Sequence record: NC_062582.1
DNA length: 64,000 nucleotides
Reading direction: 5' to 3' (one strand)
In this document: in pieces, positions 1 through 64,000 of the stretch
Layout: the number at the start of each line of letters is the position of its first letter
How positions within the stretch are numbered: the first letter of the stretch is position 1
Program-made: the position numbers and the translations under genes
Notes under the pieces: generated by a model
Told to the model about the DNA's origin: nothing
Database searches by the model: none
What the model saw: only the letters and a program-made list of their open reading frames with translations

Positions 1-594
1 ATGACTGATATTAAAACCATTCCCGGTATTGACAACGCTAAACTCACCAAGCTTGCTCGTAGTCTGATTCTCAACGCAGACGATCCAGACAACACCAAGA
101 TGTTGAAAGCTCTTACAGTTGTTGTTGATGGCACTCCACCAGAAGCGATTACGTTGTCCTTTGATGAAGTTGAAGGTCTGATTAACATCATGGATCTATA
201 TCGTCCTATTAAAGCACGCCTAGACATCACCCAGTGGGTCATGATGACTTATCAACTCAATGACTTGATCGATCTACTGGAAACAGGTTATCTCATCACT
301 GAGTACATTCTAGAGCTTGATGCACAAACTAAAGTGGTTACCTTTGAAGGTATTATCACTGAAGCTAAATGTATTCCTGAACATCCGGAATATGACCCAA
401 GTGTAGTATCTAGTCCGAAGTTGTTTTCTTTTACGTTGGGTGACTTCGACATTATCCAACAGATTGCCGTTACACGTTTGATGGCTCAGAAAGATCCTAA
501 GTTCGAACCAGTTGCAGGTACCTTTGATATTAGTTGGACCTATGTGTTCAAAGACAGTACTGTAACTTTCGAAACAAAAGGATTGGGTGAATGA
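1..594 (+). CDS. hypothetical protein (197 aa)
   Basis: ORF with ATGA overlap into DHFR; no recognised motif. Confidence 0.75.
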   Translation: MTDIKTIPGIDNAKLTKLARSLILNADDPDNTKMLKALTVVVDGTPPEAITLSFDEVEGLINIMDLYRPIKARLDITQWVMMTYQLNDLIDLLETGYLITEYILELDAQTKVVTFEGIITEAKCIPEHPEYDPSVVSSPKLFSFTLGDFDIIQQIAVTRLMAQKDPKFEPVAGTFDISWTYVFKDSTVTFETKGLGE

Positions 595-1151
595 TTAAAA
601 CTAATCTGATTGTTGCACGTTCGCAGAATGGTATTATTGGTAAGGACAATACCATCCCATGGAATATTCCTGCGGACCTGACCCTGTTCAAAAAACTAAC
701 AACAAATAAAGCAATTGTAATGGGGCGTAATACATTTAAATCCATTGGTATGATTTTACCGAATAGGTTAAACATTGTTGTCAGTTCTAAAGAACATCAC
801 AAAACTTTAGTTAATCCAAATTTAGTTTACGTGACATCTCTTTACGACGCACGCGTATTAGCCAAAGAAAAAGGATACGATGAATTATGGGTGATCGGTG
901 GTGAGCGGCTTTACAAGGAAGCAATGCCGATCGTAAACGAGCTTTACATTACAGAAGTTCTTATAACGGTACCATACACTGTTAACGATACTGTAGCTAA
1001 GTTTAATCCAGACATTGATCCTTTGCGGTGGGACAAAGTAGAGCACATCGTAAATACGGGTGACGGAATTGGCTTCGACTTTACCCGCTACAATCGCATT
1101 CGTCATGCGCCTAACAAAGATGCACGCAGTATCCCAGTTATTAGCGATTGA
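591..1151 (+). CDS. folA: dihydrofolate reductase
   Basis: LIVA..NGIIG.DNTIPW..PADL..FK, VMGRNTF.SI..LPNR.NIVVS and VIGG..LY motifs. Confidence 0.96.
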   Translation: MIKTNLIVARSQNGIIGKDNTIPWNIPADLTLFKKLTTNKAIVMGRNTFKSIGMILPNRLNIVVSSKEHHKTLVNPNLVYVTSLYDARVLAKEKGYDELWVIGGERLYKEAMPIVNELYITEVLITVPYTVNDTVAKFNPDIDPLRWDKVEHIVNTGDGIGFDFTRYNRIRHAPNKDARSIPVISD

Positions 1152-1153
1152 CA

Positions 1154-1188
1154 GCATATTGCCCCTACCCGAAGGTAGGGGCTTTATA
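1154..1188. terminator. GC hairpin between convergent genes
   Basis: GCCCCTACC-CGAA-GGTAGGGGC followed by TTTAT. Confidence 0.8.
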
Positions 1189-1194
1189 CCGTGT

Positions 1195-3426
1195 TTACCA
1201 TCTGCCGCGAACAGCAGCACGTACAGGACGACTAGAAACGAATGCTCTCTCTGCATGTGCACCAGGAGCAGTGAATCGGTTAGTGTGCATTTTACGTACA
1301 CGGTCTTCGTTCACTTGTGCAATCATTGCATCGATACCTACACCGGTTGCTTCTTCTACGTCGATCAGTTTAGAGATAGCTTTCAAACGCATCTCGATCT
1401 TAGTAGCCAGCATCCGGTTAGCTTCACCTTTTAGAGATTCAATCAGCATGTCGAACTCAGTCTTGTAACGTTTGTTCTGTGCTTCTTTGAATACTTCTAC
1501 AGGAGTCAGTTCAACATCACGTGTTGTGGCTTTAGAGAAGATGGTCTTCTGGTTGATACCGTAGTAATCCAGATGCTCACCTTTAATGCAAGCCCAGTGA
1601 GCCAACAACATAGATACAACCATGTCATCGTGGTTACCTCGACTGTGGTCAATACGACCGTTCTTAATAACCATTGCAAGCATCTCTGTGATGAGACCTT
1701 TGTCGTTCATACGTCGACCACCGTATTGCAGAGAACTTGGTAGAGCCTCTTTAAACAATGCGTCACGACTATAACGACCACTACCTGAGGTGTTGTAACC
1801 GAAGTAGCGTTTAAAGCGATCGTAGAAGCTTGTGCTACGCGAAGACATTGGTGTATAGATCTCAGCGAACTCAGATACCAATACGTTCTGTTCGTCGACT
1901 ACTCGGTTGAAGATACGACGGAATGGATCGATACCAGCTTTATGCAGTACCAGAATAACCATGTCGATCAGAGAGATACCAGTAGATTTACGTTCTGGAA
2001 TCCAGGTGATGTTATCGTATTTGATTAACATGTCTGCAATGAAACCAGCCAATACAGGAATCGATGTTTCGTTAAAGCGACCAGTAAATAGAATCTCGTG
2101 AGTCTCGATATCAATCCCTACAAAACCAGTGGCGTCGTTGTCTTCGCCTAAAAGTTCAGATGGGTCAGTGCCGAGCATTACTTTACAGGTTGCCATACGT
2201 TGATCGATTTCATGTTCTGGAATGTACCAACGAACTACGTAGCCGTTGTGGTCAAATATGTTAGCTAATGGATCACGCATTGCTTCTTTCAGAATACGTT
2301 TCTGATCTTCGGTTAAAGGAGAACCTTCACCACCGACAGTCCAGATGTTAAAGAAGTCACGGTCAGCAATTTCACCATGGGCGTTGTTATCACGTAATGT
2401 GTTATACATCCACATGTCATCATAACCAAGTTGACGATGGTTGAATGCGCCGTAGATGAGATGCTTCTTACCAGCACAGCCTTTAGCAACAACTGCTGCC
2501 ACGGAACGTTTGGAGGTGAGGTCCATATAAGTCTCAGACCAAATAGCACCACCGGTCATGAAATCGTGTGCATAACGACCATCACGTGTTGTAACGTTAC
2601 CAGCTGTTGTAGTAAAGATACTACCATAGAACTGACCATTCTCTTTTGCTTCAAGACGCGCCATGTTACCGGAAGACAGTGCAACAGGTAAGGTAGCTTC
2701 AATCCAGTTGAGGTATGCAACTTCGTCGAAGTGCATGATTGGAATTGTAAGACCACGACCAAGTTTGTCGGCAGCAGATTTATCGTTACGGGCAACAGCT
2801 GTGTTATAACGGTTTTCCAAACGTACGCAAGTCAGCATCTCGGAGTTGTCTGCGTCAGCCTTATCCATCATGTCGATGTAATCTGGTAACAGATCTCGCA
2901 TCTCTTTAAGACGATGTAAGTTAGACTGCCGTAGCTTAGCGTCTTTTGTAATAAGGTTGATTGAAGTTTTGAAACCCCAGATGTACATGATACCAATCAT
3001 CAGTACGTCAGTAGATACCGACTTACCGGTTTGACGTGGTTGTAGTAATCCAAAGTCAACGTGGTTAAAGAAACTCCAATACAAAGCAATGTTACCACGG
3101 TTAGCGCGGAACCTAGAAGGTACAGGACCAGAGTTAGAAGGCACCAATGCAACTTCACGGAAATAATACCAAGGGTTGAGTTTACACTCATACGCAATCT
3201 TGGCTTTTGTAATACGATCAAGGTTTGGGTCGAATGGGTCCACCCCTTGTAGCTCAGGTTGTAACAAAGCTAGCATGAACTTCCAGTTCTTAATACCGAG
3301 TTCTGTACGGTAAATATGTGCCAGCTTTAGAAAAGACTTGTTAGTTGTTTTAAGGTCAGCGATCGCTGTAGGAGCACGATCCCAGTCTGACTCAAATAAA
3401 ATCATATCCATTTTGATATTACCCAA
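1195..3426 (-). CDS. terL: terminase large subunit (phiKZ gp25-like)
   Basis: Walker A QPRQTGKS, Walker B HFDE, C-terminal nuclease HDDMVVS; precedes virion module. Confidence 0.93.
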   Translation of the reverse strand: MGNIKMDMILFESDWDRAPTAIADLKTTNKSFLKLAHIYRTELGIKNWKFMLALLQPELQGVDPFDPNLDRITKAKIAYECKLNPWYYFREVALVPSNSGPVPSRFRANRGNIALYWSFFNHVDFGLLQPRQTGKSVSTDVLMIGIMYIWGFKTSINLITKDAKLRQSNLHRLKEMRDLLPDYIDMMDKADADNSEMLTCVRLENRYNTAVARNDKSAADKLGRGLTIPIMHFDEVAYLNWIEATLPVALSSGNMARLEAKENGQFYGSIFTTTAGNVTTRDGRYAHDFMTGGAIWSETYMDLTSKRSVAAVVAKGCAGKKHLIYGAFNHRQLGYDDMWMYNTLRDNNAHGEIADRDFFNIWTVGGEGSPLTEDQKRILKEAMRDPLANIFDHNGYVVRWYIPEHEIDQRMATCKVMLGTDPSELLGEDNDATGFVGIDIETHEILFTGRFNETSIPVLAGFIADMLIKYDNITWIPERKSTGISLIDMVILVLHKAGIDPFRRIFNRVVDEQNVLVSEFAEIYTPMSSRSTSFYDRFKRYFGYNTSGSGRYSRDALFKEALPSSLQYGGRRMNDKGLITEMLAMVIKNGRIDHSRGNHDDMVVSMLLAHWACIKGEHLDYYGINQKTIFSKATTRDVELTPVEVFKEAQNKRYKTEFDMLIESLKGEANRMLATKIEMRLKAISKLIDVEEATGVGIDAMIAQVNEDRVRKMHTNRFTAPGAHAERAFVSSRPVRAAVRGRW

Positions 3427-3435
3427 TGTAAGTTA

Positions 3436-3443
3436 TATTCATA
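3436..3443 (-). promoter_or_regulatory. candidate late (nvRNAP) promoter TATG for terL
   Basis: minus-strand TATGAATA just upstream of start; same octamer before tail sheath; phiKZ late promoters have a TATG core. Confidence 0.4.
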
Positions 3444-3453
3444 CGGTTGTTAT

Positions 3454-3480
3454 TAGAAGCGATTTTAGGACTATATCACT
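3454..3480 (+). promoter_or_regulatory. early promoter variant (TATATCAC)
   Basis: TAGAAGCGATTTTAGGACTATATCACT resembles other TATATTAC sites; heads an accessory operon. Confidence 0.55.
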
Positions 3481-3533
3481 AACGTGGTAATAATCGCGCG
3501 ACCAAGCTTTCAGATGACTTTAAAGGGTGTATA

Positions 3534-3794
3534 ATGAAATTATTCGTGGCTGTAGAACATGGTAAAGATGGCGAACGTGTACAGTGGTCAGAGGATGTTA
3601 ATCTGATCGTCTTCTGTGCCGAGAGTATTGAGGACTGGCCAAAGGTTGCCGAGTTGTTTAACTCTCTTAAGTTACCTGCCCGTCATCACCATCTAATGGT
3701 TTATACTGATAGTGATTGGCGTATAAGAGAAATTGGTGAAACTACATTGTTCACCGTTCCAACCATTATCGAGCATGCAGTAGCTGACGCGTAA
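3534..3794 (+). CDS. hypothetical protein
   Basis: ORF with SD, first in early cluster. Confidence 0.75.
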   Translation: MKLFVAVEHGKDGERVQWSEDVNLIVFCAESIEDWPKVAELFNSLKLPARHHHLMVYTDSDWRIREIGETTLFTVPTIIEHAVADA

Positions 3795-3805
3795 AGGAAT
3801 TAATA

Positions 3806-4237
3806 ATGGATCATATTGAACCCTATCGAATTCGTATGAATTACGACGAGTTTCAAAATTACATGCGTGGTGTATTTGATCAATACGAACGGCAACTCGC
3901 TGAGGAATGTATTGATTTAGATACTTTGGATTCACGGGTAGCTGCGATTAAAAATGCTGGTGGAACTGAAACCCGTATGCTGTACCGTGAACCTAATCCT
4001 GCTTTTGTTAACTTTGATTGGAACAAGTCTAAACCGGAGCCCGTTCCGGTTGAGTTCAAGCCTGCTCCAATTCCACGACAACCCGTCAAGAAGAAAGCAC
4101 GTGACTACCACTGTGGTGTTGCAACTGCTTTCTGTGATGATCTAAAAGAAACGATCCGTTGCCAGGTTGGTGACCATGTCGATTTGAGTTTCTTCGACTA
4201 CTACGAATCGGACGATCTCTTTAGCAAGGAACTGTAA
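3806..4237 (+). CDS. hypothetical protein
   Basis: AAGGA SD; tight packing. Confidence 0.8.
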   Translation: MDHIEPYRIRMNYDEFQNYMRGVFDQYERQLAEECIDLDTLDSRVAAIKNAGGTETRMLYREPNPAFVNFDWNKSKPEPVPVEFKPAPIPRQPVKKKARDYHCGVATAFCDDLKETIRCQVGDHVDLSFFDYYESDDLFSKEL

Positions 4238-4238
4238 C

Positions 4239-4352
4239 ATGCGTAAAGTGAGAAAGGTTAAGTGCGAAACAAATGCTTGTCTGTGCCTGTTTGTATTTGA
4301 CCTTCTCATTGCGTGCGCAATGGTTGTAGTCTTAGCAAACCAACTCCATTAA
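4239..4352 (+). CDS. small putative membrane peptide (37 aa), not in ORF track
   Basis: MRKVRKVKCETNACLCLFVFDLLIACAMVVVLANQLH; AAGGA 8 nt upstream; fills the gap. Confidence 0.5.
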   Translation: MRKVRKVKCETNACLCLFVFDLLIACAMVVVLANQLH

Positions 4353-4361
4353 GGAAGTTAT

Positions 4362-4778
4362 ATGAAACTCTATCGTTGGTTGAATGACAAAGGGAATGGT
4401 CTCTATCAGGATAACTTCCCTAGTCGTGTTGGTTTGGTCTTTGGTGGTCCAGACTCACATGAAGATATCCCTTATTACCAACCGCCTCTTTACGAAGACG
4501 TGCGTGGTTTTAAGTTTGAAGAACTCGATCGTTATTTCTGTGCGTTCCTTTCCATTGATCAGATGATGTCTTGGTTCAGGGAAATTGACACTTTATCCAT
4601 CTTCGTGGAAGGTGGGAAGCTTATGGAAATTACAATCGAAGACCAGTATGTCTTATCTGGTCGACACCAATGTATCTATCGTAAATACCGTTCTACTGAA
4701 GAACGTGAAATAACGGTAGATGAATTTATCGACTTGGCAGATACAGCCGAAAATAAATGGAGAAAGTTTTGGGACTAA
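4362..4778 (+). CDS. hypothetical protein, possible ADP-ribosyltransferase-like fold
   Basis: LYR..G.GLY, FCAFLS.DQM..WF, late Q pattern. Confidence 0.75.
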   Translation: MKLYRWLNDKGNGLYQDNFPSRVGLVFGGPDSHEDIPYYQPPLYEDVRGFKFEELDRYFCAFLSIDQMMSWFREIDTLSIFVEGGKLMEITIEDQYVLSGRHQCIYRKYRSTEEREITVDEFIDLADTAENKWRKFWD

Positions 4779-5002
4779 AAGATCGCTGGGAATTATACCG
4801 TCTTAATAAACGTCGATTCGAAACCAATCGCGTTAAGACCGGCAAAGTTAAAGGTACTTGTACTGACCTTTTCTTTGTTACTCTAATCACGGTTCTGGAG
4901 GAATGGGAAGTTGAAACCTGTCTCCCTTCGCATGACATAACCGATGAGTATCACAAAGAATGGGTTGTCTCTGATCGTTCCTGGTATTGGTTTTGGGAGT
5001 AA
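4757..5002 (+). CDS. hypothetical protein
   Basis: ORF in operon. Confidence 0.6.
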   Translation: MEKVLGLKDRWELYRLNKRRFETNRVKTGKVKGTCTDLFFVTLITVLEEWEVETCLPSHDITDEYHKEWVVSDRSWYWFWE

Positions 5003-5008
5003 TACAAA

Positions 5009-5257
5009 ATGTCTAAAGTAATTTTTATTGCAACACTTATCGGCACTGCTTCTAACAATGTATCACCCACCACAGAAACCCTTAGGGTTGATTTCACCCA
5101 AGGTTTTGACCTGATGGATAAATGCCGTAAGTTCGAACAAAGCTATCACGTCGGTAATGGTTCTATTGTTAGTCGTGGTAACAAACTGGTCAGCCGCTAC
5201 GTCGTCGAAGGTAGCAAAATAGTAACTCTTGAAACCATGTGTTTGGAACAAGAATAA
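5009..5257 (+). CDS. small putative exported two-Cys protein
   Basis: hydrophobic N-terminus, two Cys; resembles the 30133-31002 trio. Confidence 0.7.
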   Translation: MSKVIFIATLIGTASNNVSPTTETLRVDFTQGFDLMDKCRKFEQSYHVGNGSIVSRGNKLVSRYVVEGSKIVTLETMCLEQE

Positions 5258-5283
5258 CCTAAACTTTTCTCAGGAAGATAAAT

Positions 5284-5817
5284 ATGAAAACTGCAAATCT
5301 TTCCACCCTGAACGATCATTACGCCATTGAAATCACTGGTGAAGATGGTCCGGAATATTGGGCACATAGTGATATTTACATTGCGGATATTACCCATGAG
5401 TTTGTTGGGAAATTCAACAAGCAATCTGTGGGGCACTGGTTGGACTGGCATACTCGACGCGGTATTAATGCGCGGGCGGTTCCAGTAAGTCATCATCACA
5501 CTCTGGTAAAATGGCCAGATTATGGTTGGGTGGTAATTGTTCCAAATGGTCGTGAATCGTCCGTCCATAAAGCGTACCTTGCCGGTACTTATGGTGATGG
5601 TTGGTTCATGAAAGATGAGGGCACTACTGAACGTCTTCTTTGCATGAACATTGGCGAATATGTCTATTGGGAGATGAAAGTCCAAGGTAAGAACCTTGGT
5701 GACTTAACGGTCATCGTTGAAGGTGATCGTCATGTGGCTAATTCTTTTAATATCCCGACTGATTCTGATCTCAGTTATCAGTTTACTTTTGATGTAAATC
5801 CAGTGGAACTAGTTTAA
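5284..5817 (+). CDS. hypothetical protein
   Basis: AGGA SD; ORF. Confidence 0.8.
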   Translation: MKTANLSTLNDHYAIEITGEDGPEYWAHSDIYIADITHEFVGKFNKQSVGHWLDWHTRRGINARAVPVSHHHTLVKWPDYGWVVIVPNGRESSVHKAYLAGTYGDGWFMKDEGTTERLLCMNIGEYVYWEMKVQGKNLGDLTVIVEGDRHVANSFNIPTDSDLSYQFTFDVNPVELV

Positions 5818-6029
5818 TGGCTATTAACATTACAATCCCGTTGTCCCGTTGGAAACAGTTTGGTCGTATCCCGGCTAATGGTCAACGTATGGGTCAGCAG
5901 TTCCACCAGTTTATGGAATTGCACAAAGTAACAGATCGTGACAACAAGATCTGGTGCGACACTCTTTATGAAGCCAGCGATAAAGCAGCGCGTCAAATGA
6001 TTCTTGCTTCTATTGATCAAACTTGCTGA
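5817..6029 (+). CDS. hypothetical protein (QRxGQxF motif)
   Basis: TAATG coupling. Confidence 0.75.
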   Translation: MAINITIPLSRWKQFGRIPANGQRMGQQFHQFMELHKVTDRDNKIWCDTLYEASDKAARQMILASIDQTC

Positions 6030-6039
6030 GGTGTTTAAA

Positions 6040-6318
6040 ATGATTAAAGTTATGGATGTTATCAAAGCGACAATGTCGGAAGATTCCAAAGCTAACCTTG
6101 AGTATATCAACGAAGCTTTGATTGCTCTTCTTTATAAAGAGCGTGAAGAGGTTGATTACAGCACAGGACTGTCAATCACGTTACCTAACGCAGTGACGCA
6201 AAACGAAGCTTATCCAATCATCAAAGTTCTTATGGACGCTGGTTGGGAACGGGTAAGCGTTGTAGAGAACAAGACTGTAGTAATCCACTTCCCGGCTAGT
6301 AAGTACCATGGCAAATAA
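6040..6318 (+). CDS. hypothetical protein
   Basis: GAGGT SD before ATG 6040. Confidence 0.75.
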   Translation: MIKVMDVIKATMSEDSKANLEYINEALIALLYKEREEVDYSTGLSITLPNAVTQNEAYPIIKVLMDAGWERVSVVENKTVVIHFPASKYHGK

Positions 6319-6517
6319 TCGTAACTACCAGGTTGTCATTGGTCCGACTAATCGCGAGAAACTTTTTGAGACGGGCATCTGTGTAGGTTATCTGCATGGG
6401 CATACTTTGATCACAGGTAAGTACAAGCACGTACATGCTGTGATCAAAGAACTCGATTTGATTTGTTATAGCGAAGTGGCCCTCGTACCTTCAACCCAAT
6501 TTCCTGAGAGAACTTAA
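6308..6517 (+). CDS. hypothetical protein
   Basis: overlapping ORF in operon. Confidence 0.65.
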   Translation: MANNRNYQVVIGPTNREKLFETGICVGYLHGHTLITGKYKHVHAVIKELDLICYSEVALVPSTQFPERT

Positions 6518-6518
6518 C

Positions 6519-6983
6519 ATGCAAACAGTTCAAACCGCTAATCCGTTGTTTGATATTCCAACTGGTAAATACGTTGTCGATAATATTCCCACTAAAGAAG
6601 AGCTGTTAAATGGCAGGTCATTACTGAGCTATATTCAAAGCTACAATCCTAAATCTTCTTTTAGTGTTTCCCAGATGGGTAAACAGCTAACTAAGATCTT
6701 TGATACTGATCCAGATACTGTGGAACGTTACCAGGCTGTGGCGGCTTACTTTGTGCTCGGTGGTTATAAGGTCGAATTCAATGGCGTTGATGTACCAGTG
6801 ATCTACTGGACCGATTATGAAATGCAGCTTGTTGATATGCATGAAGTTATCAAGAACTGCATCAGTGGTCCAAGACATGTAGCTAAAGAGAACTTGTTTA
6901 CCGATGAGTTCTACGAAAAGATCCGTAATGCTGCTGGCGAAGAATCAAGCATCGTTATTGACTCATTCAGTAAAGTAGAATGA
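6519..6983 (+). CDS. hypothetical protein
   Basis: ORF in operon. Confidence 0.8.
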   Translation: MQTVQTANPLFDIPTGKYVVDNIPTKEELLNGRSLLSYIQSYNPKSSFSVSQMGKQLTKIFDTDPDTVERYQAVAAYFVLGGYKVEFNGVDVPVIYWTDYEMQLVDMHEVIKNCISGPRHVAKENLFTDEFYEKIRNAAGEESSIVIDSFSKVE

Positions 6984-7171
6984 ATCGGTTACTATACTGG
7001 TGGTATCGTCGTAAGGCCGATAAGTATCTAATGAATCGTCAGATGCGATTGACGTTCATGCAGATGTTTGATGACATCCCTAAAGAGAAAGTATTGGCGT
7101 GGACGAATCTGTTCCACGATGATTACATCCGAGAAATCAACAAGCTCAAAAAGAAATACAACATTAAATAA
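6980..7171 (+). CDS. small basic hypothetical protein
   Basis: ATGA overlap; ends at terminator. Confidence 0.7.
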   Translation: MNRLLYWWYRRKADKYLMNRQMRLTFMQMFDDIPKEKVLAWTNLFHDDYIREINKLKKKYNIK

Positions 7172-7175
7172 AAAC

Positions 7176-7212
7176 GGCATATTGTCCACTCCTTCGGGAG
7201 TGGACTTTATAC
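7176..7212. terminator. bidirectional hairpin
   Basis: GTCCACTCC-TTCG-GGAGTGGAC between convergent genes, T-run nearby. Confidence 0.85.
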
Positions 7213-7233
7213 TCTTATTTTTTTTTTGTTCGA

Positions 7234-8889
7234 TTATGGCATTGTCTGTTGAATTGGCAATGCAGTCATCGCAAGTTGTAGATCGTTATCGTAAGTACGT
7301 TTGATCCACTGGATATTCAGCAACTGCCCATCTGTCAGATCGTTGTTTACTTTCAATACATCTTTCCATTGGGAAACGGCAAACTCGTATTGGTTGTGAA
7401 CAAAATGTAGAACGAAGTGAGTAGGGTACGGTGCGTACTCTTCTTGCTGTGTATCAACAAGAGGTTCAGCATCGAAGTACATCTTCTTGATCCATTCCTC
7501 GTACGTGTTAGCCCCGTTACGCAAACGGAGATCCCAGATATTAGTTTGGATGTAATCTACTTGAGCCTTCAGGTCACGACCATAACCAGAGATAGTATCA
7601 GGACGTGGGTAGACTTCCCAGTTAGGATCGGTCTCACCAGAATTGAGCAGTGCCAATTGGAAGGTGGTTACGAAACGGTAAGGAGCAAAGCGACCATCGA
7701 CTTGGTTAAGGTTAACAGCAAAGGTCAGTGTCTGGATTTCACCATACGTACGTGGACGATAAGGAGCAGAGTTAAGACCCAACTCTACATACGGCGTACA
7801 GTTGTAGTAACGTTGACGATCTGCGTTGTACAGCCAGAACTCCAAGCGATAACCAATCTGTGGCGATACCCAGTTTGGATAAACAAACATCCGGCAACTA
7901 TAAGCACCGTCAACAGGAATAGTCCGTGCGATGTAGTTCTCAGTTACTACTCGATGAGCAGTTGGAACAACACCATAGGCAATCTCATCGGGAGCCAGTT
8001 GATACGTTGCTGTCATTGGGAACTCTTCGCCCTCAACTGTAGCAATGTAGTTCTCTAGACCTTCGATATTAAACGTACCGCCAATTGGCAACCGTTGTGT
8101 ACGACCACCACGATAATGAACAATACCTTGCAATGGCAAAGATTGAACCATTACGTTCAGAGGGAACTCGATAACCTTAGGGTCAGCACTACTAATGAAA
8201 GGAGTATCAATAGTGATACCACCAACGAAAGATTTAGTGTTGTCTGCTTGACGAATAGTCTCGCTGTTGATTACCAGAAGCTGTGCATAACTAACTACGC
8301 CACCTAACGAATCGTAAGCCACCAAGGTAACACGCTCGTTGTCGTCCAGATCAGCATTGGTAAAACCAACCATTGGAACAGAAGTGGTATTAACCGTAGT
8401 ACCTGGAATCACGTAAGGCGTTACAGGGACGTATGGGCCGAGATAGGTGTTAGACGAGTCGTAGTATGCCGAAATGATTTCCCCGTATTCCTCGGAGATG
8501 TCAGAGCCTTTAAACACCTTATACGAAGCAACCATGCTACCATACCAGTGAAGGCGGGTATCTGGGGCAAAAGTAAATGGTGTAACAGACTTGTCCAAGA
8601 ACATGCGGTAGCTCTCAGAACTATAGCCGGGACCCACACCGATAAGTACGTTCTCTTCACCATCTGGATCAGTACCTTTTGGTGGTTCCCACTTCTTCAG
8701 TACCGGCATGTGAGTACCGAACTCTACGTCAATCACACGGAAGAAGCCTTGATCCCAATCGACAACCATGTCATCCTTGTTAGGAACCCAGCGATTAGTC
8801 TCGCCGGGCTTCTGGATGATTTCGGCTCGGTTCCAAACTCGGAACCCGCGATCTGGATCATAAAAATTAGAATTGCTGTAGTCAGCCAT
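7234..8889 (-). CDS. virion structural protein (phiKZ gp26-like)
   Basis: 551 aa, synteny between terL and tail sheath. Confidence 0.75.
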   Translation of the reverse strand: MADYSNSNFYDPDRGFRVWNRAEIIQKPGETNRWVPNKDDMVVDWDQGFFRVIDVEFGTHMPVLKKWEPPKGTDPDGEENVLIGVGPGYSSESYRMFLDKSVTPFTFAPDTRLHWYGSMVASYKVFKGSDISEEYGEIISAYYDSSNTYLGPYVPVTPYVIPGTTVNTTSVPMVGFTNADLDDNERVTLVAYDSLGGVVSYAQLLVINSETIRQADNTKSFVGGITIDTPFISSADPKVIEFPLNVMVQSLPLQGIVHYRGGRTQRLPIGGTFNIEGLENYIATVEGEEFPMTATYQLAPDEIAYGVVPTAHRVVTENYIARTIPVDGAYSCRMFVYPNWVSPQIGYRLEFWLYNADRQRYYNCTPYVELGLNSAPYRPRTYGEIQTLTFAVNLNQVDGRFAPYRFVTTFQLALLNSGETDPNWEVYPRPDTISGYGRDLKAQVDYIQTNIWDLRLRNGANTYEEWIKKMYFDAEPLVDTQQEEYAPYPTHFVLHFVHNQYEFAVSQWKDVLKVNNDLTDGQLLNIQWIKRTYDNDLQLAMTALPIQQTMP

Positions 8890-8891
8890 TT

Positions 8892-11546
8892 TTAAGTCCT
8901 AATCAGGTAAATGAATGGGGCTGTATCCAAAGGACGCTGGAGATACATTTTGATAATACGCATATAGAAATCGTATTGATCACGTTCCAGTCCAATAGGA
9001 TTAATTTCCCAATGTGGATAAACTCTCACATGGTTAGTGTTGTAATCATTGTTAAGAATATCCAACGGGACCAACCATTCGTATGGCTTGAGCACACGAG
9101 CAATATCCATATCCGTGTAACGACCGTCCTTAAATGGTGGTTTCAAAGTACCATTAAGAATGTCCTTCAAGATCTTGTTAGAGAACGCAGAGTAAACAGC
9201 GTAGTGCTTAACAAAGGTATCAGGGTAAGGATGTTCTACTTTAGGGAAATAGTACGACATCGCATCCTGAGTGTATTTATCACGCAGGTCATCTTCGACA
9301 CGAGCTTTGTAATCATCAATAAAGACATTACGGAAAACTACTTGCGGTACCTGGATCTGGAAGGGCGCACCATTACGTTCACTTTCGATAATGTGACTTC
9401 CTGATTCCTCAGCGAACACAACATCTTTAGGTGATTTGTAATGACCGTCTACTACGATCCGTTGAACCTTGTGGGAATGCAGTTGATAGGTAGCGTCATT
9501 AGACAACACACCGTATTCAACAAAACCCAGTTCAGATGGAGGGTAGTACTTAAGGTCTGGTGTACAGAAACCAGTACAACGTACAAGAACGGTATTGATG
9601 CCACCGACGTTACGATGTTCCAGGTTATCCAGGACTGTATAAATGTCGTTGCTTCTGTAATCCAATCCATAGATCATGGAATAGTTATTGAAGAACACAT
9701 CTTTCTCGCCCATCGGGATAGCCATCAGTCGGTTGACAGTGTCGCCCGCTTGGTCTTCCCAGTTGTCGATAGCAAAACGGATGATACCTGTGTCTTCTGT
9801 GAATCGCATTTCCTTTAAATAGAAATAACGATCTGTACGCAGATACCCGTACCACTCTTTAGGATCGGCAGTCCATACCCATTTCTCAGCGCCGAGTGTA
9901 GAATCGTAATAACCCCACTTAGCTCGGTCTTCCCGATCAGTTATGTCAATCCATTCGTTAGTTGGTACACCGCCCCATACCGCAGTAGCGTATACACGCC
10001 ACCCATAACCGCCTGTCAGGTCGATTGAACCGTTACCGTACACACCGTGCAGGTTTTCAGAACCTTCGCCTGTAACGCATTCTACCAGATGGGTTGTTTG
10101 ATCCCTTACGAAATACTCTTCACCGCCAACATGGTAATGATACCCTAACAGAATCCCTTTCTCGTTATATTCGAATGCCGTAGCATTCCGCCAGAAGTTG
10201 TAAGCCAGTTTAGCCTTACGACGATTGTCAGATGGATCTAAGAAAACAATTGCAGGGTTGTCATTTAACAGGTGAGCACATTCGTGATAACCAAATACTT
10301 CGCCCGCAAAGTTCTGTGCCTCTACTTTACCTTCACTGTTTAATTCCGGTTCATTAAAAGTGATTGGATAAATAAAGTTAACGTCAGCAGACATGAACTG
10401 TACGTATGCAGTCTTCTCTAAGGCATCAGCACGCCACAATGGGTTAGTACTGTCAGCACCGGTCATCAAATTAATTATCTGTTGATCAGTGAGCTTGTAG
10501 AGTTCTTCAATACGTGAAGCGTCAGCAATTAGTTCTTCGAAGTTACCACTGCGACGAATATACATACGGAAGAATTTGTCAGAGTCATCGCCACCTAAGA
10601 AATCATTCTCTGCCATGAGTTCAGCAGTACGTGCAACGGGAACAGAATAATCTCGGTGTGTTAACTGACGTGACCAGATACCATCGTTGTGTTGGAAATA
10701 GGTCCCTTCAAAAGCTGTTGGACGTTGACCACGCTTACACAAGAAAATCTCTGTGTCATCGTAATAGTCAATTGTCGGTTCAACTTGTTTTCCTGGATAG
10801 TGCAAGATGTACTTACGTTGTTTATCCAGAGAACTATTAAATACTGGTAGCCCTGCAAGAGGGAATTCATATACCGCTTTAATAGAAGGGTCTAAGATAA
10901 ACTCACAATAGTCCCCACCCTGTGCAGTCAGAATACTAATCTCATCAACCGCTTTGCCGTTAACGAAGTATTGTGGAATACCGCCACGATCCTTGATAGT
11001 ATCGATGATGGCAATCTGCATTTGTCTGATAGCTGTGCTACCAGTTGCAATGAGGGTATCGACTTGAATCCAATCATCGCCACGTTCAGACGCTCGTTCG
11101 GTAGAGAAGTATGCGTTGTGGTAGCAATGGAAGTAAAGCTTATGATCCTCTAGTGATGGATAACGATCGTTAATCTTAACAGCCACCAACATGTTCTGTG
11201 ACTGAGTGATGAGTACATAAGTCTCATCCATTGGGAAACGAATCCCACTTGTTACGTATGCTTCAGCTAAAGTCAAGTAGTCCTTAGCAAGAGTCTTCAT
11301 ACTGATCCATGTATCCTTGATCTTAGGTAAACCTAAGTTAGCAGGGATCATGGAACCAATTTGATAGATGTGATAAAGATCGTTAGCTTTGTTAGTGGGC
11401 AGATAGTACCGTTGATACTCAACTACCCACGTATCTTGAACACCGTATTTAGGTGTCAGCTTTCGAAGCTCATACACAAACTGTTTATCTTGCGTAGGGT
11501 TCTGCCAGACTTTATCAATCGCATACCGCAAAAGATAATCGTCCAT
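8892..11546 (-). CDS. virion structural protein (phiKZ gp27-like)
   Basis: 884 aa, synteny. Confidence 0.75.
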   Translation of the reverse strand: MDDYLLRYAIDKVWQNPTQDKQFVYELRKLTPKYGVQDTWVVEYQRYYLPTNKANDLYHIYQIGSMIPANLGLPKIKDTWISMKTLAKDYLTLAEAYVTSGIRFPMDETYVLITQSQNMLVAVKINDRYPSLEDHKLYFHCYHNAYFSTERASERGDDWIQVDTLIATGSTAIRQMQIAIIDTIKDRGGIPQYFVNGKAVDEISILTAQGGDYCEFILDPSIKAVYEFPLAGLPVFNSSLDKQRKYILHYPGKQVEPTIDYYDDTEIFLCKRGQRPTAFEGTYFQHNDGIWSRQLTHRDYSVPVARTAELMAENDFLGGDDSDKFFRMYIRRSGNFEELIADASRIEELYKLTDQQIINLMTGADSTNPLWRADALEKTAYVQFMSADVNFIYPITFNEPELNSEGKVEAQNFAGEVFGYHECAHLLNDNPAIVFLDPSDNRRKAKLAYNFWRNATAFEYNEKGILLGYHYHVGGEEYFVRDQTTHLVECVTGEGSENLHGVYGNGSIDLTGGYGWRVYATAVWGGVPTNEWIDITDREDRAKWGYYDSTLGAEKWVWTADPKEWYGYLRTDRYFYLKEMRFTEDTGIIRFAIDNWEDQAGDTVNRLMAIPMGEKDVFFNNYSMIYGLDYRSNDIYTVLDNLEHRNVGGINTVLVRCTGFCTPDLKYYPPSELGFVEYGVLSNDATYQLHSHKVQRIVVDGHYKSPKDVVFAEESGSHIIESERNGAPFQIQVPQVVFRNVFIDDYKARVEDDLRDKYTQDAMSYYFPKVEHPYPDTFVKHYAVYSAFSNKILKDILNGTLKPPFKDGRYTDMDIARVLKPYEWLVPLDILNNDYNTNHVRVYPHWEINPIGLERDQYDFYMRIIKMYLQRPLDTAPFIYLIRT

Positions 11547-11556
11547 TTAACCACCC

Positions 11557-12495
11557 TTATTGTTCGATGTATTGATTAACAACCAGTTTGTAAACCAGGT
11601 CGGTAAAGATTTTGATTTCTTGTCCACGTGCCAAACTTTCAACACGTTGTGTAATAACAGTTCTACGGAAAGAACGATCAGCAATACCCATATAAACCAT
11701 AGCGATGTAGGTAGGCATGTGTTCCAGTGCCACACCGACGTTCTCACGTGCGTTAGCGCCTTGCCACGAGTTACAGAGCATCAGGTATAGGTCAGAGAAC
11801 TTCAACACGCCTGTACGCTCTTGGCGGGACTTAGTAGACATTGCAAAAGCCAGGTCACTAGCATTCTTCAAAGGACCAACTGTTTCGATGATGTCCAATA
11901 CGAAATCTGGTGGAACACCAGTAATACGCGAAATGATAGGAGCGAACTGTGTCCGTGCAGTATGACCTTCATCTTGAAGTTCGTAGTTGCACATGGCATA
12001 GAAGTAATAAGCCGAGATTACAAACATGGCCATTTGGGCTTCAAGACCCAAATTGTATTTAGTAATCAACGCACCCGATACCCAACGGTGAAATACTTTC
12101 GCAGGGATATCGCCCATGCGACTGAAGATTGTTTCGTCTGCTTTCAGGAGTTGAAGATTCAACGCCATACGAATGCATTGGAATGACCAGTCGTTAACAC
12201 CATTAATCTTGTAGAGGCCAGTCTTCTCATCGTACTTCATGTACTGACGGGAATCGATCAGAAGGTTCGGATGATTAGGGTCTCCGATATTAATGTACTG
12301 GGTGAACGATGGGATGTCTTCGTGTTCCTGTCGTGGAGTCACAAAATGTGCATTATTCAATGTGTAGTCCGCTGGTGTTTTCACCGCCGGGAATTCTAAT
12401 TCTAGTGCTGCTCGACGAACCTTGGACAACAGTTGATCTAGCTTGGTATACATGCCGCAAATAGTAGTTTGGTATGGTAGTGAAAACATTACCAT
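11557..12495 (-). CDS. conserved virion-module protein (phiKZ gp28-like)
   Basis: 312 aa, AAGGAG SD, divergent from sheath. Confidence 0.75.
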   Translation of the reverse strand: MVMFSLPYQTTICGMYTKLDQLLSKVRRAALELEFPAVKTPADYTLNNAHFVTPRQEHEDIPSFTQYINIGDPNHPNLLIDSRQYMKYDEKTGLYKINGVNDWSFQCIRMALNLQLLKADETIFSRMGDIPAKVFHRWVSGALITKYNLGLEAQMAMFVISAYYFYAMCNYELQDEGHTARTQFAPIISRITGVPPDFVLDIIETVGPLKNASDLAFAMSTKSRQERTGVLKFSDLYLMLCNSWQGANARENVGVALEHMPTYIAMVYMGIADRSFRRTVITQRVESLARGQEIKIFTDLVYKLVVNQYIEQ

Positions 12496-12537
12496 GTCTC
12501 CTTTAAATAGTCGTAAAATTTAACTAGTCAAGCATTC

Positions 12538-12545
12538 TATGAATA
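12538..12545 (+). promoter_or_regulatory. candidate late promoter TATG for sheath/tube operon
   Basis: TATGAATA in divergent intergenic gap. Confidence 0.4.
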
Positions 12546-12617
12546 ATAAATATGATTGACTTACGTTAACACTCATAACATCGAGTTCTAAAGCTCCATT
12601 ACTGGGAGAACCAATAA

Positions 12618-14705
12618 ATGGCAACTTATTTTAATGCCGTTCCACGGATTGTCTTCAACGGCATTCGTGACCGCAGTCGTCGGGCGTTCATTCGTCCAGA
12701 GATGACTTTCGCGCAACACACACCATTGCTCCGTCTCTTCACAGAGACTGGTCCTACCGAAACAACTTATGTTGGTGATTCGGATGATGGCTTTGCTGGT
12801 ATCTTTGGGCAACTGTCTCTGGACCCACGCAGCAAATACTTTAACCAACAGTCTCTGCTTGCTTTGAACCTTCTGGGTCAAGGTAACGGTTTCTATGTTA
12901 AGCGTCTGCGTCCTGAAGATGCGCGCAATCCAGCTCGTCTTACTGTCGCTATCGACATGGTTCGAGACCTGGTTCCACAGACCATTACACGTCTGAGTGG
13001 TTTTAACTATCCTAACGCTGTTAGCGATGTAAGCGGTGGTCCAGTACGGGCTGATGCTAAACTCGTTGAAGGTTGGAAGTGCCGTGTAGTTCTGATTAAA
13101 GACAACACAACTGAGATTGGTACTCAACGTCCTCTGCCTGGCGATATGGTTTCTAATATCGATGGTTCCCAGTCTACTCTGTATCCACTGTTTGAATTGC
13201 CTACTTCGTTCTTCGGTTCGTTGGGTAACAACTTGGGTCTGCGTATGTGGGCTACCAACGAGATCGATCCAGATGGCTACGATGCTGCAACCACCGGTGA
13301 CTTCGACACTCGTCTGTACCGTGTACAGTTTGTTGAACTGAACCAAGGTCTGGCTACACCTTACGTAATCAAGACTAAGAACGATGAAGACTATGTAAAC
13401 GTTTCGTTTGACGAAGGCGTATATAGTACTCTCTATGACAAAGACCTGGGTATTCAAAGTACTCTGATCGAGTCGTATGAAGATGACGGTATCGAATCTG
13501 GTCTGACCCCTCTGTACAGTCCGTTCTCTCAGATCTTCGTTTACGAAGACAACGTTAACACTGTTCGTGAAAATATCCATGATGCTGAACTGTTGGTGAA
13601 CCCTGCGTTCAAAGACAGCATTGGTCAGATTGACTTCTTGACCATGACTGCTCTGGATGGCGACCCGTACAAATCCGTGTTGCTGGAAGGCGCACTGGAA
13701 GGTGGTGTGATCTTCGGTAAGAACTCCACTAGCTATGCTACTGGCGGCTCCGATGGTACTACCGACTTGACTAACTATGTTAAGCTGGTTGATGCTGAGA
13801 ACACCAACTTTGGTGAACTGGACGACCAATACGAAAACGTTGCTAAGTATCAATTTGGTTTCTTGTATGACACTGGCTTGCCGATGTCGTCGAAATACAA
13901 AATGATGCAGACCTTGTCCAAGCGTAAAGACTTGAACTGCATGTTCACCACTTTTGTTGAAGGTGAAGAGAAAGGTCTGACTGCTGGTGAAGAAGCTTCT
14001 CGTGCACAGGCTCTGATGACTCGTCTGAAAGCATTCCCTGAATCTATCCTGTTTGGTACCGGTGTCTGCCGGGCTATGATTGTTCTGCAATCTGGTAAGG
14101 TGATGGGTGGTGGTTACAACAAGCGTGTACCACAACTGCTCGACGTTGCAATGAGCTGGGCTCGTTACGCTGGTGCTGGTAACGGTATCCTGCGTCCTGG
14201 TTTCGAAATGGACGTTAGTCCTAATAACGAAGTTTCCTACGTTAAACAAATTAACGTACCGTTCTTCAACTCTCGTACTTCCGCTAACCTGTGGACCAAC
14301 GGTGCTACTTACAGTACTACTTGGGATGACCGTCGTCAGTACTATGCTTGCCTGCGTTCTGTCTACCAAGATGATACGTCGGTATTGCTTAGCCCAGTAA
14401 CTGTAAACATCTGCTGTGTGATCATGCGAATGATTCACAAAGTCCATGCTAAGTTCTCCGGTAACGCATTCCTCACCAAGGAACAATTGGTTGAGCGTTG
14501 CGACCAGGAAATCTTAGACCGTACTCGTGACCTGTTCGGTGGCCGTGTTGATATTATCCCTAAAACGGAGATCACCGGTACTGACGAGAATAACGGTACT
14601 AGCTGGACCTGTACAGTAACTGTTGCTGCCAACAACCCACGTACCACCATGAACTTCTTCCTAGATACAGTTCGTCGTGGCGACGTTACAGTAGAGCCTC
14701 TGTAA
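12618..14705 (+). CDS. contractile tail sheath protein (phiKZ gp29-like)
   Basis: 695 aa, same size and position as phiKZ sheath; FLYDTGLP and AxYxGAG-type sheath features. Confidence 0.9.
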
Positions 14706-14735
14706 AGAGGCTTCACTCCTGAAAGAGGAATTTAA

Positions 14736-15611
14736 ATGAAACGTTATACAGATCCATTCGCTCCTAAGTCGGGCTACGGTGCTGGCGGCGCTGCAAACAC
14801 TATGAACGTTGCTCAGGCAGGTACTGATACTTTCCGTCCTGACCTGGCTAACCTTGCGAGTAACACTCCTTACGTTAGTCGGAACCTGATTCCATTCTTG
14901 CTCGAAGCTCCTCGGTTCTTCCAGTATGCTAAGGATAGCAACCAACTCGTACGTTCGCTAAAAGCCTACATCGAAAACCACTGCCGGACTATTGATGGCC
15001 TGCAACAAACTGTAACCGTAGATACCGCCGACGCTCCATGGGGTGGTTCGGGTGAAGTTATCCAGACAGCTACTAACGTTACCCGTGCACGTTCTAACCC
15101 TTCGCTGGGTTGCTGGGAACTGCAAGGTCGTGCTATTCAACGTTTCCTGCGCTGGTGGATTACTTACGGTATCGCTGACGAGAACACCAAGGTACCACGT
15201 ATCGTAGCTGAAGGTAACATTCCTCCAGAGAAATACGATGCTTCGTTCTATGGTGCAACCGTTCTGTTCATCGAACCTGATCCAACTTTCCAAGATGTTA
15301 CTCAAGCTTATCTGTGCACCAACATGTTCCCATTAAGTTCGGGTCCATGGGAAGGTCGTAAAGATGCTGCTCAGATCGGTCAGAACCTTGACCTGTCGAT
15401 TGAGTTCTCGGCTATGACCGACGTATCGGAAGGCGTGATCATGTATGCTAAGCAACTGATGAAGACGCTTAACATCAAAGGTATGAACCCTAACGATACT
15501 CGTACTTGGGTACAGAACATCAGTGCCGACGTACAAGCAGCACGCAACGGTCTTAAAGATCAGTTGGTTCAATCTGCTGGTAACCGTGTTACTTACACAG
15601 GCGCTAACTAA
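14736..15611 (+). CDS. tail tube protein (phiKZ gp30-like)
   Basis: 291 aa directly after sheath; CTNMFP motif. Confidence 0.85.
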
Positions 15612-15859
15612 TGGCTATCCGTCCTTCAGCTTTCCCACTAAACAACGCTGACCAAGGTTCCATCGATTCTCGTACTAGTGCAGACCAACTGGCTGCACGG
15701 TATAAGAACATGTTGGGATTCCAGGCAGCTGGTCCAAACATTGGTTTGTTCTATCAACTAGAAAGAAATGCTGCCGAGACGGAAGCTAGTAAAGATCAGA
15801 AGCTATCGAAATATGATGGTTACAATGGTCCAGTTGAAGCCGGTGGTATTTACACTTAA
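15611..15859 (+). CDS. small hypothetical protein (gp31-like position)
   Basis: TAATG coupling to tube gene. Confidence 0.7.
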   Translation: MAIRPSAFPLNNADQGSIDSRTSADQLAARYKNMLGFQAAGPNIGLFYQLERNAAETEASKDQKLSKYDGYNGPVEAGGIYT

Positions 15860-15897
15860 TGTCATAAACGCCTTCCCATAGGGGAAGGCTTTATGTC
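15860..15897. terminator. bidirectional hairpin
   Basis: CATAAA..GCCTTCCC-ATAG-GGGAAGGC-TTTATG. Confidence 0.8.
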
Positions 15898-15960
15898 GTC
15901 TTACCATGTAACCTTTTCACCAACGTATCTTTCTGTATCAAGAAAAGTACCGTAGGTGTT

Positions 15961-17196
15961 TTATTTCGTGTAATAGCTTCGAGTCATCGCACGTAGAATC
16001 AAATACAGCATGATCCCTGTACGTGTAGCTGCAATCTGTCCTTCATGGCGAGACTTAGTTGCTTGCTTAACAATCTTCTCACCGACATCACGGATCTTCA
16101 ATACGCGATAGTCATCGGATTTAGGTGCCATTACTTTAGCACGAATACCTTGTACCAATAAAGCTAGGTCGTTAGAACGTTGTGTAGAACTACGGTTGGA
16201 CTGCATATAATCGAATGCGTATAACAGCGATTCATCAATCATTACAGTGATGTCTTTAGACCTAGATTGCCCGACGTTACGTGACATGAACATCAAGGAA
16301 TCTTTCAACATGTCTGGTGGCATCGTGTGCATAGCGTTCTCAATGATCGCCAGGAGCGGCGTCTTGATTAAGTTGTCCGGATGTTGACACGTTGTGTGCA
16401 TATAGCGTAGATACGTGCTGTAGCCGTTTACACGGTCTTTGAGGGCCATCTCTCCATCACCGTTAATCTGAATGTCCGATGTTGAAACAATACGACTACC
16501 TTGCGCAAGGGTAGTTAGATACATTTCGTAGTATTTCTTAATCAGTTCACGAATACGTGTCTGTGTATCCGTTACAATCCGACGAGACCAGTATTCATAA
16601 GAATCAGAACGATCCATCATGAAGTTGTGATAGATAGAGTCAGGGGCCACAATACCATCAGCACGGTCTTTAATCAGACCTCCCCAACTACCAATTCGTT
16701 TAATGTCGAATGTGTACTTAAGGTTCGCAAAGGTTGCTTCAGCTACTTCTCGTTTAGCGGGGTATTTAAAACGACGTACTAACAACGACGTAATGTATTT
16801 AACATGCAGTGTCATGAATGCATGTACCATAGCCGCATGACGTACGTTTAGTGGGATAGAGTTTTCTTTATAGAGACGCATTGCAATGTAACCAGGGATA
16901 TGGTTAAATGCAGAACTGGCTACGATGTGTTTAGGGTCTACTCCTTCAGCCCTATCGAAGTCGTATTGTAACAAGTCTTCATCTACTTGAATAACGTCGT
17001 CGAACCAAAGCTCTCGGTCATTATCGTAGAATCGAATTTCATTGACTCCCATCAGTACGCCACCAAAGAATGCAGAGTGATCAGCATCGCGATTCATTAG
17101 GCGCACAGTGTAATCAATAATTCGTTGACATAAGGCACGATCGAATTTAACATCCGCGAAATGTTTATCGAGTACCTCTCGTATGGTTTTTTTCAT
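15961..17196 (-). CDS. virion structural protein (phiKZ gp32-like)
   Basis: 411 aa, synteny. Confidence 0.75.
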   Translation of the reverse strand: MKKTIREVLDKHFADVKFDRALCQRIIDYTVRLMNRDADHSAFFGGVLMGVNEIRFYDNDRELWFDDVIQVDEDLLQYDFDRAEGVDPKHIVASSAFNHIPGYIAMRLYKENSIPLNVRHAAMVHAFMTLHVKYITSLLVRRFKYPAKREVAEATFANLKYTFDIKRIGSWGGLIKDRADGIVAPDSIYHNFMMDRSDSYEYWSRRIVTDTQTRIRELIKKYYEMYLTTLAQGSRIVSTSDIQINGDGEMALKDRVNGYSTYLRYMHTTCQHPDNLIKTPLLAIIENAMHTMPPDMLKDSLMFMSRNVGQSRSKDITVMIDESLLYAFDYMQSNRSSTQRSNDLALLVQGIRAKVMAPKSDDYRVLKIRDVGEKIVKQATKSRHEGQIAATRTGIMLYLILRAMTRSYYTK

Positions 17197-17239
17197 GGGG
17201 TATTCCGTTGGTTGATTAATCAGATCATTGTGTTGATTA

Positions 17240-17267
17240 ATAGAAGTTAATTTAGCACTATATTACT
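17240..17267 (+). promoter_or_regulatory. early (virion RNAP) promoter
   Basis: TATATTAC at 17259-17266, the phiKZ early consensus, heading a long accessory operon. Confidence 0.8.
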
Positions 17268-17305
17268 TATTTGATATTAACCCAATAAACTAAAGGATTT
17301 TAAAC

Positions 17306-17608
17306 ATGTTTACTAAATCGAATGACCCAGCTTTGGAAATGTTCGTAGTTCTCGGTGATTGGTTCAAACAGTTCCACAGTGACAAGACGGTGCATCTGTC
17401 GATGACGATAGATTCGGCTGCATTGGTATTGCAGGATCGCCCGTGCTCGATCAGTATGAACTTTAACTACAATGGTGATAAAGTAGTAATCCATACTTTT
17501 CACTGGATCACTGATGGTTCGGCATGTACAGTCGGTGCTAGAAAAGAATTCCGTTTGAATGACTTGCCTTCTATTGAAGACCATGTCATCGCCACCTTCG
17601 ACCTGTAA
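17306..17608 (+). CDS. hypothetical, ~100-aa paralog family A (divergent)
   Basis: AAGGA SD; N-terminal DP..F helix, C-terminal helix ending in F. Confidence 0.75.
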   Translation: MFTKSNDPALEMFVVLGDWFKQFHSDKTVHLSMTIDSAALVLQDRPCSISMNFNYNGDKVVIHTFHWITDGSACTVGARKEFRLNDLPSIEDHVIATFDL

Positions 17609-17624
17609 TCAAAAGGAACATCAA

Positions 17625-17846
17625 ATGACACAATGTGCTAAATGTGATCTAGATGCAATCGAAGGTGAAGAGATCTGCATGACCCATCTACTCGAACCTT
17701 TCGGACCTCGTAAAAGTAAGAAAGAAATCAAGGCTGAAGCTGTACGTAAACATAACGAACGCTTTGAATTTATCAAGGCTAACCCAAAACCGCTGTCCGA
17801 ACAGTTGACCGAATATGTTCGTGAAGTTGTTGGTTCCATTAAATAA
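17625..17846 (+). CDS. small Zn-finger-like/basic protein
   Basis: CxxC..CxxH plus KSKK..EA.RKHN..FE; AAGGA SD. Confidence 0.75.
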   Translation: MTQCAKCDLDAIEGEEICMTHLLEPFGPRKSKKEIKAEAVRKHNERFEFIKANPKPLSEQLTEYVREVVGSIK

Positions 17847-17860
17847 CAGGAGTTACAAAC

Positions 17861-18463
17861 ATGGCTAAGCCAACTTTAAAAGAAACAACTGATCGTGTAG
17901 TAAAAGCTTTTCGTAAGATTGGCTTTGGTGGTAAGTTTGCAACTTACGATGTTACTGCCTGGCCAGACAACTTCATCGAACTGCATAAGTTCGGTTCCGT
18001 ACCGGAAGTATGTTTCCGCATCGTTGATTCTAACGAACTTGTGGGTCGTTCACAATCTCTGACCCAACATATCAGTGGAGGGCTATTACAGACTCTTCTG
18101 AATGAAAAGCGTATCAACCAAGAAACTTACGTGGCGGCGCGCTTGGTTCAGAACATGCAGGTAAAGCTGTACCCCGCACAACAGAACGGCAATATGTATT
18201 TTGACGAAAAGAGCAAAACGCTTTTGATTCGTTACGGTACAGTAATTGTTGAAGTATGTCCGGTGATCGATTACAATATCGATGTCAACACCAATGACCT
18301 CTTTGCATTTCTGGATGAGTTGTCTTACCTACAGGACGAATGTAAGAACGTTACTGATGCGGTACCGTACACCAAGTTCGGTAAGCTGTATGTAAAATTA
18401 GGTAATGGTTATGTCGTTGAAACTGATGTAACTGTTAAAGAGTTTAATGACACCTGGAGCTAA
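17861..18463 (+). CDS. hypothetical protein
   Basis: AGGAG SD. Confidence 0.8.
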   Translation: MAKPTLKETTDRVVKAFRKIGFGGKFATYDVTAWPDNFIELHKFGSVPEVCFRIVDSNELVGRSQSLTQHISGGLLQTLLNEKRINQETYVAARLVQNMQVKLYPAQQNGNMYFDEKSKTLLIRYGTVIVEVCPVIDYNIDVNTNDLFAFLDELSYLQDECKNVTDAVPYTKFGKLYVKLGNGYVVETDVTVKEFNDTWS

Positions 18464-18466
18464 AAC

Positions 18467-18859
18467 ATGGAAGCTGTAAAGGTACTGGATGTAAAGCACC
18501 GCGTAATCGATACCTACCTGAAAGAGGTAGGGCCGTTGGAAGCCGAATCCAAGTATTGGGTTCGTGATGTGGTTGATCTCTCTACAGCTGACATTCTAAT
18601 GAATGGTCCTAAGTTCGCCAAAGACCGTACAGGCTACGCTGCGTACATTGGTGATCAGGTTGTTGGGTTTGCAATCGCTTACACCCCTGACGCTTGGCTG
18701 GATTTGTTACACATACACCCAGACTACCGGGGTCGCGGTATAGCGCAGGAATTGATCCTGGCTAGTGGTTGCCGTAGTGTTTCTGTTAATCCACGCAATG
18801 ACAATGCCGTAGCTTTGTATAAGAAGCTCGGTTTGGAAATCGATTACGACGAGGTGTGA
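18467..18859 (+). CDS. GNAT family N-acetyltransferase
   Basis: motif A LHIHPDYRGRGIA; motif B V.PRN..AVALYKKLG. Confidence 0.9.
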   Translation: MEAVKVLDVKHRVIDTYLKEVGPLEAESKYWVRDVVDLSTADILMNGPKFAKDRTGYAAYIGDQVVGFAIAYTPDAWLDLLHIHPDYRGRGIAQELILASGCRSVSVNPRNDNAVALYKKLGLEIDYDEV

Positions 18860-18860
18860 A

Positions 18861-19166
18861 ATGAATAAAGTTAAATTGGAAATGCAGGCAGGGTTACAGT
18901 TGTTTCAAGTTATTGTTGGTCTCATGCGCGAGCAGGCTTCTAAAGAAGACCTTACTCTTGAGATCCAAGCAACTGGTCCCTGGGTAACACTTTGCGATGT
19001 AAAGACCGAAAAGGTTCTGTCGATGCTTTTCGACAACTTTGGCGGTACTATTGCAACATGGGTTAAAGAGAAAGGAGGCGAAGAAATCCCTGGACCAGAC
19101 TTTGAGATCTACAAAGAGTCTGAACTCGAAACCCACATTCAAACCGTATTCGGAATGGAGCCATAA
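18861..19166 (+). CDS. hypothetical, family A (divergent)
   Basis: GAGGT SD; size and architecture. Confidence 0.75.
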   Translation: MNKVKLEMQAGLQLFQVIVGLMREQASKEDLTLEIQATGPWVTLCDVKTEKVLSMLFDNFGGTIATWVKEKGGEEIPGPDFEIYKESELETHIQTVFGMEP

Positions 19167-19487
19167 ATGAAACTGCTTAAAATTGAAGCGTGGGCACGAC
19201 AAAAGTTTACGGCTAAATTGCTAGAGCTTCTTGAATCAATGGATTCTAAATCTGAACGCGAGTTAGTGCTGTGGGATCGAGAAGCCACCGATGTAATGGT
19301 TAGTACTCCATGCCGTACTTTTGAAATTCAATATCGTCCATACGGTGATAAGGGTAAGGTCCATAGTGTTGAGATCCACTATGAGAACTATAAAGAAAAG
19401 TTCGGTACTGTAATTGAACATGATATTTCAAATATGTCTACTGTTCAAGAGCAGTTGAATAAATACTTCGGTCTTCTGGAAGAATAA
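19167..19487 (+). CDS. hypothetical, family A
   Basis: F..KLLE.LE N-terminal helix. Confidence 0.75.
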   Translation: MKLLKIEAWARQKFTAKLLELLESMDSKSERELVLWDREATDVMVSTPCRTFEIQYRPYGDKGKVHSVEIHYENYKEKFGTVIEHDISNMSTVQEQLNKYFGLLEE

Positions 19488-19675
19488 TGGAATACTTTGA
19501 TCTGGTGTGCTCAATCGTATTACGATTATTGTGGTTCTACGGTGGTTACATGGTTTTCTTCCGTAAGATCAATATTGCCCCGTTCACTGACACCAAGTGG
19601 GGTGCCCGATTGGCGGGCACTCTTTTCATGGTTGTTGTACTTGTTGATACCTATCACAAATGGTTCGCTAACTAA
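19487..19675 (+). CDS. small two-TM membrane protein
   Basis: two hydrophobic segments. Confidence 0.7.
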   Translation: MEYFDLVCSIVLRLLWFYGGYMVFFRKINIAPFTDTKWGARLAGTLFMVVVLVDTYHKWFAN

Positions 19676-19689
19676 ACAGGAGTTTCACC

Positions 19690-20022
19690 ATGCTTAAGTT
19701 CTTGCCTGCTCCAAGCATCAAGTTTGTCAACGACTTGTTGGCACATCTGGAAAGCACCGACGCTGAAAGTGGTTACACTCGGGTTCTGGTACACCCAGTA
19801 ACCGACGGCCTCCGTATGCGTAATCTGGATATGACTTTACGGGTTTCCCTTGAAGTCTGTGGTTGCATTGTAAATGCTACCTGGGAAGAAGCGGTAAACT
19901 GCAATGAGTTGCAGATGCCGTACATGAAAACCCAACCGTTTGCTATTACCGATCTTTTGGTAATGGCTGAAAAAATCGAAGGGTTCTTTAAACGCGAATG
20001 GGAGATTGAAAAAGATGCTTAA
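19690..20022 (+). CDS. hypothetical, family A
   Basis: MLKFLPAPSIKFVNDLL. Confidence 0.8.
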   Translation: MLKFLPAPSIKFVNDLLAHLESTDAESGYTRVLVHPVTDGLRMRNLDMTLRVSLEVCGCIVNATWEEAVNCNELQMPYMKTQPFAITDLLVMAEKIEGFFKREWEIEKDA

Positions 20023-20332
20023 GCTCGTTAAAGATCCTTGCATCGACTTCGTCAATACTCTTCTGGAATCGGTTGAGTATGAAGGGTCGTGTCAGTCGCC
20101 AACAGTCCAACGTGTAAAGGTACGTTTGAGTCCTTCCGGGGTTATCTTTCGTACACCCGATGGTTCGAAGAAAATAATTGTCTATGTTGTTAATTCAACT
20201 ATAGTTGATTATACTTTCAAACAAGATGATGGTATTCAAGGGCCGCGTCAAACAACCACGAGTTCTAATCCAGTGGAGCTGGCAAAAGAGATCGTCAACT
20301 ATTTCACTCAAGAGGAGCTTCCACGTGTCTAA
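20015..20332 (+). CDS. hypothetical, family A
   Basis: MLKLVKDPCIDFVNTLL. Confidence 0.8.
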   Translation: MLKLVKDPCIDFVNTLLESVEYEGSCQSPTVQRVKVRLSPSGVIFRTPDGSKKIIVYVVNSTIVDYTFKQDDGIQGPRQTTTSSNPVELAKEIVNYFTQEELPRV

Positions 20333-20936
20333 ACATAACCAACTGATTATGGCTGTTCAATACCCAATCGTTAGCAAAGATAACGTTAAGTTCGTTCGTG
20401 GTTTTAAGGCATTGGCCAACGGTGGTCTTGAACCATTGTTTACCGATAGTCCTGAACGTGCGCAACGTTTTGGTCCAGAAGGACAACTACATGTAAACTG
20501 GTTGTCTGGTCGTCCTGTTGAATTAGATGAGTTCAAGGCATACAGCTTGATCAAGGCACCGGAAACTCCAACCCAGTTATTCGATGATGGTAAAGACTAC
20601 ACCACTGTAGAAGTTGCTACCATTGTAACCAGTAACGAAAGTCATTTGCTGTATAAGCAAATTAAAGAAGCCGGCATGGATTACAAACAGGACATGGGTG
20701 GTAATCTGATTACTATCGGTGTACTGGCTGGCGGTGATGTTTGTATTGCACCAATGATCCAAACAATCGACGGTGTACGTGTTGCGTATGTTGAAGCCAC
20801 CAGTGAGGTTGTTGACTTCACTATGGTTGAAAACTGGATCATGGCGAAGTGCACTGGTATTAAGTCGATCACAGAACCTGGTCGTGTTGTTAACGAAGTT
20901 GCTCTGATCAAACGCTGCCGTACAGAAACTGTATAA
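20325..20936 (+). CDS. hypothetical protein
   Basis: GTG start after GAGGAG. Confidence 0.75.
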   Translation: MSKHNQLIMAVQYPIVSKDNVKFVRGFKALANGGLEPLFTDSPERAQRFGPEGQLHVNWLSGRPVELDEFKAYSLIKAPETPTQLFDDGKDYTTVEVATIVTSNESHLLYKQIKEAGMDYKQDMGGNLITIGVLAGGDVCIAPMIQTIDGVRVAYVEATSEVVDFTMVENWIMAKCTGIKSITEPGRVVNEVALIKRCRTETV

Positions 20937-20963
20937 CCTCAATACCTTAATAGGAAATTTAAA

Positions 20964-21257
20964 ATGTTCAGACTTGTAAAACAACCATGCACTGATTTCA
21001 TCCCAGCACTGTTAGCTGAATTGGAAAGGATTAGTGATCCACAATCATCAACACCGCTGTATGTCCGCAATGCTAATCAGGGTGCGGTCATTACAACTGG
21101 TAATGGGCGGAAGAATATCGCCGTTCAAGTCTGGGGTGCAGTGAGTGTTAATGTTCATTGTTACATTGATGGTGCCATTACTGGTACGTCCTTTGCTGGA
21201 ACTACCTCTGATGTAGAGGAAGCGGCGAAAGCTATTCTGGATTGGGTTAAACCATAA
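20964..21257 (+). CDS. hypothetical, family A
   Basis: MFRLVKQPCTDFIPALL. Confidence 0.8.
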   Translation: MFRLVKQPCTDFIPALLAELERISDPQSSTPLYVRNANQGAVITTGNGRKNIAVQVWGAVSVNVHCYIDGAITGTSFAGTTSDVEEAAKAILDWVKP

Positions 21258-21294
21258 ACAACTTTATGAAGGACTGACTCTATAGGAAAAGACC

Positions 21295-21585
21295 ATGGCT
21301 AGTTTTGTATTACAGTCGTGTACGGAGTATGCTTCAACGCTTCTATTGGTTATTGGTAAGATTAAATCCAATGACGGATCACGGGTCTGGGTACAAAACA
21401 GTGCCGGGGGCTTGACCTTTATACATTCCAATGGCCTACGTAAATGCGTTGTTAGGGTATTAGGGACTGGGACGGTTAGTGTTGACTTCCATATCTTTGG
21501 AGTTAGTGCTACTACCCATATGTCAGCAACCTATAACGTTTCAGATACAGCGAAACGTATAGTAGCTTTCTTTTCAAAACCATAG
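21295..21585 (+). CDS. hypothetical, family A
   Basis: MASFVLQSCTEYASTLL..AKRIVAFF. Confidence 0.8.
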   Translation: MASFVLQSCTEYASTLLLVIGKIKSNDGSRVWVQNSAGGLTFIHSNGLRKCVVRVLGTGTVSVDFHIFGVSATTHMSATYNVSDTAKRIVAFFSKP

Positions 21586-21589
21586 CGTA

Positions 21590-21625
21590 ATAAAGCCCCT
21601 TCCTTCGGGAAGGGGTTAGTTACTC
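21590..21625 (+). terminator. intrinsic terminator-like hairpin
   Basis: GCCCCTTCC-TTCG-GGAAGGGGT then T-rich. Confidence 0.8.
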
Positions 21626-21643
21626 TTTCTTTTTTTCTTTATC

Positions 21644-22486
21644 ATGTGTATTACTATTAACGCATGGGAGAATACCATGACTTGTTGCGGCAAAAGATTA
21701 CCACCAGATAATACGTTAGACTTTACCTGGTTAGGTTGCCCTTGTGATACATGGGCACATTTAAAAGATCAGTTCATCTTCCTTGCGGATGAGAGAGCTG
21801 GCGTGATACCTTGCAAACCAGATCAGTTTAAAGTTCAATGGACTGGTATTGATGCAATGACATATATGATCGCTGTTACTGATAATCTCACCGGAGAGCT
21901 TTGTGAGTATAGCGTTTCAAAGGAGTACAGTCATGAAAGCCCTATGGACGCATTTGCGCGCGATTATAGACAAAAGGAACTCCGATATAACCGAGGCATT
22001 CGCCGAGCAGTGGATGACACTCTAGAAGCCTTTGAAGACCTACATCCAGATATTCGTTACAAGCTTTCTGAAGATCATAAAGGGTTTAAGATTCATCGAC
22101 CTATTCAACGTGAATTGGGTGTGGTCGTCTGGAAGATTGACTACGGTGTACGTTCGCATATCATGCCTATCTCTAATGAAGAATGGCAACAAGAAACCCC
22201 TGATAACGTTATCGAGATCCCTGACATCCTTCCTGAAATTGCACAAGCGTTGGTTGTCCTATTAAAGCGTATGCGTAAGATCGGAATTAAGTTTGAAGAT
22301 ATTGTAACTGAGACCTTAGGGGATTTCCGTAAGATTACTATCAATGGCGTCGCTTATCGTAATAACGTTTCTACCTCGACTATTAAGATCGTTTACCAAG
22401 AGATGGATCTAGATAAACAAACCTTAAACGCCTATCACGAATACTACACAGATAAGGGACCACAAAATGGTATCTATAACTGCTGA
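21644..22486 (+). CDS. hypothetical protein (start probably 21677)
   Basis: GGGAG SD before MTCCG. Confidence 0.75.
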   Translation: MCITINAWENTMTCCGKRLPPDNTLDFTWLGCPCDTWAHLKDQFIFLADERAGVIPCKPDQFKVQWTGIDAMTYMIAVTDNLTGELCEYSVSKEYSHESPMDAFARDYRQKELRYNRGIRRAVDDTLEAFEDLHPDIRYKLSEDHKGFKIHRPIQRELGVVVWKIDYGVRSHIMPISNEEWQQETPDNVIEIPDILPEIAQALVVLLKRMRKIGIKFEDIVTETLGDFRKITINGVAYRNNVSTSTIKIVYQEMDLDKQTLNAYHEYYTDKGPQNGIYNC

Positions 22487-22841
22487 AATTAAAATCTCTG
22501 AAATTACAGATGAGTTGGGGATCTTCGATAACCTTTCGAAAGTATTGGTTCAACGAATGTTCATGATGAACTTCTTTCGTCCATTCCCGGATAACCTGAA
22601 GTTCTATTTCCAGGACTACAAAATCGTTGGTCGTCAGAACTACACTGGTGCCGACAGTATGACTATTGGTTTACGTCCAGGTGAAACTGATGGCAGTAAG
22701 GCAGCTATCTTAGCCTACATTGCTAAGGCTGCTCCATCACATATCGATCTCAAAGGTTTCAAGAAGAAAGAACCGAAGCCAGACGAACCTGAATCACCAC
22801 CACCTGAAGATGTACAACCAAATCCAGAAACAAACGTTTAA
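22467..22841 (+). CDS. hypothetical protein with Pro/Glu tail
   Basis: ORF ends at hairpin. Confidence 0.75.
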   Translation: MVSITAEIKISEITDELGIFDNLSKVLVQRMFMMNFFRPFPDNLKFYFQDYKIVGRQNYTGADSMTIGLRPGETDGSKAAILAYIAKAAPSHIDLKGFKKKEPKPDEPESPPPEDVQPNPETNV

Positions 22842-22844
22842 ATA

Positions 22845-22873
22845 TATCGCCTTCCTTCCGGAAGGCTTTATGT
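22845..22873 (+). terminator. hairpin
   Basis: GCCTTCC-TTCC-GGAAGGC-TTTATG. Confidence 0.7.
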
Positions 22874-22877
22874 CGTT

Positions 22878-22912
22878 AATAGATTTTTTTCTAAATCTAT
22901 ATTACCTATCTG
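22878..22912 (+). promoter_or_regulatory. early promoter
   Basis: AATAGATTTTTTTCTAAATCTATATTAC; TATATTAC 22898-22905. Confidence 0.8.
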
Positions 22913-22939
22913 AATCTATTCCATTAAAAGGTACGTGTC

Positions 22940-23377
22940 ATGAGTAAAGAACCGTGTCGTCCAGGAAAGTCTAAATCAGTTCGTCGCCGTGAAGCGGCTG
23001 ATAAACATAACCAAGCCTACGAGGAACGCGTCAAACCGTTTCTAGAAGCACTGGAGAGTGTTGTAGCTCCATCACCGATTAAATCTGTTGCCGGACAAGA
23101 GGTTGGTCGTTCCTTACGAGTAACCCATGAAGACAATAAAGGTGAAGTAAAGGAATTAAACAGTGACGAAGTAAATGTTCATCAGGGTAAGATCACAGTA
23201 AAGCGTGATATACATCCAGGTGATATTATTATCGTCAGCGGTGCTGATCATGGGCGTATGGTTGCCCGTGAACTGATCGATAGTTTTAAACACGAAATCA
23301 AACCAAAGCAAGTAGGTCATTATGCAGAATCCCGCTATCAAGCAACTTATCCTAAACGCTACCTTGAACGCACTTAA
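22940..23377 (+). CDS. hypothetical with Arg-rich N-terminus
   Basis: KSKSVRRREAADKHN. Confidence 0.75.
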   Translation: MSKEPCRPGKSKSVRRREAADKHNQAYEERVKPFLEALESVVAPSPIKSVAGQEVGRSLRVTHEDNKGEVKELNSDEVNVHQGKITVKRDIHPGDIIIVSGADHGRMVARELIDSFKHEIKPKQVGHYAESRYQATYPKRYLERT

Positions 23378-23385
23378 GGCACGAA

Positions 23386-23523
23386 ATGAAAATTCGCATA
23401 AAGAAAAGATTGATTGCAGAACACAACGCCAAATACGAAGCCCGACAAAAACAGCGTGAAATCTCAGAGCGTTATGTTAACCTACTCAAGGCACCCAAGT
23501 ATGTTAAAGAACAAACGGCGTGA
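23386..23523 (+). CDS. small basic protein (45 aa), not in ORF track
   Basis: MKIRIKKRLIAEHNAKYEARQKQ..; fills gap. Confidence 0.6.
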   Translation: MKIRIKKRLIAEHNAKYEARQKQREISERYVNLLKAPKYVKEQTA

Positions 23524-23552
23524 TAAATGCACATTTGTGAATGAGGTTCTAA

Positions 23553-24068
23553 ATGATTAGTAAGGGTAAACGCAAATATCTTCTAGAATTATATCCGTTT
23601 AGTTTTTGGGTATTTGATTGGATTGGACTAGCCAAAGAAATTCGAGAGACCCCACCAAACTGGACAAGCGTAAAAGCATTTATGCCTGAACACGACCCAT
23701 CTAGAATCATGGTTGGTACCTGTGATGGTATCTATCCCGTACGTGACAAAGACCACTGGAATAAAGCTGAAAAGAATCTGACAGGTGAATCACATGCCTG
23801 GAAGAGTGATCATATTCCGACTGTTCAAGAACAGACATTCGTTAAAGAGATTGCTACCAAAGGTTATTACGACGGTGTTAAACGTCTTGATTCAGAATGC
23901 GATGTAGAAGTGTTCTTTGGTATCGATACCCTTGGTCCTAATGCAAAGACTATTACCATCAGTCGTTCGACGATTAGTGGTATTGATAAAGGGCAACCTA
24001 AATTCGAAAGCGTTGATTTAATCGAGGTGCCGAATGACTTTAAAGAGGCCCGCGAAAAGACGCTTTAA
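23553..24068 (+). CDS. hypothetical protein
   Basis: GAGGT SD. Confidence 0.8.
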   Translation: MISKGKRKYLLELYPFSFWVFDWIGLAKEIRETPPNWTSVKAFMPEHDPSRIMVGTCDGIYPVRDKDHWNKAEKNLTGESHAWKSDHIPTVQEQTFVKEIATKGYYDGVKRLDSECDVEVFFGIDTLGPNAKTITISRSTISGIDKGQPKFESVDLIEVPNDFKEAREKTL

Positions 24069-24384
24069 ATACGTCTACTGTGATAATGCCCGTTCTCAGT
24101 TAAAAGTCAAAACCGATGTTTACACGATGAATGAAGCCCCACCAGGCACTGACTGTTGGGGTGATCTTACTGGTCGAGGTCCAGATGACACAGATGAACG
24201 TCGTGGTCCTCTTTGTAAGAATGGCCGTGATACACCAGGTGATGACGACAACTGGAGGATTGACTACAAGCGCGGTACTGACTGGGAATACTCGGGTAAA
24301 GACGATAGCGCTTATACGGGGGATTCTAAACGCTGGACGGAAGAGGACTGGCTGTATCATGAACAAACGCAGAATGAAGTATAG
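24034..24384 (+). CDS. Asp/Gly-rich small protein, paralog of next ORF
   Basis: GAGGTG SD; KY.Y.D..R and NE.PPG..GRG.DD shared with 24374. Confidence 0.6.
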   Translation: MTLKRPAKRRFKYVYCDNARSQLKVKTDVYTMNEAPPGTDCWGDLTGRGPDDTDERRGPLCKNGRDTPGDDDNWRIDYKRGTDWEYSGKDDSAYTGDSKRWTEEDWLYHEQTQNEV

Positions 24385-24604
24385 GTACTGGGATAGAACA
24401 AGAACCTGTCGTGCCATACTTGCTTCCAGCAGCGTCGTATGTAATGAAGTGCCGCCAGGTGGGGTATTCTACGGCCTTCCAAAAGGTCGTGGTGATGACA
24501 GTCCAGAAGGAAAGGGACTGGGTGCAGAATCATCTCCTGATGTAAGACGGCCTACTGAAATAAGTTACGCTGGTCGAAAAAATCTGCCAAGCCGCAGCGC
24601 CTAA
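24374..24604 (+). CDS. Gly/Pro-rich small protein, paralog of previous ORF
   Basis: MKYRYWDRTR..NEVPPG..GRGDD. Confidence 0.55.
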   Translation: MKYRYWDRTRTCRAILASSSVVCNEVPPGGVFYGLPKGRGDDSPEGKGLGAESSPDVRRPTEISYAGRKNLPSRSA

Positions 24605-24805
24605 TATAAATCTTGGTAAAAGAATTAGTAAAAGATGAACGTAGTTTATCTTTGCTTTTGTTCTTTGTTTCTGAAAGCTTTTACGTATAAAGAGTATATT
24701 GTGAGGGGTGGGGTTTTACCCCGAGCAATATTCCTTATTCTTAGTGTTACCTTACCAAACCCTTTATTTAGGGTTAACCCTCTAATGATTGCTAGTCATC
24801 AAGGA
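24605..24805 (+). ncRNA. candidate structured leader/sRNA
   Basis: 13-bp GU-containing hairpin 24627-24656, long-range TTGGTAA/TTACCAA pairing, two more hairpins. Confidence 0.4.
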
Positions 24806-24812
24806 AAATACA

Positions 24813-25595
24813 ATGAGTCAAGAAGATTACATCGAGCGCAATGGTATCCGCATTACAGCTGAAGACATTCGTGCACATTACCGTACATGGGGTATTCAAA
24901 CAGAACTCCGTAATCCAACTCGTGTAGAAGTGCCTGAAGATCAACTCGATAAATTGGTACAAGAAACCTTGCTGAAACTCAAAGACAGTAAAGTTGATTA
25001 TATACCATCTTTACCTGTAGTAGCATCCGTACACACTGTTTCAATGCCAACTAAACTTGATGGTAGTCGATTTGGTAAACCGTGGTTGGGTGCAGTTATG
25101 AGCAACGACCCAGAAGAAAATGAACGGACCAATGAGATCATTCGTGAACTCACAAAAAATCGTCCAGGTCGTATTGAACCAGAGCGTTGTGATGATGAAA
25201 AACTATTGATCACACTGCTGACCAAGTACTTTGGCTTTGCCAATTATGCGAAGGAAGCTTTTCGTAGTATGCTCGGGCTTGTCTATCGTAATGCCGAGCA
25301 CGTTACAGTAACTGGTCGTGGTATCACACTTACGAAGGATATCACCGATTATTCAAAATGTGTATTGCATTATATCCTGACAAACCATGAAGCAATGGGT
25401 GAAGACGTTGTACGGTTTGTTGAAGAAACTTATAAAACGTACACAATTACTAGGTTGAGCTATGGATATGATATCTATGTTGACCAAGTAGAGCCTGCTG
25501 TCTTCCGTGTGCGTCCTGCTGGCGACAACGTACCGACCACACTTACTTGGAAACAATACTCTGAAGGCTACTCCATTAAACGTGAACGAAAATAG
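24813..25595 (+). CDS. hypothetical protein
   Basis: AAGGA SD. Confidence 0.8.
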   Translation: MSQEDYIERNGIRITAEDIRAHYRTWGIQTELRNPTRVEVPEDQLDKLVQETLLKLKDSKVDYIPSLPVVASVHTVSMPTKLDGSRFGKPWLGAVMSNDPEENERTNEIIRELTKNRPGRIEPERCDDEKLLITLLTKYFGFANYAKEAFRSMLGLVYRNAEHVTVTGRGITLTKDITDYSKCVLHYILTNHEAMGEDVVRFVEETYKTYTITRLSYGYDIYVDQVEPAVFRVRPAGDNVPTTLTWKQYSEGYSIKRERK

Positions 25596-25603
25596 GAATA
25601 AAC

Positions 25604-25729
25604 ATGCTTAGTCCAATTAATCTAAATCGCCTTTGGCAAATCGCTATTAACTCCAATGAACCTCTTACCTTGATCGTAGGTGCTGATGGTTATTGGAAAC
25701 TAACATTTAACAAAAAGGTAGATGTCTAA
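25604..25729 (+). CDS. small hypothetical (41 aa), not in ORF track
   Basis: AGGA SD; TAATG coupling. Confidence 0.6.
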   Translation: MLSPINLNRLWQIAINSNEPLTLIVGADGYWKLTFNKKVDV

Positions 25730-26202
25730 TGTCCGACCGTTATACAACTCCCCTAGATCCAGATCAGTTTCAGAAAGCTTTGTTCCAAGATGGCTTCCCT
25801 GTTCCGTATGCCAGCTGTGAAGATGTCTCCAAGGTAGCTGACGAAGCTATTAAAGCGGGTGGTTATTACACCATCGATATTATTGCAAATGGTAAAGGTT
25901 ACGTCGTACAGGCTTTTGATAATGAAGGTTTGGTTATTGCCAACTATGTTATCAATCGTCCAGAAGAATCTGACTTCCGTCGTATTCCTACTTTCCCCTG
26001 GCTACGCCACAAGTTTAAATGTATTGGCTACGACTTCAAAGATAAGATCATTCGTCAAACCCACAAGCTGATTGAAGCCCATATTCGTGATGGCGGCACT
26101 TGGGAATACAAAGATTCTCCAACCGGGTTCCATATTGAACTACGTATTCTCGGTCAGTTGAAAATCAGTCAATCGTTTTACAAGATCGAACTAACTTACT
26201 AA
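25729..26202 (+). CDS. hypothetical protein
   Basis: coupled ORF. Confidence 0.8.
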   Translation: MSDRYTTPLDPDQFQKALFQDGFPVPYASCEDVSKVADEAIKAGGYYTIDIIANGKGYVVQAFDNEGLVIANYVINRPEESDFRRIPTFPWLRHKFKCIGYDFKDKIIRQTHKLIEAHIRDGGTWEYKDSPTGFHIELRILGQLKISQSFYKIELTY

Positions 26203-26214
26203 GAGGTTTATCCA

Positions 26215-27051
26215 ATGTATAAATTTGCAGATGTCATTAGAGAAGAATCTGTACTGCGTGGTCATCAAGTGTATATTAAAGAAGATCCACAAGAAGGTCC
26301 TTTCGTGCGCGTAGTTGATCCCATCACTCGTAAACAGATTGCTATCGCTTGCCTAGAACTTAGTCCGGTAAAGGTACTGACCAGACGAGTTGAAGCACAA
26401 CACACAATGAATTGTCTGCTAATGCAGGAATTGGATTATAGCCAACCTTGGTGTTCGTTGAATCTGTGTCATCCGGATGAAAAACGTAGTGACGTAGTTG
26501 CTCTTGAGGATTCTGTACAAGCAGTTGTCAACCTCCACACCAAGCTTTCTCAGAATGGCTATCGCCTATGGGAAAGTAACAGTATTCAGCAACAAAATTC
26601 TTTGAAGATCCGCAATATCTATGTTCGTCAGGATACAGTTAACAACTTGATTGATGTCGGTGATTGGGAAGGTGAAGTAACCGGTGTTGTATTGGAAGCA
26701 CATCTAACTGTTACCGATTTTAGTAAACTGTTGGATACTGATAAAACGCCAGGTGTTTTCTGGGACATTACTCTGGATCATGAACAAAGACGTATTGGTC
26801 ATGCTGAACGTATCGATCCAGCTAATAAGTTTAAAGCTGATGTAAAACTGTCTACTGGTGTTTCATCAGTATCTGATCTGCCGCCCGTTGAAGTGAAACT
26901 GAACCATACGTTGGCCGATGCATTTAATGTAAGGTATACAACTGGAATGCAGATCACTTCTCAGCCTGGGCGTGTCAACACTGTTAAGGTTTATCGTTGT
27001 GTTGATAATGATCGTCGTGCTTTCCAACTGTTGTTGAAATACAACCTCTGA
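26215..27051 (+). CDS. hypothetical protein
   Basis: GAGGT SD. Confidence 0.8.
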   Translation: MYKFADVIREESVLRGHQVYIKEDPQEGPFVRVVDPITRKQIAIACLELSPVKVLTRRVEAQHTMNCLLMQELDYSQPWCSLNLCHPDEKRSDVVALEDSVQAVVNLHTKLSQNGYRLWESNSIQQQNSLKIRNIYVRQDTVNNLIDVGDWEGEVTGVVLEAHLTVTDFSKLLDTDKTPGVFWDITLDHEQRRIGHAERIDPANKFKADVKLSTGVSSVSDLPPVEVKLNHTLADAFNVRYTTGMQITSQPGRVNTVKVYRCVDNDRRAFQLLLKYNL

Positions 27052-27115
27052 TAACAAGTACGTCCCAGCTTTAAAATATGTAATTAAACCGTAAATTCAA
27101 ATAGGTAATTAAAAC

Positions 27116-28060
27116 ATGAGTAAAGTCAAAACCCGTATGTATTTCACCGGTGGTGCTGGTCTTAACCTCGGTACGACGTATAGCCCTAATAGCGAATCTG
27201 TTTGTTTTATCGATTCGTCGGAAGCTAACCTCAAGCACCGTAAGATTGCCCCCGAGCGTATGTACATCATCCCTAATACGGATGGCGCTGGTGGTGACCA
27301 ATCTTTCATGATGCCTCATGCCCGTAAGCATGCTCCTTTGATTCTGGAACAATTCGAACCAGGTCAACAGAACATCATTGTTACCTCGGGTGGTGGCGGT
27401 ACCGGTCCAACCGTAGCTGCTTCTCTTCTTGACAACATGCTCAAGAATGGCGAGAACGTTATCGTTCTTGTAGTTGGTGGTTACGATGCAACTAAACGTG
27501 TTCGGAACACAACTAACATTCTGAAGAACTTGGAACTGTTGTCTCTGAAGCATCAGCAACCTGTGGTCGTGTCTTACATCTCTAATGCCGGTGGCGAAGC
27601 TGCTGCGGATGAAGAAGCATTGTTCACTCTGTCTGCTCTGGATGCATTGACTGACCAAGAGAATGAGCGTCTTGATACTAAAGACCTTGAGAACTTCCTG
27701 CACTTCAACCGAGTGTGTGCTGTACAACCACAACTGTGCACCTTGCATATTCGTGAGACCCGTGCTGACGCTGCCAAAGTGTTGGAACCAATCATGGTTA
27801 TCGCACTGGTAAATGACATCAGTCTGGACGTTCCTTATGGTTCTCCTTTCGAACGTAAAGTAGGTATTACCAAACGTACTGACAAACTCCCTGGCGATCA
27901 AATGCACTTCATCATCAACTCGGTTGGTGTGACAGATATCTTTGAAGACCTGGAACAAACTCTAACCAAACTGAATACCGTTCAATCTGGTTTCCGTCAA
28001 CGGCGTTCGAGCTTTGTAGTACAAGACCTCGGCGAAGGCGACGATCTGTTCGTTAGCTAA
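27116..28060 (+). CDS. phuZ: phage tubulin PhuZ (spindle)
   Basis: GGAG.N, FIDSS.AN, GAG.D, SGGGGTG tubulin signature, acidic C-tail. Confidence 0.95.
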   Translation: MSKVKTRMYFTGGAGLNLGTTYSPNSESVCFIDSSEANLKHRKIAPERMYIIPNTDGAGGDQSFMMPHARKHAPLILEQFEPGQQNIIVTSGGGGTGPTVAASLLDNMLKNGENVIVLVVGGYDATKRVRNTTNILKNLELLSLKHQQPVVVSYISNAGGEAAADEEALFTLSALDALTDQENERLDTKDLENFLHFNRVCAVQPQLCTLHIRETRADAAKVLEPIMVIALVNDISLDVPYGSPFERKVGITKRTDKLPGDQMHFIINSVGVTDIFEDLEQTLTKLNTVQSGFRQRRSSFVVQDLGEGDDLFVS

Positions 28061-28070
28061 GGAATTAAAC

Positions 28071-28370
28071 ATGACCGACATTACCGAGCTGAAAAGAAAA
28101 CATATACTTTACACGCTGTACGTAACTATTACTCAGGCACATGCATCGCTTACCAATCCACCACTTGTAAAATTGTTTGACGACGGTATTGGTGTTATTA
28201 GTAATGATGAACGCTTTCGTGCTATGTATGTAATTAGTGAACATGCCGATAGTATCGAAGTTGAAGAGATCGATAACATTAAAAACGAATCTTTGGAACG
28301 TTTGATATACGCCTCTACCAGTCTTAGTCCTTTCTTGTACAACCACAAAAAGTTCTTTGCGATCTTGTAA
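28071..28370 (+). CDS. hypothetical protein after phuZ
   Basis: AAGGA SD. Confidence 0.75.
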   Translation: MTDITELKRKHILYTLYVTITQAHASLTNPPLVKLFDDGIGVISNDERFRAMYVISEHADSIEVEEIDNIKNESLERLIYASTSLSPFLYNHKKFFAIL

Positions 28371-28375
28371 ATAAA

Positions 28376-28400
28376 CTGGAGAGCTTCGGCTCTCCTTTTA
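28376..28400 (+). terminator. intrinsic terminator
   Basis: GGAGAGC-TTCG-GCTCTCC-TTTTA. Confidence 0.85.
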
Positions 28401-28418
28401 TTCCCTAAGGAGTTTTAA

Positions 28419-28970
28419 ATGAAAACAGTAAACGGTCGTAAAGTATCCAATGCGGAATACAAACGTAACCAAGCGGCTTATCACAATGTCGGTTATGAGT
28501 TCGATAAACAGAAAGAGAAAGCTCGTCTTGACTACGAAGAAGAGCAACGTCGTAACCCTACTGTGATCGGTACATCTAAACAGTGGGTTGAAACGTTCAC
28601 AGAACCATCGGTAGTTATCTCCATTGGTGACCCAGGTGAATCTCTGCCAGATTACGCATGCAAACATAAAGCGATTCTGCGTATTGAAATCGATGATGTC
28701 GATCAAGAGATGGGTCCTGAATATACTCTGTTCGATCCTGTACATAGCCGTCGTATTTTGGATTTCCTTGCTAAGCATCCAGGTGTTCCAATCATTGTAC
28801 ACTGTCATGCAGGTATCTCCCGTAGCTCTGCGGTAGTTAAGTTCATGGTTGACAAGTTGGGTTATAAACTCTCTGGTCGCGAAGAATGTACAGTTAAAGG
28901 TTTCCAGACTTTCAACCGTTGGATTTACCGCCAACTGGAAATCAGTCATATCGACACCATCATGCAGTAA
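28419..28970 (+). CDS. cysteine-based (CX5R) phosphatase, PTP/DSP-like
   Basis: IVHCHAGISRSSAV P-loop; upstream IDDVD general-acid loop. Confidence 0.88.
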   Translation: MKTVNGRKVSNAEYKRNQAAYHNVGYEFDKQKEKARLDYEEEQRRNPTVIGTSKQWVETFTEPSVVISIGDPGESLPDYACKHKAILRIEIDDVDQEMGPEYTLFDPVHSRRILDFLAKHPGVPIIVHCHAGISRSSAVVKFMVDKLGYKLSGREECTVKGFQTFNRWIYRQLEISHIDTIMQ

Positions 28971-29038
28971 AATTTTAGAACCTGGATCAATAGAGTAGAA
29001 GGAGTGTCACAATGAAACGTGATTAATTCGGAGGTCAT

Positions 29039-29488
29039 ATGACCAAGTCAAGTGTTAAGCTTTTAGATAAAGCAATAGCGGATGACTTAGGTTTAGTACT
29101 CTCCCCTAAGACTTACGTATTGAAACGGGTTATAGAGAATCCAACCACAATTGATGGATTTGTATTTGCCTTTGAACAAGGTAGCGAAATCCATTATGAT
29201 CGGTTGGAGATCTTTAGATTCGTTAACGGGAGACGTATTAAGTTACCTAGGTTTATGTCTACTCCCTTAATTGAAAGTAGATTAGTAAAACGGCAATATA
29301 AGCGTTGGTACGTCTGGGGTAACGGGATGTTGTTTCCCGTACAGAATGCCAAAGCAGAGGACTTGAAAACAAACTTCTTATTCATAACCGGTGATATCCC
29401 CAATTACCAAACATCAATTATTTATTCTTACGAGTCTCCTCACCTTCGTAAGAACCCTCTGAGGTTTCATCATGCATTACAGATCTGA
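29039..29488 (+). CDS. hypothetical protein
   Basis: GGAGG SD. Confidence 0.7.
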   Translation: MTKSSVKLLDKAIADDLGLVLSPKTYVLKRVIENPTTIDGFVFAFEQGSEIHYDRLEIFRFVNGRRIKLPRFMSTPLIESRLVKRQYKRWYVWGNGMLFPVQNAKAEDLKTNFLFITGDIPNYQTSIIYSYESPHLRKNPLRFHHALQI

Positions 29489-29843
29489 AATTTGGGTTAG
29501 TCAATACAAGGCACTAATGGATCTCCATTTACTAAATGGTGGTCACATGGACAATATGGAACATCTGTTTGGTAGTGAGTTCGGTGTCAAATGGGAACGT
29601 CTAGACTATGGACGAGGCTCTCAAAAAGAACTGATGCTCTATACCTTCCATAATCCACAGACCCTCGACTGCATTCAGTTTAAAGTATCTACCAGTGATG
29701 ATGGGTACGTTTATGAATTGTTGAAGGTCGTAGAACGTGGGATCGTATTGTGTCATGGCAAAGAAGATCAGTCGATTAATTGTCTCCTTAAAAATATGCT
29801 CTGGCCTACTATCCTTGCTTTTGACACCATCTGGTTTGATTGA
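29472..29843 (+). CDS. hypothetical protein
   Basis: overlapping ORF. Confidence 0.7.
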   Translation: MHYRSEIWVSQYKALMDLHLLNGGHMDNMEHLFGSEFGVKWERLDYGRGSQKELMLYTFHNPQTLDCIQFKVSTSDDGYVYELLKVVERGIVLCHGKEDQSINCLLKNMLWPTILAFDTIWFD

Positions 29844-29851
29844 GGTTTGAT

Positions 29852-30133
29852 ATGCACCGTAAAGAAAAATTGAACGAACTTGTTAAACAATGGTTAGAGC
29901 TGGGTGAAACAGAGACTTGTTCTCGGGCTGACAGTTTTACACGTATCAGTATTCTTCGTAAAAATAATCCAAATGAACTCCATTTCCGGAATTCACGCTT
30001 AGGTACAACCCGTTTAATCATTGGTGTCGTTAATGGTGAATTGGGTTATACTTCAGGCTATGAAGAATCACGTGAACATGTAATTATCGGTGAAGCCATT
30101 TGGGCTTTGGAATATGCATTGGAGAACTATTAA
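29852..30133 (+). CDS. hypothetical protein
   Basis: GAGGT SD. Confidence 0.7.
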   Translation: MHRKEKLNELVKQWLELGETETCSRADSFTRISILRKNNPNELHFRNSRLGTTRLIIGVVNGELGYTSGYEESREHVIIGEAIWALEYALENY

Positions 30134-30399
30134 TGTCAACTCTTTTAGCGAGTGCTTCACTAACTATTTTCATGGGTGTTTCCAGCACTTTCGGTGGCAT
30201 TACCTCGGCAAGTTATTCGATGACACATTGGCCATCAATGGAAACTTGCATTCAAGCAGTTAATAAAGAAGTAGATACCGTAGCATCGCGTTTTACTATC
30301 ACTGAACTAGAGCGCCTCAAAGAAGGCGAATACGGCAAGTCGGTTAAATACGGTAATACTCTTATAACTTATCATTGCCGCCCACTGGAGAATAAATAA
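30133..30399 (+). CDS. putative exported two-Cys protein (family B)
   Basis: hydrophobic N-term, W.SM.TC..C-R-P. Confidence 0.75.
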   Translation: MSTLLASASLTIFMGVSSTFGGITSASYSMTHWPSMETCIQAVNKEVDTVASRFTITELERLKEGEYGKSVKYGNTLITYHCRPLENK

Positions 30400-30662
30400 T
30401 GTCAACTGTACTAGCGGCAGCTGTATTGACCATTACTACCATCACCGGTAATATCTTCGGTATTAACAGTGTTTCGGTACAACCTACCTTCTTCCCTACC
30501 TTTAAAAGTTGTGTTGAATACGTCAATACACAGAAGATCAAAGAGACTGATAAAACAGAAACCACCATTACGGATACGCCTGAAAAATACGCATATCACG
30601 TATTAGTGAAGGCCACGTTTAGTGTTACCAGTATTGAACTGGAATGTAGACCACAGGGATAA
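30399..30662 (+). CDS. putative exported two-Cys protein (family B)
   Basis: F.TF.SC..ECRP. Confidence 0.75.
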   Translation: MSTVLAAAVLTITTITGNIFGINSVSVQPTFFPTFKSCVEYVNTQKIKETDKTETTITDTPEKYAYHVLVKATFSVTSIELECRPQG

Positions 30663-30665
30663 GTC

Positions 30666-30821
30666 ATGACCATCGAAGACGAAATAAAAGACGTCATCGA
30701 TGAGTCCATAGCGCTACTTTGTTTTATGATTAATATCAAAGAGGTTGTTAAAGATGAGTGTCCTAATGTCATCGGTGTACTTGACTGTCCATCTGTTCGG
30801 TTTGATAACCAAGGAGTATGA
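30666..30821 (+). CDS. possible small ORF (51 aa) overlapping the next gene
   Basis: MTIEDEIKDVIDESI..; fills gap 30663-30753. Confidence 0.4.
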   Translation: MTIEDEIKDVIDESIALLCFMINIKEVVKDECPNVIGVLDCPSVRFDNQGV

Positions 30822-31002
30822 CTACAAGAACTACGCATCGATGAACCAGTGTGTTAATTCATTGGAAATCTACAAAGCTAAGTTCAAAGATACAGATCGC
30901 TATGACGTGACTTACGATAAGGCGAAAGCATATCTGAAGATTAGTAACAAGTCTGATAAAACCATTCAAATCCATTACTGCGGAGAATCCAAAAATGTCT
31001 AA
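30754..31002 (+). CDS. putative exported two-Cys protein (family B)
   Basis: GAGGT SD; Y.SM.QC..HYC. Confidence 0.7.
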   Translation: MSVLMSSVYLTVHLFGLITKEYDYKNYASMNQCVNSLEIYKAKFKDTDRYDVTYDKAKAYLKISNKSDKTIQIHYCGESKNV

Positions 31003-31627
31003 ACGTAATATTGCAATTGCCCTGTTCAACCCGAACTGCGTTATTAATTCTTCGTGGCCTCGTTTCACCGGGTTTAAGAATGTGGGTAATCCGGTAATTG
31101 AATCGGGTCTATTTGGATTGGTTGATAAAGGTACGCGTATGCATGCCTTTTTTAAAGACACCACTTTCCAAGATGTTGTGACCAATGAACTGCGATTTCT
31201 TACACGTGGTATTGATGTTACCGGTACGCCACTATCAACACAATTCAATCCGGATAACACCGGTACAGTACTGATGGTGAAACCACCAGAACCTGATACC
31301 AGCTTTAAATGGTTGAAGCCTTACACCTATGTACAAGAAGACGGTGTAGAGTGGGATGTGTATGTGTTGATCACTGGTAAGGACCTTTTTGTTAAGGGTA
31401 CATTTAACCGTGTATTCAAAACATACGGTTATTGGGATATGGATATCTGGCGTCCATCGGACGAAGATGTTAAATCAGATATCTTCCGTATCGAACAATG
31501 TACTATTAACCATGTTGTGTCATTGGGTCATCCCGCTATGACATCACTGACAATATTTAAAGATAGTCCGGATTATGACAAATATCGTGAAGTAGATGTA
31601 ACACGCGATATCCCTGACTACGCCTAA
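30995..31627 (+). CDS. hypothetical protein (gp41-like position)
   Basis: synteny. Confidence 0.75.
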   Translation: MSKRNIAIALFNPNCVINSSWPRFTGFKNVGNPVIESGLFGLVDKGTRMHAFFKDTTFQDVVTNELRFLTRGIDVTGTPLSTQFNPDNTGTVLMVKPPEPDTSFKWLKPYTYVQEDGVEWDVYVLITGKDLFVKGTFNRVFKTYGYWDMDIWRPSDEDVKSDIFRIEQCTINHVVSLGHPAMTSLTIFKDSPDYDKYREVDVTRDIPDYA

Positions 31628-31665
31628 CGGCATAAAGCCCCTACCTTCGGGTAGGGGTTTATACC
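31628..31665. terminator. bidirectional hairpin
   Basis: GCATAAA-GCCCCTACC-TTCG-GGTAGGGGT-TTATA. Confidence 0.85.
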
Positions 31666-31701
31666 TTTTATTTTTTTATACGAGTTCTTTAACCATTTTC
31701 A

Positions 31702-32520
31702 TTATTGCGATCCTGTTACAGTACGGAGATGGCGACGACGACCTTCAGGGTCATTGAAGTTACGAAGAATCTTTTGCATAGGGATCAATAGTTCATCGTA
31801 GACATCGTTTGCACTTGACCAATCTCGAACAACATCCGAGAACACACCCAGTTGTTGACCACCACTCAATTGAGCTTCACCCATCGAGATGTTAAGTTCG
31901 TTGTAGCAATGAGACTTTACTGCCTGTTCTACAAGACGAGCGAACTGTGGAAAAGATTGTGGTCTAAGGTTCAACAGTTCATTATCATTACCCAAACGAC
32001 ACGACAGGTAAGCTGTAGCCGACGGGTTAAAAATAAAGCGAACCATTACGGTGTTGTGGTTAATCAAGTTCAAATAACTGGTCTGCGCTACAGGAACACC
32101 TTTAGCCGCATCGAATACCTTACGGATATTAGAAGACATAGCTGACTCGTTATACTGCATCGCGTAACCAGCGTTCTGATAACCCAGAACACCATAGTGG
32201 ATATCGAACAATTGAACGATAGCTCGGTTTTGGGTATGGGAATCAGGGATGTAATAAATAGTGGTATATGGATCTACGTATTCTGCCCGCACCGGATAGT
32301 CCAATGGGATGAATACAGTCGAACCACCAATGATCTCAAGGTCAGGCATAATGCGCCCTTCGATGATCTCTTCTCGGATACGATGTTCCATGGAGATGTT
32401 AGCCCCACAACTATCGATACCCGATTCTTGCATTGGCTTGTTAACAAATACCTCACGAAGGATCTCTTTGGGGATTCTCCCGCGTTGGATAAAGTTAATA
32501 GCATATTGGATAGCGTTCAT
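31702..32520 (-). CDS. virion structural protein (phiKZ gp42-like)
   Basis: start re-called at MNAIQYAI; lone minus-strand core gene. Confidence 0.75.
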   Translation of the reverse strand: MNAIQYAINFIQRGRIPKEILREVFVNKPMQESGIDSCGANISMEHRIREEIIEGRIMPDLEIIGGSTVFIPLDYPVRAEYVDPYTTIYYIPDSHTQNRAIVQLFDIHYGVLGYQNAGYAMQYNESAMSSNIRKVFDAAKGVPVAQTSYLNLINHNTVMVRFIFNPSATAYLSCRLGNDNELLNLRPQSFPQFARLVEQAVKSHCYNELNISMGEAQLSGGQQLGVFSDVVRDWSSANDVYDELLIPMQKILRNFNDPEGRRRHLRTVTGSQ

Positions 32521-32610
32521 TCTAAAACGTCCTCTGAGCGCGTTACAGGAGGTCTCACGGTGACTTAATACTGGGGTACCGTATTCTATACTAATAGAAG
32601 AGAGACAGGT

Positions 32611-32646
32611 CAATAGATTTTTTTCGAGATCTATATCATCAGTCTG
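32611..32646 (+). promoter_or_regulatory. early promoter variant (TATATCAT)
   Basis: CAATAGATTTTTTTCGAGATCTATATCATCAGTCTG, near copy of the 22878 site. Confidence 0.65.
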
Positions 32647-32669
32647 TATCAATTAACGGGGAATCTGTA

Positions 32670-33116
32670 ATGGATTTGAAACCAGAAGAAACTGCTGCCC
32701 ACATGATAGATCGCTTTGATCTACAGGTATGGGACATAACACATGCATTGGAGAAATTGGACTCGCTGCCATTGCGTTCCTTTGCGATGCAAAGGTATAT
32801 TGAGATGAAAGGTCTCAATCCAGACCACGCTCGTATATATACTGAAGTAGATGGGATGGGGCAAGAACTCCGTGTAGTTCGTGAGCAGGTGTTAGATGAC
32901 TTTATTGTGTTCACTATCAACACCTTCGAGTTCTGTTTTATTACACGACCTGAACTTACGCGACTGACTGAAAAGGAAAGACGGTTCTTCTTGGACTGCC
33001 ATGATGCCAGATCTCTCATCTATCGTACAATCAAACTAAATCCCGAATTAGCTGGACGTTTCATTCGTTACCAACGGATAGGCAAAAGCATTTATCTGAT
33101 TACACCAAAGCCTTAA
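32670..33116 (+). CDS. hypothetical protein
   Basis: ORF after promoter. Confidence 0.75.
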   Translation: MDLKPEETAAHMIDRFDLQVWDITHALEKLDSLPLRSFAMQRYIEMKGLNPDHARIYTEVDGMGQELRVVREQVLDDFIVFTINTFEFCFITRPELTRLTEKERRFFLDCHDARSLIYRTIKLNPELAGRFIRYQRIGKSIYLITPKP

Positions 33117-33127
33117 TAGGAGACACC

Positions 33128-34255
33128 ATGTCCGCCAAGAGTAGACGTTTTGCGGTACTAGAAGTAAATGGTATTGCACAGAACTTGATTAACCTGATTC
33201 AATTCACAGTAGATAATAACCCACCGTGTGGTTTGCGCAAACTGAATAAGTTGTCGGCTATGGAAGTCATTTACAAAATGGCGATCTCGGCGGTTAACTG
33301 GCGCTTGGCGCATAACCCATACGGCGATTATGAAGAAGGGATCATTGAAACACTTTTCGGACCACGACCAAAAGGACCATCCGCAGAAGACAAAGCGTTG
33401 TATCGTCAGATCTCGCTGAATCCTTTGTGGTGTGGTATCACTGGTGACATCGAACGTCAAGTATCAGAACACATTGAAGTTGATACATATAAGGATTGGA
33501 AAGTAATTCGGGTTGGTTCTCTGATTGGTTTGGCAGAAGGTCAAGACTATCGTATCACTGAGTACTATCGTCTCCACCCAGATCAAACTGAAAACGATAC
33601 AGCGGTAATTACATTGGATGCTTCTAACCCAGTGAACTATCTACTCGGGCAATTCACAAAAGAGTTTGGTCCGCGCCTACAGCAATTGGCTAGCACTGAC
33701 TTCTATATCGGTGACCATATTGCTTTGAACAATGACATGATCTTCCATCAAGATCTAAATACCCAAATGAAGCTTCAAAATATTCGCTCACATAACCGCT
33801 CTATGATTGTTAATAACCCAGCGGATGCAAAGCGTGCTTTGATGGAAGTCTACAACAATACTTCCGGTTACATTGCAGCAATGTTCATCGATGCTTTGAT
33901 CAGCATGTATCCAATGGTTGAACTAGCTTACAACGCACCTCGCTTCAATACATGTGCTTTGAGTAAACTAGGTGTGTGGAACATGGATCGATTCCGTACA
34001 GATTACTTGCAACGTGTGATCAGTGCATTCGGTCTGTCTTACTTCACTACGTATCTCAAGAAAGATAAGAAATATGTATTGGAATACAGTAGCAATAACA
34101 TCCTTGCTATTTACGAGAAGGCCGTTGAGAAACCGTCGGAACATAATGAAGTAGAGTTGGTACAGAGCTTCATTAATGGTGATCGACTGAGTCCAGAAGA
34201 TACTCGACGTGCCCAAGAACTTTATGAAGAGTACTCTCGTCGTGGGGTGATCTAA
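33128..34255 (+). CDS. hypothetical protein (375 aa)
   Basis: AGGAG SD. Confidence 0.85.
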   Translation: MSAKSRRFAVLEVNGIAQNLINLIQFTVDNNPPCGLRKLNKLSAMEVIYKMAISAVNWRLAHNPYGDYEEGIIETLFGPRPKGPSAEDKALYRQISLNPLWCGITGDIERQVSEHIEVDTYKDWKVIRVGSLIGLAEGQDYRITEYYRLHPDQTENDTAVITLDASNPVNYLLGQFTKEFGPRLQQLASTDFYIGDHIALNNDMIFHQDLNTQMKLQNIRSHNRSMIVNNPADAKRALMEVYNNTSGYIAAMFIDALISMYPMVELAYNAPRFNTCALSKLGVWNMDRFRTDYLQRVISAFGLSYFTTYLKKDKKYVLEYSSNNILAIYEKAVEKPSEHNEVELVQSFINGDRLSPEDTRRAQELYEEYSRRGVI

Positions 34256-34770
34256 TGAAATGTATTATGGTACGATTGGATGCATATGCATTTCTTGATG
34301 TGAGTCATGATTGGTATGCGATGGCCACAGCAATCTTTACACGTACTGCGATCATTGACATGCTTGGTAAGATGCTGTGTCAAAAACTAAGTCCTGATGA
34401 AAAGCCGGAAGAAGCGTTTGCAGAGTACATCTTTCAGCAGGTTGGGTACGAGGTAGATCGCAGAAACGAAGGTAAAGATGAGTTCAATATCGATGAGTAC
34501 TGGACAACCGATGAAGTAGAACATGTCGTTGACTATCTTATCAGTTGTTATAAACTTAACCGACCTTACGTACCGGACGGAGGATATCTGAAATTCATGG
34601 CTTGTGTATGGCATGAAGATAATCAGTTATCTGGAGCTTCGATTTGTTTGGTCGCAGAGCATGTAGATGATGACAGCGAGCCTTGTAAGATTGAGTCCGA
34701 CGATACTGTTCGGGAACCTGACGACGGAAGTGGAAGTAATCGCCGATATCTGTCAGCTGTCTTTAAGTGA
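34255..34770 (+). CDS. hypothetical protein
   Basis: TAATG coupling. Confidence 0.75.
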   Translation: MKCIMVRLDAYAFLDVSHDWYAMATAIFTRTAIIDMLGKMLCQKLSPDEKPEEAFAEYIFQQVGYEVDRRNEGKDEFNIDEYWTTDEVEHVVDYLISCYKLNRPYVPDGGYLKFMACVWHEDNQLSGASICLVAEHVDDDSEPCKIESDDTVREPDDGSGSNRRYLSAVFK

Positions 34771-35023
34771 CCTGACTGACTTTGCTATCGCCTATGTTGA
34801 ATATGAAGACGTAGGCGGTAACTTCATGAATGATGACGACCTTGTTCAAGACTACTTCGGTGGTAAGAACGTAGGTTATAGAGTGATCGAGATTATACGT
34901 GCACAGCGTTGTGAGATCATGGCTTACATGCCTGACAACGTTGTCGAAATGAAATATGCATGTACCCGTGGGGATGGAGTTTTTGTTTATGCAAGAACAG
35001 CAAACGATGTTAATGTTGGATAA
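34667..35023 (+). CDS. hypothetical protein (start uncertain)
   Basis: fills gap; overlaps upstream ORF. Confidence 0.6.
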   Translation: MMTASLVRLSPTILFGNLTTEVEVIADICQLSLSDLTDFAIAYVEYEDVGGNFMNDDDLVQDYFGGKNVGYRVIEIIRAQRCEIMAYMPDNVVEMKYACTRGDGVFVYARTANDVNVG

Positions 35024-35450
35024 AGCAACGTATTGCCCGAACTACGATGAACTCGAAAAACTCTACCAACAGATCTTCAAGACCCCTAAGTATAGCGGTT
35101 ATGGAATCGGTGGTGTTTATGACGATATCGTGACCTGGGCAATCAATGTTTGTGAGGAAATGCAAATATGTCCAGATCGCGTATCACAAGTAGAAATCCC
35201 TAATCTGATAAGTGCGGGAAAAAGAGCGGATCGGTATCAGGAACTATTCCTCGAAGCCGCTATCCGTTTATGTAAAGTAATTCCCGCTGGTACCCACACG
35301 ATCTATCCGATCCTCTGTAAGGGTACCAATATCTCTTTATGCGTTTTTTACTATGGTGAGTGTTGGCATCGTCATGAATATCTTAATTGTATTAGACTCG
35401 AACAATTTCGTAAAGCACTTAATAGAAGGAGAAAACCCAAAGCTAGTTAG
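35013..35450 (+). CDS. hypothetical protein
   Basis: ORF in operon. Confidence 0.7.
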   Translation: MLDKATYCPNYDELEKLYQQIFKTPKYSGYGIGGVYDDIVTWAINVCEEMQICPDRVSQVEIPNLISAGKRADRYQELFLEAAIRLCKVIPAGTHTIYPILCKGTNISLCVFYYGECWHRHEYLNCIRLEQFRKALNRRRKPKAS

Positions 35451-35784
35451 TCTTGTCTTGGCTCACTACGCTGACTGTATCACTAAGTTCTCCAAGATGC
35501 GACGTAATACAAATTGGATGGCTTATATAGAAGCTTATAAATCCGAACAGCTCTTAGAGTTGATTATGGACGAAGGGCTTGGGTTACCGTGTGTTGATGA
35601 GGAAGGAAACATCATTAACCTACAGCAACGCTTCTGGGAACTTCTGGATGTATGTATCCATACTTTCTCTATGGATCTGTTATCACAACTGGCAGAACTC
35701 CGTAGAACCGGGAAGAAAATAGTTACTGTAGATGTTGTAGGTTATGATAAGTTCACCCTCAAATTAATGGTCAAGACTAAATAG
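35374..35784 (+). CDS. hypothetical protein
   Basis: ORF in operon. Confidence 0.7.
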   Translation: MNILIVLDSNNFVKHLIEGENPKLVSLVLAHYADCITKFSKMRRNTNWMAYIEAYKSEQLLELIMDEGLGLPCVDEEGNIINLQQRFWELLDVCIHTFSMDLLSQLAELRRTGKKIVTVDVVGYDKFTLKLMVKTK

Positions 35785-35796
35785 GTAAAATCAAAA

Positions 35797-36660
35797 ATGA
35801 GTGATTCCCGTAAAGTTGGTATCATGGTCGATAGTAAAAATATCGAATCTAATATAACCCACATGTCGGATGCAATTCGGAACGCTAACTTTAAAGTACT
35901 TGAAGCCCAAGGCGTCAAAGAAAATGATGATGGTGAATATCTGGATGCAGAAGGCGAAAACCTACTGATGGAAGAAGGGGTTGTAAAAGCCCTACTGCAA
36001 GATGCAATCGATAGTTATCTTGTGGCTTCCTTACCGGGTCGTGATAAAGGTGATCCGAATGAATTCAGTTATTACCTTTGGGATAGTTTCCCTAACGTAG
36101 CTGAGTACATTCAAGCTGAACCACGTATCAGTAGTTATGTAAGTTCGCTGTTCGCCAATACATGTGGGATGTTGATTAACTCTTTGGCACCAGCTTTGCA
36201 GGATATCGCTGCTCATGGTCAATCCTTGAGTGAGATCGAAACCTTCCATCAAGGTCCTTCTACTAGTTACTATCTTTTGGTAGGCGAGGAAGCTGATCAG
36301 GTTCTGGATGATGATCCAGATCACATCTTGTTACGGATGTCTCCAGAACAACGACGTGAACAGACTAAGATCAACTTGATCAAAGAACTGGGTGTTGAGG
36401 GTTACGATAATTATATTCGTAAACAACAACAGCTCCGTGACCAAGAGAACCTGCCTCCTGAAGTAATAGCTAGCCTCAATGATTATGACCAACAATTAAA
36501 ACAGGCTATTGGACAAGGCCAACCATTCCATCCGCATATCTCACATCCACCCTATTTAAATGTAGATACCAGTGTTGTAGATAATGTCATTAAACCTAGC
36601 CCACTAACCATCACCAAAAAAGACGTAGGGATTACACATGAGCCTGCTACCTTCTTCTAA
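35797..36660 (+). CDS. hypothetical acidic protein
   Basis: 287 aa ORF. Confidence 0.8.
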   Translation: MSDSRKVGIMVDSKNIESNITHMSDAIRNANFKVLEAQGVKENDDGEYLDAEGENLLMEEGVVKALLQDAIDSYLVASLPGRDKGDPNEFSYYLWDSFPNVAEYIQAEPRISSYVSSLFANTCGMLINSLAPALQDIAAHGQSLSEIETFHQGPSTSYYLLVGEEADQVLDDDPDHILLRMSPEQRREQTKINLIKELGVEGYDNYIRKQQQLRDQENLPPEVIASLNDYDQQLKQAIGQGQPFHPHISHPPYLNVDTSVVDNVIKPSPLTITKKDVGITHEPATFF

Positions 36661-37063
36661 CGAAGCCTATAAGTTCATAGTAGCCCCCACGATCAATGGT
36701 GGGTTATTTGCGGAAGAGTTTAGGATGCGGTTTTATAATGACAGACAATGTCAAGATGAACCAGATCCTGAATTGAGTTTGATTCTTAGCAGGCATGAAC
36801 AAAAAGACATGGGTGTTGCTAAACAACGTGTCTTGCATTATTTTCAAAGAACCGTGATGAGTGCTTACGGGGAACATGTTCTAGAGACAGCTGGGCCTAG
36901 TGATGAGTTGTTACACGATGATGATCCAGATGTTGTAAGCATGTACAAGATCTATAAAGAGTTTCGAGTAAACAACCCGAAGCTTGAGGTCTTAACGATG
37001 TTGCCGATTGATATGAATGGAACCTTTGGGTTTGTAATTTATCCCAACGATATGTATTCTTAA
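36638..37063 (+). CDS. hypothetical protein
   Basis: GGGA SD; overlap. Confidence 0.75.
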   Translation: MSLLPSSNEAYKFIVAPTINGGLFAEEFRMRFYNDRQCQDEPDPELSLILSRHEQKDMGVAKQRVLHYFQRTVMSAYGEHVLETAGPSDELLHDDDPDVVSMYKIYKEFRVNNPKLEVLTMLPIDMNGTFGFVIYPNDMYS

Positions 37064-37078
37064 CATATCGGTAATACC

Positions 37079-37486
37079 ATGGCCAACATTCAAGATGTTT
37101 CGATCGGTGCTAAAATCTCGTTCGAGCTTTATCCCGCTGCACAATTTGGCAATAACTTTCAGAACGTAACCTTGACCGCAATATTCAACTCGACTATTGC
37201 TAATGCCCTCGGTCTTGATGTTATTGCCAACAACCAACAAGTCTATCAGTCTCTTCCTGCTGGTACACCTAATGACCCAACCCAATACGATTACTTCCAA
37301 GTAAAATTCAGTAGTGGTGAAACGGTTATCCTTGGTGCCCCATGGGTACGTGCTGGTACACTGATTGTCCATAACGGTAAGCGTCTGACTCTGGTATTTG
37401 AGGACATTGATGAAACCCGTAAGGATCGTATCGTTGCTGCATGCCTTGCGCAAAACGAACGACCTAGTTCCACTACATTTGTTTAA
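37079..37486 (+). CDS. conserved core protein (phiKZ gp49-like position)
   Basis: directly upstream of DNA pol; G.PW motif. Confidence 0.7.
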   Translation: MANIQDVSIGAKISFELYPAAQFGNNFQNVTLTAIFNSTIANALGLDVIANNQQVYQSLPAGTPNDPTQYDYFQVKFSSGETVILGAPWVRAGTLIVHNGKRLTLVFEDIDETRKDRIVAACLAQNERPSSTTFV

Positions 37487-37488
37487 TC

Positions 37489-37518
37489 ATACTGCCTTCC
37501 TACGGGAAGGCTTTATGC
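37489..37518 (+). terminator. hairpin
   Basis: CATA..GCCTTCC-TACG-GGAAGGC-TTTATG. Confidence 0.7.
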
Positions 37519-37575
37519 TGTCTTTATCTACTGGGGAGTATCCTTTATGTGATCAATGCATACGAGGAGAATTCC

Positions 37576-39726
37576 ATGCAACAGTTTGAATCCCATAACC
37601 CGTTTATCCGTTCCGTGGATACATATAGCCGTAACCTTGAGATCGTTGAACCGGCTATTCGGGACAGTGCTCTTTATCTCTCCTCTATGACCGGGGACTC
37701 GCTGGAACAGTGTTTGGCTTTTGTTAAAGAGTCATTTGCTAAAGAAGGTGCACATCCTCTAGACGATCCTAAGTCTTTGATCCTAGATAAGAACATGAAT
37801 GGCGATCGTACTAAAAAGGTTGTTACATTTAATCAGTTCCTGGGACGCGTTAAGAAGCAAAACCTTCTGCTTTCGCCATCGATGACAGTATACCTTCCAG
37901 AAGAAGTGCGTCAGTCTACACACGCAGCTTATATTGAAGAAGGCGTTATCAACCGTAAGAAAACAAAAGGTGAACAAATGCGACTGGAGGGCGAAAACAC
38001 CCCAGAAGCATTCGAACAAGCACAAGTCAAAAAGGGTGAACAAGAGAACTACAAAGGTAACAATAACTCATATTCGGGTGCAACTGTATCCGCTGCGACT
38101 ATTCTTTGCTTGAAGTCTACTCACTCATCGCTGACCTCTACTTGTCGTACCGCGACTACCTATGCTAACGCAAATAATGAGAAGTTCATTATGGGTAATC
38201 GTCATTACTACAATCCAGAGATTACCAAATCCAATATGCTGTCTATTGCTAATGCAACTGACTTAGGTTTGTTGGAACGCTGCATGACTCAGTTCAATAT
38301 GTATTATCCTTCCCCGGATGATATTATTGAAATGATGCTGTACTCCACTAAGCACTACTGGCAGAACCCTTCGTACACCGAACAGATCCGTAAAATGGTT
38401 TCAGGTATGACTCCTATTCAACGTGCGGCGATTATGTACGTTGGCGACCTGTTCCATGTTTACAAACACAACAACCAACTCGTACGTGACTTCCTTACCG
38501 AACTGTCCCAGGTTGGTCGTCCTGATCAGGTTATCCCTGAATCGGAATTCAAACAGTTTGATGGCGATATGTGTCTGCTGTCTAAGTTCATTTGCTATGA
38601 CATTGTTAAAGGTCGTAACGATGAAAAGCTTAGAGAACAAAACCCAGAAGTGTTTGATGTTATCCACGCAACTGGTCGTAACATTTCTGAAGTACTGAAT
38701 AAGTATCGCCTGTTGGTTGATGCATTGTTCATGACTATCAACGTACCAAGTTCGGTACATGCTTTCCCTTCCGCTTATCGCCGTGCCGCTGTGATCTCTG
38801 ACACAGACTCGACTATGTTTACTTTGCAGTACTGGGTTGAGGAATTCTTTGGTCGTGTAACCTTTACTCCAGAAGCTAAGCGGTTGGTGTTTAGTTTGGT
38901 GTTCTTGGTTTCTGAATGCGTTGCTCACATCTTGGCATTGCAATCCGCTAACATGGGTGTGACTAAGAAGAAGCTACGTCTGCTGGCTATGAAGAACGAA
39001 TACTACTTTGCCGTATTGAGTCTGACTACACGTTCGAAACACTACTACGCTTCTCAGGATGCTGTAGAAGGCGTGATGTTCCAGAAAGCTCGTATGGAAG
39101 TTAAAGGTGTTGGTCTACGAGACAGTAAGGTTCCTCCACGGATCAACCGTGCTGCTAAGAAACTGATGGATGAGATTATCACTTCTGTTAAAGAAGAGAA
39201 ACCTCTGATCATGCGTAGTATCTTGACACGTATTGCTAACCTGGAACGCGACATTTATACGTCGATCTATTCTGGTAAAGCAGAGTTCTTGACTACTGGT
39301 AAATGCAAACGCATCGACGCTTACAAATCGGAAGACAATGCGACTTATGCCAAGCACTTGTTCTGGGAAGAAGTAATGGCTCCTTCGTTTGGTCGTATTG
39401 AAGCACCACCTTACAGTTTTGTTAAAATTTCGGTAACCGTTGATAACCGTACTCGTTTTAATGAGTGGGTAGACGGTATCGAAGATAAGGCTTTGGGCAT
39501 GCGTCTTAAGAAATGGGCACTCGATAACAACAAGACCGGTATTACTAACTTCCACGTTCCAATGACTGTTGTTGAGAACATGGGTATTCCTGAAGTTATC
39601 ACACGTGTTGCTGACGTACGTGCTGTGATCTCTAACACCATGGGTGCATTCTATCTGATGCTGGAATCGTTAAACGTATTCCTTTCGGATAAAGATAACT
39701 CCCGTCTGATCTCGGATTTCTACTAA
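37576..39726 (+). CDS. family B DNA polymerase, polymerase subunit (phiKZ gp50-like)
   Basis: K...NSYSG, ISDTDS, KNEY and EVKGV motifs; GAGGAG SD. Confidence 0.88.
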   Translation: MQQFESHNPFIRSVDTYSRNLEIVEPAIRDSALYLSSMTGDSLEQCLAFVKESFAKEGAHPLDDPKSLILDKNMNGDRTKKVVTFNQFLGRVKKQNLLLSPSMTVYLPEEVRQSTHAAYIEEGVINRKKTKGEQMRLEGENTPEAFEQAQVKKGEQENYKGNNNSYSGATVSAATILCLKSTHSSLTSTCRTATTYANANNEKFIMGNRHYYNPEITKSNMLSIANATDLGLLERCMTQFNMYYPSPDDIIEMMLYSTKHYWQNPSYTEQIRKMVSGMTPIQRAAIMYVGDLFHVYKHNNQLVRDFLTELSQVGRPDQVIPESEFKQFDGDMCLLSKFICYDIVKGRNDEKLREQNPEVFDVIHATGRNISEVLNKYRLLVDALFMTINVPSSVHAFPSAYRRAAVISDTDSTMFTLQYWVEEFFGRVTFTPEAKRLVFSLVFLVSECVAHILALQSANMGVTKKKLRLLAMKNEYYFAVLSLTTRSKHYYASQDAVEGVMFQKARMEVKGVGLRDSKVPPRINRAAKKLMDEIITSVKEEKPLIMRSILTRIANLERDIYTSIYSGKAEFLTTGKCKRIDAYKSEDNATYAKHLFWEEVMAPSFGRIEAPPYSFVKISVTVDNRTRFNEWVDGIEDKALGMRLKKWALDNNKTGITNFHVPMTVVENMGIPEVITRVADVRAVISNTMGAFYLMLESLNVFLSDKDNSRLISDFY

Positions 39727-39926
39727 TGACAGAACTTAAAACAGCTATTGATGAAACCATTACGGGTATACAAATTAGTCTAGGGTTGGATGAAGCATAT
39801 TGGGAGCCACTTGAAGCGTCCATTCGTGTACTAAACCTTGTCCGTGATCTAGGTCCTAATTTGGTAGGACTTAGTGAGGAAGATTTTGAATCTATGCTGT
39901 TGAAAGCTATTAAGGGTACCACATGA
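39726..39926 (+). CDS. small helical hypothetical
   Basis: TAATG coupling. Confidence 0.7.
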   Translation: MTELKTAIDETITGIQISLGLDEAYWEPLEASIRVLNLVRDLGPNLVGLSEEDFESMLLKAIKGTT

Positions 39927-40129
39927 CACCAATCATTGATCCAGAAAAACAACTAGAAGAGTCGATCGATGTACTGATCGACCGTCTAGACGATTGTAAA
40001 TTCAATCCAAATACAGGTGTAATTGAGCAGACTCTGGAATTACTAGAGCTTATTAAAGACGCACCGCGCCGTTGTGAAATTGCAGGGGCTAATACAATCG
40101 CTAACTATTTTCAAGAGGCTTTCAAATGA
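39923..40129 (+). CDS. small helical hypothetical
   Basis: ATGA overlap. Confidence 0.7.
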   Translation: MTPIIDPEKQLEESIDVLIDRLDDCKFNPNTGVIEQTLELLELIKDAPRRCEIAGANTIANYFQEAFK

Positions 40130-40518
40130 ATAATCTGATAGAAACAACTGAAATGGATTTGATGCGTGTTGGTGATACATGCACTTTCACAGCTTATCAA
40201 GGCTTTAAACCTGAATACTACATTACCGTCGAAAAACCTTACGCGGGTGTAATCACTACGGTTTATCCTGATACTTTTGTCAGCTGTAAATTCAAAAATG
40301 ATGCCGGGCTTGAAGTAGAACATGGTCACCAATCCGGCGGCTTTGCTGGTGATGGTAATGTTGTAAAAGTAAGTCTTACCCCTGAAGATTATAAATACCG
40401 TGTGTTGGAAGCTAATGCCAAAGCAGTGGCTATTGTTGAAAAAGAAAATCAAGACCGTTTGGATAAATTAAAAGCCTATTGTGACAAACGTCTTGAAAAA
40501 CTTATTGTAACTAACTAA
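40126..40518 (+). CDS. family C (beta-barrel plus coiled coil)
   Basis: GDTCTF..KPY.G; TPEDYK.RVLE. Confidence 0.8.
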   Translation: MNNLIETTEMDLMRVGDTCTFTAYQGFKPEYYITVEKPYAGVITTVYPDTFVSCKFKNDAGLEVEHGHQSGGFAGDGNVVKVSLTPEDYKYRVLEANAKAVAIVEKENQDRLDKLKAYCDKRLEKLIVTN

Positions 40519-40530
40519 GAGAAAATACAA

Positions 40531-40947
40531 ATGACTATTAAGCGTGTACGTGAGTGGGATCTGGTAGCAACTGGTGATGCCTGTGAGTTCTCGATGGCTG
40601 GTGCACCTGAATACATGCGTGAAGGCTTGACTCCTTCCAAACCTTACGTGGGTTACATTAAACACGTAGATACAATGCACCATGAGTACCAAGTTGTTAT
40701 TACCGACGATAATGGGAAAATCCAAACTATCACTCATTACGCCGATCCGGTACGTGAACCAGTCGGTATGCCACTGTATTTCCTATTGGAAGTCTTGCTG
40801 GATAAAGATACTTTCCTGGAACGTCTGCGTACACGACAAAAGCGTGAGATTAAATATCTTGAACGCAAGCACCAAGAGAACCTTGAACGCGCTCAAAAGC
40901 GTGTTAATGAAAGTGCTGCTAAATGGGATGCTCTTCCAGAACGTTAA
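40531..40947 (+). CDS. family C
   Basis: GDACEF..KPY.G; coiled coil. Confidence 0.8.
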   Translation: MTIKRVREWDLVATGDACEFSMAGAPEYMREGLTPSKPYVGYIKHVDTMHHEYQVVITDDNGKIQTITHYADPVREPVGMPLYFLLEVLLDKDTFLERLRTRQKREIKYLERKHQENLERAQKRVNESAAKWDALPER

Positions 40948-40965
40948 TTCAATCAGAGGTGTTGT

Positions 40966-41193
40966 ATGCTCATCGTAAACGTACTAATTAAGAATGTAAC
41001 CAAGCCTGTAGAGTTTCTTATTAATGACGCAAGTAGTCTCTGGGAGCTATTGCATATTTTTGAAAAGACCGAGACAGTATTGCAGTACACTGTTAGCGAT
41101 GCCAAAGGTCCTATTCATAAATTGCTAGAAGCATTCGGATGGGGTATCAGCTTTAAGAAGTTTGCTACAGAATTCGATTGGAGTCAAGCATGA
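40966..41193 (+). CDS. hypothetical protein
   Basis: GAGGT SD. Confidence 0.7.
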   Translation: MLIVNVLIKNVTKPVEFLINDASSLWELLHIFEKTETVLQYTVSDAKGPIHKLLEAFGWGISFKKFATEFDWSQA

Positions 41194-41588
41194 CTGAATT
41201 AGTTAAAGTTGTTGGTGACTTCCTATATCGACAGGGTGACCCATGTGAGTTCGTCATTAATAAAGCGAATGCATTGAAACCACCGTTCGTTCTAGGCCAG
41301 CGTTATAAAGGTACCATTCAAGATAAAGATGTTGGCGGGTATTACGTACTCCCAGAAATTAAACACGCCGATGGTAGCCGCAAGAACGTTTACATAGATG
41401 GTCTTGAGATTATCCTTGACTCCATCGTCTTCGACGTACTTGCCACCAAAGAAGAAATCTTTCGACGGATTAACAATACCATTGATGGCCAAGAAAAACT
41501 GATAAAAGAAAAGTATACGTCGGATATGGAAGCCTGCACCAAAGGTAGGAATCTATTGATGAGCAATAATAAACTGATTGGGGATTAA
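41190..41588 (+). CDS. family C
   Basis: GDPCEF..RY.G. Confidence 0.75.
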   Translation: MTELVKVVGDFLYRQGDPCEFVINKANALKPPFVLGQRYKGTIQDKDVGGYYVLPEIKHADGSRKNVYIDGLEIILDSIVFDVLATKEEIFRRINNTIDGQEKLIKEKYTSDMEACTKGRNLLMSNNKLIGD

Positions 41589-41589
41589 G

Positions 41590-41937
41590 ATGCTCAAGAT
41601 TATAGATGAAGACCTGGTGCATGCCGGAGATCTTGTAAAATCAACTGCGTCAGGTGAAGTCGTCGGTAAACTTGCGCATGACCCTACTTGCAGTTTTAAG
41701 ATTGTCAAGTTCGATCGGGCAACCGAAGATCCTCTCACTGTAGACTCTGTCATCTTTTCATACGCCGCTCATGACTTACAAGCGATGTATGTAGAGATGA
41801 CGCCTGAACTTTATAAAGAACGTGTGTTGGAACATTACCATCGTTCGGTTGCCGCTGCCCAAAGTATTTTTAACTGTGCCGAAAAACGCGCCAAAGAAAT
41901 TTGTGCACAAATGTTAGAGGCTGTAAATGCTAACTGA
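41590..41937 (+). CDS. family C
   Basis: DL...GD; TPELYK.RVLE. Confidence 0.75.
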   Translation: MLKIIDEDLVHAGDLVKSTASGEVVGKLAHDPTCSFKIVKFDRATEDPLTVDSVIFSYAAHDLQAMYVEMTPELYKERVLEHYHRSVAAAQSIFNCAEKRAKEICAQMLEAVNAN

Positions 41938-42721
41938 TCAAACGTATCTTGTAGGTGGTCAAGGTTATTGCGATCCTAATCGTAAAGATCAAGGACATGC
42001 TGCTGACCTCGAATGGCTGCTACAGACAGTCGATAAAGAATATGATGTAAACAAAACCAAACTCTCTAAAGGAAATAGTACAATGCTTCCAACTGAACAA
42101 TTTACCAAACAACTGCGTGGCCAAACTCCAGTTCTTGCTCAAATTGATGAACTCCCATATCACAATACCGGTGGCACTCCTCTCGGTCAACTGATCGAAG
42201 AAGCCGAAGCCAAGAAAGCAACCTTGACCCAAGATGAAAACGGTAATGTATCTGGTATGGGTCTTGGTCTGGAAGAGGCTGTTAAGGCTGAAGCTTTTAA
42301 AGTATTCGAAGGTAACCGTGCACAACGTCGTCGTGCTGCTGTAGCCAAAAAGAAGAAAGCTCCTAAGCATGTAGCTAATACCCAATCTAAACATATCAAA
42401 GCGGCTCTCGGTGCGGTGATCTTGGGTAAACTCGGTCAAGTACAACAAGACACTACCGACGCTATTAAACGCGAAGTTCTCAAAGACATGCCTTTGTCTC
42501 GCTTTGCTGAAATTGCTAGCGGTAAGGTGATTCCCGAATATCAGAAACGTCTGATGGATCTGCAACAAGCTCGTGCAGAAGGTTCTCTGAAACCTGAACT
42601 GGTAAGTCTGGGTGAACAAAGTGCTAAAGCTGTAGCCGATGCACTCTATCCAACATTGGAAGAAAAAGGTCTGACTCTTGCACCAGTATCTGGTGAACTG
42701 ACTGAAGCCCCAATTCAGTAA
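41927..42721 (+). CDS. hypothetical with Arg/Lys-rich motif
   Basis: GAGG SD; NRAQRRRAAVAKKKKAPK. Confidence 0.8.
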   Translation: MLTDQTYLVGGQGYCDPNRKDQGHAADLEWLLQTVDKEYDVNKTKLSKGNSTMLPTEQFTKQLRGQTPVLAQIDELPYHNTGGTPLGQLIEEAEAKKATLTQDENGNVSGMGLGLEEAVKAEAFKVFEGNRAQRRRAAVAKKKKAPKHVANTQSKHIKAALGAVILGKLGQVQQDTTDAIKREVLKDMPLSRFAEIASGKVIPEYQKRLMDLQQARAEGSLKPELVSLGEQSAKAVADALYPTLEEKGLTLAPVSGELTEAPIQ

Positions 42722-42725
42722 ATCA

Positions 42726-42755
42726 AATAGCCCTACCTTCGGGTAGGGTTTATAA
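42726..42755 (+). terminator. hairpin
   Basis: GCCCTACC-TTCG-GGTAGGGT-TTATA. Confidence 0.75.
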
Positions 42756-42767
42756 CGGAGTTTTCAA

Positions 42768-43559
42768 ATGGCTATCTCTAAGTTTAATTACAGCAGTTAC
42801 ATTGCTCGTGCTAAACGTCATTACAATTTGAATGTTGATGACTTTATTGTGGTTGACGAAGCTGCACGGATGTTAGCGTCCTCAGTTTACCACTGCGCGT
42901 TTATTACTATTGCAGTAACAGCAGAGAAGTTCGAAGCTTTAAAGAAATACCCATTGCCTGACTGTGATGTTAAGAATCATATTCAGTTGCTAGACGGAGT
43001 TCTGTGTCGTCGTCAACAGTTACCTGAACCAGAGAATAAGAAGTGGTCAGGTAACTGCTGGTCATTGACTCGTGAATATCTGAAGCAAACTCTGGAAGCT
43101 GAGCTACTTGGCCCTAAGACTACAGCTTATCGCCAGATGCAAATTAACCGTGAATTGGAATTGCTGTCAACCCTCAATCCTGATGTGCCGGTAACGTCTA
43201 ACTCTGGTCGTGCACAACAGCGTATTGCCTCTGCTATTCTTTACATGGGTATCAGTAAAGATGACATCACCGTAATGGATCAAACCATCGGTGCTCTGAC
43301 AGACGACATCAAACCGGATAACAGCATTATTGTTATTGGTGTTGAAACTAAACAGTTTGCAAAAATTAAACAGTCTGTAACCATTCCAGGAGCTAAGGAT
43401 TTCCACTCGGGTCCTAAGATTTATTCTGGTTTCGAAATTGAACCAAACACTTACGTCGTACCTGTATCTAAGAAGGTCTATGATGCCGCTACAGAGGCTA
43501 AAGGACCTTACTACGATAAAGGTATGGGTATGACTTACTTACGCTTAAAATACCTCTGA
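42768..43559 (+). CDS. hypothetical protein
   Basis: GGAG SD. Confidence 0.8.
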   Translation: MAISKFNYSSYIARAKRHYNLNVDDFIVVDEAARMLASSVYHCAFITIAVTAEKFEALKKYPLPDCDVKNHIQLLDGVLCRRQQLPEPENKKWSGNCWSLTREYLKQTLEAELLGPKTTAYRQMQINRELELLSTLNPDVPVTSNSGRAQQRIASAILYMGISKDDITVMDQTIGALTDDIKPDNSIIVIGVETKQFAKIKQSVTIPGAKDFHSGPKIYSGFEIEPNTYVVPVSKKVYDAATEAKGPYYDKGMGMTYLRLKYL

Positions 43560-43566
43560 GGTTAAT

Positions 43567-43827
43567 ATGTTTATAACTGATAAAGCTATGGAAGATATGT
43601 TCCCTGGGTTCCAGCACCTTAAGGAAAAACAAAAGGAACAAATGAAGATTGTTGCATTGAAGAACTTTACAAATCCTACTGATGACACCAGAGCAGCAGT
43701 TGAATTGGCAAAAGATCTAGCTTGGGCAGCAGAATCCAAATCGGTTATAGACAATCCTAAAAATGGATTCTTCGCCAAGTTTAAAGCATCAGCTAGTCTT
43801 GCGTATTTGGGTTTTATGAAACACTGA
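43567..43827 (+). CDS. hypothetical protein
   Basis: GAGGT SD. Confidence 0.75.
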   Translation: MFITDKAMEDMFPGFQHLKEKQKEQMKIVALKNFTNPTDDTRAAVELAKDLAWAAESKSVIDNPKNGFFAKFKASASLAYLGFMKH

Positions 43828-43834
43828 TGTAAAC

Positions 43835-43870
43835 GGCATAAGCCCACTCCTTCGGGAGTGGGCAATATGT
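43835..43870. terminator. bidirectional hairpin
   Basis: GCCCACTCC-TTCG-GGAGTGGGC between convergent genes. Confidence 0.85.
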
Positions 43871-44955
43871 CATGATTTTTTTATGTCGTCGATTACTTGT
43901 TGCACTTGTTTACGGAAAGCTTTAGCGAATTCAGAACTTCCCATATTGGTAAAGATCTGGTCTCTTGAGCTTTCTATAAGGTCGATCAAGACCTCGTTAA
44001 TCTGACTACGGTCATAGCCATGGTTACGCATTACCATTCGTGTAAGGTAGCGTATATAAGGCAGGCGAGCCAATGCAAAGGCCCATTCGTTCTGATACGT
44101 GATAGGTACCCGTGGAATCTCCATTACCTCAAACAGATTCTGTTTTACAATCATTGGTGTAATCCAAGCTAAGCCTTCGATCTCAATACCTTTAAGGAAG
44201 CTTTCAAAGTTTACCTTCTCAGTTAGCTTAGCTAAACGTGGATTCATATCGGTGATATAAAACGGGTGTTGTAATGGAAAGGTCGGGTTGGCAATATCTT
44301 GGGATGCCCTATCCAACTGGTTAAAGAAAGCGATGTCTAGAAAACTATCGATCATGTTGGGTAACACAATACTACCTACGAATCGATATACGTTTTCAAA
44401 CTGTTCTATATTGAGACTCTTCTGTAACCTGAGCCAATAACGATACTGGACCATCAACATAGGTACGTTGACTGTGAGTACACCGTAAGCGCGACCTGGT
44501 GTGGTGTTGTTCATAATCGGTAGACTGGTATCTGTACGTGTGTGGTATAGATAGTTAACTGGTCGTAGATCACGCCAGCGTTTACCCAAACCGTCGCGTT
44601 CAAATTTCTCGTAGGTAGCAATAGCTATTTCTTCCGAGTGCGGACCTAATGTAATCCCTTTGGTAAATATCTTTCCTTTATTAATAGGCGATACTAAACC
44701 AAGGTTACGTGCAGCTCCTTTGGACTGTTCTTCAATTTGACGAACCCATTGGTTATCGTCGAGTCCCATGTTGATAACAAACTGTTGAATCAGCAGTGCA
44801 AATAGATTCGTAGACTCTACGTATTTAGGTGCCTTTCTGTAGTAACCTCTTACATCTTCAATCAGCGTCTTATATGTGCGTCTGACATATACAAATCCTG
44901 GGTCAAGTGCCTGACCTAACATCCTTGCAGGACGATCCCTAAATAGCGAGTACAT
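43870..44955 (-). CDS. virion structural protein (phiKZ gp52-like)
   Basis: 361 aa minus-strand gene between pol and chimallin. Confidence 0.72.
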   Translation of the reverse strand: MYSLFRDRPARMLGQALDPGFVYVRRTYKTLIEDVRGYYRKAPKYVESTNLFALLIQQFVINMGLDDNQWVRQIEEQSKGAARNLGLVSPINKGKIFTKGITLGPHSEEIAIATYEKFERDGLGKRWRDLRPVNYLYHTRTDTSLPIMNNTTPGRAYGVLTVNVPMLMVQYRYWLRLQKSLNIEQFENVYRFVGSIVLPNMIDSFLDIAFFNQLDRASQDIANPTFPLQHPFYITDMNPRLAKLTEKVNFESFLKGIEIEGLAWITPMIVKQNLFEVMEIPRVPITYQNEWAFALARLPYIRYLTRMVMRNHGYDRSQINEVLIDLIESSRDQIFTNMGSSEFAKAFRKQVQQVIDDIKKS

Positions 44956-45021
44956 TGGCAGTTCCTATTAATGGAGTGAAAATCTATACCATGCAGTAGT
45001 TGAGTACGTTATATCATTCAG

Positions 45022-45055
45022 TAGAAAAAATTTGAAATCTATATTACTAGTCTGA
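45022..45055 (+). promoter_or_regulatory. early promoter
   Basis: TAGAAAAAATTTGAAATCTATATTACTAGTCTGA; TATATTAC 45040-45047. Confidence 0.85.
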
Positions 45056-45088
45056 TGTTAACCCAATGAATCTATCGAGGTGATTGTA

Positions 45089-45283
45089 ATGTCTATCCAA
45101 GAACGTAGTCGTCTTATTGATGCAAATCAAAAACATCTGGATATTGACTGGGAACTTCCAGCTGTCCGTGGTACTGACCTGGGTATCTATATCGACGCTG
45201 GCGAGCGTTTGATGACAACCGTGCGTTCTGGTCGCTCCCCGATCCAACAAGTCGTTGTGACAACTTCTGGCGAACTCCGTTAA
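45089..45283 (+). CDS. small protein (gp53-like position)
   Basis: GAGGTG SD. Confidence 0.7.
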   Translation: MSIQERSRLIDANQKHLDIDWELPAVRGTDLGIYIDAGERLMTTVRSGRSPIQQVVVTTSGELR

Positions 45284-45293
45284 GGTATCTATA

Positions 45294-45620
45294 ATGAAGC
45301 TAATTAATGTACCGTTGCAATGTCTGGTAAATGACATCGGTTATGTAATCGGTGCGGATGGTAGTCATGGTACTATCACTGGCTTCACTACTGACCCAGA
45401 TGGTCGACACTTCCAACAGAACATTCACATCGAATGGGTTGATGGTCGTAAGGCTACTTACCTTTATCCCGAAGAGGTAGGTAGTCTTAAAGTCGATACC
45501 AAATACCACGAAAGTAATCTAACTTCGTGGATCAAGCATCACGTCAATCGAATGAATCGTCATATCAAGTTCCTCAAGAAAAGCATTGTGTCTCTTAACG
45601 AAGATGACCGTTACGAATAA
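45294..45620 (+). CDS. hypothetical protein
   Basis: ORF in operon. Confidence 0.75.
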   Translation: MKLINVPLQCLVNDIGYVIGADGSHGTITGFTTDPDGRHFQQNIHIEWVDGRKATYLYPEEVGSLKVDTKYHESNLTSWIKHHVNRMNRHIKFLKKSIVSLNEDDRYE

Positions 45621-45698
45621 TAAAATACTCGGAGTGCATATCTAATACAAGCAGTGCCGTCATGGATTGCTTAAGCTTTATTCCTTGAGGATTCGACA

Positions 45699-45908
45699 AT
45701 GACCACATCTATTGAATGGGGAACTGTATTTCCCGACTATGTGATCCGTATTAACAAGTCTGTTTATATTGGTCAGGATTGGTTTTTAGAGTGTACCGAT
45801 AACATTGGCGTACATGCACGTGCAGCTATTCGTGTTGTACAACGTGTTAATACTGGTAGTACGGTTCGTGAAATCACAGTCCGAAAAGTTAAGGACGTAA
45901 ACATGTAA
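45699..45908 (+). CDS. small hypothetical
   Basis: GAGG SD. Confidence 0.7.
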   Translation: MTTSIEWGTVFPDYVIRINKSVYIGQDWFLECTDNIGVHARAAIRVVQRVNTGSTVREITVRKVKDVNM

Positions 45909-45987
45909 TACAATATGTAGTTACTAACGTGACTGCATACGACACTTGCCAAGTGTCTTAAAGATCTATTATGCGTCAAGCATTTAC

Positions 45988-46020
45988 AATAGAAAAAATT
46001 CTAGATTTATATTACTACTG
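45988..46020 (+). promoter_or_regulatory. early promoter of chimallin
   Basis: AATAGAAAAAATTCTAGATTTATATTAC; TATATTAC 46008-46015. Confidence 0.85.
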
Positions 46021-46047
46021 TGATCTTAAACCAGTAGTGTTTAGATC

Positions 46048-46065
46048 TTAACTTGATCAAGTTAA
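46048..46065. promoter_or_regulatory. perfect 18-bp palindrome, candidate operator
   Basis: TTAACTTGATCAAGTTAA is its own reverse complement. Confidence 0.55.
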
Positions 46066-46098
46066 AAAACCAAATATCTCTGTACAGGAAAAAACACA

Positions 46099-47985
46099 AT
46101 GATTCGTGATCTCGATAGCAACACCGCTTCCCAGCAACAAGCTCCAGCTCCTAAAGCACAACAAGTTCAGCAACCAACACAAGGTCAACCAAAAATGCAA
46201 CAGCAACAATCGCAACAAGCAGGTATCGGTTCTCTGAACAGCCTGTTCCAACGTTCGGGTCGTACTGAAGGTGGCGACGCTCGTTCGGCTGAAGCTCTCC
46301 AGATTCTGAACCGTCTGAAAGAAGAAGCTGTAGCTACTCAAGACCTGCAAAACGATTTCACTATCCTGCGATTCGATCGTGACCAAAACCAAGTAGGTTG
46401 GTCGTCGCTGCTGGTAGTTAAGAAACAAGTTATCGGTGGTGAGCCGGTTCTGGCTGTTCGTCCTCTGTTGATGCCTAACGCTGCAATCCAACTGCCTGTT
46501 CGTAAAGTACAGGTTAGCCAAGGCATGCACGTTGAGACTGTCGACGTAGAAGTTGACGTACAATCGGTATTCAGTCAGAAGTACTGGAACCGTGTTGTTG
46601 ACTACGTTAAGAGCCAGCTGGGTCTGCCTAGCGCTAAAGTCGTACTGACTTCTGCTTACCCAATTCCAGCTGACTTCTCTCTGAAAGAAGAGCTGATCCT
46701 GAAAGCCGTTCTGGTTAAGTCGGTTAACGCATGTGATGACATGCTGCAACGTCATTCCGGCGAAGAAGCTTTCAGCGTAGCACTGTTGAAAGGCAGTGAT
46801 GAGTACCTGACCGCTAAGATCGATACTCGTGAACAACCTGTTCTGGACGTACTGGGTAACCCAATCCGTTCCGACGCAGTTATCTCTCTGGCACGTACCC
46901 GTAAGAACGGTAATCAAGAGAACGAGTTCTACGAAGCTGATACCCAGCTGAACCAGACCTCGGTTGCTATCGACGTTGAATACAACGGCCAGCCTGCTCA
47001 GCAACAAAACATGTTCGGCATTCAACAACAGCAGTTCCAACCTCCATTCACTGCTACCGTAACCGTTACTGATGTACGTAACGCTCCATGGATCAAGGCT
47101 AACACTCCAGAGATGTATCTGTTGGGTCTGTCTAACGCATTCCGTGTAACCGGTGGTTCTGCTTGGGCTAAAGGTTTCCTGCCACGTGTTGGTGTTGCCA
47201 AAGACCTGCGTGATCCAGGTGCTCTGGGCTGGTTGTCGAAACTGGCTGCTAAGATCGATACCAAAACTGATAAGTTCAAAGATGAACACTTCATCGAACT
47301 GATCAACACCATGATCCAACCGCACCCAGTGTTCCAGATCGATCTGGATCGCATGAGCGAAAACGGTGCTATCGAAGGTATGCTGATCGATGCTGCTGGC
47401 GGTCCTAACCAACAGCGTGCAACTGCGTTCATCATCAAGTCGATCAACAACCTGATCGGTGGTGGTTTCGAGAAGTACTTCGACCACACTACTCAAGCTC
47501 TGCTGAGCCTGACTGGTCAAGAAATCCAGAAAGGTTTCTACCAGGATTCTGAAGGTGAGAAGCGCGACAAGCGTGATCTGGGTACCCTGGGTGCACTGAA
47601 CTCTTCGGAAGGTAACCTGCAAGAGTGGATGAACTGGTACGGTTCGCAACTGAACGGTAACATTCACCCGGCACTGCGTGCTAAGCAATCTCGCAACTAC
47701 GATAAGCAATACCTGGGCGCTTCGGTAACTTACACCGGTACTACCGCTGTTCGTGCTGTACTGAACCCTAAACTCGTAGAAGCACTGGATGCTGCACTGA
47801 CTGCTGCTGGTCTGCTCGTAGCTATGGATAACATCGGTAACCTGGCTGGCGGTCAACGCTTCCAAGGTAACCAGTCGATTCAGAACTTCGCTGTATCTGG
47901 TTCGGCTCACGTTGTTAACACCATGCAAACCGGTAACGGTTTCCAGAACACCTTCGGCCAGCAAGGCCCTGGTTCGTTCTACTAA
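46099..47985 (+). CDS. chmA: chimallin, phage nucleus shell protein (phiKZ gp54 / 201phi2-1 gp105-like)
   Basis: Q-rich N-term, GGDARS.EAL, ILRFDRDQ.QVGWSSL, KSVNACDD, QSRNYD.QYLG, terminal GP.SFY match 201phi2-1 gp105 as recalled. Confidence 0.96.
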   Translation: MIRDLDSNTASQQQAPAPKAQQVQQPTQGQPKMQQQQSQQAGIGSLNSLFQRSGRTEGGDARSAEALQILNRLKEEAVATQDLQNDFTILRFDRDQNQVGWSSLLVVKKQVIGGEPVLAVRPLLMPNAAIQLPVRKVQVSQGMHVETVDVEVDVQSVFSQKYWNRVVDYVKSQLGLPSAKVVLTSAYPIPADFSLKEELILKAVLVKSVNACDDMLQRHSGEEAFSVALLKGSDEYLTAKIDTREQPVLDVLGNPIRSDAVISLARTRKNGNQENEFYEADTQLNQTSVAIDVEYNGQPAQQQNMFGIQQQQFQPPFTATVTVTDVRNAPWIKANTPEMYLLGLSNAFRVTGGSAWAKGFLPRVGVAKDLRDPGALGWLSKLAAKIDTKTDKFKDEHFIELINTMIQPHPVFQIDLDRMSENGAIEGMLIDAAGGPNQQRATAFIIKSINNLIGGGFEKYFDHTTQALLSLTGQEIQKGFYQDSEGEKRDKRDLGTLGALNSSEGNLQEWMNWYGSQLNGNIHPALRAKQSRNYDKQYLGASVTYTGTTAVRAVLNPKLVEALDAALTAAGLLVAMDNIGNLAGGQRFQGNQSIQNFAVSGSAHVVNTMQTGNGFQNTFGQQGPGSFY

Positions 47986-47996
47986 GTTGTAACTAA

Positions 47997-48214
47997 GGTG
48001 GGATCGAAAGGTCCCATCTATTGTAGCCCACGACAAGCCAAAGACCCAACTGAACCCCGCTAATATATCTGCGCTAATAGGGTGAAGGTTGTAACATTCA
48101 AAGTGCACGGTATCGTGTAGGTTGAAGGCAGTCGTTAATTAGATCGCTTTATCCTAACGGAAGCTGCACCCTTTATTGGTGTGGCTTGTGGTCAACACTA
48201 CTCACGAAAGTGAG
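47997..48214 (+). ncRNA. candidate multi-branch structured RNA in chmA 3-prime region
   Basis: 8-bp closing helix 48033-40/48182-89 enclosing four hairpin arms, flanked by two GAAA-tetraloop hairpins. Confidence 0.6.
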
Positions 48215-48217
48215 ACC

Positions 48218-48247
48218 CATAGGCAATCTCTTCGGAGGTTGCTTATG
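48218..48247 (+). terminator. hairpin
   Basis: CATAGGCAATCTC-TTCG-GAGGTTGCTTATG. Confidence 0.75.
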
Positions 48248-48269
48248 TCCTTAATTGTCGGAGATAAAA

Positions 48270-48542
48270 ATGTCTGAGATTCAACCAGTTCTGAAAGAGT
48301 TCCTGAAAACCGTTGGTGCCTCTATCGATGAAACGATTGCCACTAGCACCGTACAAGGTGTTGCTGATTACGAACGTGGTGTTAAAGATGGTGCGCTTGG
48401 TTTGGCAGACCAACTGCAAAGCGCAGAATACACTATCACCGATAAAGAAGGCGCTATTGTGAAGACCGAACCTGAAGGTGAAGTAACGCCTGTGTTCAGT
48501 TCCGTATTCCTGAGTGATGTATGGAAAGACCCAAGTAACTGA
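48270..48542 (+). CDS. small acidic hypothetical
   Basis: GGAG SD; flanked by hairpins. Confidence 0.75.
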   Translation: MSEIQPVLKEFLKTVGASIDETIATSTVQGVADYERGVKDGALGLADQLQSAEYTITDKEGAIVKTEPEGEVTPVFSSVFLSDVWKDPSN

Positions 48543-48560
48543 TACATGATTTAATGAATG

Positions 48561-48600
48561 GTGCTCCCTTCGGGGAGCGCTGTTTATATCTTTTTTTGTT
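48561..48600 (+). terminator. hairpin
   Basis: GTGCTCCC-TTCG-GGGAGCGC then T-rich. Confidence 0.7.
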
Positions 48601-48619
48601 TGCTGAAATAGGTAAGAGA

Positions 48620-50083
48620 ATGGGACTATACACTGAAGTAGTTGGTCATGATGACATGCATGATAACTTTAAAGGTAAGATCATTTATGCGAATGACTTT
48701 GCCACTAACACAGCAGAGGGTAAAGAAAGCTTTCAGCGTCACCTGTATTCCCACTATCAAGATGCCGATGCAATTGAAAACAGCGCAAGTTGTGAATGTG
48801 AGGCGATGACCCTTGCACACGACATTGGTGTGATCTGTGACAACTGTGGCCATCCGGTTGTATCTACTTCCAACCGCCCAATTGTACCATCCATGTGGTT
48901 GCGTGCACCAAACGGTGTTCCACGCATGATCTCTCCATTGTTGTTGATCATGTTGTCTGGTTATATGTCCATGAAGGAATTCAACTTCCTGGAATATCTA
49001 ATCAATACATCGTATCTATTTGACTATGATGAAATCGTATCGAAAGAAACAAAACGTAAACTGGACAAGTTGTTGCAGAAGAACTTCCCACGTGGGTTGA
49101 ATAACTTCGTTCAGAACTTTGATGAGATCTTCCAGTTCTTGCTGGATTCGAATATCATCAATAATAACAAAGCTGACATGAATGCGTTTGTACAAGCAAA
49201 CAAACATAAACTGTTTCCTCGTCACATTCCTATTCCATCTAAGTTGTGCTTCGTTGTTGAGTCGACTACATCTGGTTCGTATATCGATAAACCAATTGCA
49301 CCAGCTATTGATGCAGTGTTGACGTTTACCAGTATTGACCATAGCCCGATCCCACTGAAACCACAAACCGTTCAGAACCGTGTTGCAGGCGCTTTGCTTA
49401 AGATTGCAGAGTTCCATATCAACTACATCAAATCGCGTCTTGCACAGAAGCCTGGGTTGATTCGACGACATGTATTGGGCGGTCGTTTGAACCTAACTGC
49501 TCGTGGTGTAATTACTTCGATCAGTGACCCGCATGATTATGATGAACTGCATATTCCTTGGGGCATGGCATGTCAATTGCTTAAAGCGCATTTGATTAAC
49601 AAGCTCAAGCGGAAAATGCGATGGACTACTCGTAAGTGTATGTCTCACATCTATGCACACGTATTGCAATACTGCCCGATCCTTGATGAATGCTTTAAAG
49701 AACTCGTTAAGGAATCGAAGTATAAAGGTCTGGCATGTACGTTCCACCGAAACCCGACTTTGCAACGCGGTAGTACGCAGCGGTTCTTCATCACGATCAT
49801 CAAACCTGATCTGGGTGACAACTCGATCAGTATGTCTGTAATCTGTCTGAAGGCTCCTAACGCCGACTTCGACGGAGATCAGTTGAACCTTACCTTGTTG
49901 CCAGACAATTACCTTGCAGATGCTTGTGAGGCTATTGCACCGCACACATGGGTACTCTCTACAGATGATCCGCATGAGATCTCTGGTAACCTCGAACTAC
50001 AAGGACCGGTCGTTGAGACCGTGGTAAACTTTGCACATGAAGACTATCTCCCAAGCCTCGAAGATTGGTTGGCTGGAAAGTAA
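48620..50083 (+). CDS. non-virion RNA polymerase beta-prime-like subunit (phiKZ gp55-like)
   Basis: Zn-binding CxC..CxxC, RNPTL, catalytic APNADFDGDQ; follows chmA. Confidence 0.93.
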   Translation: MGLYTEVVGHDDMHDNFKGKIIYANDFATNTAEGKESFQRHLYSHYQDADAIENSASCECEAMTLAHDIGVICDNCGHPVVSTSNRPIVPSMWLRAPNGVPRMISPLLLIMLSGYMSMKEFNFLEYLINTSYLFDYDEIVSKETKRKLDKLLQKNFPRGLNNFVQNFDEIFQFLLDSNIINNNKADMNAFVQANKHKLFPRHIPIPSKLCFVVESTTSGSYIDKPIAPAIDAVLTFTSIDHSPIPLKPQTVQNRVAGALLKIAEFHINYIKSRLAQKPGLIRRHVLGGRLNLTARGVITSISDPHDYDELHIPWGMACQLLKAHLINKLKRKMRWTTRKCMSHIYAHVLQYCPILDECFKELVKESKYKGLACTFHRNPTLQRGSTQRFFITIIKPDLGDNSISMSVICLKAPNADFDGDQLNLTLLPDNYLADACEAIAPHTWVLSTDDPHEISGNLELQGPVVETVVNFAHEDYLPSLEDWLAGK

Positions 50084-51140
50084 AGTAATTGCGCTGTTTG
50101 GTTATTTCTTTGGGGAATCAGAAACACAGCATAAAGAGGAGAGCCCGTTAGGGGCTCTCGTTTCTGCCGCTGGCGTCAGATATACATTCCCAACTAAAAC
50201 CGAATGTTTCATTGGATCAACTGGTCAGAAACATTTAAGACCAATTCAATTTGAAATGGCTTACGGTGGAAATGGCGAACCGTTACCTATCGCTATAAAT
50301 AGCCTAGCGGATGATCCGAAATACGTACAATGTAAGTACTGCGATATTTACATGACTCCAGTTGATTACCATAGACACATTGGTAATGTAAGTAACAAAG
50401 AAATCGCTACAAGAAATGACCGTATCCCTGGTATCCCAGCTTGTAAAAATTACCCGATCAGATCCGTATCGACTGAACGGGCCGTATGGGTGGGAGATGG
50501 ATACAGAGAACTCTTTAGAGATGAGCGAGTAACTGATATGGCAATGGTAGAACGAATCCCTACGGTAAAGAATGAAGACGCAGAAGATCTTCTGACTGAT
50601 CCTGAAAATCTAGAAGATGAACGTGCTGGTTACACCTTCCCTGAAGTAGGTTATGAACGTATAGATGAACTTGGTAATACATGGCGATACTTGGGTAAGA
50701 ACGAGCGACTCGTAGAGCTACCGGGACTGGATGCGTATCAAGATGCTTTGGTGCGACTGCATCGTCATCGGATAATCTCCGATGCGGTAAAGTCAGATAA
50801 GCCTGTAATGATTCGTTTTGTTCGGGATAACTATAACGCCGAACCTAACGATTATTTCAGCGTAGAGTTAAACGGTAAGTTACGTAAGTTCACTTTGGAA
50901 GAAGATTATAAAAGCGATTTTCATCCGATGTTCCGTTTTACTAAAGGCATAACAGAGCATCGTCTATGTCATGATGGTTCTTGCGTAGCTTTGATTGAAG
51001 TTAGTTACGACGTCCACAGTTCTGCAACTGTAACAAAAGCGACAAACAAAAATGGCGAGTTGACCGAATTCTTCTTACCTAGTACGCACGAGTTCTTTAA
51101 ATACGTAATCGTAGAAGCCACGGCATCGGAGATTTTGTAA
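50031..51140 (+). CDS. hypothetical protein (true start probably at or after 50256)
   Basis: hairpin at 50140-50160 lies inside the nominal N-terminus; CKYC..H motif. Confidence 0.65.
   Translation: MHMKTISQASKIGWLESKVIALFGYFFGESETQHKEESPLGALVSAAGVRYTFPTKTECFIGSTGQKHLRPIQFEMAYGGNGEPLPIAINSLADDPKYVQCKYCDIYMTPVDYHRHIGNVSNKEIATRNDRIPGIPACKNYPIRSVSTERAVWVGDGYRELFRDERVTDMAMVERIPTVKNEDAEDLLTDPENLEDERAGYTFPEVGYERIDELGNTWRYLGKNERLVELPGLDAYQDALVRLHRHRIISDAVKSDKPVMIRFVRDNYNAEPNDYFSVELNGKLRKFTLEEDYKSDFHPMFRFTKGITEHRLCHDGSCVALIEVSYDVHSSATVTKATNKNGELTEFFLPSTHEFFKYVIVEATASEIL
50140..50165 (+). terminator. hairpin after RNAP gene
   Basis: GAGAGCCC-GTTA-GGGGCTCTC. Confidence 0.55.
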
Positions 51141-51874
51141 TGAATTGGACATTTAATCCATTGGGCTTTTTTAGTAAGCAAGCAAAGTCTGTACCTACTA
51201 CAACGTTTATTGAGGACGAGCCAGAAATGATAGAAGAAGAACATAGCCCGGACGACTGTGTTGAGATTCCCCTTAATCACGCGCAATTGTTCTTTGATAA
51301 AGTATTTGGGACAGCTAGTGACGACGCCAAGATCACTCTTGAAAAGTGGTTCGAGCACCTAAAGAAAGAAAATAATCTTACGACCCAGGAAGAAGTGGTC
51401 GAGTATATTTGGGAGGGCGTGGGTAAGCCGGATATGGGTGAACAAAGCGATAAGAACTTTTTTGATAGTTCTTGGCAGGTTGTCCATTATGCTGTGATGG
51501 CAGTATGGAACTGGTACGGCGAATGGCGAGAGGAAGTAGCGAAGTACGTTGTATTCGAGAATATCGATGGTAGCTGGTTTGTAACCGCAGACCATCGTCA
51601 ATTCCCTGTACAGTTTGGAGACCAACCAAAGAACCACGACATCATTCCAATACCGTTCTATAATTTCAAGAACGGTAAAGCTATTATGCACATGAGAACC
51701 AATGATGGTGTTGTGTCTATGATCATTGGAACAGACTACCGTATTAAAACGGCTTTGGATGAACAGGGCAAACATATTGATAAGTTCACTGTGAAGCGTT
51801 CTGGTAATGTTTGTGATCTGTTGGTTATCACCACAACCCTGACTGACTTCCTAAGAGAAAACAAAAATGTGTAA
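51140..51874 (+). CDS. hypothetical protein
   Basis: TAATG coupling, GGAG SD. Confidence 0.8.
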   Translation: MNWTFNPLGFFSKQAKSVPTTTFIEDEPEMIEEEHSPDDCVEIPLNHAQLFFDKVFGTASDDAKITLEKWFEHLKKENNLTTQEEVVEYIWEGVGKPDMGEQSDKNFFDSSWQVVHYAVMAVWNWYGEWREEVAKYVVFENIDGSWFVTADHRQFPVQFGDQPKNHDIIPIPFYNFKNGKAIMHMRTNDGVVSMIIGTDYRIKTALDEQGKHIDKFTVKRSGNVCDLLVITTTLTDFLRENKNV

Positions 51875-52244
51875 GATTACTTATGACCATACTTTTAAGC
51901 GCTGGTATAGTGCTGATGGTAAACCGGTAGTGTTTCAAGTAAAGACTGCTGGCTTTGCTATTGAGCTTGATAACGATACTACAGTTGAGTTGTTTATCAA
52001 AGGTAGAGAGTTCTGGATTACTGATCACGATGTCAGTGATGGTAATACCTTTAACATCTTTGAATCCTTTAAGGGTGATATTCAACTATGGGAGTTTGAG
52101 ATTGATAGAGGTCATCCTGCATATGAATTCTTTAAGAAGGAGATGACTGGGGATGGTTATGAGTTCTTTAAAAAGGAAATGATTAAAGATAATAAGGTGT
52201 ATTTGAAACCTCTTGATGCTACTGATAATTGGCAACGTTATTAG
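51867..52244 (+). CDS. hypothetical with YEFFKKEM tandem repeat
   Basis: overlap with previous ORF. Confidence 0.75.
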   Translation: MCKITYDHTFKRWYSADGKPVVFQVKTAGFAIELDNDTTVELFIKGREFWITDHDVSDGNTFNIFESFKGDIQLWEFEIDRGHPAYEFFKKEMTGDGYEFFKKEMIKDNKVYLKPLDATDNWQRY

Positions 52245-52280
52245 TAGTTTAAAGTTAAAGAATACTTTTCTGCCATCTAA

Positions 52281-52430
52281 TATGTATCTAGGTGACTAAG
52301 AGCAAAGGAGGAAGGCTTTATTTCCTAAATCTCATACGCTAGTATGAGAAGCCTTATCCTTCTTTTGATCTTAGTGTGTAACACTGTGCTACACTACAAG
52401 AGTGGAGGGGTGTCCAAAACACCCTGTAAC
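52281..52430 (+). ncRNA. candidate structured leader/sRNA
   Basis: ~80-nt interrupted hairpin 52295-52375 plus two hairpins, just after a TATG. Confidence 0.5.
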
Positions 52431-52448
52431 GACTTAAGAGGAACAATC

Positions 52449-52643
52449 ATGCTAAGACATAAAGTTGAAAAGATTATTGAAGAACTGAATAGCAATAAGC
52501 TAAGTGCTAATACAGAGATCCTAATCAAGAAGATTTTAGTAGCAGCAGTGGAAGTTTACGAAATCCCTGGAACATGTGGTATTCGTTATTCCTTTGATGA
52601 AGCAGTAAACAACCCAGATGCTCCAATTACTTTGGAAGACTAA
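52449..52643 (+). CDS. small hypothetical
   Basis: GAGGA SD. Confidence 0.7.
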   Translation: MLRHKVEKIIEELNSNKLSANTEILIKKILVAAVEVYEIPGTCGIRYSFDEAVNNPDAPITLED

Positions 52644-52644
52644 A

Positions 52645-52959
52645 ATGTTTAAAGCAATCTGTCAATTCTTTACAAGGGGTTATAAACCTCGTTATGTCCC
52701 TAAGATCGATGCACTGAAAGCTTTAGACAAAACAACCCCTGATGCATGGGTACTGGCTAGCGAGATTAATGCAATTCTTCGTGAACTGGAAAACCCCGAT
52801 GGGATGTCTTTAGGGAGGCGTCAGCAATTGGGTCGGATGCTACATGGCATTATGGAAATTTCTGTAGAGCATACTCCACGCTATGCAAACCCAAGATTGA
52901 ACATTATGGCGGTAATGGATCAAGCTTTGTTTGATATTGGCTACTCTTACAAAATCTAA
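52645..52959 (+). CDS. hypothetical protein
   Basis: ORF in operon. Confidence 0.75.
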   Translation: MFKAICQFFTRGYKPRYVPKIDALKALDKTTPDAWVLASEINAILRELENPDGMSLGRRQQLGRMLHGIMEISVEHTPRYANPRLNIMAVMDQALFDIGYSYKI

Positions 52960-52971
52960 AGAGGTTACGCA

Positions 52972-53343
52972 ATGCGTCTTGACTTTTATAATCACGGTAC
53001 CGCACGTATACATTCAGAATATACCGATCTACGTTTACAACCGAACTTCCCTCACTTTACTGAACTGGGTGGTGACGCTAAGATTACAGTTGACACCAAT
53101 AAACGCCGTGTTGTCTTTAAGCAGAGTGGTCACGAACACGAATACAACAATGTTGATTTTGTTGTTAACCGAGCGTTAGAAGGTTATGAGTTTGAATTCA
53201 AACGACCGAGTCTTGGAGGCTGTGTATTAGAGGTAAGCTTTAACTTTGCACTCCAAGGCATCATTGCTATCTATTTCACAACCCCTGAAACGGTCAGTAG
53301 AGAAACCGCAGAAACCATTCACGCAAATGGTTACAAATACTAA
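52972..53343 (+). CDS. hypothetical, paralog pair D
   Basis: VFKQ.G.E..Y..V; NGY end. Confidence 0.8.
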   Translation: MRLDFYNHGTARIHSEYTDLRLQPNFPHFTELGGDAKITVDTNKRRVVFKQSGHEHEYNNVDFVVNRALEGYEFEFKRPSLGGCVLEVSFNFALQGIIAIYFTTPETVSRETAETIHANGYKY

Positions 53344-53355
53344 TAGGGATTTACC

Positions 53356-53724
53356 ATGGATCTGTTTTGCTATGACAGTGGCTACAATGTAGTTCACCAG
53401 GATAAGTTTACTCTCGAAGACAATACCATACCACATATCTCGAAACATGGTGGTCGCATTTCGATTGACCTGCACCCTAAAGACAAGACAATTGTTTTTA
53501 AACAGGATGGGGTAGAATATGCGTATACTCAAGTTAGCTACAAAGTTAACTTTGATATGGAAGAGTATGCATTTAAGTTTCATAAACCAACCTCTACTAC
53601 CCTGACTGTAGAAGTGGGTCAGAAGTTTGCTTTGAGGAATATTGTAAGTATGGTTCTTACACCATTTGATCGTGCCGATAATGAAAATCGAGCTATCATG
53701 CGTTCCAATGGCTACACACTCTAA
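53356..53724 (+). CDS. hypothetical, paralog pair D
   Basis: VFKQDGVEYAY; NGY end. Confidence 0.8.
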   Translation: MDLFCYDSGYNVVHQDKFTLEDNTIPHISKHGGRISIDLHPKDKTIVFKQDGVEYAYTQVSYKVNFDMEEYAFKFHKPTSTTLTVEVGQKFALRNIVSMVLTPFDRADNENRAIMRSNGYTL

Positions 53725-53738
53725 ATAAGGGGAATACA

Positions 53739-54257
53739 ATGACCAAGACTGAAGACTTCAAGAACTACTACGATATTCAGGGCAACCTGCTGTCCGGTGA
53801 CGTAACACTGAGTGTTGATCCTGAAACACAAGAGACCATGATCTATGTTGGCGGTATCCGTGTGTTCCGTATCGTGGATAACAAAGCTAAGGTCAAGATT
53901 ACAATCTACTCTAACGAAGAAGTTTCCCATTCTCAGGTAGTGGGTGCAGTGGTTTCTAAATCTCCAGAAGTGATGTTTGCTTATCAGGAATTTAATACAG
54001 TGGTATTGCCTGAGTTGACTAACTTCCGTTTGGAGATTAATCCAGCTAAAGGTAATCTTGCAGTCTTTAAACAGATGCCTGACAATAGTTGGGCTACAGC
54101 GGACTTGGGTGATACCAATCGGTTTGTTATTGCTGGCGGTGGTACTTACTTGTTCATGGTTAAACATTTCGAAGGCGAAGGTTGGACTTTCCAAGCACTC
54201 CATACGTTCCTTGGTTTGAAAGCTACCCGCATCGATATTACAGTACAAACAGATTGA
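53739..54257 (+). CDS. hypothetical protein
   Basis: AAGGGG SD. Confidence 0.8.
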   Translation: MTKTEDFKNYYDIQGNLLSGDVTLSVDPETQETMIYVGGIRVFRIVDNKAKVKITIYSNEEVSHSQVVGAVVSKSPEVMFAYQEFNTVVLPELTNFRLEINPAKGNLAVFKQMPDNSWATADLGDTNRFVIAGGGTYLFMVKHFEGEGWTFQALHTFLGLKATRIDITVQTD

Positions 54258-54305
54258 CATCTATATAACAGGGATGTAAGACAAACGGAATAAGGGGACT
54301 TGAGT

Positions 54306-54920
54306 ATGTTGCAACAAACATACGGCGTCGACTTAATGGATATTGCAGCAGGTGGCCATATGGACACCAATACCGTTAATTGGCTAGCCGATAGAAGCAT
54401 GGCCTTACGAGAGACCATTGGTAGTGTGGCCATGAATTGGTTAGATACTGCCAGATCTTTTGTACAGGTTATCGATACAAGTAGTGCCATTCAGGCATTG
54501 CGGAACATTACAAGTAAACAAGAAGGGATGTGGAACACTAACAACATCCATCAGTGTAGAACGATTGAAGAACTACAAACTGCTAACCCGGTACAGCAAC
54601 GATACATCATGGCTGAACCACGTCTGCGTGATATGTTCTTAAATAACTCTGTTGAAGGTTATGGCGATTCCTATACCAACTTCCAAGGTGATGCAATCGG
54701 CATCAAGCAATTTGACTATCGTCAAGTAACTGATGGTATCATGCTTGAACAACCAGATGAAACATTTGTAGTTAACACGTTCTATGAAACCATTCCAGAT
54801 GGTGACCTAGAACTAACCCTGCACCAGAAAGTGGATATCCTGCGTAACTGGAACATGGTTAACGTTGCACTCGATGCAGCAGAGATGGACCCAACCAGTC
54901 AGGTTGGTAACATGCTCTAA
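54306..54920 (+). CDS. conserved core protein (phiKZ gp59-like position; gp59 is import factor Imp3)
   Basis: synteny and size only. Confidence 0.55.
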   Translation: MLQQTYGVDLMDIAAGGHMDTNTVNWLADRSMALRETIGSVAMNWLDTARSFVQVIDTSSAIQALRNITSKQEGMWNTNNIHQCRTIEELQTANPVQQRYIMAEPRLRDMFLNNSVEGYGDSYTNFQGDAIGIKQFDYRQVTDGIMLEQPDETFVVNTFYETIPDGDLELTLHQKVDILRNWNMVNVALDAAEMDPTSQVGNML

Positions 54921-54922
54921 CA

Positions 54923-54957
54923 GCATAAATGCCTCTCCTTCGGGAGAGGCTTTATAA
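54923..54957 (+). terminator. hairpin
   Basis: GCATAAAT-GCCTCTCC-TTCG-GGAGAGGC-TTTATA. Confidence 0.8.
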
Positions 54958-54975
54958 CCTAATGGGGAAATACCA

Positions 54976-55410
54976 ATGTCGTATACGAGTCTTAATGAAT
55001 ACCCGTCTGATGTAACTGGCCTAATGGTTTCCAGGTTACGTGATCCCAATAAGACCATGTTGTTTTATCGTAATAACAAAGGTGTCTTTGCCTTTGAAGG
55101 TAATCCCGATCTATCGGAAAAGGATCATTATACACGCAACTTGTTTTCACCCGATGCCATGCGTAATCTAATCATGAAAGGAAACGGTGCATATACCACC
55201 CCTATTAAACATGCGGTGATTCTACATGACGGGAAAAAGTATCTACTACCATGGGAAAGCATTGCACACATGACATATGTCTGTCGTGAGATCTGGTTGG
55301 ATAAAGGCGAAGATGGTTTTGAAGAAGTGAATGTACTGGAACTCCCTGAAGACCATCCTGGTACTTTGTTCTTCGTTAAAGAAGTCACTGGTATTTCGGT
55401 TAAAAGGTGA
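54976..55410 (+). CDS. hypothetical protein
   Basis: GGGG SD. Confidence 0.75.
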   Translation: MSYTSLNEYPSDVTGLMVSRLRDPNKTMLFYRNNKGVFAFEGNPDLSEKDHYTRNLFSPDAMRNLIMKGNGAYTTPIKHAVILHDGKKYLLPWESIAHMTYVCREIWLDKGEDGFEEVNVLELPEDHPGTLFFVKEVTGISVKR

Positions 55411-55413
55411 GTT

Positions 55414-55731
55414 ATGAAATTACCTAAAAAGGCACTACGTCGTAACACCGTGGTCATTCATAAAGACGGTACATTCTACGGTCGAGTTATCCGTGTTCTC
55501 CCAGATGGTAATATTTTCTGGTTGAACTCGGGGAAGCATTTTATTATATCTAAACCAGAAGATCTTCAGACTGGTTATAAAGGTTGTAAAATGTATCGCG
55601 GAGTTCGTGAACAAGTATTAGCTTTTATTCACATGACTACGTTGCGTCACTTGAAGAAGAAAGCTCAGCGATTCCATTATGAATACGCACACAATACACC
55701 ACTTGATTATCACTTCATCCAACGGATGTAA
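55414..55731 (+). CDS. basic hypothetical protein
   Basis: ORF in operon. Confidence 0.7.
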   Translation: MKLPKKALRRNTVVIHKDGTFYGRVIRVLPDGNIFWLNSGKHFIISKPEDLQTGYKGCKMYRGVREQVLAFIHMTTLRHLKKKAQRFHYEYAHNTPLDYHFIQRM

Positions 55732-55732
55732 T

Positions 55733-56047
55733 ATGACTATCCCTCAAACAGCATTAGATCAATGGCTGGTTGATAAAGGTATTCGCTCCGCTTATGAAGT
55801 TAATTCAGGCGACTGTGAAAACTTTGCAATGGATCACCAAGAATATATACCGGGCAGCGAAATAATAGGTACTGACAACATGCTAGGTTGGGACACAGAT
55901 TATCCTGGTCACATCTGGTTGTTTGACGGTTCCAAACACTACGATAGCGAAGCCCTCGAAGGAGTGGTTGACTATCTAGACCTACCTATCTTCAAAAGGT
56001 ATATTAATCGGAGTTCTACGAATGACGCAGGTAACGTATCACTTTAA
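55733..56047 (+). CDS. minimal papain/transglutaminase-like Cys-His-Asp protein
   Basis: NSGDCENFA..GHIWL..HYDSE. Confidence 0.7.
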   Translation: MTIPQTALDQWLVDKGIRSAYEVNSGDCENFAMDHQEYIPGSEIIGTDNMLGWDTDYPGHIWLFDGSKHYDSEALEGVVDYLDLPIFKRYINRSSTNDAGNVSL

Positions 56048-56414
56048 GAAAGAGCAAGAAGGCTGGATCGTTTACGACCATCAGTTTGGTGGTGGTGATA
56101 AACCAGTCACTAAAGAGTTTATGAAGGAAACCCTCTACGATCGCTTCCAAGCCATTCTACCAGACGACATGCATAATGTCGTAGACAAGTGTCGCATGAA
56201 GCTTCCAGCGTACTTACAGTTCGATGGACACAAGGTTAATAGCGATGCAGGTCAACTTGATACGACTCTGGAACTCTACATCCGTAAGAACCAGATCGAA
56301 GCTGTTTGCGTGATGGTTCAAGGTAGCCAAGGTTCAGTAGCCCGTGTACCAACTAACCAGTTCAGTCTGGTGTTGCCGTATATGGATCTTCTACCGTCCG
56401 AGAAAGTACAATGA
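56022..56414 (+). CDS. hypothetical protein
   Basis: GGAG SD. Confidence 0.75.
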   Translation: MTQVTYHFKKEQEGWIVYDHQFGGGDKPVTKEFMKETLYDRFQAILPDDMHNVVDKCRMKLPAYLQFDGHKVNSDAGQLDTTLELYIRKNQIEAVCVMVQGSQGSVARVPTNQFSLVLPYMDLLPSEKVQ

Positions 56415-56423
56415 TGTGATCTT

Positions 56424-56465
56424 GGGGAGCCTTCGGGTTCCCCATACTACCCTCATTTTTTTTGG
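56424..56465 (+). terminator. hairpin
   Basis: GGGGAGCC-TTCG-GGTTCCCC, T-run downstream. Confidence 0.7.
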
Positions 56466-56473
56466 TATTTTTC

Positions 56474-56890
56474 ATGGCTAAAATGATTCCAACTATGCAA
56501 GCCGTAGGTTGGGTTGGTGATTTAGCTAACGCAGCTGATTCCATCCTTGCCGCATTCCTCACAACAAATACACATATGTCAGTATTACATCGGAGTCAAA
56601 ATACTTCGATGCAGAATATTCTGAAAGAAACTGCTGGTGACATGATCGAATTACAAGACCAACTACAAACTAACCTGCAAGCTAAATTGCAAACAGTATT
56701 CGGTGATAACGCCGTTGCTGTGGTTACTGTAGATGCACTGGCTAATAAACCAGATCAGTTCAACATTCGATTCACCGGTACAGTCTATGACAATTCAGGT
56801 AAAGCCTTTACTGTAGGCAAGCTTGTTAAGTTCCTAGATTCCAAGATCATACAAATTGCCGATATCAACAACGGAGAACCAACACAATGA
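56474..56890 (+). CDS. conserved core protein (gp62-like position)
   Basis: synteny before sbcD block. Confidence 0.7.
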   Translation: MAKMIPTMQAVGWVGDLANAADSILAAFLTTNTHMSVLHRSQNTSMQNILKETAGDMIELQDQLQTNLQAKLQTVFGDNAVAVVTVDALANKPDQFNIRFTGTVYDNSGKAFTVGKLVKFLDSKIIQIADINNGEPTQ

Positions 56891-57393
56891 CCGATCAAGC
56901 TCAGCAAAACGATGCACAATCGATTCAGATCGAACGTCTGCAACGTACCATCGAACAACTTAAAACCCGCGCTGAAAGTCAGGAAGAAGTAGTTAAAGCT
57001 ATTCTTGAAACCATGAAGAAAGGCGAGACCCTTTTCGAATTGCGTTGCAGTCGTGTATTGCTTGACATCTTTAAAGGTTTGACCCATAACCTCGAACACA
57101 GTATCGAACATGCTCAAGAAGATTTCCGTCTTCAAGAACAAGGTTTTGATATCGTTGTAATCGATGGTAAAACCAACAAAGAAAACCCAGCTTCTATTCT
57201 GGTGCGTAAGACTGAGAAAGGTTACGACTATTCTCCAGCAGCCGATCCAGAAAATGTCATGAACGAAAACACTGCTGCCTTCAGCATGTACTTCGATCGT
57301 AACCCACAGATCTTCGGTGACGCAACTGAACTGTTGGTGAACATCAAAGTTCTGACTCGTCCACCACAAGCGGAAGAGGCAAGTAATGGCTGA
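56887..57393 (+). CDS. conserved core protein (gp63-like position), N-terminal coiled coil
   Basis: GGAG SD, ATGA overlap. Confidence 0.75.
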   Translation: MTDQAQQNDAQSIQIERLQRTIEQLKTRAESQEEVVKAILETMKKGETLFELRCSRVLLDIFKGLTHNLEHSIEHAQEDFRLQEQGFDIVVIDGKTNKENPASILVRKTEKGYDYSPAADPENVMNENTAAFSMYFDRNPQIFGDATELLVNIKVLTRPPQAEEASNG

Positions 57394-58009
57394 TATGATC
57401 GATAAAGAGGGCGTAAGGGATAGTAGTGCTTACCGTCTAGATGATATCGGTTCTGCACTATCTGCCATTACCCACGCTGTAGAAATCCGTCTTCCTATTG
57501 TGACAGAAGACAAGTTCATTAAAGATGTATTGCCAATCCTACAACATCCTTGGTCCGAAGAGAACCTGTTGCGTTGGCTCAAGATCGTTAAAGAACCAAT
57601 GAACCCATTGCGTGTAGCTGGTAAAGGAGAGGGTAACGAGACTGTTGTATTGTTTACAGTACCTGCATTGTACCCACGACCAGCTTCCACAACTTCTAAG
57701 CCTGGCGAAGTATCGCCAAGGCAGCTGATTGATTACGTCAAGAATGAGAATGACCGAGGGAACCATGAGTACGATCACTACGTACCTGAATTCCTTTTCT
57801 CAATCGCAGGCCATGGCGATATCACAGAAGAAGTACTTAAACCGCTTGCACACATCCTTGCTCGTTATGATCGTACCTTTACGGACATTGCTGGTAAACC
57901 ACTCTACGACTTAGGTCCTAACAAAGTGGGAGGTGTTGCAGGCAAAACCGAATACCCCCCAATGAGTGGGGAAAACTTTGTGAGTAGTGGTTTTAGAGAT
58001 GAAGACTGA
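57386..58009 (+). CDS. conserved core protein (gp64-like position)
   Basis: GAGG SD. Confidence 0.75.
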   Translation: MADMIDKEGVRDSSAYRLDDIGSALSAITHAVEIRLPIVTEDKFIKDVLPILQHPWSEENLLRWLKIVKEPMNPLRVAGKGEGNETVVLFTVPALYPRPASTTSKPGEVSPRQLIDYVKNENDRGNHEYDHYVPEFLFSIAGHGDITEEVLKPLAHILARYDRTFTDIAGKPLYDLGPNKVGGVAGKTEYPPMSGENFVSSGFRDED

Positions 58010-59147
58010 TAAGACAAAGAAGCCTGGTAAGTTCAGGTATGTGAGCCTAGGTGATGTTCACCTAGGTCACCGAGGTACCCCAGCCGCACACATCATCAAA
58101 AACCTAAACCGAATGCTGAACGATCAATTGTTAAAAGAGATCGATATGCTAATCATTACCGGAGATCTGTTTGATAGACAGCTCCAGAATGGTGATGAAG
58201 TAGTGCACACCATCAATCGCTGGATGACAGAGCTGATGTATCGTTGCGCTGCTTACAATGTGATGATTCGTTGTGTGGAAGGTACGCCTTCTCATGACCG
58301 TGAACAATCTAAGTTCTTTGTCGAGCAGATGATCAATGCGAAGATTCCAGTTGACCTGTACTATACTAACAAACTGGAAATTCGCTATGAACCACGCTTA
58401 GACGCACACTTCCTTTATGTCCCTGACAAATGGCGACCATGTACTTCTATTACCCTTTCCGAAGTTAAAGGAGAGATGAAGATCCTTGGGTTGGAGCAGG
58501 TAGACTTTGCTATCATGCACGGTGCTTTTGCTTATCAACTCCCAGCGATCGTAGAAGAACCAAGCCATAATGAGGAAGAGTACGACGCACTGGTTAAATA
58601 TCAAATCCTTATTGGGCATGTCCACATCATGACCGTTCGTGGAAAGATCCATGCAGCTGGTTCTACTGATAGGATCTGTCATGGGGATGAGATTGCCAAA
58701 GGTATGTTTGACATCTCTGTAAAAGAAGATGGTAACTTTGAATGCGTCTTTGTAGAAAACAAATGGGCTAAACGGTACGACACACTTGATGTACACGGCT
58801 TGGATACTAAAGAACTCAACCATGTCATCAAAGAGCGAGTTAAACAGTTACCTAAAGGTTCTGCCATTCGTTTACGTTGTGACCCACATGACGTAGCTTC
58901 CGGTGACATCAATTACTTTACAAAAGAGTATCCACAGATTGACTGGACACTCACAATTGAAAAGTCTACCAAGAAGAAGAATACTGTGTTAGAAAGTATG
59001 CGTAATTTCAACATGTCTGAGTGGGTTCCTATCACTAAAGACAACGTCGTTGAATTGGTAGCAATCGAACTGCATAATCAAGGTTATTGTGAAAACACGA
59101 TTGACCGTTGTGCAACTCGACTGAATGACTTTATTAAGGTGGCATAA
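57999..59147 (+). CDS. sbcD: SbcD/Mre11-like metallophosphoesterase nuclease (phiKZ gp65-like)
   Basis: GDVHLG, TGDLFD, GTPSHD, MHG, GHVH motifs. Confidence 0.9.
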   Translation: MKTDKTKKPGKFRYVSLGDVHLGHRGTPAAHIIKNLNRMLNDQLLKEIDMLIITGDLFDRQLQNGDEVVHTINRWMTELMYRCAAYNVMIRCVEGTPSHDREQSKFFVEQMINAKIPVDLYYTNKLEIRYEPRLDAHFLYVPDKWRPCTSITLSEVKGEMKILGLEQVDFAIMHGAFAYQLPAIVEEPSHNEEEYDALVKYQILIGHVHIMTVRGKIHAAGSTDRICHGDEIAKGMFDISVKEDGNFECVFVENKWAKRYDTLDVHGLDTKELNHVIKERVKQLPKGSAIRLRCDPHDVASGDINYFTKEYPQIDWTLTIEKSTKKKNTVLESMRNFNMSEWVPITKDNVVELVAIELHNQGYCENTIDRCATRLNDFIKVA

Positions 59148-59975
59148 ATGGATCTCATTGAAAGAGAAGTTGGGCAGTTCCCAGTAAGCATGGGTACTTC
59201 TCTTGCCATTGAGGGTTTCTTGGGTATTCATCCAAATCAAACTAAACCCCCGCTCGATGTCAGAACTGTTAAAGAGGTTTGGATTAACCTTCGTACGTTA
59301 GCCCGTAACCTCTGGAACTCCGTAAAGACTGAACGTCTAAATGTCATCAACCCTGCACAAGCGGTGATGGTATTAATGCAAGAAGTCCAAACGATTCCTG
59401 TAGCGCTTCAACAAGCTGGATCAAAGGTGAAGGTACAATATTACATCGCTTCTGTAGATCAGATTCGATGGACCTTCCCTAAGGCTACATTCAAACAAGC
59501 AAAGACGCCAAAGCAAATGGCATACGAAGTTTACGAACGCTATACAGCTATTGAGTTGTATAAGCAAATGGTTGAAGAAGGTATCCCAGTAATGGAGATC
59601 AAGAAGCTACCGCCTAAAACAGACGGCACTGTAGCGATCCTGACACATTACCCTTCGGAACTATTATGGAAAGACCAGTTCTCCCGACTCTTCTTGTTGG
59701 AGTCTAACACAGGGAAACTGAAACCATGGAACATGTGGTACACCAAACTAAACGGAGTTAAGGAAGATACTCCTCTCCCGTTTGACAAGTTCACATTACA
59801 GGTATTTGGGGATGGTGTTATGATCGAACCCCAGCCCCGTGGTATTAAGGCCCAACTCAAAACACTAGCTGAGTCTAAACGTTGGAGTCCTATTACCAAA
59901 CCAGATAAGATGCATTACGACATCGGAACATCTGGTATGAAAGAACTGAAAGAAGCATATGCAACACTTAGGTAA
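59148..59975 (+). CDS. conserved core protein (gp66-like)
   Basis: synteny; INLRTL.RN, LESNTG, QVFGD motifs. Confidence 0.75.
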   Translation: MDLIEREVGQFPVSMGTSLAIEGFLGIHPNQTKPPLDVRTVKEVWINLRTLARNLWNSVKTERLNVINPAQAVMVLMQEVQTIPVALQQAGSKVKVQYYIASVDQIRWTFPKATFKQAKTPKQMAYEVYERYTAIELYKQMVEEGIPVMEIKKLPPKTDGTVAILTHYPSELLWKDQFSRLFLLESNTGKLKPWNMWYTKLNGVKEDTPLPFDKFTLQVFGDGVMIEPQPRGIKAQLKTLAESKRWSPITKPDKMHYDIGTSGMKELKEAYATLR

Positions 59976-60053
59976 ATAATACCTGGGTGTACAACAATAC
60001 GTAACACTTGCGCAAAGTGATTAATATTTTATCCAATTGGAGTTTCAAAAATT

Positions 60054-60803
60054 ATGTCCAACTTCCCAGCACCAGTACTGAATATCTTCTCTCAAATGAC
60101 CAACTGGTTGTTTGCTGAACCAGCTGAGGGCGCTCAAAAGCGACCAACCCTTCGCTTCGGTGTATTCGGTAACGAGCCGCGCATCACTGTAAAGACTAAC
60201 GTACCGAATGACTTGAACCACGGTAAGATTGACTTTAACTGTGACATGGCTACTTTCTTTGCTGCGATGTCTTTTGCCAAAGCTTTGGCTGAAGGTACTG
60301 CTACAGCAACCGAACGTAAGTTCGTTTATCAGAACGATTTCGTTGCTGGTAAGAAGCTTGATCGTATTATCCCAATCACCACTCTGGTCATTGGTCGCGC
60401 TCAAGATGGTCGGATGTACATTGCACTGCTGAGTGCACAGGCTTCCCGTCCTAAGATTCGTTTCTTCTTTGGTCCTACCAAATATCACAACATCACCAAT
60501 GGTGACGGCAGTGCTATCAGTGCCGAAGAAATGTCTAATGCTTACGCTCTGGGCTACCTGCAACCAGCTACCCAATTCATGTTCGGTCTACTGACTGGCG
60601 TGAGCTTTGACCCTAATGCTAAAGGTGTTGCTAACCCAGCTAACATCGGTGGTGGTCAAGGCGGTGGTCAACGTCCACAAGGTGGCGGGGGCGGTGGTTA
60701 TCAACAGCGTCCACAAAACAATGGCGGCGGAGGTGGCGGTGGCTTCAACAAACCAGCTTCGGGCGGTTTCGACGATTTCGATTCCGTACCAGACTTTGGT
60801 TAA
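60054..60803 (+). CDS. chmC: ChmC-like nucleus-associated RNA-binding protein (phiKZ gp67/Imp6-like)
   Basis: directly upstream of gp68; folded domain plus G/Q/N/R-rich disordered tail. Confidence 0.68.
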   Translation: MSNFPAPVLNIFSQMTNWLFAEPAEGAQKRPTLRFGVFGNEPRITVKTNVPNDLNHGKIDFNCDMATFFAAMSFAKALAEGTATATERKFVYQNDFVAGKKLDRIIPITTLVIGRAQDGRMYIALLSAQASRPKIRFFFGPTKYHNITNGDGSAISAEEMSNAYALGYLQPATQFMFGLLTGVSFDPNAKGVANPANIGGGQGGGQRPQGGGGGGYQQRPQNNGGGGGGGFNKPASGGFDDFDSVPDFG

Positions 60804-60810
60804 TTAAAAA

Positions 60811-60845
60811 CTTACGGCTTCTCTGGTTTCAGAGAAGCTGTATGC
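60811..60845 (+). terminator. hairpin
   Basis: TACGGCTTCTCTG-GTTT-CAGAGAAGCTGTA. Confidence 0.75.
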
Positions 60846-60865
60846 CCCGATGGAGGATAGAGGTT

Positions 60866-60902
60866 AATAGAAAAAAGTCTAGATCTATATTACTAGTCTG
60901 AT
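60866..60902 (+). promoter_or_regulatory. early promoter for gp68/picA operon
   Basis: AATAGAAAAAAGTCTAGATCTATATTACTAGTCTGA; TATATTAC 60886-60893. Confidence 0.85.
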
Positions 60903-60923
60903 AGATAAAAGAGGATGTGCTTA

Positions 60924-62501
60924 ATGAGAATTGATGTATCAACAGTACAAGGCGATGGCTTTACTGCTGTGACGGTAAGTCACAAAGGTAAGTCTATCGA
61001 ATGGTCTACGAGGGCATATAGCAAAGTAAAACTGGCTGACCCAAGTCGTGTGTTCTTGGAGTTCAATGAATTCCTAACAACGATCGATGAAACAGCACAA
61101 GACAAGATGTTCAGTAGTTATGAATCCATCAAGTCTTTGTATGAAATGGGTTTTGATCCATCGCACATTACCGCAAGTCTTATTCATCACATCGTAGAAA
61201 TCGGCAAACAAATCCCAATGAACAAATTGCGGCGTTGGTTGTTGACTATTGGTAACCTGCATATCCCTGCTGACATCCAAGATACGATTACAGCTGACTC
61301 TCGTTATAACAAACGTGAACAGACGTATTTGAAGAATGACTACATTAACCTCTCAACTGTTGCATTGGGTATTCGAGCATTCTTGCCTGTCCTTGGCGAG
61401 TATATGGATCAGGGAACTGACCAAGATCTCTATAAGGAAAACGATGTTGTTGGATTGTTGTCCACAACTGAGTTGGCTAACTGGCCGATGCTGGAAACAG
61501 ATCAGGTTGGTGATGATGTTGAAACGGTATTCGAAAAGCTTGAAAGCTATATTCGATTCTGTGTCGAAGAAGAACATATTACACTGGGTCGACTCTGGTC
61601 TGGTTTGAGTACAGTTAAGATTCGTGAACTCTTGCAGTCTAAGGTTCTGATTCGTCGACTGACTATTGTTCCACTTAACGATCCAACAAGTTATTCGATC
61701 GTATCGAACATCTTCCGTTATGTGAACTCTAACCTCAACCCAACCGAACGTAGTACTTCTGACCGTGTTAACGATAAGCAACCAGATCGTAACGGTGGCG
61801 ATGACGAGGATAACACATCTTTCATCGAAGCGCATAAAACGAAAAGCCGGGTTAGTCCTGGTGACATCGTAGCGTACAATCTTGATGCAATGGATTACGA
61901 GTTGCTAGCTGAAGACGTAGATCCAACGATCTGCAAAATCAAACTGGCTAAGTGTATTGACTGTATCCAACAAGTAGCACCCAATGAGATCCGTCCTCAC
62001 CAAGTGATGTTGGCTCAGTGGGTAATGGCAAAAGCTTTCCCAAGTCGTGCGTTCTATCACATCGACAAACTGCCAGTGAACTATCTGTTGGCAACTACTC
62101 AAGCATTGTTGTGGCATTGGGGTCATTTGGATACAGCTATCTTCATGCAAGTGGAGCCTCTGTATCACGGTGATAACCAATCAGCTTCTCCACTGGGTCA
62201 ACTGCGTATCGGTTCTCGGATCGCTACTAAGTATCGACCAATGTTGGATGAACTGTTCCCACACATGAAACACCAACGCATTCCACAAAGCGGCGAAATC
62301 CCTAAACCAGAGAATCGTGCAGCAGTAGCTATTAACAGTTGTAACCACTCCATCCGGTCTACCAACTGGGCGTATAAAGGTCCTGACGAATTGTTCCGTG
62401 AAGCGGGTCAAGTAACTCAGAACAAAGTTTTGATCCTACCGCCTAACTTGAAGCATTCGATTACAGAAGTCGTAATGCAGTTGGCACAAATCAATAAGTA
62501 A
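60924..62501 (+). CDS. nvRNAP promoter-specificity subunit (phiKZ gp68-like)
   Basis: ~525 aa in the gp65-69 block; GAGGA SD. Confidence 0.8.
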   Translation: MRIDVSTVQGDGFTAVTVSHKGKSIEWSTRAYSKVKLADPSRVFLEFNEFLTTIDETAQDKMFSSYESIKSLYEMGFDPSHITASLIHHIVEIGKQIPMNKLRRWLLTIGNLHIPADIQDTITADSRYNKREQTYLKNDYINLSTVALGIRAFLPVLGEYMDQGTDQDLYKENDVVGLLSTTELANWPMLETDQVGDDVETVFEKLESYIRFCVEEEHITLGRLWSGLSTVKIRELLQSKVLIRRLTIVPLNDPTSYSIVSNIFRYVNSNLNPTERSTSDRVNDKQPDRNGGDDEDNTSFIEAHKTKSRVSPGDIVAYNLDAMDYELLAEDVDPTICKIKLAKCIDCIQQVAPNEIRPHQVMLAQWVMAKAFPSRAFYHIDKLPVNYLLATTQALLWHWGHLDTAIFMQVEPLYHGDNQSASPLGQLRIGSRIATKYRPMLDELFPHMKHQRIPQSGEIPKPENRAAVAINSCNHSIRSTNWAYKGPDELFREAGQVTQNKVLILPPNLKHSITEVVMQLAQINK

Positions 62502-62517
62502 TTAGAGGCAATACACG

Positions 62518-64000
62518 ATGATCAATCTGAACATGGGTGCAACCATCGGCGGTTCGGGCAATACCCGTATCACTATTGAGAACATGATCGCAGTACAGAC
62601 TGGTACTTATCAAGATCAGTATGCTCGACCATTCAAGTCTACTGTAAATGATGGCGTTATCGCTGGACTGCGTGAAGTAACTCGTGGTGGTCTTAACCTC
62701 GGTGCAGCAGCAGTTCAAGAGATCGCTTGCGGTGTAATTACTCCACAGGCAGAAGTAGAAGGTAAAGTAAACATTGCGAACGGCATGCAATGTCGTCGTT
62801 TCCGGATTCTGTTGACCGTTAACGAATCCCATCCATATATCGAAGGCACCACTACCCGTCGTGTGTTCTATGGCTACTCGGATAACAGTGACGCATCCTT
62901 GAACTATCTTGATCCGAACATGCGTGTGTATTTCAACAGTGAGACTATCATTGCTGAAGCCATTCGTAATACGATCAATGGCCCACAACGTCAGGCATCT
63001 ATTGTTGCATCTAACCAGATCATCTCTCCGATGGGTCCTGATAACAATGGTCAAGGTAATGGGTTGTTCGCTCGGGCATCGAGTTTCTTGATTCGACCTG
63101 AAGATAACTTTAACCTGATGCAAACCAATATCGTTGCACAGAACCTGAATAGCTCGGGTATGTTCCCAGGTATGGTTGACACTTCCTACGACAACCGTAC
63201 CATGGTTGGTGAAGGTGGTAGCCACAAGTATTCGATGCGTCGTGACACTTCCCCAACTCGTTATCTGTCCGATAGCTTGGCTGCTTATTCTCATGCAATC
63301 AAGGAATCCAAAGATAGCGTAATCAATACTGGTGACTTCAACGATGCGATTACATCTAAAGAAGTTATCTTGGGTGAAGCAGCTGCGGCATGCCGTAACC
63401 ACAACATCCATTCCAATACTTTCCTGAGCGTTCTGAACGATCACTCCGGTTATATGGAACAGGGTTATGTGACCTTCGGTGATCTGTGTCGTATCTTCCC
63501 TGAGATGAACAACCGCGCTGGTTACGATTGTGTTCAGTTCTCCATGGACAATGGTCGCAGTATCCGTAAAGTAATGCAAGCTGGCGATTCACAAGTTTGG
63601 TCCGGTGCTGACTATTCTTCCATCGGTGCTTCTCTGTTGGCTCAAGCAATTCCGTCGATCATGATGGATACCTTCTTCCGTAGCTTTAGCTTTGCGGTAA
63701 CGAATGGTAATGGTAACAACAATTATCTGTTTGAACCACATCCCGATGCATGTAAAGCAATCGTTGGTGGTATTGACATGCGTCAATATTTCCAAGACTT
63801 CGAACGTCGATTGAGCATTGACGTATTGAATAACATCACTCGTGGTAACCAACTACCGTTTAAGATCTCCATGTATTCTGACTTGGTAGGTGACTCGATC
63901 ATCGATATCCAGATTGGTGGTGGTCCTCTGGAACGTTTCATTGCTCCGACCTTTGCGGATAGTCTGTTCAGTCCGGTCATTACTCGTAACCGTTCTCTGG
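62518..64000 (+). CDS. picA: PicA/Imp1 nuclear import factor (phiKZ gp69-like), 3-prime truncated, missing from ORF track
   Basis: GAGG SD, ATG 62518; same frame reads MINLNMG.. at the start and ..FIAPTFADSLFSPVITRN at the edge; follows gp68. Confidence 0.82.
   Translation, partial: MINLNMGATIGGSGNTRITIENMIAVQTGTYQDQYARPFKSTVNDGVIAGLREVTRGGLNLGAAAVQEIACGVITPQAEVEGKVNIANGMQCRRFRILLTVNESHPYIEGTTTRRVFYGYSDNSDASLNYLDPNMRVYFNSETIIAEAIRNTINGPQRQASIVASNQIISPMGPDNNGQGNGLFARASSFLIRPEDNFNLMQTNIVAQNLNSSGMFPGMVDTSYDNRTMVGEGGSHKYSMRRDTSPTRYLSDSLAAYSHAIKESKDSVINTGDFNDAITSKEVILGEAAAACRNHNIHSNTFLSVLNDHSGYMEQGYVTFGDLCRIFPEMNNRAGYDCVQFSMDNGRSIRKVMQAGDSQVWSGADYSSIGASLLAQAIPSIMMDTFFRSFSFAVTNGNGNNNYLFEPHPDACKAIVGGIDMRQYFQDFERRLSIDVLNNITRGNQLPFKISMYSDLVGDSIIDIQIGGGPLERFIAPTFADSLFSPVITRNRSL

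Follow-up and report, generated by a model that had tools for sequence, protein, structure and literature searches.

Structured RNA modules, including a covariation-supported three-way junction, downstream of chmA, the chimallin gene, in Pseudomonas phage Phabio and its relatives

In infections by nucleus-forming jumbo phages, no product is earlier or more abundant than chimallin, whose gene is followed by one for a polymerase subunit; that polymerase drives the rest of the infection. Little is understood of how the expression of these two genes (chmA and the nvRNAP gene) is balanced, and of how early messages are dealt with. Among the RNA elements with which a region between such genes may be compared, REP-type hairpins and intra-operon terminators act as 3' stabilisers or attenuators in bacterial and phage operons, and the put RNA of phage HK022 is made up of two stem-loops near a promoter. 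Closer to the phages considered here, a small RNA has been described upstream of the gp182/gp277 tail gene in phiKZ and 201phi2-1, and two ncRNAs of PAK_P3 (ncRNA1 and ncRNA2) are 3'UTR-derived. PHIKZ054 has been described within a six-gene operon, and long-read transcriptomics of 201phi2-1 reported no promoter for the nvRNAP gene gp107 (homologous to that of Phabio), the nearest predicted early promoter being situated ~3 kb upstream, a distance that corresponds to the position of the chmA promoter. The published eCLIP of ChmC shows peaks mainly near start codons, and the chmA-downstream region is not discussed in it. No RNA element after chmA is mentioned in the phiKZ and 201phi2-1 transcriptome papers (201phi2-1 supplementary tables aside), the ChmC eCLIP study or the phiKZ transposon screen, and literature searches on Phabio retrieved no description of one.

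The stretch of DNA analysed here (the window) represents the first 64 kb (64,000 nt) of Pseudomonas phage Phabio (MF042360; NC_062582.1), which infects P. fluorescens SBW25, and its chmA locus comprises the following features:

45988..46017, + strand: early-promoter-like motif AATAGAAAAAATTCTAGATTTATATTACTA, upstream of chmA and nearly invariant in 10 divergent phages
46099..47985, + strand: chmA, encoding chimallin, the nuclear shell protein (628 aa; phrog_4795, E 4.7e-219)
48270..48542, + strand: PHABIO_83, a 90-aa ORF annotated as CDS (ATG 48270; GGAG Shine-Dalgarno at 48260)
48554..48597, + strand: terminator-like site (hairpin and T-run), past PHABIO_83 and just 5' of the nvRNAP beta' gene
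48620-50083, + strand: nvRNAP beta' gene (phrog_2987, RNA polymerase beta subunit, E 1e-188)

The positions of the chmA stop and the PHABIO_83 ATG thus delimit a gap of 284 nt (47986-48269), which lies directly after chmA, as had been proposed from the letters alone, and contains no ORF (stop codons are present in all six frames). A 683-aa open frame antisense to chmA (46057-48108, - strand), reaching the RNA region, was rejected as a chmA reading-frame artefact that represents no gene. When queried by blastn (285 nt) against 50,697 phage records, the gap matched solely Phabio itself, at one place in the genome. PF25677 was present in every ChmA homologue found. PHABIO_83 (without match in the PHROG search) has counterparts in the small ORFs that occupy the same position in the related locus L010 (E 4e-17) and in Viktualia (E 3e-10), and the succession of RNA region, small ORF and nvRNAP gene is conserved. 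All known phages possess a gap after chmA, which measures 225 nt in 201phi2-1, ~256 nt in Viktualia, 435 nt in Psa21, 391-515 nt in PS119XW, phiKZ and PhiPA3, and 87 nt (a terminator alone) in D6.

At every locus the motif AGATTTATATYA was recovered about 85-100 nt upstream of chmA, and the interval from chmA to the nvRNAP gene never contained it. By analogy with the published motifs of phiKZ and 201phi2-1, the motif at 45988-46017 is likely an early promoter, from which the transcript bearing the RNA modules described below would arise. We observed that the motif (…AGATTTATATTACTA) and an invariant palindrome in the chmA 5'UTR (ACTTGATCAAGT, 46051-46062) are conserved in 10 phages (ChmA 53-83% identical to that of Phabio), and that a promoter-like motif is also found 5' of the phiKZ chmA (L006 2796-2807). 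At the other end, 48554-48597 is the only + strand terminator-like site reported by the terminator scan in 45600-48700; it overlaps ATG 48554, the mechanical ORF start for the nvRNAP gene, for which the annotated start (48620) looks right. As the promoter-like motif is found only 5' of chmA, and in view of the operon data for 201phi2-1 and phiKZ, the structured region probably lies inside an operon, where it would separate a hugely expressed gene from an essential, less expressed one.

Folding of the gap yielded, for the + strand, a minimum free energy (MFE) of -99.2 kcal/mol (shuffle mean -73.5; z -5.32; 0/200 shuffles as stable) and, for the - strand (reverse complement), a z of -1.22, an asymmetry that recurred in each module folded alone. 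This comparison with shuffled sequence, which the sequence-only reading had put forward as a check, confirms that the + strand has RNA structure beyond chance. The G-U pairs (10/75 in the supported modular model) favour the + strand, as anticipated; the description of the gap as almost entirely paired was overstated, with 53% of its bases paired in the same model. The gap is a chain of five independently folding + strand RNA modules (H1, M1, M2, H3 and T'), gained and lost separately among the ~20 relatives compared (mostly uncultured phages from public assemblies, whose loci are designated by L numbers):

47996..48019, + strand: H1, a 10-bp hairpin with a GAAA loop, 10 nt past the chmA stop (pair probability 0.99)
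48030..48135, + strand: M1, a conserved three-way junction of 106 nt (from covariation and covariance models)
48142..48193, + strand: M2, a closing stem GAUCGC/GUGGUC (48142-47/48188-93) around a 10-bp hairpin
48161-48187, + strand: inner hairpin of M2, AAGCUGCACC-CUUUAUU-GGUGUGGCUU (pair probability 0.94)
48201..48214, + strand: H3, CUCAC-GAAA-GUGAG, followed by invariant GAC(C/U) (pair probability 0.97)
48218..48247, + strand: T', a 13-bp cUUCGg hairpin (local fold -18.3 kcal/mol)

The sequence-only reading had instead envisaged one compact five-way junction, closed by a long-range helix (48033-40/48182-89) and carrying a CTAAT/ATTAG pseudoknot. Its local building blocks were all recovered exactly where it had placed them, namely the first hairpin with its GAAA loop, the helices of arm A (CAAC/GTTG, ACCC/GGGT and CGC/GCG) and arm B (TTCAA/TTGAA and TGCACG/CGTGTA), the ACC/GGT stem, the CTCAC-GAAA-GTGAG hairpin, the cUUCGg stem and the GCTAATA repeat (copies at 48059 and 48073); moreover, the 8-bp complement ACAAGCCA/TGGCTTGT and the pairings of arm C do exist in Phabio. 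As a single fold, however, the five-way junction attains -80.9 kcal/mol, being 10 kcal/mol less stable than the modular fold derived by comparison (-91.0) and 18 less stable than the MFE (-99.2), and its closing helix, with an ensemble probability of 0.003, is not conserved and overlaps by its 3' strand (48182-89) two helices that are (the M2 hairpin and the M2 closing stem). Arm C likewise clashes with conserved helices and lacks conservation, and the ATTAG partner of the pseudoknot is not conserved in the gap alignment. Furthermore, five relatives (L010, L012, L013, L026 and L027) retain arms A and B nearly unchanged and have nothing from 48139 to the cUUCGg hairpin, which leaves the closing helix without its 3' strand, arm C without its 3' half and the fold without arm D, while L023 and L019 kept the 3' part and carry deletions within arms A and B. 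We consider a single five-way junction extremely improbable; the conserved core predicted from the sequence comparison, closed by ACGAC/GUCGU and GCC/GGC, is a three-way and not a five-way junction. Its parts are:

48030-34/48131-35, + strand: P1, ACGAC/GUCGU
48037-39/48127-29, + strand: P1b, GCC/GGC
48047-48091, + strand: arm A, with helices 47-51/87-91, 54-57/80-83 and 58-60/71-73, loop UAAUAUAUCU and 3' bulge CUAAUA
48097-48126, + strand: arm B, with helices 97-101/122-126 and 104-109/114-119 and loop GUAU
Junction strands: J1/2, AAAGACC; J2/3, UAACA in Phabio (UAAMA across relatives); J3/1, 0-2 nt

Within the 12 sequences in which M1 was aligned, 98.1% of the cells were paired (26-41% in slid controls; 0/500 shuffles as good) and 23/31 pairs were changed on both sides, which bears out the conservation and covariation in relatives that had been named beforehand as a check; for the 8 close relatives the corresponding values were 97.6% and, with slid partners, 24-37%. 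Since this 12-sequence alignment had been fitted to a covariance model, the test was repeated with plain MAFFT and RNAalifold, by which P1, arm A and arm B were recovered again (25 pairs, 18 compensatory). The changes comprise a compensatory insertion in P1 of L026 and L027 (ACGGAC/GUCCGU), the replacement of the GCC/GGC of Phabio by ACC/GGU elsewhere in P1b, and three doubly changed pairs in arm B among close relatives, in which arm A is invariant. Judged by the folding of a single sequence, P1 is a weak helix (probability 0.01 within the 285 nt), and when M1 is folded alone it is essentially part of the MFE structure. In the five sequences of the Phabio clade, 59/61 nt of J1/2, arm A and J2/3 were found invariant, as compared to 68/149 (46%) third-codon positions over the neighbouring 450 nt of chmA (pairwise identity 62-73%, same five sequences), and the sequence comparison thus indicates selection on the sequence of M1 as well as on its pairing. 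Across all 12 sequences the near-invariant positions comprise AAGA(C/A)CCA where arm A begins, UAA...CUG in its loop, UAA in its 3' bulge, UGUAA at its exit and GG in the loop of arm B; in other words, the helices tolerate compensatory change, and the junction strands, the base of arm A and the two UAA-containing loops near its tip are almost invariant. In Viktualia, L031 and L032, Watson-Crick pairs stand in place of the GA/GAA internal loop of arm A, which is therefore not the conserved feature. A kissing interaction between the loops of arm B (GGUAUC) and arm A was discarded, as it fits Phabio, L031 and Viktualia and fails in L010, L026, L027 and L035. As a separate observation, six positions of M1 (in arm B and the flanks) and the H1 loop distinguish L010 (4439-4556) from L012 (2830-2947), two contigs with the same ChmA and the same final 450 nt of chmA, arm B here changing faster than nearby synonymous sites.

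These results also bear on the view that the region has no specific function and consists of stable hairpins, terminator debris or a DNA-level signal, which would agree with the loss of modules in several lineages. Against it stand a conservation far above that of synonymous sites, compensatory changes maintained down to 53% ChmA identity, and the strand asymmetry with its G-U pairs, and we attach hardly any likelihood to it; the stability, strand specificity and compensatory changes uphold the earlier suggestion of a folded, functional-looking + strand RNA that is not merely a terminator. The further suggestion that it belongs to no known family is in agreement with a cmscan of 47500-48800 against Rfam 15 (E <= 10), which returned three weak chance matches, all outside 47986-48269, with an Rfam search of the chmA-downstream regions of 7 relatives, which returned nothing, and with ARAGORN, which predicted no tRNA or tmRNA gene in the whole window and 17 related loci. 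The conserved junction strands (7, 5 and 0-2 nt), with their hammerhead-like topology, could point to a ribozyme whose self-cleavage generates the 3' end of the chmA message; however, neither a CUGANGA nor a GAAA core (or another hammerhead or small-ribozyme core) is present in the M1 junction strands (AAAGACC, UAAMA, 0-2 nt) and no Rfam ribozyme family matched at E <= 10, leaving this origin of the 3' end with a very slight chance. Group I introns do not account for the region, Rfam Intron_gpI being absent from the chmA-downstream regions and chmA being intact. Elsewhere, PS119XW (L004 6367-6672) and phiKZ (L006 7401-7692) were noticed to carry such introns (Intron_gpI, 75.7 and 43.1 bits) within or behind their nvRNAP beta' gene, and in L019-L022 (about 4680-5308) a shortened nvRNAP ORF followed by an HNH_3 endonuclease ORF.

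The named phages are distant (ChmA <=56% identical to that of Phabio). The contigs of 12 ChmA proteins at 74-83% identity (from a protein search of public assemblies) were compared, and scanning IMG/VR and JGI metagenomes with a ChmA profile added L030-L032, L035 and L036. With R1, a covariance model of eight close M1 sequences, and with a second model, R2, M1 was detected in Viktualia (29 bits with R1) and in the metagenomic phages L031 (47), L032 (24) and L035 (20), whose ChmA proteins are only 53-58% identical to that of Phabio and in which M1 begins roughly 9-80 nt past the chmA stop. One copy was present in the 164 kb of Phabio scanned by model. The exact M1 pattern was found in Phabio only (IMG/VR, JGI metagenomes and GTDB genomes), and a looser, context-free pattern retrieved 16 stretches from IMG/VR, among which, besides Phabio, only the L031 contig scored with R2. 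The covariance models did not detect M1 in phiKZ, PhiPA3, PS119XW and Psa21, nor was it detected in L014-L017, L024, L025 and L030; 201phi2-1 and L018 have an arm-A-like hairpin only (weak scores, E 0.25 and 1.1), and D6 and L036 a terminator only. Among the contigs otherwise near-identical to deletion variants, L020-L022 have M1 intact; in L019 (2851-2928) M1 is devoid of 40 nt, lost between two TAGG(G/T)TGAAGG repeats, and in L023 (2889-2942) arms A and B are almost wholly deleted. The distribution across relatives shows M1 to be an ancient element, bound strictly to the 3' end of chmA and lost more than once, and its absence or deletion in several phages means that its role is dispensable or replaceable.

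The modules that flank M1 show patterns of their own. H1 (z -4.7 on the + strand, -0.85 on the - strand) is identical in sequence in L023, L024, L026, L027 and 201phi2-1, and its position is occupied in L010 and L019-22 by a different, 12-bp hairpin, whose G-U pairs fit the + strand only. In M2 (z -3.1 on the + strand, -1.3 on the - strand), a closing stem of the form xCCRC/GUGGx is predicted in 9 phages (2 compensatory pairs), and the inner hairpin varies in sequence with pairing kept in L015-17, L020, L023-25 and 201phi2-1 (by reading alignments and folds). H3 is present in 9 phages, with 3/4 of its predicted pairs compensatory, and deleted in L010, L019-23 and L026. T' shows compensatory changes across 9 phages and takes the position of the chmA terminator of relatives (T), where the same hairpin is followed by TTTTTTT; this U-run follows the homologous hairpin in 201phi2-1, Viktualia, phiKZ and L015-17. 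The hairpin of Phabio is followed by UAUGUCCUUAAUUG without a U-run, as throughout the Phabio clade (U-run lost, then a conserved CTTATGYCC), and the terminator scan made no call on it. Among relatives, both the hairpin at T/T' and the order of the genes are maintained.

On this sequence evidence we tentatively favour a role as a cis-acting 3' domain in the chmA-nvRNAP operon with M1 as its specific binding module, an explanation that is plausible while falling somewhat short of probable. The modules would be carried on the very abundant early chmA transcript, in an operon running into the small ORF and nvRNAP beta', and would form a 3' domain of the chmA message that works in cis: by their stability, the hairpins would bring 3'-to-5' decay to a halt and show where the chmA segment is separated from the less expressed downstream genes (by partial termination or processing at T/T'), and the invariant unpaired bases of M1 would offer a docking site for a protein (of the phage or the host, possibly the transcribing polymerase) tuning this separation, and with it stability, processing or read-through. 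In line with a linkage in cis, every M1 found adjoins chmA and none was found in other contexts (IMG/VR, JGI metagenomes and GTDB). Since the modules can be lost, the domain would modulate expression and not be essential. Against the cis-acting role, one may hold that a plain stabiliser needs no invariant loops, that the variable spacing between M1 and the T hairpin (~12 to ~110 nt, with M2 and H3 as optional modules between them) argues against tight mechanical coupling, and that M1 is dispensable or replaceable, as seen from its absence in L014-L017, L030, D6 and L036.

The invariance of single-stranded bases could also be expected of a trans-acting RNA expressed from the chmA early promoter, the 3' region or M1 being excised or persisting as a stable decay product and serving as base-pairing sRNA, as sponge of a host RNA-binding protein or as decoy for host defence. 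Such an RNA would fit the gain and loss of modules between close relatives (reminiscent of an accessory locus), the differences of L010 and L012 in arm B and the H1 loop (suggestive of fast, possibly diversifying change) and the 3'UTR-derived ncRNAs documented in other Pseudomonas phages. We nevertheless regard it as unlikely, given that no complementary conserved motif with which the 3' region might pair was found in the chmA 5'UTR, that T' of Phabio lacks the U-tail typical of Hfq-type sRNAs and that M1 never occurs away from chmA.

The location of the region, between the sole early-promoter-like motif and an nvRNAP gene that has none, and always 5' of a terminator-type hairpin, likewise recalls a controller of read-through, in which M1 and/or M2-H3 would act as a put-like RNA that modifies the phage polymerase, or as a riboswitch-type aptamer (an architecture that the three-way junction with its conserved strands resembles), and would set the passage past the T/T' hairpin and the 48554 terminator into nvRNAP beta'. 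However, no conserved alternative pairing between M1 and the terminator was seen by eye (in the sequences and single-sequence folds of L010, L026 and L031), the distance and the intervening modules vary, no Rfam riboswitch matched even at E <= 10, and phages with a terminator only exist; we hold this kind of control to be decidedly unlikely.

In phiKZ-type phages, the chmA stop and the cUUCGg terminator are separated by a different sequence of 330-450 nt, conserved and non-coding, located as follows:

L006 4762-5098: phiKZ
L004 4738-5072: PS119XW
L003 4753-5206: PhiPA3

It has a z of -2.5 against shuffles and some compensatory pairs (three sequences compared), with no Rfam match and no resemblance to M1. 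In Psa21 (L007 4762-5196) the sequence after chmA is different again, and D6, a relative of Psa21, has a terminator only. The different RNA of the phiKZ-type phages at the same position implies that a structured RNA resides there in at least two chimallivirus lineages. A bolder proposition, drawn from sequence and possible though somewhat unlikely, is that M1 represents a new structured-RNA class specific to nucleus-forming phages, which would bind a defined partner through its invariant junction and loops. If so, the partner could be a protein (a phage polymerase, or one associated with the shell or with export) or a small molecule, M1 would control the fate of the chimallin message or the early expression of the nvRNAP subunit encoded downstream, and the chmA 3' region in general would be a hotspot for regulatory RNAs, including the unrelated RNA of phiKZ, PS119XW and PhiPA3. 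In any case, a covariation-supported RNA fold fixed at the chmA 3' end constitutes a concrete, testable object, and M1 adds a candidate RNA family missing from current databases.

Compared with described systems, the region is closest in arrangement to REP-type and intra-operon hairpins, with which it shares stem-loops between strongly and weakly expressed genes of one unit and a terminator-type hairpin in last place (although T' itself, a G+C-rich hairpin without a directly following U-run, falls outside the definition of an intrinsic terminator); it departs from them by the invariant unpaired nucleotides and the deeply conserved three-way junction of M1, neither of which a simple exonuclease barrier requires. 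With the HK022 put RNA it has in common a folded cis RNA that follows a promoter and precedes terminators and, past them, essential genes, M1 being placed between the promoter-like motif and the terminator-like site; in contrast to put, M1 follows a 1.9-kb gene, and the likeness seen is one of position. Like purine-class riboswitch aptamers, M1 has a P1 that closes two hairpin arms, covarying helices (23/31) and conserved junction strands (J1/2 and J2/3 nearly invariant); unlike them, it has no Rfam match, a J3/1 of 0-2 nt and no mutually exclusive pairing seen by eye. Of the hallmarks of Hfq-type sRNAs, conserved single-stranded stretches are present and the U-tail is absent from T' of Phabio. 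Finally, the ncRNA candidates of phiKZ, 201phi2-1 and PAK_P3 resemble M1 in being conserved, structured, embedded in UTRs and defined by a neighbouring conserved gene, and differ from it in having been found from transcript ends and mostly in 5'UTRs, whereas M1 was found from covariation and lies 3' of chmA. We place M1 among the UTR-embedded structured RNAs of phages, as a previously undescribed RNA fold.
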